A stretch of DNA of 28,345 nt, from positions 1 through 28,345 of the forward strand of contig CAWJKT010000032.1 of the NCBI GenBank assembly GCA_963843375.1. Direction: 5' to 3'. The translations under genes and the position numbers were made by a program. The notes under the pieces are model-generated. The model did no database searches, was not told where the DNA came from, and saw only the letters and a list, made by a program, of their open reading frames with translations. Every line of letters starts with the position of its first letter. The first letter of the stretch is position 1. This document shows positions 1-28,345 of this stretch, piece by piece. This DNA comes from an uncultured Pseudomonadota bacterium. GTDB taxonomy: Bacteria; Oederibacteriota; Muellerivitia; Muellerivitales; Muellerivitaceae.

Positions 1-1124
1 AAGTCCCGTCCGAACTCCACCTGGGTCAAATGGATGTCTTTCTTCAATCCGCCCGTGACATACTGGTGGCCCCCTTGAAGGGCTTTATCGGCCACGATCC
101 GGATACCAGCAAGCCCCACGGGCCCCGCGAACCCCACAGGGGCTTTAGTTGTTTCGAAGACTTTTTCGGCTGAAGCCAACCCAAGTTCCCCCGCTTCAAG
201 ATAATTCTGTAGCTTGACCTCGTTCACTTCATGGTCCCCCCGAACCAATACCGCCACGGGCTTGCCGTCGGCAATATAAATGAGGGTCTTGATGAATTGC
301 TGGGGGGGTAGCTTGAGAAAAGCCCCGACATCCTCAACAGTATGTTTGCCGGGGGTTGAGACCTCGGCAAAGGCGTCGCCTGCCGCGGAAGCCGCGTGGG
401 GCGCGGGGGTCCCGTTGGCTTTTTCCAGATTGGCCGCGTAATCGCACGAGGAACACATGGCGATGGCAGCCTCTCCCGTCTCCGCCAGTACCATGAATTC
501 ATGGGTGAAGCTTCCACCGATAAGCCCCGAGTCCGCCTCAACAGGCGAAAAGGTCAGACCACAACGTTTGAAGATCCGTTTGTAGGCCTCGTACATTCTC
601 CAATAAGTGATATCCGAAGCGGCCTCATCCACATCGAAGGAATAGCCGTCCTTCATGAGAAATTCGCGGCTGCGCATAACGCCGAACCGGGGCCGCACCT
701 CATCGCGGAACTTGGTGGCGATCTGGAACAGGTTCAGGGGAAGCTGTTTGTAGCTCTTCAGCTCTCGGCGCACCAGGTCGGTGATGACTTCCTCGTGGGT
801 GGGCCCCAGGGCGTAATCCCGCTCGTGGCGATCCTTGACCCGCATCAGTTCTTTTCCATATTTCTGCCAGCGGCCCGTTTCCTGCCACAATTCGGCGGGA
901 GTCAGGATGGGCATCAACACTTCCTGGGCGCCCCCCCGTTCCATTTCCTCGCGGATGATCTGTTGAACTTTAAGCAGAGCCCTCTGGCCCAAAGGCAGGT
1001 ACTCGTAAATGCCGGAGGCGACTTTACGCATGAGCCCGGCGCGCAGCATCAGCTTATGCGAGGGGATTTCCGCCTCGCCGGGTGTTTCTTTGACTGTCGG
1101 GATCAACGCTTTGGAAACTCGCAT
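1..1124 (-). CDS. proS: Proline--tRNA ligase (bacterial type with editing insertion); 5' part only, runs off the left edge
   Basis: Not in the ORF track because there is no stop in the window. Manual translation from ATG 1124 gives [46 protein letters not shown]. The same frame at the window edge reads [19 protein letters not shown], typical of the ProRS insertion-domain end. Confidence 0.96.
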
Positions 1125-1160
1125 AGTCGGCCTTGTTCGGATGTTAGTAACGGATAAATT

Positions 1161-1188
1161 AAAAGGGCGGGTCGAAAGACCCGCCCTT
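1161..1188 (-). terminator. Intrinsic terminator-like hairpin between ispG and proS
   Basis: Perfect 11-bp stem AAGGGCGGGTC/GACCCGCCCTT (1163-1188) with a 4-nt loop; on the minus strand the stem runs into TTTTAATTT. Confidence 0.7.
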
Positions 1189-1220
1189 CAAGTGATGCAA
1201 TATACAATCAGAAAGACTTT

Positions 1221-2321
1221 TTAGGAAGTCTTGGCTTGTTCGATCTCCGCCGCCCGTTTCTTGATTTCTCCAATCAAGTTTGGAACCAGTTCCTCTTCCT
1301 TCAGCCGGGTCTTGACCTCGCCCTTCTCGAAGATAACCCCGTGGCCCTTTTCCGCGCAAAGCCCGACATCCGCTTCCGCTCCCTCGCCCAAGCCGTTGAC
1401 CACGCAGCCCATAATGGCGACCCTCATGGAAGTTTTCATAGTAAGGGTTGCCGTTTCCACGGCGTCTACCATTGATTCCAGATCCACATGGCAGCGCCCG
1501 CAAGTGGGGCAAGCCACAATCTCCACGCCTTCCTTGCGGAAGCCCATGGACCGCAGCAAGTGGGTGGCGACCTTGACTTCCTCGACCGGATCGGCGGTGA
1601 GGGAAACACGGATGGTATCCCCCAGGCCGTCAGCCAAAACCGCGCCCATGCCGGCCGCGCTCTTGGTGATGCCCTGCATCTTGGTGCCCGCTTCGGTCAC
1701 GCCCACGTGGAAGGGATAATCGCATTGTTCGGCCAAGAGCCGATAGGAACGTATCATGGTGGGCACATGGGAACTTTTCACCGAAATGATCATGCCATAA
1801 TAGCCCAGGGATTCGATGAACTTGATATGCCGCATGGCCGATTCCACGATGGCTTCGGGCGTCGGATGCCCGTGTTTTTCAAGCAGGTCTTTTTCCAGAG
1901 AGCCGGAATTGACTCCCACCCGCATGGCCACATTGTACTTTTTGCATTTCTCAACCACTTGTGCCAGCCGGTCCATGCCGCCGATATTTCCCGGATTAAT
2001 GCGGATCTTGTCCGCCCCCTCGTCGATGGCGCCCAGTGCGATTTGATAGGCGAAATGGATATCGGCCACCAGGGGAACCCTCATCTTGGCCTTGATCTTG
2101 GAAAGAGCCTTGAGGGATTTTTGATTCTCGACCGTCACGCGGATAATCTCACAACCCGCGTCTTCCAGGCGCTTGATCTGTTCCAGGGTATCATCGACCT
2201 CGTAGGTCAAGGTGTTGGTCATGGACTGGATGGAAATAGGGGCATCGCCGCCCACTTGCACCTTTCCCACCATGACGGGGCGGGTCTTGCGGCGCTGGAT
2301 TTCGTAGAACTGTTCGGCCAA
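1221..2321 (-). CDS. ispG: (E)-4-hydroxy-3-methylbut-2-enyl-diphosphate synthase (flavodoxin-dependent, short form)
   Basis: Motifs ISIQSMTNT, PLVADIHF, IRINPGN, GVNSGSL, GVTEAG, GDTIRVSLT and the 4Fe-4S ligands CPTCGR...MGCVVNG.GE. TTG start with GGGAG upstream. Confidence 0.97.
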   Translation of the reverse strand: MAEQFYEIQRRKTRPVMVGKVQVGGDAPISIQSMTNTLTYEVDDTLEQIKRLEDAGCEIIRVTVENQKSLKALSKIKAKMRVPLVADIHFAYQIALGAIDEGADKIRINPGNIGGMDRLAQVVEKCKKYNVAMRVGVNSGSLEKDLLEKHGHPTPEAIVESAMRHIKFIESLGYYGMIISVKSSHVPTMIRSYRLLAEQCDYPFHVGVTEAGTKMQGITKSAAGMGAVLADGLGDTIRVSLTADPVEEVKVATHLLRSMGFRKEGVEIVACPTCGRCHVDLESMVDAVETATLTMKTSMRVAIMGCVVNGLGEGAEADVGLCAEKGHGVIFEKGEVKTRLKEEELVPNLIGEIKKRAAEIEQAKTS

Positions 2322-2409
2322 GGTAATCTCCCGAATAAAAAGTGATCAGATTATCCGTTACCTAGTTCCTGGTTTCAAGAACTACAAAAATCCCGTTAAA
2401 ATATCGGTA

Positions 2410-4866
2410 TTATCGTTGAATCAACAGCTTCATCACCTGGTGGGTTTCGGAGCTGCCGTTGTTTACGGATAACACTACATAATAAAGTCCGTTGGCCAAG
2501 TTCAGGTTTGCGTTGCCCCAATTCAGGGTGTATTTCCATTGTCCCACGGTGGCCGGGGGCGTGTCGTCCTCGAAAACCTTCCGGAAGGCCAGAGTAAAGA
2601 TCTTCACCTTCACCTGTGTGGCGGGGCTCGTCAAGTTATAATAAAAGCTTAAAGGCGTTCCGTCTTTTACCGGGTTGGGAAAAAGAACGCCGATGTTTTC
2701 AGGGGTGGGGGTCGGCGTCGGTGAAAAAGTGGGAGTGGGCGTGACTGTGGGTGTGCAGGTATGTCCCGCGCCGTCGGTGCAGGGAGAGTAAGTTGGGGTG
2801 GGGGTCGGGGTAATCTGGCGAACGAATTGCAGGACCGAGATGGAATAGGGCTGGAAGGTCACCGGGAAGGAAGTGGAGGCGCCGGTGAAGATGACCGTCG
2901 TCGGGGCCGTATCGGGGGCGGCATGGTAAGGCGTGGATCCGCTGGACACCCATTGGTAATTGGTGGAATTAAAAGTCCACCCATTAGCGTTACTGTTCGG
3001 GATAAAAGGCAGACCGGTGATCCAAGTATTGTAGGCATTCGTGGGGTTCTTGTTGATGACGATCATGGAAAAGATTCCGTCAGGCCGGTAGTCGGAATAA
3101 GCGGCAAATAGGGAGGCCGGAGCCCCTGCTCCGCTGAGGGTGGTGGAAATAAGCTGGTGAGCGTTGCTGTCGCCCGGAATGGCCCAGTCGCTAGTCATCA
3201 TCTGCATGGCCCAGTAAGTGGCATGGGGCTGATACTGGTAAGCGTCAGTGTTGACGCTCAGGTACCCCAGGTCCCCCCCGGTTGTATTGGTTTCGTCGCT
3301 TCCCCCGTTCAAGGTATCCCACAAGTTGGAATAACCACGGCTTCCGAAATCGGTGATGAAATGTCCCAGGGCGTCGGCCACCCAAAGCCCGTTACCCAGT
3401 TGGACCTGGAAATTCTCGTCCCCCGGATCCACGTTGTACTCGCTCATCAGCACGGGCACGGTCGCGGGACTTGCGACGCCTGCGCTGGAAAGCCAGCTGT
3501 CCAATTGGCTCGGGTAGGCATCCAGGGTGGAAGTGCTGCCCAAGGCCGAAGCGGCGGTGTAACCGCCGTAATTGGGATACCAGTGGTAATCAATGGCGGT
3601 AAGGTCAGCGATGGCCCCCTTCGTGCCGAGAATGCTGATAAAATCCTGCACGACCGAATTCCCGTCGTACATATTGGACGAGTCGCTAAAACCACCCGCC
3701 ACCGGGCCGGTGATGATGATGGTCTGGTCCACGGCTTTCATGGCGTTGTAATACTCGATGTAGCGCCTTACGTAATCTTGGGTGGGGATGGGCCCCCCCG
3801 TTTCCCAGTTGCCCTCGGTCTCGTTCCCGATCTGCCAGTAATGGATACCATAGCCTTTGACCACGTTGGCGTAATGCACCCAGGCCGCGGCTTCCTGGGA
3901 AGTGCCCGTGCCGAAATTGACGGTGATGAGCGGAACGGCATGGATCGGGCTGAAGGAATTAATGTAAGTCATGTAGGTCGCGAAATCCGTCATCCATGAA
4001 ATATTGTTCGTGGCCTGGGTGGAGGCGGGGTCCATGCTGGAAACCTCGACTTGGGTTTGGACCGATCCCGAGGGATTGTTGACCGAAATCTGGGTAGCGC
4101 CGTCATAGAGTTTCGCCTCGGCGATGGCATAAGCGCCCCCGGCACCGGCCGAACTGGCGGTCAACAAGATACGGAAATATTGGGCCGTCACCCCCGTGAA
4201 AGCCACCCCCTGGGTTCCTCCCGTGCCGGTTACCGTTCCCGCTGAAGTGGCGATCCATTTATTTGAGGAATTATCGGTTAAGGGGGGAGGCCAGCCGGTG
4301 GAGGGCCAATATTGGACCTGGAAAGAGGTAGCGTAAGGCGTTCCCCAGACAATGGTTATGGCGTTGACGAGTGCTGACGCCGATAGATCCAGCTCAGCCC
4401 ACTGCTGGTTTGGAAAATCAGTGTCGACATTGGACAACCAAGTGGTGGCGGTGTTGCCGTCGGTGATCTGGGAAGGGGCGCCGTTGCCGGCGGTGGTTCC
4501 CTCATAGGTTGCGTTATCCGGGAACCCGGTAGTGTAAGTGGTGTTGTCCGGCACCCAATAGCCGCTGGTATTGTAGGTTCCCGTGCCGTTCCAATGGTAA
4601 CCGTCCGAGGAAGAACCGCCTGGATAGCGCAAAAAATAATTTCCAGCGGCCTGTACCTGCGGCTGGACAGCCAAATTGTTGGTATTCCCGATCCAATAGG
4701 CCGTGTTATTGCCAAAGATGCTGATGGGATAAAAGGCGGTGAGGGTCGTCGCGGCGTTCACGGTGATGGTGGCGGGCAGGGCTTGGGCCTTTGAGTGACT
4801 GGTCAAACCCAACGCGAGGGTGAACAACATTCCCATCGCGAGTGAAGCGAGCCCCTTAAATTGCAT
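2410..4866 (-). CDS. Secreted clan GH-A glycoside hydrolase (GH51/GH79/GH44-like barrel) with inserted F5/8-type-C (CBM32-like) module, Pro/Thr linker and C-terminal sorting-like domain
   Basis: Start moved from 4902 to ATG 4866 (GGGAG at 4875-4879; signal peptide MQFKGLASLAMGMLFTLALGLTSHSKAQA). Motifs [21 protein letters not shown] (acid/base), DYHWY, MSEYN (nucleophile). Discoidin signature TDGNTATTW...WAELDL...YFRILLT. The exact GH family cannot be fixed by eye. Confidence 0.8.
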   Translation of the reverse strand: MQFKGLASLAMGMLFTLALGLTSHSKAQALPATITVNAATTLTAFYPISIFGNNTAYWIGNTNNLAVQPQVQAAGNYFLRYPGGSSSDGYHWNGTGTYNTSGYWVPDNTTYTTGFPDNATYEGTTAGNGAPSQITDGNTATTWLSNVDTDFPNQQWAELDLSASALVNAITIVWGTPYATSFQVQYWPSTGWPPPLTDNSSNKWIATSAGTVTGTGGTQGVAFTGVTAQYFRILLTASSAGAGGAYAIAEAKLYDGATQISVNNPSGSVQTQVEVSSMDPASTQATNNISWMTDFATYMTYINSFSPIHAVPLITVNFGTGTSQEAAAWVHYANVVKGYGIHYWQIGNETEGNWETGGPIPTQDYVRRYIEYYNAMKAVDQTIIITGPVAGGFSDSSNMYDGNSVVQDFISILGTKGAIADLTAIDYHWYPNYGGYTAASALGSTSTLDAYPSQLDSWLSSAGVASPATVPVLMSEYNVDPGDENFQVQLGNGLWVADALGHFITDFGSRGYSNLWDTLNGGSDETNTTGGDLGYLSVNTDAYQYQPHATYWAMQMMTSDWAIPGDSNAHQLISTTLSGAGAPASLFAAYSDYRPDGIFSMIVINKNPTNAYNTWITGLPFIPNSNANGWTFNSTNYQWVSSGSTPYHAAPDTAPTTVIFTGASTSFPVTFQPYSISVLQFVRQITPTPTPTYSPCTDGAGHTCTPTVTPTPTFSPTPTPTPENIGVLFPNPVKDGTPLSFYYNLTSPATQVKVKIFTLAFRKVFEDDTPPATVGQWKYTLNWGNANLNLANGLYYVVLSVNNGSSETHQVMKLLIQR

Positions 4867-4882
4867 GATCGAATCTCCCGGT

Positions 4883-4915
4883 AAAAAAAAAGCCGGACCC
4901 ATAAGGTTCGGCTTT
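4883..4915 (-). terminator. Intrinsic terminator-like hairpin with U9 tract between the two paralogous GH genes
   Basis: Minus strand AAAGCCGAACC-TTATG-GGTCCGGC followed by T9 (A run 4883-4891 on plus). Confidence 0.7.
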
Positions 4916-4951
4916 GAGGATTATAACCCTATTGATAACTGAAAAGCCTTC

Positions 4952-7873
4952 CTACTGGATGACGAGCAGTTTCATCACTTGTTGGGTCCGGGTGGCGCCG
5001 GTTTTGGTGGAAAGAACCACGTAATAAAGCCCGTTGGCCGCATCCAAGCCGCCCCGGCCCCATTCCAGGGTGTAAACATGGCCGCCCGGGGAGGTGGCTA
5101 GAGTTGGATCCTCATAAATCAGTCGGAAGGCCAAGGTAAAGACCTTCACGTCCACTTGGTCTGCGGTTTCCGGAACCTGGTAGGAAAGCTTCAAGGGCCC
5201 GTAGCCCGTATAGGGATTTGGGAAAACCCCGGTCAAACTCGGGGTGGAGGTGGGGGTCGGCGAGTAAGTCGAGGTGAATGTGTTGGTGACTGTGGGAGAA
5301 GAGGTGGCCGTCGAGGACGCCGTGAAGGTAAAGGTAAGCGTGGGAGTGGAAGTAACGGTGGCCGTCAAGGTCGGGGAACTCGTGGGAGTGTCCGTAGGCG
5401 TGGTGGTCGGGGTGGAGGTGGGGGTATTCGGCGGCGTGGGGGTAAAGGTACAGGTGTTCCCGAAAGCATCCATGCAGACGGTATTAGTGGCGGTGAGGGT
5501 GGGTGTGGAACTGGGCGTCGAGGTTGAGGTGGGGGTCGGCGAATTCGTGGGGGTTCCGGTGAGGGTGGCGGTGGGGGAAGCCGTTGAGGAATTGGTGGGG
5601 GTTCCGGAGGAGGTAGCGGTTGGTGAATTCGTCGGAGTACCCGTAAGGGTGGCCGTGGGACTATTTGTAGTGGAGGAAGTGGGCGTCCCCGTCAAGGTGG
5701 CGGTAGTCGTATTTGTGGGAGTCTTGGTGGCGGAAGGAGAGGGCGTACCTGTCGCGGTGCTGGTGGGGATGCCCGAGTTCGTGAATTGGATGACGTTGAT
5801 CGAAGAGGGGCTGAAAGTCACCGGGAAGGAACTGGAAACTCCTGTCAACAAGGCCGTTGTAGGCGCGGTATCCGGATTGGCGTTATAGGGTTCGGTGGTG
5901 GTCTGCCAGACATAATTGGTCGTATTGAAGGTCCAGGAATTGGCAGTATTATTGGGCACAAAGGGCCCGATATTGAGGGTCGTGGAATAGGAGTTCGCGG
6001 AATCTTCGTTGACCACCATCAGCGAAAGGATTCCATCCGGACGGTAGTCGGCGTAGGAAACCAAGGTCGCGGCGCTGCTGGTGGTGTTGACCAATTCGTG
6101 GGTATTGGAATCCCCCTGAATGGCCCAGTCGGTCGCCATCATTTGCATCGCCCAATAAGTGGCATGTTGTTGATATGGAGAGGAATTGTCCACGTAACCC
6201 AGGTCTCCGTCGGTCGCCACGGTATGGTCGCTTCCACCGTCTACCACGTCCCAGAGGTTGGCAAAGCCCGTCTTTCCGAAACCGGTAATAAAGGCGCCCA
6301 ACCAGTCGGCCAGCCAGAGACCGTTTTGCTCCTGCACGGTGGAATTAGAACCGTAGGCGTTAGCGTTGGAGTTGTATTCGCTCATGATCACCGGGATGCT
6401 GGAAAGGCTCAGGCCTACCGCGTTCAGCCAGTTACCGAGGGTTACAGGGAAAGCGGCCAGTTGGGCGGGCGAGGAAAAGCCCGCGGGGAAAGTAGTGAAC
6501 CCAGGGTACCAGTGGTAATCCAATCCCCCCAGGTCTGAAACCACGTTCCCCCCTGCCGCAGCCGGATTGTTGTAAAGGCGCAGGAGGAAATCCTGAATGT
6601 AGCTGTTGCCGTCGGCGGCGTTGGAGTTGGCATTAGGGGAGCCGCAAACCGGGCCCACAATCGTGATGGGAACCCCGTCGCTGGAAGCTTCCGCCTGCAT
6701 GGCGTTGTAATATTCAATGAATCTCCGGCCGTAATCGTTGGCGTTCATGGGCCCGCCCGTTTCCCAGTTGCCGTTGGTTTCGTTGCCGATCTGCCAGTAA
6801 TGGATACCGTAGCCCTGGACCGCGTTGGCGTAATGGACCCATGAAGCCGCCTCCGACGCTGTGCCCGTTCCCATGTTGACAGTGATCAGCGGGATGGCCT
6901 TGGGGGTAAAGGAATTCACCTCGGTCATATAAGTGTTGAAGTCGAAGCTTGTCTTATAAAAATTGGGGGAAAGGGGTTCGTCGGGAGAAGCGGAGGAGCA
7001 GGTTTGGCTGGAAGCCGGATCGGTACTGGAAGTAACGACCGTGTTTTGGTCGGCTTGAGTATCGGCGTTCTTGCTGACCACGGTGGCACCGTCAAGGACG
7101 TAAAGCTCGGCGATTGCGTAGGCCCCGCCCGCCCCGTTGGAACTGGCAGTCATAAGGATGCGGACATAACGGGTGGATTCGGCCGTGAGGGTGATTACTG
7201 TCGTTCCACCACTGGCCCCCGAGATAGCCCCTCCACCGAAAGTGGCCCAACCGCTCTCGTTGGAGGCCGTATAGGGAGTGGAGGCATCGGACGCCGTCCA
7301 ATATTCAACATAATAAGTGGTGGCATAGGGGTTGCCCCAAACGATGCTGACACCGCTGACTGCAGTCGTCGAGCTGGTGCCCGTCAAATCGATATAAGCC
7401 CATTGATAGTTCGGGAAGTCGGTATCCACGTTCGACATCCAGGTGGTGGCGCTGTTGCCGTCATCGATATTTGAGGGATAGGCGTAACTGGCGGAAGTGG
7501 TGCCCCGGTAAACTTGGCAACCCTGGAAGCCGGCGCCATAGGTCGTACCGCTGGGAACCCAATATTGGCTGGAGTTATAACTCCCTGAACTATTCCAGTG
7601 GAAATCATCCGAGGAAGAACCTCCCGGGTAGCGAAGAAAATAATTTCCCGCGGCTTGGACCTTGGCCGATACCGCTTCGTTGGTGGCGGCGTTGACCCAA
7701 TAGGCCAGGTTGTTCCCAAAAATATGGATGGGCACAAATGAGGTAATGGTGGATGCGCCGTTCACCGTGATAGAGGCAGGCGTTTGGGCGCTGGCGGGAA
7801 GATTGGTCCCCATCCAAAGCGTACCCAGGACGGTCACCAAGATGAGTTTTTTTCGGTGGAATTTTGAAATCAT
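4952..7873 (-). CDS. Secreted clan GH-A glycoside hydrolase, paralogue of 2410-4866, with inserted CBM32-like module, long Thr/Ser/Pro linker and C-terminal sorting-like domain
   Basis: Likely start ATG 7873 (AAGG upstream; signal peptide [30 protein letters not shown]); the ORF track extends to 7966. Long blocks are identical to the neighbour: [53 protein letters not shown]. Confidence 0.8.
5230..5770 (-). repeat. Thr/Ser/Pro-rich coding repeat ([16 protein letters not shown] units) forming the linker of the 4952-7873 protein
   Basis: Translation shows TATLTGTPT three times plus the variant TATSSGTPT; synonymous positions differ between copies. Confidence 0.8.
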
Positions 7874-8030
7874 TGAAACCTTGTTTTCACAAAAAATAAA
7901 AGCCGAAAATGGAATTTCCTTTTCGGCTCGGCCGCATAGTTTAACTGGAAAATATGCAGAAAACATGCCATTTCACATATATGCATTTCAAAGGTTACTT
8001 TAAAAATTATTTAAACACTTCCTCAGCACG

Positions 8031-8040
8031 AAAGCGCTTT
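8031..8040. promoter_or_regulatory. Palindrome AAAGCGCTTT, candidate LacI/GalR-family operator upstream of the tandem GH genes
   Basis: Perfect 10-bp CG-centred palindrome in the intergenic region ~160 nt upstream of ATG 7873. A variant AAAACGCTTT lies at 8088-8097, and the same core recurs at 9521-9532. Confidence 0.45.
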
Positions 8041-8186
8041 TCTGATATTTTCTGACGAAATAGTCGGGAATTATTTTTCAAAACCATAAAACGCTTTTTT
8101 CTAACCAAGCGTGATATGCATTGAAAGGATTCAAAAACAGGACGGATAAATGGTTGAAGGAAACGGCTTCAAAACAATTCGACCCG

Positions 8187-9416
8187 CTATTGCCGGATCA
8201 GGACTTTCATCGCCGTTTGATTTTGTTGGCCGCCGCTTTTCGAAACAACCACAAAATAATAAAGCCCATTGGCGAGATTCAAGTTCGCCAAATTCACGAC
8301 TTGAGTTTGGGTGCCTTGGCTGGTGGGTAAGCTGTCGTTTTCATAAATTTTCCGGAAAGCCAGGGTGAATATTTTCAACGAAACCTCATCCTGGGTTTGG
8401 TTGTTTTGATAACTAAAAGTTATCGTGCTCCCGGGGCTTGAAGCGCTGGGCCAGGGATTGGGATAGGCCAGCAACAGATGGGAAGGCGTGGCCGTCGGCG
8501 TGGGAGTGTCGGTCGGAGTGCAGGTGCTTCCGGGATAACCGCAAGGAGTGAGCGTGGGAGTGGGGGTAGGGCTCAAGGTCGGCGTGAAGGTCGCGGTTTC
8601 ACAGGCAGGAGAGTTAACCGAGGCGCTGAAACCGCTGCTGGTAAAGGGAACCCCCCCCGTCCTAATTTCGATGCCCGCTTCAATCGCCTCGAGAAACCAG
8701 GAGCTATTGATGTAACCGCGGTTCACGCTGTCATTGATGAAAGCCTGAATATCCACGTTATTGAATGAAGTAATATTTGTATCCGCCATATAGGCGATGT
8801 AGTTCCAACCGACATTCCCCTCGTTAAGTCTCCAGGTGGTGGTGGTATTACCGATGGTCAAACCATCGGCGACATAGGACCCGCCTGGTCCCGTCCCCGG
8901 CATATAATTCAGCCAAAGCATCAGTTCGGCGCTGTGGTTGTTGAGGCCTGTTCCTGTGGAGGATGTAGTGAACCAAATGTCATAGGCCGCGTCCCAAAGA
9001 TCGCTGCCCGTTTCGTTGGTAACGGCAATATTCCAACTGCTAGTGACGCAGGTAAGCGCACTCACCTCAATAGGAAGATTAGTTCCCGAACTGCAAGACC
9101 CATCGGATTGGCACCCGTAAACGATGGAAGGATAAGTGGCCACCGTGTCACTGCACTGAAAATTCCCTGCTGTCACCGAGAAATCTCCGGTGCTGTTGTT
9201 GATGGTCATGCATTGCGTGGTGGGGCAAGATCCCATATTCCAATAATTAGTCTGCACGTAGTAGGAAGGTGTGGTGCCCGTCGTGTTGATCGTATCGTAC
9301 TGGGCGCAAGTATTCGTGGTTTGGGCTTGGGCCGGACCGGCCGCCTCCAGAAGGCTCATCACCGTTAAAAGGAAAGGCAAACCAGCTATGGCTAAAATTG
9401 TTTTAAATTTTTTCAA
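8187..9416 (-). CDS. Secreted GH12 endoglucanase/xyloglucanase-like enzyme with Pro/Thr linker and C-terminal sorting-like domain
   Basis: GH12 motifs YVQTNYWN, YPSIVYGC, WDAAYDIWF, AELMLWL (nucleophile Glu) and EAGIEI (acid/base Glu). Start is TTG 9416 (MKKFKTILAIAGLPFLL..., AAGGA 4 nt upstream) or TTG 9428 as in the ORF track. Confidence 0.88.
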   Translation of the reverse strand: MKKFKTILAIAGLPFLLTVMSLLEAAGPAQAQTTNTCAQYDTINTTGTTPSYYVQTNYWNMGSCPTTQCMTINNSTGDFSVTAGNFQCSDTVATYPSIVYGCQSDGSCSSGTNLPIEVSALTCVTSSWNIAVTNETGSDLWDAAYDIWFTTSSTGTGLNNHSAELMLWLNYMPGTGPGGSYVADGLTIGNTTTTWRLNEGNVGWNYIAYMADTNITSFNNVDIQAFINDSVNRGYINSSWFLEAIEAGIEIRTGGVPFTSSGFSASVNSPACETATFTPTLSPTPTPTLTPCGYPGSTCTPTDTPTPTATPSHLLLAYPNPWPSASSPGSTITFSYQNNQTQDEVSLKIFTLAFRKIYENDSLPTSQGTQTQVVNLANLNLANGLYYFVVVSKSGGQQNQTAMKVLIRQ

Positions 9417-9520
9417 GTGTTCCTTCAATTCGTAAGCGGAAATAGATATATGTAGACGTCCAGAAAATATGCCACTAAAAGCCTAAAAAAGAAATGAAAA
9501 GCTCCAATTTAGGGGGGCTT

Positions 9521-9532
9521 AAAAGCGCTTTT
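9521..9532. promoter_or_regulatory. Palindrome AAAAGCGCTTTT, candidate LacI/GalR-family operator in the divergent GH12/GT9 intergenic region
   Basis: Perfect 12-bp palindrome with the same core as 8031-8040. Confidence 0.45.
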
Positions 9533-9607
9533 TCGTCATTGGACCGGTTTCAACGCCGTGTCTAACTCTTAGAAGCAGCCCCAAAAAACCTTTTAGTAAA
9601 TTTCGTT

Positions 9608-9613
9608 TATAAT
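9608..9613 (+). promoter_or_regulatory. Consensus -10 box 7 nt before the GT9 ATG (leaderless arrangement)
   Basis: TATAAT-CCAACCC-ATG with no Shine-Dalgarno sequence. Confidence 0.55.
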
Positions 9614-9620
9614 CCAACCC

Positions 9621-10523
9621 ATGGATAAACCGCATTCCTTGGTAATTGCCGCGGGTAGTTTGGGCGATTCCCTCTTTACCCTGCCCGCTCTCCGATTTTT
9701 GCAATCGCGCTCCGAGGTAACAGTAGCTGGAACGCAGTCTTTTCTTTCACTCGACTCCGATTTTTTGGGAATCAGCCGGGTAATTCCCCTTGATCCCCTT
9801 CTCCAAAAACTTTTGACGCCGGGGCCATTGGAAGTTTCAACTGTGGAATTTCTTTCCAAATTCAAAGAAGTTTATGTTTTTTTCAAGGAAAAGGACGAGG
9901 CCCTTTTCCAAAAACTGGTCTCGGTCAAAGGCCTCCATGTGCATCTGCCTCCCAAATCTTTCAAGGAGTTTCTGGAAGAAGCCCGTTGGGTAGCGGAATA
10001 TTGGCTGGAAACAGCCGCCGGGGAACCCGTTCCTTGGGAGTCGCCTTTCCGCCAATCAAAATTGCTGATTGACGATACCCTGCGCCAAAAGGGCGCTGAT
10101 ATCCTGCTTTCCCTCCGGCTGTCCTACCCCTTGGTGATTCACCCGGGAAGCGGAAGCCCCGAAAAAAACACACCACTTACCTTTTTTCGAACTGCCGCTG
10201 AGCGGGCCGGTGTGGAATCACAAAAACAGGTTTTGGTGGTCTGGGGCGAGGCCGAAGAAAAAAACTTAACGGCCATCCAGGAAGCGTTCGGAGGAATGGA
10301 CCATGTGCGGGTTCTTGCCGAACCCTTGCCCCTGAAACTCCTGGCAGCGGTCTTTTCCCAATCCGCCGCTTACCTGGGAAACGACAGCGGGGTCACCCAA
10401 CTGGCCGCCGCCTGCGGGCTGAGAACCTTCGCGGTTTTCAACACCACCGATTCCCGAATCTGGGGGCCCCAACAGTCGATCATTCTGGCCGCGATGAAAT
10501 CGCTTTATACCGGGGAAAAATAA
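9621..10523 (+). CDS. Glycosyltransferase family 9 (ADP-heptose:LPS heptosyltransferase-like)
   Basis: GSLGDSLFTLPAL at the N-terminus, IHPGSG...K, and YLGNDSGVTQLAAACG are GT9 signatures. Confidence 0.88.
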   Translation: MDKPHSLVIAAGSLGDSLFTLPALRFLQSRSEVTVAGTQSFLSLDSDFLGISRVIPLDPLLQKLLTPGPLEVSTVEFLSKFKEVYVFFKEKDEALFQKLVSVKGLHVHLPPKSFKEFLEEARWVAEYWLETAAGEPVPWESPFRQSKLLIDDTLRQKGADILLSLRLSYPLVIHPGSGSPEKNTPLTFFRTAAERAGVESQKQVLVVWGEAEEKNLTAIQEAFGGMDHVRVLAEPLPLKLLAAVFSQSAAYLGNDSGVTQLAAACGLRTFAVFNTTDSRIWGPQQSIILAAMKSLYTGEK

Positions 10524-10552
10524 AAAAAGAACTTTTGTCAGAGATCTGAGTC

Positions 10553-11473
10553 TTATTTTTTCTTGGGTTTGGACTTAGGGAAAATTTTCTTTCCCTTTTT
10601 ACCTTTGAGCGCTTCCACCAAAGCCGCTCCGATCTCCCCGGGACTAGGAGCCACCGTGATCCCCGCCGCAATTAAAGCTTCGATTTTTTCCTTGGCCGTT
10701 CCCTTGCCTCCGGAGACGATGGCGCCCGCATGGCCCATGCGCTTGCCTGGCGGGGCCGTGGCACCCGCGATAAAAGCCGCCACCGGTTTCTTCATATATT
10801 TCTTCACATATTGAGCCGCTTCTTCCTCGGCGCTTCCGCCGATCTCTCCGATCATGATGACCGCCTGGGTGTTCTTGTCGGCGTTGTAGGCTTCCAGGGT
10901 GTCTAGGTGGGTGGTTCCGATGATGGGGTCTCCGCCGATTCCGATACAGGTGGACTGGCCGAGTCCTAATTGGGTGACTTGCCAAACCGCCTCATAGGTA
11001 AGCGTTCCGGATCGGGAAACAATGCCGATTTTCCCCGGCTTATGGATATAACCCGGCATAATGCCGACCTTCGCCACGCCCGGGGTGATGATACCCGGAC
11101 AGTTGGGGCCGATCAGTCGGACCTCCGGGTGGCACTTCAAGATCGCCCGGACTTTGGCCATGTCATTGGCCGGAATGCCTTCTGTAATGCAGACGATCAA
11201 ATGGATTCCTGCTGCGGCGGCTTCCAGGATCGCGTCCGCGGCAAAAAGAGCGGGAACAAAGATGAGGGTGGTGTTGGCCCCTGTTTTCTCGACCGCTTCT
11301 TCGACTGTATCATAAACTTTGAAGCCTTCAATTTCCGTGCCGCCCTTCCCTGGCGTCACTCCCCCGACCATTTTTGTCCCGTATTCCCTGCAGGCTTTTG
11401 AATGGAAAAGACCCGCGGTTCCTGTGATGCCTTGGCAGATGACCTTCGCGTTTTTATCCAGATAGATACTCAT
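10553..11473 (-). CDS. sucD: Succinate--CoA ligase alpha subunit
   Basis: [34 protein letters not shown] and RMGHAGA (phospho-His). Start overlaps the sucC stop (ATGA). Confidence 0.98.
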
Positions 11474-12642
11474 GCTGGCACCCCTTTCGCAGCAGCGACC
11501 ACCGTTTTGGCGGCCGAATCCATGCTGGTTGCGAATTGATACTGAAGGGTAGATTGGGACAGGAGCTTCTTTCCCTGTTCCACGTTGGTGCCTTCCAGAC
11601 GGATAACCAAGGGCAAGGACAGCCCCACTTCCTTAGCCGCGTCCATGATTCCCTGGGCGATGACATCGCATTTCATGATGCCGCCGAAAATATTGACCAA
11701 AATCGCCTTCACTCGACTGTCGGATAAAATGATCTTGAAAGCCTGGGTAACAGCCTTGGTCGTAGCGCTTCCCCCTACATCCAGGAAATTGGCCGGGGCT
11801 CCCCCGAAATGTTGGATGGCGTCCGCCGTAGCCATGGCAAGTCCCGCCCCGTTCACTAGGCAGCCGATGTTTCCATCCAGCGAGATGTAAGAAAGTCCGT
11901 GCCCGGCGGCTTCCAATTCCCTTGGGTCCTCTTCGTCCGGGTCGCGCCAGGATTCGTACTCCTTATGGCGGGCCAGACCGTTGTCCTCGAAAGCCAGCTT
12001 GGCGTCCAGGCAATGGATATTACCGTCTTTTAAAACCACCAAAGGATTAACTTCGATCAAGGAGAGATCCAACTCAAGGAATACTTTCACCAAATCCTGG
12101 AAGAGTTTGGCGCCCTGATTGATCTTTTCTCGGGAGAGCCCCAAGTTTAGATGCAATTGCCGGGCCTGGTAAGGCTGAAGGCCCACAAGGGGGTCCACAA
12201 AAACCTTTTGGATGGCTTGAGGTTTATGAGCAGCCAATTCCTCAATCTCGGTGCCACCTTCGGCAGAGGCCAAAATCACCGGGCATTGGCGGGAACGGTC
12301 CAATACCACGCTGACGTAAAGCTCCTTGGTGTAATCGGCGGCGGGAGTGATGAATATCTTTTTGACCAGTTTTCCTTCCGGGCCGGTCTGGGGGGAAACC
12401 AGCCGCATGCCCAGAATATCACTGGCCTTTTGTCGGACTTCAATCTCGTCCTTGGCCAGCTTAACACCGCCGGCTTTGCCCCGGCCTCCCGCATGGATTT
12501 GGGCCTTGACTACCCAAGGTCCTGTAGGGAATTTTTTTAGCGCTTCGTCGACCTCCGAAAGATGCTTCACCAGCACCCCGGACGTGACGGGAAGTCCGTA
12601 CTTAGCGAATATTTCCTTGGCTTGGTATTCATGAAGTTTCAC
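11470..12642 (-). CDS. sucC: Succinate--CoA ligase (ADP-forming) beta subunit
   Basis: [56 protein letters not shown] start with AAGGAG upstream. Confidence 0.98.
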
Positions 12643-12715
12643 AATCGCTCCTTCGGATGGAATGGAACGGCCCGTGGCAAAACCCGGCTGATTTCAGTAT
12701 CGCGAGGATATGGTT

Positions 12716-14140
12716 TCAATGGATGTGGTTGTGATACTCCAAAAAAAGGCTTCGAAAGTCGTTAAAAATAACGAAAGCAAACAAACCGACGATCAGAACA
12801 ATTCCGACCTGCTGGAAAGCCATTTGAACCTTGATCGACACCGGGCTTCGCTTGATTCCCTCAATGAGGAAAATAACGATCTGACCCCCGTCCACCAATG
12901 GAATGGGAAGCAGGTTCATCAAAAAAAGAATTAGAGAAATAATGACCACCACGTTGAAGAGCTCAGTTAAACCATGGGAAGCCCTGTCATACATCAAACG
13001 TAGGATTACCACCGGCCCGCCCACGGCTGATTTTAAAGCCACCTTCCCTGTCACCAGCTTATAAATGCCCCCCATATAAGTCGCGCTAAAGTTGACGGAA
13101 AACTGGATGGAATCGGCCACCGCCTGGAACAATGAGACTTTAACAATCTCCTCGTTCCCAGCTTTCGCGTTCTCAATTTCAGCGGGTTGGATTCCGATCA
13201 CTTTATAATCGCCGGTGTCGATGCGGTTTACAGCAACATGAAGGGTTTTCTGGCCGCGCTTAAAATCGATTTGGATGGGATCTTGCTTGGCGCTTCGGAC
13301 TAAATAGGATAATTGGTTCCAATCCGATACCTTTTGGCCGTTGATACTTAATATTTCATCATTGTCCTGCATACCTGCGTTTCGGGCCGGCTGGCCTATG
13401 GCCGCGAGAATCACGGGAGAAACAATCGAATTGATACCCAAAACCGGTTCTTCCGGGGGAGGAGGGCCGAAACCCAGCCAAGCGAGGAGTCGAAATAAAA
13501 GGTTGTCGGAGGAAGCCCAGACGCTCAAGATCTTGGCTGGACGCGTAAGGGTGGTCTTAAAAATTTTCCCCTTTCTATCGACCTCCACCACAACCGAATG
13601 GCCGTAATCCGGCTTGGTGTCAGTAAAAGCGGTAAAAAGGTTTTTAACTTCGACCTGATTGACTTTCAACAAATGATCGCCGCTTTGGAGACCCGCTTTT
13701 TCAGCCAGGCTTCCAGGCGGCACGAAACCAATTATCGGTTTTTCCAAAGGCGTGATTTCACCCTGAACCAACAATAGGCAGGTCATGACCACGAGCGCGG
13801 TGGCCAGGTTCATTAAAGGCCCGCCCAGCGCGATAATGACCCTTTTCCACCAAGAAACGAAAAGAAAATCACCGGGCTCCGGCGGCTTGGCGTTCATTTC
13901 TTCAATCGACTTACCACTCGCATCCCCCCCTTTGGGAAGGCAAAACCCCCCCAGAGGCAAGGCCCGGATGGCATAAACGGTTCTGCCCCATTTGCGGGAA
14001 ATCAAAGTCGGGCCGAACCCGATGGCGAATTCATCGACTTCCACTCCGCAAAAACGCATGGCCACGAAGTGGCCGCTTTCGTGGATATAGATCATGAAAC
14101 TGAAAGCCAGAATGGTTTCGATAAGATGCACTAGGTTCAT
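12716..14140 (-). CDS. rseP: RIP metalloprotease RseP (site-2 protease, M50, two PDZ domains)
   Basis: HESGH zinc motif, FAIGFGP, PLGGF, GGPLMN, two PDZ-like repeats and NLLPIPLVDGG; lies directly after dxr as is typical. Confidence 0.93.
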   Translation of the reverse strand: MNLVHLIETILAFSFMIYIHESGHFVAMRFCGVEVDEFAIGFGPTLISRKWGRTVYAIRALPLGGFCLPKGGDASGKSIEEMNAKPPEPGDFLFVSWWKRVIIALGGPLMNLATALVVMTCLLLVQGEITPLEKPIIGFVPPGSLAEKAGLQSGDHLLKVNQVEVKNLFTAFTDTKPDYGHSVVVEVDRKGKIFKTTLTRPAKILSVWASSDNLLFRLLAWLGFGPPPPEEPVLGINSIVSPVILAAIGQPARNAGMQDNDEILSINGQKVSDWNQLSYLVRSAKQDPIQIDFKRGQKTLHVAVNRIDTGDYKVIGIQPAEIENAKAGNEEIVKVSLFQAVADSIQFSVNFSATYMGGIYKLVTGKVALKSAVGGPVVILRLMYDRASHGLTELFNVVVIISLILFLMNLLPIPLVDGGQIVIFLIEGIKRSPVSIKVQMAFQQVGIVLIVGLFAFVIFNDFRSLFLEYHNHIH

Positions 14141-14282
14141 TCAAAATCCTTGGGTTTACTTTTATTTACGGCGAAGCGGGAATTTATCCCTTAAATTTAG
14201 GTTTTAACCTTTGCTTTTGGAAGAGGTGTTTCTTGAATTGGAACGTTTCCGGCCCAATTCCACAATCCTAGAGTAAAAAAGA

Positions 14283-15431
14283 TTATATATTCGAGGCTTC
14301 TTCACGAGCCCAACGGTCGGCGCTCAATATACCATCCAGGGTGCCGTTTGTCAGGGGCCGGTATTTTCGTAATGTTTTTTCGATGATTTTGGGGATTTGG
14401 ACAAAGGTAATTTCCCCTTTTAAAAACCGTCCCACCGCCACCTCGTTAGCGGCGTTTAACACCGCCGGATAAGTCCCTCCTTTTTCGCCCGCCTCATAAG
14501 CTAGATCCAGGCAGGGAAATTTCTTGCGATCCGGTTTTTCAAAATGAAGCTGTCCGATCCGGGCAAGATCCAACCGATTGACCGGCGAATTGGCCCGCGC
14601 CGGAAAAGTGAGGGCGTACTGGATGGGAATTTGCATATCCGTGGTTCCCAATTGGGCCAGTACCGAGCCGTCGATATATTCCACCATGGAATGAATGATT
14701 GATTCGGGATGGATAACAATGTCGATTTTATGAAAGGGGACGTTGAACAAATAATGCGCCTCGATCACTTCCAAACCCTTATTCATGAGTGTCGCCGAAT
14801 CAATGGTAATCTTGGGCCCCATGCGCCAGGTGGGGTGGTTGAGGGCTTGTTTTAAGGTAATTTTATAAAAATGTTTCTTGTCCAAACTGCGGAACGGTCC
14901 GCCCGAAGCCGTGAGAAGAATTTTATGAATTTCATCCGAATGGCGGGAACCCACCAGGCATTGGAATACCGCGCAATGTTCGCTGTCCACTGGCAGGATT
15001 TTGGAACCTGACTTTTGGGCGGCTTTCGTCACAACTTCCCCCGCCATCACCATGGTCTCTTTGTTCGCCAGGGCGATATCTTTGCCCCTTTGAATGGCGG
15101 TCAAGGTAGGCTTTAACCCTGCCGCGCCCACAATGGCGGAAAGGACCAAGCTCGCTCCAGATTCACCAGCAACCGCCTCCACGCCCTCTGGTCCCCCTAG
15201 AATCCGGGTGGATGTGCCTTTCGTCAGGGACTTTAATTGGGGGAAAAAACTTTCATCCATCATCGCGGCCATTTTGGGTTTGAATGTTTTTATCTGTTTC
15301 GCCAGTTCTTTAGCGTTCCTGTAAGCGGTTAGACCCACTACTTGGAAAGAAGGGTGCAGTTTATGGACGACTTTGAGGGTTGAAACACCGATGGAACCGG
15401 TCGAACCCAAAATGGCGATTTTTCTTGGCAT
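14283..15431 (-). CDS. dxr: 1-deoxy-D-xylulose-5-phosphate reductoisomerase
   Basis: ILGSTGSIG, LANKE, PVDSEH, TASGGPF, HPTWRMGPKITIDSATLMNKGLE. Confidence 0.98.
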   Translation of the reverse strand: MPRKIAILGSTGSIGVSTLKVVHKLHPSFQVVGLTAYRNAKELAKQIKTFKPKMAAMMDESFFPQLKSLTKGTSTRILGGPEGVEAVAGESGASLVLSAIVGAAGLKPTLTAIQRGKDIALANKETMVMAGEVVTKAAQKSGSKILPVDSEHCAVFQCLVGSRHSDEIHKILLTASGGPFRSLDKKHFYKITLKQALNHPTWRMGPKITIDSATLMNKGLEVIEAHYLFNVPFHKIDIVIHPESIIHSMVEYIDGSVLAQLGTTDMQIPIQYALTFPARANSPVNRLDLARIGQLHFEKPDRKKFPCLDLAYEAGEKGGTYPAVLNAANEVAVGRFLKGEITFVQIPKIIEKTLRKYRPLTNGTLDGILSADRWAREEASNI

Positions 15432-15473
15432 GAAATGAAGATCCTGAAATAGAGGGGTAACCGAAAGCGGGAG

Positions 15474-15482
15474 ATTATAACA
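15474..15482 (-). promoter_or_regulatory. Extended -10 promoter (TGnTATAAT) for dxr-rseP
   Basis: Minus-strand TGTTATAAT ~43 nt upstream of the dxr ATG. Confidence 0.6.
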
Positions 15483-15490
15483 CTCGTTCC

Positions 15491-15530
15491 AAAATAAAAA
15501 AACGAATGGTCGGATACCGCCCGCTCGTTT
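15491..15530 (-). terminator. Imperfect terminator hairpin downstream of the GH5 gene
   Basis: Minus strand AAACGAGCGGGCGG-TAT-CCGACCATTCGTTT followed by TTTTATTTT. Confidence 0.5.
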
Positions 15531-15709
15531 AAAAACCTTAACGGAATGTTAAAACGGCTTACTTTCTCTGACTTTATCTAAGGGGCTTGGGATAGGCTTC
15601 ATTCCATCCTAAAAAAGGACTTCCAACAAGGACTTTCGTCTGAATTAAACACCCTTGTGGCGATTCCACAAGACGAACTAAAGATTCAGGCCCGTTAGCG
15701 GCCAAGACA

Positions 15710-18700
15710 TTATCGCAAAAGGAGGAGTTTGGTCACCGCGTGGTAGCCGATATGGTTGGAGATCACCACGTAATAAAGGCCGCTGGCCAGGGGCGTGCCC
15801 CACTTGTCACTGAGGATCAAAGGTATACGCCATGTCTTGGCGGTGGTACTTCCGCTGCTTACGGAAGCCGTCACGCCCGGCGACGAAGTGGAGTACTCGT
15901 TGTTCTGCACTTCCCGGAAGGCCACCGTGAAGACCTGCACCGTCATCGAATCTGACGCCTGACTCGTTGTCGCCGCCACCGTGACCGGTTCTGTGCCTGT
16001 CGCCGGATTCGGGTATACAACGGGCGTTGAACCCGGTTGAAGCGTGGAAGTGGGTGTCGCGGACGCCGTGGTACTCCCCGAACCGATCGTGATTGTCGCC
16101 CCGCCAACCGGCATATTGGCGAATAGAACCGGCTCGCCGTTGCTCCCCGCACCGCTGGTGATACTGAAGGCGTAGTTCCCTGCCGCCGCGCTGCTGGAGA
16201 AGTTCACCACCACTTCATAAGTCACCGCCCCGCTGCTGGCGGGAATGGTATTGCTCGACGTTAAGCTAAAGGTCGCCGTCGTTCCACTGAAACTGGCGGT
16301 GGAGATCACCGTTCCGTCGTCCACAAGCGATATGGAAGTGATCCCCGTGGGCGGAACCCCTGATTCGCTCAGGGTCAAACTGCTTAAAGTCACCACATTG
16401 GTACCCGGATTGGTCAGTTGGATCTGCTGTATCGTCACGCTGGAAGCTCCCGCCACTTGGGTGGAATTCGAAGGAGGACTCGTTCCCTGCGAAGCCTGGA
16501 CCGTCACTTGAGTGGGTGTTCCGGTTACGGTGATGGTGAAGGTAGCGGTGTAAACAGCCGTAGCGGTTGTCGTATTGGTCGCGGTATTCGCCAAGGTATT
16601 GGTAGGTGTGGCTGTAGGGGTTTGAGTGGCCGTAGTGGCAAAGGTATTGGTGAATGTGGAAGTGGTGGTATTGGTAACCGTATTCGTCAAGGTGTTGGTG
16701 GGTGTGGAAGTCCTGGTTTCGGTTGCCGTGTTGGTTGGGGTACTGGTTGGGGTGTTTATGGGTGTGTTGGGAAGACTTGCCGTGGGCGTCAGGGAGGCGG
16801 TGTTGGTGGCGGTCTCGGCAAAGGTACTGGTGGGCGTGGATGAAGCCGTATTCGTGGCGGTATTCGCGAAAGTGCTTGAAGGTGTCAACGTCGTAGTTGA
16901 AGAAGCCGTATTCGTTGGTGTAGTGGTGGCCGTGAAAGTCGTGGTGAGCGTCGCCGTACTTGAAGGTGTTGAAGTAGCCGTATTGGTCGCGGTGTTCGCC
17001 AAGGTGCTGGTGGGCGTCAAGGTGGTCGTATTCGTGGCGGTCTTGGTCGGGGTTTGGGTCGTCGTGTTGGTCGGGGTATTGGTCGCCGTCATGGTCGTCG
17101 TATCCGTGGCGGTGTTGGTGCCGGTATTCGTGGACGTGAAGGTTGCCGTACTCGTGGCCGTCTTGGTGGGAGTCGAGGTAGGCGTCGAGGTCAAGATGGT
17201 TCCCGTGGGGCTCAAGGTCGGCGTATCGCTGATAGTGGGGGTGGCGGTATTGGTCGTCGTTGAGGTGGCGGTACCGGTAGCCGTATTGGTCGCCGTCAGC
17301 GTGATGGTGGAAGTGGCGGTGTTGGTAGCTGTGGCAGTGGTGGTACGGGTAGTGGTGGAAGTGGCCGTATTGGTCGAAGTATTCGTCAGGGTATTAGTGG
17401 GGGTAGCTGTCGGGGTATAGGAGGGTGAAGTGGTGGCGGTACGGGTAGCGGTATTAGTCGTGGTCCCCGTCGCGGTAGTGGTTACCGTATTGGTCGAAGT
17501 GCTGGCTGAAGTGCTCGTGGAAGTCGCCGTCAGGCTGTTGGTAACGGTTAATGTCGGCGTGGAGGTCAAGGTAGAGGTCGGCGTCGCAGTAGCGGTCTTA
17601 GTCAAAGTGTTTGTCAGAGTGGCCGTAGGGCTATTGGTTGTCGTATTGATCGGTGTCGCGGTAGCTGTCAAAGTCATGGTGCTTGTGGCCGAACTGGTCA
17701 ACGTGTTTGTAATGGTCGGGGTGGGACTGTTAGTGGGGGAAGAGGTGAAAGTACGGGTGGCAGTGTTGGTGGTCGTAGCCGTTGGACTGCTGGTAGGGGT
17801 ATTTGAGGAGGTATTAGCCACCGTATTGGTAGGTGTGGGAGAGGAAGTTCGAGTGGGCGAAGAGGTGGAAGTACTTGTTCCCGTATTCGTAGAAGTAGCC
17901 GTGGGGGTGCGGGTTGCGGTGAAAGTAGGGCTGGGAGTCGGGGTAAAGGTATTGGTGGAGGCGACAACGGAGGGTGTGGCGGTGGGCGGTGCGGTTCCCG
18001 CTAAACAAACATTGTCGATCCAGAATCCAAAAGTGGAAGGGGCTCCTTCGGTCTCCCATTGGAGCGAACTCACCCAGGTAATGGCCTGGGACAAACTATA
18101 AGTCACTCCGCCGATGACAGGCGGACAGGTTCCCGCACCCCAATCTTGGCACTCGCAAGCGGTGACGGGAACGGAAACAAATTGCCAAGCATTGGCGGTA
18201 TTGATGTTGATGTCGAACCCATATTGGTTGTCCGTGCCTCCCCCGCCCACCAAGGACCCCATCCAGCTTAATGGCGCGACCGCGACGTTGGGGTTATTGA
18301 GGTTGAACCGCAAGGTCACGGGAGCGACGGTGGATTGGACATAGAAGGAAATATTCGTCACCCAGCTTAAGTTGGAATATCCGGTGTTCATCTGGGTCGC
18401 CAAGGCGAAGCCGGCATAAGTGGTTACGCCCCCGTCCGTGACACAGCCGTTACAAGCCCAACCGCCTGTCACATGGGCCGAATAGGTACTGGGCGAAACG
18501 GCCGCAATGCTGTTATCCATGATGACGGAACAAGGGACGCCCCCTGGGCAACTGACAGTGGACATGGCCGGGGTGACCGGGGTGTTCGATGCGGTCGTCC
18601 AGTCATAGGTGAACCAATCGCCGTTGGTATTGTTGTAAAAGGTGTCTTCAGTGAAGTTTGAGACTTCCCAGCATGAGGCGGGCGTCGGCGTGAAAGAAGG

Positions 18701-19876
18701 GGTGTAGGTGGGACCACCGGGGTTCGGTAGACAACCATACCCGTTCGCTTCGGCCAGCCAACTGACGACGGATACACCATGGAAGGAAGTGGAAGTAAAG
18801 GGTAAAGCCCAGTTGGCATTTACCACAGGAATCTCGGTGGTCTCTGCGATAGCCCAAGCGGTCGCGCTCATGGTAACCCCGGCTTGATTGCCTCCGTCTA
18901 GCCAGGGGATAAAGCTTGTATCGAAGGCGATGCCTCCGGTGGGGGCAGTGTCGCTGCCGGTGGTGCCGGGACCGAATTCTCCGCACATGATGGCGTAAGT
19001 GGCCGCAAAAGAACCGATATTGGTGTTCCAACTGGCGGTGCTGATGCCATAATTGGTGTCATAAATATGGGTATCGTAAAGAATTCCTTCCCCGCTTCCC
19101 GTGTCCGTCAAGGCATAAGTCGGAAGTAGGTTGGTAAAGGTTTGGCAATAATTGAGACCTCCGGCAATGACAACATTGTTGGCGGTGGCGGTGGAATTAT
19201 TGGAGAGAGGCGTGCCTAACCCAGCCGCAGTCCGGACGGTGTTCAAAAGGCTTTTAAAACCCGGGGTAGTAAAACCCTCGCTGGTGGTTCCTCCATTAAG
19301 CCAAAGGGAACCTGAGGAGGGGTAAGGTTCATTGAAGAGGTCAAACAACACGGCCGGATTATTCGCATATCGGGCCGCCACGCTGGCCCAAAAAGTGGTG
19401 CTGTTGCTGTCCGGCATGGAATACTGTTGCGTGGAACTGCCCCAGTTTCCATCGCCCGACCAGTGAAGGTCCAGGATCACGTAAGCGTTGTTTTCCTCGC
19501 AGATCGTGACGATTTGATCCACTAGGTTTCGGTAGCTCCAATCATAGGTTTGCCACCTGTCCTGGCTGAGAGGAAGGCGGATGCAATTGGCCCCCCAGGT
19601 GGAAATGGCGAAAGCGACCGTGGCCGTAATTCCAGCGCTTGTGGGGCCGTCATTATTGCTGAATTCCAAACCGTCCACATCCACGCCCTTTAGGACAACG
19701 GTACAACCACCACTTGCTTCAACGATATGGTTTCCAGAGATTTTAAGTTGGGCTGATGTTGCCCATAGGGTCGCCGGAAGTGAAATTCCAGCAAGGAGGC
19801 CTAACTGAACGAATAAAAAATTCGCCCAGGAACGGCGGGGTTTGATTTGAATCGATTTTTGGAGCGTATTTTTCAT
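15710..19876 (-). CDS. Large secreted GH5 glycoside hydrolase (cellulase family): GH5, CBM11-like beta-sandwich, ~490-aa Thr-rich stalk, Ig-like domain and C-terminal sorting-like domain
   Basis: GH5 motifs [29 protein letters not shown] (acid/base), THIY and GEFG (nucleophile). The second module ([10 protein letters not shown]...ISFYV...FWIDNV) is CBM11/CIA30-like. Likely start ATG 19876 (AAGG upstream); the ORF track extends to 19915. Confidence 0.88.
16510..17990 (-). repeat. Degenerate (T-x)n coding repeat with TNTA-type 4/8-residue periodicity inside the GH5 gene
   Basis: Thr occupies nearly every second position ([32 protein letters not shown]); GCCGTATTGGT-like words recur on the plus strand. 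Confidence 0.9.
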
Positions 19877-20049
19877 TATCACCTTATAAATAACGGCTTC
19901 AACCGAAAGAAACAAAAAGGTTTGTGGTTACAGGAAGTTTACCACTCTCCTTAAAAGCTTGTAAAAAACTATTAAAAATTATTTCAATCAAAAGGAAACA
20001 ACTTTCACATTAAAACAACGACTCCTGCACAAATAAGCTGGTTTTAAAT

Positions 20050-20078
20050 AAAAAAAGGCGGCCCAAGGGCCACCTTTT
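20050..20078 (-). terminator. Intrinsic terminator after dnaK
   Basis: Minus strand AAAAGGTGGCCC-TT-GGGCCGCC followed by T7, ~25 nt after the dnaK stop. Confidence 0.8.
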
Positions 20079-20103
20079 AAGACTCACTTTTTTGAATTTA
20101 AAA

Positions 20104-22044
<1,941 letters not shown>

Positions 22045-22115
22045 TTAACTCCTTTTGATTTATGCCTTTTCATCGTCATTATAAGTTTTAATTCGGCGGC
22101 TTTTTATGACTTTCG

Positions 22116-22718
22116 TCAGCTGCCAATCTTTTGATGATTCTTTGCCGTTTTTACTAGCGCTGGCCGCAAGACACGCTCATGAAGAACGTAACCGCTTTGC
22201 AGCTCTTCCAACACGGTCTCATCGGGGACTTTATCCGTTTCTTCCTGGAACATGACCTCGTGATACCGGGGATCAAATTTTTCGCCCAGGGCCTTAATCT
22301 TGGTTATCCCGTGCTTTTCAAGCAAAGACTGGAATTGCTTCAAAGTCAACTCCACACCCTGTTTCAAGACCAAAAGCCCCTTATCCGTGTCGTCTGGCGG
22401 TAAAGCGCTAAGAGCCCTTTCCAAATTATCCACGACCACCAGAAACTCCTTGAGGAGTCCGGCCTGGGAGAATTTAAGGAACTCTTCCTTTTCCTTCAAG
22501 GTGCGCTTCTTGTAATTGTCAAAGTCCGAGGCCATCCAGACAAGTTGTTCTTTTATATCGTCGTGCTTTTTTTTCCACTCTTCCAGGTCGGCCAATGTTT
22601 CCTTAGGAATAACCTGTTCGTCCGGAATTACCGAAGCGTTTCCAGCGTCGTCATAGGTTTCCGCTTGGCTGGAAAGGATCTCAATTTCGGGTTCGGGTTT
22701 TGCGTTCTTATCCGTCAT
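22116..22718 (-). CDS. grpE: Nucleotide exchange factor GrpE
   Basis: SDFDNYKKR, VVDNLERAL, FDPRYHE, GYVLHERVLRPALV; located between hrcA and dnaK. Confidence 0.96.
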   Translation of the reverse strand: MTDKNAKPEPEIEILSSQAETYDDAGNASVIPDEQVIPKETLADLEEWKKKHDDIKEQLVWMASDFDNYKKRTLKEKEEFLKFSQAGLLKEFLVVVDNLERALSALPPDDTDKGLLVLKQGVELTLKQFQSLLEKHGITKIKALGEKFDPRYHEVMFQEETDKVPDETVLEELQSGYVLHERVLRPALVKTAKNHQKIGS

Positions 22719-22722
22719 CTCA

Positions 22723-23757
22723 TTATTCTCCTCGAATCAAAAGGGCGGTTTCCAATTGCTGGGCCATATGGCTCACCAATCCCGCCACTCGGTCGTAGGC
22801 CATCCGGGTTGGCCCCAAGACTCCTAAAGCGCCCACCACCTGTCCCTGGTAGTAATAAGGTATATGGACAAACGAGAAACTTCGCAAGGAGGCTTGCGAA
22901 AATTCCCGGCCAATTTCAACCGCCAGCCCCGGCTTGGCCCATTGACGGCCCAAGATTTGGGCAAGGGATTGTTTATCCTCCACCAAACGGACAACCTGTT
23001 CCATCATTTGATAATTATGAAACTCCGGTTGTTCGGTCAAATAGGAAGCTCCTTCCAGATGGACTTCCCCACCATCAAACTGGAGGGCCCCTTCGATCAA
23101 TTTGAGAGCCGTTTCTATAATATTAAGTTTGGTTTTTTTCACCGACTCGGCTTCCTTCAGAAGGCTTTCCCGGATTTGGGTCAGAGTCATCCCGCTAAAA
23201 CGCGAATTCAAGAGTTGAGTAATTTTGACGATTTCCCTTAACTCCACCGGACCTTCCAGCCAAACCAATTCCTCTTTCACCAGACCTTGTCCCAAAACCA
23301 GGATGACCATAACCTTTTTGGTGTCGATGGCCACGATTTTAAAATGGTCCAGGGAAATTTCCTGGGGCACGTGGAAAACCGCTAGTCCGGCCAGGCGGGT
23401 CATGGCCGAGAGTATCTTGGCGGTATGGCGCATGAGGATTTCCACCGCTTCCTTGGACTTTTGGTATTCCTGTTCGATCTGGTTTTTTTCCTTCAGGTTC
23501 AAGGCCCGGGCCTGCATGAGACGGTCGACATAAAAACGATAGCCCGAATCGATGGGGATTCGACCCGCCGAAGTATGGGGGTGGGTGAGGTATCCCCTCT
23601 TTTCCAAGTCCACCATGACGTTTCGAATGGTGGCCGAAGAGACGTCCATTTTTTCGGCGATTAATTGGGACCCCACCGGCTTGGCCGTGGCTACATATTG
23701 GTGAATGACGGAGGAAAGCACGCTTTCTTCACGTTCGTGTAAGGGTTCAAAAACCAT
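22723..23757 (-). CDS. hrcA: Heat-inducible transcription repressor HrcA
   Basis: PVGS, SSATIRNVM.DLE..GYL.HPHTSAGRIP...GYRFYVD and LGVLGPTRMAY. ATG 23757 has AAGGAG 9 nt upstream (the ORF track uses TTG 23766). Confidence 0.96.
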   Translation of the reverse strand: MVFEPLHEREESVLSSVIHQYVATAKPVGSQLIAEKMDVSSATIRNVMVDLEKRGYLTHPHTSAGRIPIDSGYRFYVDRLMQARALNLKEKNQIEQEYQKSKEAVEILMRHTAKILSAMTRLAGLAVFHVPQEISLDHFKIVAIDTKKVMVILVLGQGLVKEELVWLEGPVELREIVKITQLLNSRFSGMTLTQIRESLLKEAESVKKTKLNIIETALKLIEGALQFDGGEVHLEGASYLTEQPEFHNYQMMEQVVRLVEDKQSLAQILGRQWAKPGLAVEIGREFSQASLRSFSFVHIPYYYQGQVVGALGVLGPTRMAYDRVAGLVSHMAQQLETALLIRGE

Positions 23758-23789
23758 AAAACTCAACTCCTTCGGGGTTCAAGCCCATC

Positions 23790-23817
23790 ATAATAAGTAG
23801 GTAAAAAGGAAAGTCAA
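23790..23817 (-). promoter_or_regulatory. Sigma70-type promoter for hrcA-grpE-dnaK
   Basis: TTGACT (23817-23812), 16-nt spacer, TATTAT (23795-23790). Confidence 0.55.
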
Positions 23818-23844
23818 CGCTCGAGAGGATAGGTTTTAACCCGG

Positions 23845-24954
23845 TTATGCGGCAAAAGTTTCTAAAATACCGTTTAAAATGAAGTAACCTTTAGGGGTCA
23901 CCCTATATCGTCCATTATCAAAGATTAGAAAACCTTCCTTTAATAAACGTTTAAACCTCGCGTTTTTGGAAAAATCCATAGAGTTCACGAAACGATCCGC
24001 TTCTTCTTTCTCCACGCCCTCCCGGGTCCGCAACCCCAGCATTAACTTTTCCCACTGGCGGGCGGTATCGGAAAGCGGCTCCTTTTGAAGGACAACTCCG
24101 CCCTTTTGAACCTGATCTATGTATTCCATCAAGTCATCCCCATGGCTATATCGCACACCTCCCACGGTTCCCACCGCGGATAACCCGAAACCCCAATAAT
24201 CCTCCCCACGCCAGATGTTCCAGTTGTGGCGGCAGGTTTTGCCGGGCTTAGCGAAATTGGATACCTCATATTGTTCGAAACCATATTGAACAAGAAACTC
24301 CTGTGCCCAGACATATTCATCGGCCACTTCATCTTCACTTGGAATCGGCAACCCCTCAAGGACTTGCTTTGCAAGGGTTGTCCCTTCCTCCACTTGGAGG
24401 GCGTAAAGAGAAAGGTGGTCAGGATTCAATGACACAGCCTTTCGGAGGGATTCCTGGAACATACCTAAAGTTTGGCCAGATAAACCGAACATGAGATCAA
24501 GATTAATATTGTCAAACCCCGCTTGGCGAGCTTCGGCGAACGCCCTCTCGACTCGATCCCATTCGTGTCCCCGGCCCAATTTCTTCAGGATTTCCTTTTG
24601 AAAAGCCTGAGCTCCAAAGCTGATCCGGTTTATACCAAGACTTCGATAACTTTGGAGTCTTTCACCATCTACCGTTTCGGGATTGGCTTCCATTGAGATT
24701 TCAACCGAACGATTAAAATCCGCTTTCGACTGGAGAGCACTCAAAATTTGCTTTAGCTTCCGCGGTAACAGCAAGGAAGGTGTTCCCCCGCCAAAATAAA
24801 TAGTTTCCAACGAATCGGTTAGGGGGGATGCGGTGATCTCCTGACAAAGAGCGTCCACATAGGCGGACATTTTGCCTTCCTGTCCTGCGAAAGAAGTGAA
24901 ATCGCAGTAACTGCAAATCGAAGTGCAAAACGGGATATGAAGGTAAGCGTTCAA
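23845..24954 (-). CDS. hemW: Radical SAM heme chaperone HemW (HemN-like)
   Basis: YLHIPFCTSICSYCDF (CxxxCxxC), YFGGGTPS, EANP, YEVSNF and HN; position between lepA/lepB and hrcA. TTG start with GAGGTG upstream. Confidence 0.9.
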   Translation of the reverse strand: MNAYLHIPFCTSICSYCDFTSFAGQEGKMSAYVDALCQEITASPLTDSLETIYFGGGTPSLLLPRKLKQILSALQSKADFNRSVEISMEANPETVDGERLQSYRSLGINRISFGAQAFQKEILKKLGRGHEWDRVERAFAEARQAGFDNINLDLMFGLSGQTLGMFQESLRKAVSLNPDHLSLYALQVEEGTTLAKQVLEGLPIPSEDEVADEYVWAQEFLVQYGFEQYEVSNFAKPGKTCRHNWNIWRGEDYWGFGLSAVGTVGGVRYSHGDDLMEYIDQVQKGGVVLQKEPLSDTARQWEKLMLGLRTREGVEKEEADRFVNSMDFSKNARFKRLLKEGFLIFDNGRYRVTPKGYFILNGILETFAA

Positions 24955-25002
24955 GTTAACACCTCAAAAACATTACTGTTGGATGATCCCTTTTGATGGG
25001 GC

Positions 25003-25719
25003 TCAACGAACGAAATGAAACATCCGGCGGAAATCAGGAATAAAATCGTTGCTGTGCCAGTAAACAAACCAGGCCTTGCCCTTGATCATCTTCTCGTCCA
25101 ATTGCCCCCAATAACGGGAGTCGTAACTATTGTCCCGGTTATCCCCCATCATGAAGTAATGGCCGGGTTGAATAGTCACGGGCCCAAAGTTAACTTTGAC
25201 GGAGTCCGGTCCATCCTGTGCCAGAGCCATCATGGGCGTCATGATATGTTTGACATAGGGCTCCGTTTGTTTTTCGCCGTTGATATAAAGCTCGGCGTTT
25301 CTCAACTCCAGCACGTCCCCCGGCGTCCCCATACAACGTTTGATGAAATCCTTCGAAGGGTCCTCTGGAAAAACAAAAACCACGATGTCTTTCCTTTTGG
25401 GTTTCTCGAACTCCAGGAACCGTGATGTTTTGTTCAAGAAGGAATAGCCGTATTCGAATTTATTGACCAGGATGTAATCTCCCACCAAAAGCGTGTCTTC
25501 CATGGAACCGGAGGGAATAGTGAATGGCTGGATCAGGACCGCCTTCAAGGACAGCGCCACGGCCATGGCGATCCAAAATGAATCAATGGTTTCCACAACG
25601 TTCGCGTAAGCGGGGTTTTTGCGGAAGGAAGGTACCACCCACCGGATCACGATTTGGACCAGCGTAAAGACCCCAAATAGGATCCAAAGAATTGAATTCA
25701 AATTTTCCATAATATTCAT
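25003..25719 (-). CDS. lepB: Signal peptidase I
   Basis: IPSGSMEDTL (catalytic Ser), DFIKRC (catalytic Lys), MGDNRDNSYDSRYWG and two N-terminal hydrophobic segments. Confidence 0.96.
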   Translation of the reverse strand: MNIMENLNSILWILFGVFTLVQIVIRWVVPSFRKNPAYANVVETIDSFWIAMAVALSLKAVLIQPFTIPSGSMEDTLLVGDYILVNKFEYGYSFLNKTSRFLEFEKPKRKDIVVFVFPEDPSKDFIKRCMGTPGDVLELRNAELYINGEKQTEPYVKHIMTPMMALAQDGPDSVKVNFGPVTIQPGHYFMMGDNRDNSYDSRYWGQLDEKMIKGKAWFVYWHSNDFIPDFRRMFHFVR

Positions 25720-25830
25720 TCGTTTCTCCCAGAACTAAATTGGATCACAGAGGCCTCAAAGTATGGCAAAATCAAGTCGGGATTTTGCGTTTTCTTTTAC
25801 TCCGTTTAACTCCGTTGTAAAAGGCTCTTT

Positions 25831-27629
25831 CTATCCCTCAACCTTTAACACCGCCATGAAAGCTTCCTGTGGTATTTCGACGCTCCCAATGGACTTCATG
25901 CGCTTCTTACCTTCTTTTTGTTTCTCTAAAAGCTTGCGTTTACGGGAAATATCGCCTCCGTAGCACTTGGCCAAAACGTCCTTCCGGCGGGCCCTGACCG
26001 TTTCCCGTGCGATGATTTTACCCCCGATAGCGGCCTGTATGGGCACCTCGAAAAGCTGCTGCGGGATGATTTCCTTCAGCTTTTCGGCGATTCCACGGCC
26101 CCGAATCTCAGCCTTATCCCGGTGCACCATGAAAGAAAGGGCATCTACCGGCTCGTTGTTCAAGAGGATATCTACCTTCACGACTTCCCCCACCTTGTAA
26201 CCAATAGGCTCGTAATCCAGCGAGGCGTAACCTTTGGTACAGCTTTTGAGTTTGTCAAAGAAATCCATGACCACTTCAGCCAGGGGAAGCTCATAGGTGA
26301 TTACCGCCCGGCTGGTATCAAGGAAATTCGTGTTCTTGTGTAATCCCCGCCGTTCCTGGCAAAGAGTCATAACAGCGCCAATATAATCAGCGGGCACGAT
26401 GATTTTGGCGTCAATGTAGGGTTCTTCAATTTCTTCGATTTCTGAAGGGTTTGGCAATTTGGAGGGATTATCGATGGTAAAGCTCTCCCCATTAGTTTTC
26501 CTCACTCGATAAACCACGCTGGGCGCGGTCGCGATAAGGTTGAGGTTGTATTCCCTCTCCAGCCTTTCCTGGACAATTTCCATATGGAGAAGCCCCAAAA
26601 ATCCGCACCGGAAACCAAAAGAAAGCGCCAATGAGGTTTCAGGTTCGTAAGAAAGAGCCGCGTCGGAAAGCTTGAGTTTGGACAAGGCTTCCTTTAAATG
26701 GTCATAGTCTTCCGAATTCACCGGGTAAAGCCCGCAGAAAACCATGGGTAAAACATCCTTAAAACCTGGCAAGGCCGCAGCAGTGGGGCGAATTTCATCG
26801 GTGATTGTGTCGCCTACCTTGGCGTCCCTTACTTCTTTGACATTGGCGGCCACGTACCCCACTTCGCCAGCGGCTAGGCCTTCGGTTTTTTCCATCTTGG
26901 GCTTAAAAACACCGACCTCCTCCACCTCGAAAACTTTTCCGGTGGACATAAGCTTCATTTTGCTGCCCTTGGTGATAGTACCGTTCAAAAGCCTAACAAA
27001 TACGATAACCCCCCGGTAAATATCGTACATAGAATCGAAAATGAGCCCTTTGAGTGGTTCGGAAGGTTCTCCGGCGGGAGGAGGCACCCGTCTTACGACC
27101 GCTTCCAGAATTTCCTCGATTCCCAGTCCCTCCTTGGCAGAAGCCAGGATGGCCTCTTCACCCGGAATAGCAAGCGATTCTTCCATTTGCTTCTTACATC
27201 GCTCCACGTCCGCGGCGGGCAAGTCAATTTTATTGATGACGGGAACAATAGTGAGTTTTTGGTCGAAGGCCAGAAAGGCATTGGCGAGAGTTTGAGCCTC
27301 CACGCCCTGGGAAGCGTCAATAAGAAGCAACGCTCCCTCGCAGGCCTTGAGGCTACGGGAAACCTCGTAATTGAAATCCACATGTCCCGGCGTATCAATC
27401 AGGTTCATCTCGTATTTTTGGCCGTCTTTGGCCTTGTAGAAAAACCGAACCGCCTTGGCCTTAATGGTGATGCCCCGCTCCCGCTCCAAGTCCATTTGGT
27501 CCATCAATTGGGCGCGCATTTCCCGGGGCGGGATGGCCCGGTAAACTCCAAAAGGCGGTCGGCGAGCGTGCTTTTGCCGTGGTCGATATGGGCGATAATA
27601 CAAAAATTGCGGATATGGGAAAGCGACAA
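25831..27629 (-). CDS. lepA: Elongation factor 4 (LepA); one -1 indel near the 5' end (27537-27539)
   Basis: TTG 27629 with AAGGA upstream gives [31 protein letters not shown]. Adding one G to GGG joins this to [26 protein letters not shown]...DTPGHVDF...[18 protein letters not shown]. The ORF-track N-terminus (MYYRPYRP...) is the wrong frame. Confidence 0.96.
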
Positions 27630-27666
27630 GAAAAATTTCCTTTTAATCGGTTTTTAAAGGGGGCTT

Positions 27667-27694
27667 AGTATAGCAGGATGTATTAAAAGTCCAA
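27667..27694 (-). promoter_or_regulatory. Sigma70-type promoter for lepA
   Basis: TTGGAC, 16-nt spacer ending in TGC, then TATACT (extended -10). Confidence 0.5.
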
Positions 27695-27751
27695 GGCGAG
27701 CCGTCTTCCGAAAAATCGTGCTGGCAATAATTCAAAACAGGTGATTTAAAT

Positions 27752-27786
27752 AAAAAAAGCGGCTCCCGTTAAGGAAGCCGCTTTTT
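27752..27786 (-). terminator. Intrinsic terminator (possibly bidirectional) after the right-edge gene
   Basis: Minus strand AAAAAGCGGCTTCC-TTAAC-GGGAGCCGC followed by T7; A/T tracts on both sides. Confidence 0.8.
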
Positions 27787-27798
27787 ACTTTTTAACTA

Positions 27799-28345
27799 TC
27801 AGTAAAACTCGACGTTATCAAACCAAAAGTCGGTATAGGTGGTGGCACCCTCGCCATTATCCCCGAACTTCCACAAGAGAAAAATAACTTGTTGAGGGAA
27901 TATCGCATTCGACGCAAAAGTGTCTCCCGAATCGTTACCGTAGCCGCTGTCCGCTTTAAAACTGGAGAACAGAAAACTAACCGGCTCCCAACCATCATTC
28001 ACGGCGGGATTCGTTGTCGGAAGATTGCCAGGTATCCAAAAATAGTTGTAGCAATTGGTACTAAATGGGGGCGGGACAAGTACCGCCTTGATCCGTAGTA
28101 GAAGGAACCGTATAGGCGGTCGCCAAAGCAAATCGTTTTTGAGGATTATTATCTCCGACGGTCACCCCTCCGGCCTGTGCTGTAGGGCAGGATCTTGACA
28201 TCCATCCGAATGCCCTTATAAGGGAAAGAACCGGCAGGAGGTTGAGTAATATTGTACCAATCAGAACTTGGAAGGTTTGAAGAGTCATTTTTTAAGAAAC
28301 CAAATACTTCCATGGCCGGATAGGTCGTGGGCAGGGGATCGGTTT
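27799..28345 (-). CDS. 3' part of a hypothetical protein ending in a CBM11/CIA30-like beta-sandwich; two apparent +1 indels (~28174, ~28069); 5' end outside the window
   Basis: Three frames join into TDPLPTTYPAMEVFGFLKNDSSNLPSSDWYNITQPPAGSFPYKGIRMDVKILPYST / AGGVTVGDNNPQKRFALATAYTVPSTTDQGGTCPAP / FSTNCYNYFWIPG...GWEPVSFLFSSF...DFWFDNVEFY. Ends in a TGA-TAG double stop followed by a terminator. Confidence 0.6.

Follow-up and report, generated by a model that had tools for sequence, protein, structure and literature searches.

Four open reading frames on the minus strand of the window, by which we mean the whole 28,345-nucleotide stretch of DNA that was analysed, encode putative secreted proteins that each end in a C-terminal domain (CTD) of 94–106 aa. 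The genes, their tails and the elements within them are as follows.

2410..4902, minus strand: secreted glycosidase-like protein, 830 aa, with signal peptide, barrel, Thr/Pro linker and CTD
2413..2694, minus strand: CTD 1, 94 aa, predicted Ig beta-sandwich (pLDDT 92); TIGR04183 25.6 bits
2581..2598, minus strand: FTLAFR, the predicted beta3-beta4 loop of CTD 1
4952..7966, minus strand: paralogue of the enzyme at 2410..4902, 1004 aa, with a longer Thr/Ser/Pro linker
4955..5236, minus strand: CTD 2, 94 aa, with FTLAFR at 5123-5140
8187..9428, minus strand: secreted GH12, 413 aa, with linker and CTD
8190..8489, minus strand: CTD 3, 100 aa, with FTLAFR at 8352-8369
15710..19915, minus strand: secreted GH5, 1401 aa, with a very long Thr-rich stalk, an Ig-like segment and CTD
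15713..16030, minus strand: CTD 4, 106 aa, with FTVAFR at 15914-15931
15714..17645, minus strand: 3' tract (stalk and CTD) of the GH5 gene, which over 1969 columns shares 97.9% identity with the 3' end of a GH8 gene from contig C11

The initial annotation had proposed that the four tails align with one another, and this was borne out: 18 columns of the alignment are invariant, including PNP, FT.AFR, A.GLYY and a near-terminal Lys, and the second to fourth tails are 49, 40 and 33% identical to the first. The signal peptide and Thr/Pro-type linker ascribed to each protein also held up, as all four pass a rough signal-peptide rule and are 45–70% Thr/Ser/Pro ahead of the tail. Of the three GH families to which the catalytic domains had been assigned, GH12 and GH5 stand; the remaining two enzymes are paralogues (51% identical across 724 columns) with an inserted F5/8 domain and weak GH51-like matches only, which leaves their family unassigned; in the protein at 2410..4902 the weak match falls on the barrel. 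Promoter and terminator scans gave a signal no higher than shuffle level.

Fold and loop motif of the tail domain

The AlphaFold model of CTD 1 is an all-beta sandwich with six long strands and a short N-terminal strand (pLDDT 92), in keeping with the seven-stranded Ig sandwich of type A CTDs. It aligned with the PorU CTD at Z 10.3 (rmsd 2.6 over 92 residues) and with the CTDs of mirolase (Z 9.3), PorZ (Z 9.2) and NucA (Z 9.0), at 18–24% identity across this range (Z 9.0–10.3); many unrelated Ig folds tie with these in Z, mostly at lower identity, with Vpr coming first. By sequence, a 44-sequence profile of the class run against the PDB found the PorU CTD best (E 9.6e-6), with FlgD and a translocon-bound CTD (8glk_D) as runners-up, both at E 0.004. 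The near-terminal Lys is present in 97% of 190 sequences. On the predicted fold and these matches, the tails are type A T9SS-like CTDs with an Ig sandwich, in agreement with the initial annotation. The family resemblances that it had listed are only partly reflected in profile scores: against TIGR04183 the four tails score 25.6, 19.4, 16.8 and 18.1 bits (cut-off 23), one of the four passing, none passes the PF18962 cut-off, and FlgD_ig (PF13860) is similarly weak at 17–27 bits, with a maximum of 27.3 against a cut-off of 27. A search of 1.84 billion proteins returned 747 matches at E<=1e-10; 146 of the top 150 are terminal, and the other 4 are internal multi-repeat FlgD-like domains. The ESM Atlas yielded CTD/FlgD clusters only, with few taxon records.

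In the model of CTD 1, FT.AFR falls between the strands that span residues 27-34 and 39-45, and the YDFTGR of PorU aligns with it. Judged by the model and this alignment, FT.AFR is the motif designated L-beta3-beta4 in PMC11285876. According to that study, secretion in P. gingivalis is blocked when the F695-D-M-N-G-R-R701 loop of RgpB is replaced or deleted, or when it carries G699R, while G699P was without effect in earlier work; a Tannerella CTD that lacks the loop Gly is not handled by P. gingivalis, and the CTD of T. forsythia mirolase is without the beta3-beta4 Gly (PMC11285876). Lauber et al. (PMC10994853) describe the conserved type A motifs as setting the fold, with no contact to the translocon, which speaks against a specificity code in the loop.

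At the position of the loop Gly, all 36 members of the class in the studied genome have Phe (35) or Tyr (1), and Gly is found in 35 of the 47 other tails. Over 190 sequences, a set gathered with the class profile and thus favouring the motif, its positions read Phe 83% or Tyr 15%, Thr 97%, any residue, Ala 81%, Phe 90% and Arg 100%. These frequencies, together with orthologues within the genus that read FTLACR and FTLSFR, do not sustain the description of FT[LV]AFR as invariant. The mean column identity of a 44-row tail alignment is 38%.

Distribution of the tails and their carriers

The assembly of the studied genome (4.05 Mb, 80% complete) was searched as 38,444 six-frame ORFs. A profile HMM built from the four tails found 36 tails at E<=1e-3; each occurs once in its carrier, and in 36 of 36 cases a stop codon directly ends the tail. 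The rough signal-peptide rule is passed by 30 of 35 carriers and, in the background, by 239 of 719 ORFs. The word [FY]T.AFR occurs 31 times among all ORFs, in 30 cases no more than 90 aa from a stop. The strictly terminal placement and association with signal peptides anticipated in the initial annotation were therefore found genome-wide. An iterated HMM gave 83 terminal domains at E<1e-6, counted after removal of weaker and internal matches; 36 of these have the motif in relaxed form, and the other 47 include some fragments or FlgD-like domains.

A domain scan of 35 of the 36 carriers identified carbohydrate-active domains in 21. Sixteen have a glycosidase or lyase domain (GH5 in four, GH30 in four, GH12 in two, and GH8, GH9, GH28, GH44, GH62 and PL4 in one each), and the remaining scanned carriers comprise three with malectin only, two with an F5/8 insert, three proteases, four beta-propellers and seven without a passenger match. 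In some carriers the tail comes after binding modules such as CBM3 and malectin.

The 3' ends of some of these genes appear to have been exchanged. Because tail identity is 97.9–100% within genomes, values that polishing of near-identical repeats could have inflated, and about 70% between species, repeated gene conversion is the simplest reading, and the tails have likely been homogenised between unrelated enzymes within each species. The comparison rests on the GH5 and GH8 genes, the tails of which are 97.9% identical in the studied genome, and on their counterparts in genome G054, which are identical over the last 974 nt.

The four-tail HMM has matches in 96 of 99 genomes of the phylum. The range of the motif was followed with a degenerate DNA pattern for [IV][FY][TS]xAF[RS]x[IV]. 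The order, with 32 genomes, gave 390 matches (median 12; reversed control 5). Families f13-f23, with 25 genomes, gave 68 (median 2), and families f3-f12, with 42, gave 8, about the control level. In the phylum to which a Bacteroidetes bin belongs, the highest count in any of 151 genomes was 4. A restriction of the motif to the order, based on a pattern demanding Lys/Glu after the Arg, was dropped, as 30 tails from four of the f13-f23 families showed looser forms (e.g. YSSAFRL), 16 of the 30 with Phe at the Gly position. In two genomes of the family, many tails are present but none with the exact motif. The motif is expanded in the order, looser in the second family group and at background elsewhere, and is not phylum-wide. 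The proposal of a lineage-specific tag thus holds insofar as FT.AFR is lineage-restricted, but it is one of several CTD classes (36 of 83 tails) and belongs to part of the phylum. GH5 genes occur in 29 of the 32 genomes from the order, 24 of 25 of f13-f23 and 19 of 42 of f3-f12, and motif and GH5 counts are rank-correlated (rho 0.59) across genomes that are kin and not independent.

Secretion genes, barrels and host placement

The initial annotation had noted that the window encodes no secretion machinery. SprA-like and PorV-family genes lie elsewhere in the genome, but no GldL, GldM or PorU was found. SprA-like matches occur in 92 of 99 phylum genomes; the gene is in pieces in the studied assembly, and the intact protein of G054 (2029 aa) scores 226.6 bits against TIGR04189 (cut-off 200). 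The PorV family has 24 matches in the genome, 12 of them above cut-off, and about 19 ORFs were used. Neither GldM nor GldL had a recognisable match in the phylum (0 of 99 genomes each), and the same search detected both in one of five FCB bins, a Flavobacteriales genome, whose GldL and GldM proteins as queries had no match in the studied genome. GldK gave two partial matches (86 bits against a cut-off of 350). The PorU model matched only CTDs in the studied genome, and PorU-type C25 peptidase (PF01364) was found in 0 of 32 genomes of the order and 8 of 99 of the phylum. Since three of the five FCB bins, all draft genomes, have SprA without GldL/GldM matches, lack of the motor may be widespread beyond gliding Bacteroidota. 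In F. johnsoniae without the motor (GldLM), cargo is reported to be trapped at SprA (PMC10994853), which counts against export by a motor-less system.

A barrel gene lies directly downstream of none of the 36 FT.AFR genes, compared with 11 of 47 other CTD genes (Fisher test p 0.002, computed over paralogues that are not independent); the other 36 of those 47 are likewise without an adjoining barrel. In genomes G054, G068 and G046, a barrel follows 0 of 82 tail matches at E<=1e-9 and 2 of the 33 that score lower. Score stands in for class in this count, and 16 of the 82 tails were read. In four other families, a count that has no positive control placed a barrel within 1.5 kb downstream of 0 of 30 tails. 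A quick tree joins the FT.AFR class in one clade (SH-aLRT 91), and because the class is one clade, the 0 of 36 represents a single evolutionary event; in the same tree the barrel-paired tails are long-branched singles, and other expanded CTD clades are also without barrels. As no FT.AFR gene is followed by a barrel of its own, and 11 of 47 other CTD genes are, gene order makes a shared barrel likely for the class.

Four stand-alone barrels are present, at C3:37654-38532, C3:27805-28830, C3:125231-126163 and C15:34105-35145. The first has the best PorV score of the four, at 73 bits against an equivalog cut-off of 250, and an orthologue in 27 of the 31 other genomes of the order (58–82% identity). 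PorV chains 8gl6_F (TM 0.77) and 6h3i_F were the first matches to its predicted structure (pLDDT 72).

A LepA tree (FastTree, 91 sequences) places the window and 11 phylum relatives outside a six-member FCB clade (support 99), from a sampling that lacks Fibrobacterota and Elusimicrobiota and with a single gene, which cannot place a phylum. This accords with the earlier impression, drawn from gene order, that the host is not Bacteroidota-like. No 16S gene was found in the 80% complete assembly, and a LepA search of named genomes returned no close relative; the nearest named SprA relatives are Elusimicrobia. Goldbacteria (FCPU426) have been described as siblings of Elusimicrobia that are rich in GH5, 8, 9 and 44, and the T9SS is not mentioned for them in the main text of that study (PMC7031533). 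The data are consistent with FCPU426, which the initial annotation had suggested, as the host phylum. A literature search across openly accessible main texts (subscription papers and supplements lay outside it) found no T9SS parts described for FCPU426/Goldbacteria or Elusimicrobia, and a 2024 study restricts T9SS genes to the FCB group (PMC11285876).

A proposed export route, its alternatives and related systems

The tail is a genuine variant of the type A CTD, restricted to part of one lineage, that appears to serve an incomplete T9SS-like system in a host outside the FCB clade as sampled, and it probably acts as an export tag. In the route that we propose, Sec would carry the enzyme to the periplasm, and the CTD would then bind the loops of a barrel docked at SprA. 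One stand-alone barrel, for which C3:37654-38532 is the best candidate, would serve the entire class, since its 36 genes have no barrel of their own, and the Phe-Arg loop would have been kept because this single reader has to accept every class member. As no PorU was found, the CTD would stay on, and the enzyme would either be released whole or remain on the barrel, tethered by its Thr-rich stalk. New enzymes would likely enter the route by recombination onto an existing stalk-plus-CTD cassette. Taken as a whole, the combination of a type A-like tag, an SprA-like pore, a shared PorV-family barrel and a meaningful loop seems to us reasonably probable. A less likely extension is a barcode in the loop: every expanded CTD class might have one shared PorV-family barrel as its reader, and the Phe-Arg class might form the plant-polysaccharide lane of a motor-less, sortase-less, non-FCB system that recruits its cargo by cassette recombination.

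Nearest to this proposal is a reading that retains the export tag but takes FT.AFR for a merely inherited variant of the fold, an ancestral CTD having been amplified and homogenised and being accepted by shape, by the translocon or any barrel. Such a history would suit a class that is a single clade with tails homogenised within species, the existence of the variants FTLACR, YTTCMR and YTTAAR, the two family genomes that have many tails without the exact motif, and a translocon pocket that Lauber et al. describe as plastic and hydrophobic (PMC10994853). It sits poorly with an Arg conserved in 100% and a Thr in 97% of 190 sequences next to columns that vary freely, with a mean column identity of only 38% in the 44-row alignment, and with the report that the same loop governs both secretion and cross-species compatibility in P. 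gingivalis (PMC11285876); we regard it as unlikely. That the enzymes cross the outer membrane through a T2SS-like system, with the CTD only docking them on a surface barrel afterwards, we hold to be less probable again. A gspF/E/D/G-like locus is present at C14:82795-92754 and no T9SS motor was found; yet the 770-aa secretin of this locus, recognised by length and score pattern only, occurs in about 8 of 31 family genomes, whereas tails occur in 31 and SprA in 28 of 31, and the second secretin of the genome belongs to a type IV pilus locus.

Two further explanations would deny the tail any part in export or assign it to enzyme assembly. A FlgD-type carbohydrate-binding or spacer Ig module could account for the FlgD_ig scores of 17–27 bits and for the 4 internal multi-repeat FlgD-like domains among the best 150 matches, and carbohydrates are the substrate of most carriers. 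The tail is nonetheless single and terminal in 36 of 36 carriers, three proteases and four beta-propeller proteins among them, and it comes after true binding modules (CBM3, malectin), which makes this explanation very improbable. The initial annotation had raised a dockerin-like module, which would assemble the enzymes on a scaffold protein, as an alternative, and one tail on many unrelated glycosidases is indeed the pattern of cellulosome parts. Dockerins, however, are helical and have duplicated calcium-binding repeats, whereas the modelled tail is an all-beta Ig sandwich; there is no dockerin family match in the scanned carriers, and homology points to the CTDs of the T9SS, so that this alternative is scarcely credible.

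Since this non-FCB phylum combines dozens of tagged cellulases and SprA in 92 of 99 genomes with the lack of any recognisable motor or sortase, it can be used to test what a minimal T9SS consists of and whether the beta3-beta4 loop is a specificity code. An exit route is also suggested for the enzymes of a diderm cellulose degrader without an evident cellulosome. This significance is tempered by three FCB draft genomes that likewise have SprA without GldL/GldM matches.

Compared with the T9SS of Flavobacterium johnsoniae and Porphyromonas gingivalis (SprA-PorV, GldKLMN, PorU), the system shares an SprA-like giant barrel and PorV-family barrels across the phylum, and it differs in that GldL and GldM were not found in 99 genomes, nor a PorU-type peptidase in the order, and in having about 19 PorV-family paralogues in place of one shuttle. 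It falls outside the T9SS on motor and sortase, and the tail otherwise seems, from its homology and modelled fold, to behave as a T9SS tag. Like the type A CTDs of Bacteroidota cargo (TIGR04183/PF18962; PorU 6ZA2, PorZ 5M11, NucA 8GLK, mirolase 8QB1), the tails are terminal Ig sandwiches of 90–100 aa with a PNP start, a GxY strand and a near-terminal Lys, with a signal peptide and passenger ahead of them, on many unrelated cargoes none of which has its own barrel gene. Unlike those CTDs, they have Phe in place of the beta3-beta4 Gly and a fixed Arg next to it, three of the four in the window score below the family cut-off, no PorU was found for their cleavage, and their host lies outside the sampled FCB clade. 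The Ig-like domain of FlgD (PF13860) has the same fold and similarly weak scores, but the tails are single, terminal and carried by secreted enzymes, with a CTD-type PNP start and terminal Lys.

A parallel to the proposed sharing of a barrel comes from the type B CTDs and their PorP/SprF shuttles (PMC12618676). The tails and barrels described here are instead of type A and the PorV family, and the orphan class is 36 strong. In F. johnsoniae, three orphan type B cargoes share one shuttle, Fjoh_1677 (PMC12618676), and in both systems cargo with an adjacent barrel is mixed with orphan cargo that shares, or in the present case is proposed to share, a stand-alone barrel.

SprA-like and PorV-family loci

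The gene for the SprA-like outer-membrane translocon in the source genome of the window (G000) is broken into at least three pieces (contig C15:110180-121036), next to a skp-lpxD-lpxC-fabZ-lpxA cluster. After these pieces comes the gene of a large repeat protein whose CTD (type A T9SS-like C-terminal domain) is of the Gly type. The nearest named relatives of the SprA-like protein are SprA-like Elusimicrobia proteins of 1500-1800 aa (P0350, P0351 and P0354). Among the five FCB bins used for comparison, SprA scored above the cut-off in three draft genomes, G100 from Bacteroidetes, G101 from Calditrichia and G102 from Gemmatimonadales, and the motor proteins GldL and GldM had no match in these same three SprA-positive drafts.

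Two stand-alone barrels of the PorV shuttle family, the first of which scored best with the PorV2 model, bracket a conserved gene block in G000 (C3:27805-38532). Between them lie an unknown protein, LptF-like and LptD-like genes (read by eye) and uvrA, in a gene order shared with the relatives G054, G068 and G046. C25 peptidases, members of the peptidase family that includes the PorU sortase, are found in 8 of the 99 phylum genomes (G021, G023, G027, G032, G033, G076, G096 and G098), all of which fall outside the order of G000. Other secretion-related loci of G000 are:

C14:82795-92754, type II secretion-like locus
C1:228850-239101, type IV pilus locus

CTD clades and shared 3' tracts

Besides the FT.AFR class, named for its loop motif, the tail tree of G000 contains other expanded clades of barrel-less CTDs, each with a loop sequence of its own and with Gly retained:

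YNSAGE clade, 7 members
Y.VAGELV-type clade, 10 members
WP.PY-type clade, 5 members

Further 3' tracts, 95-99.9% identical over 0.8-2.0 kb, join CTD genes of differing N-termini in G000 and G068; in the latter, the same CTD ends four genes (a GH5, two GH30 and one BNR-type). The loci are:

G000 C11:305004-314170, near-identical tracts
G000 C1:138545-145803, near-identical tracts
G000 C14:168037-172617 with C7:106187-114769, near-identical tracts
G068 L246 and L247, near-identical tracts

Other window genes and assembly quality

A glycosyltransferase-like gene sits between the enzyme cluster and sucDC, and an ORF end at the contig edge looks, by eye, like a putative carbohydrate-binding module:

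9621-10523, + strand, GT9 heptosyltransferase-like gene
27799-28345, - strand, ORF end truncated by the contig edge

Since dnaK (in two frames, window 20104-21941), sprA and other genes are split, indel errors in the G000 assembly are suggested.

N-termini of FT.AFR carriers

In approximately 21 of 35 FT.AFR carriers, whose N-termini were read by eye, Gln directly follows the likely signal-peptidase site. These N-termini resemble those described by the Q-rule of Bacteroidetes, in which Gln comes after the signal-peptidase site.
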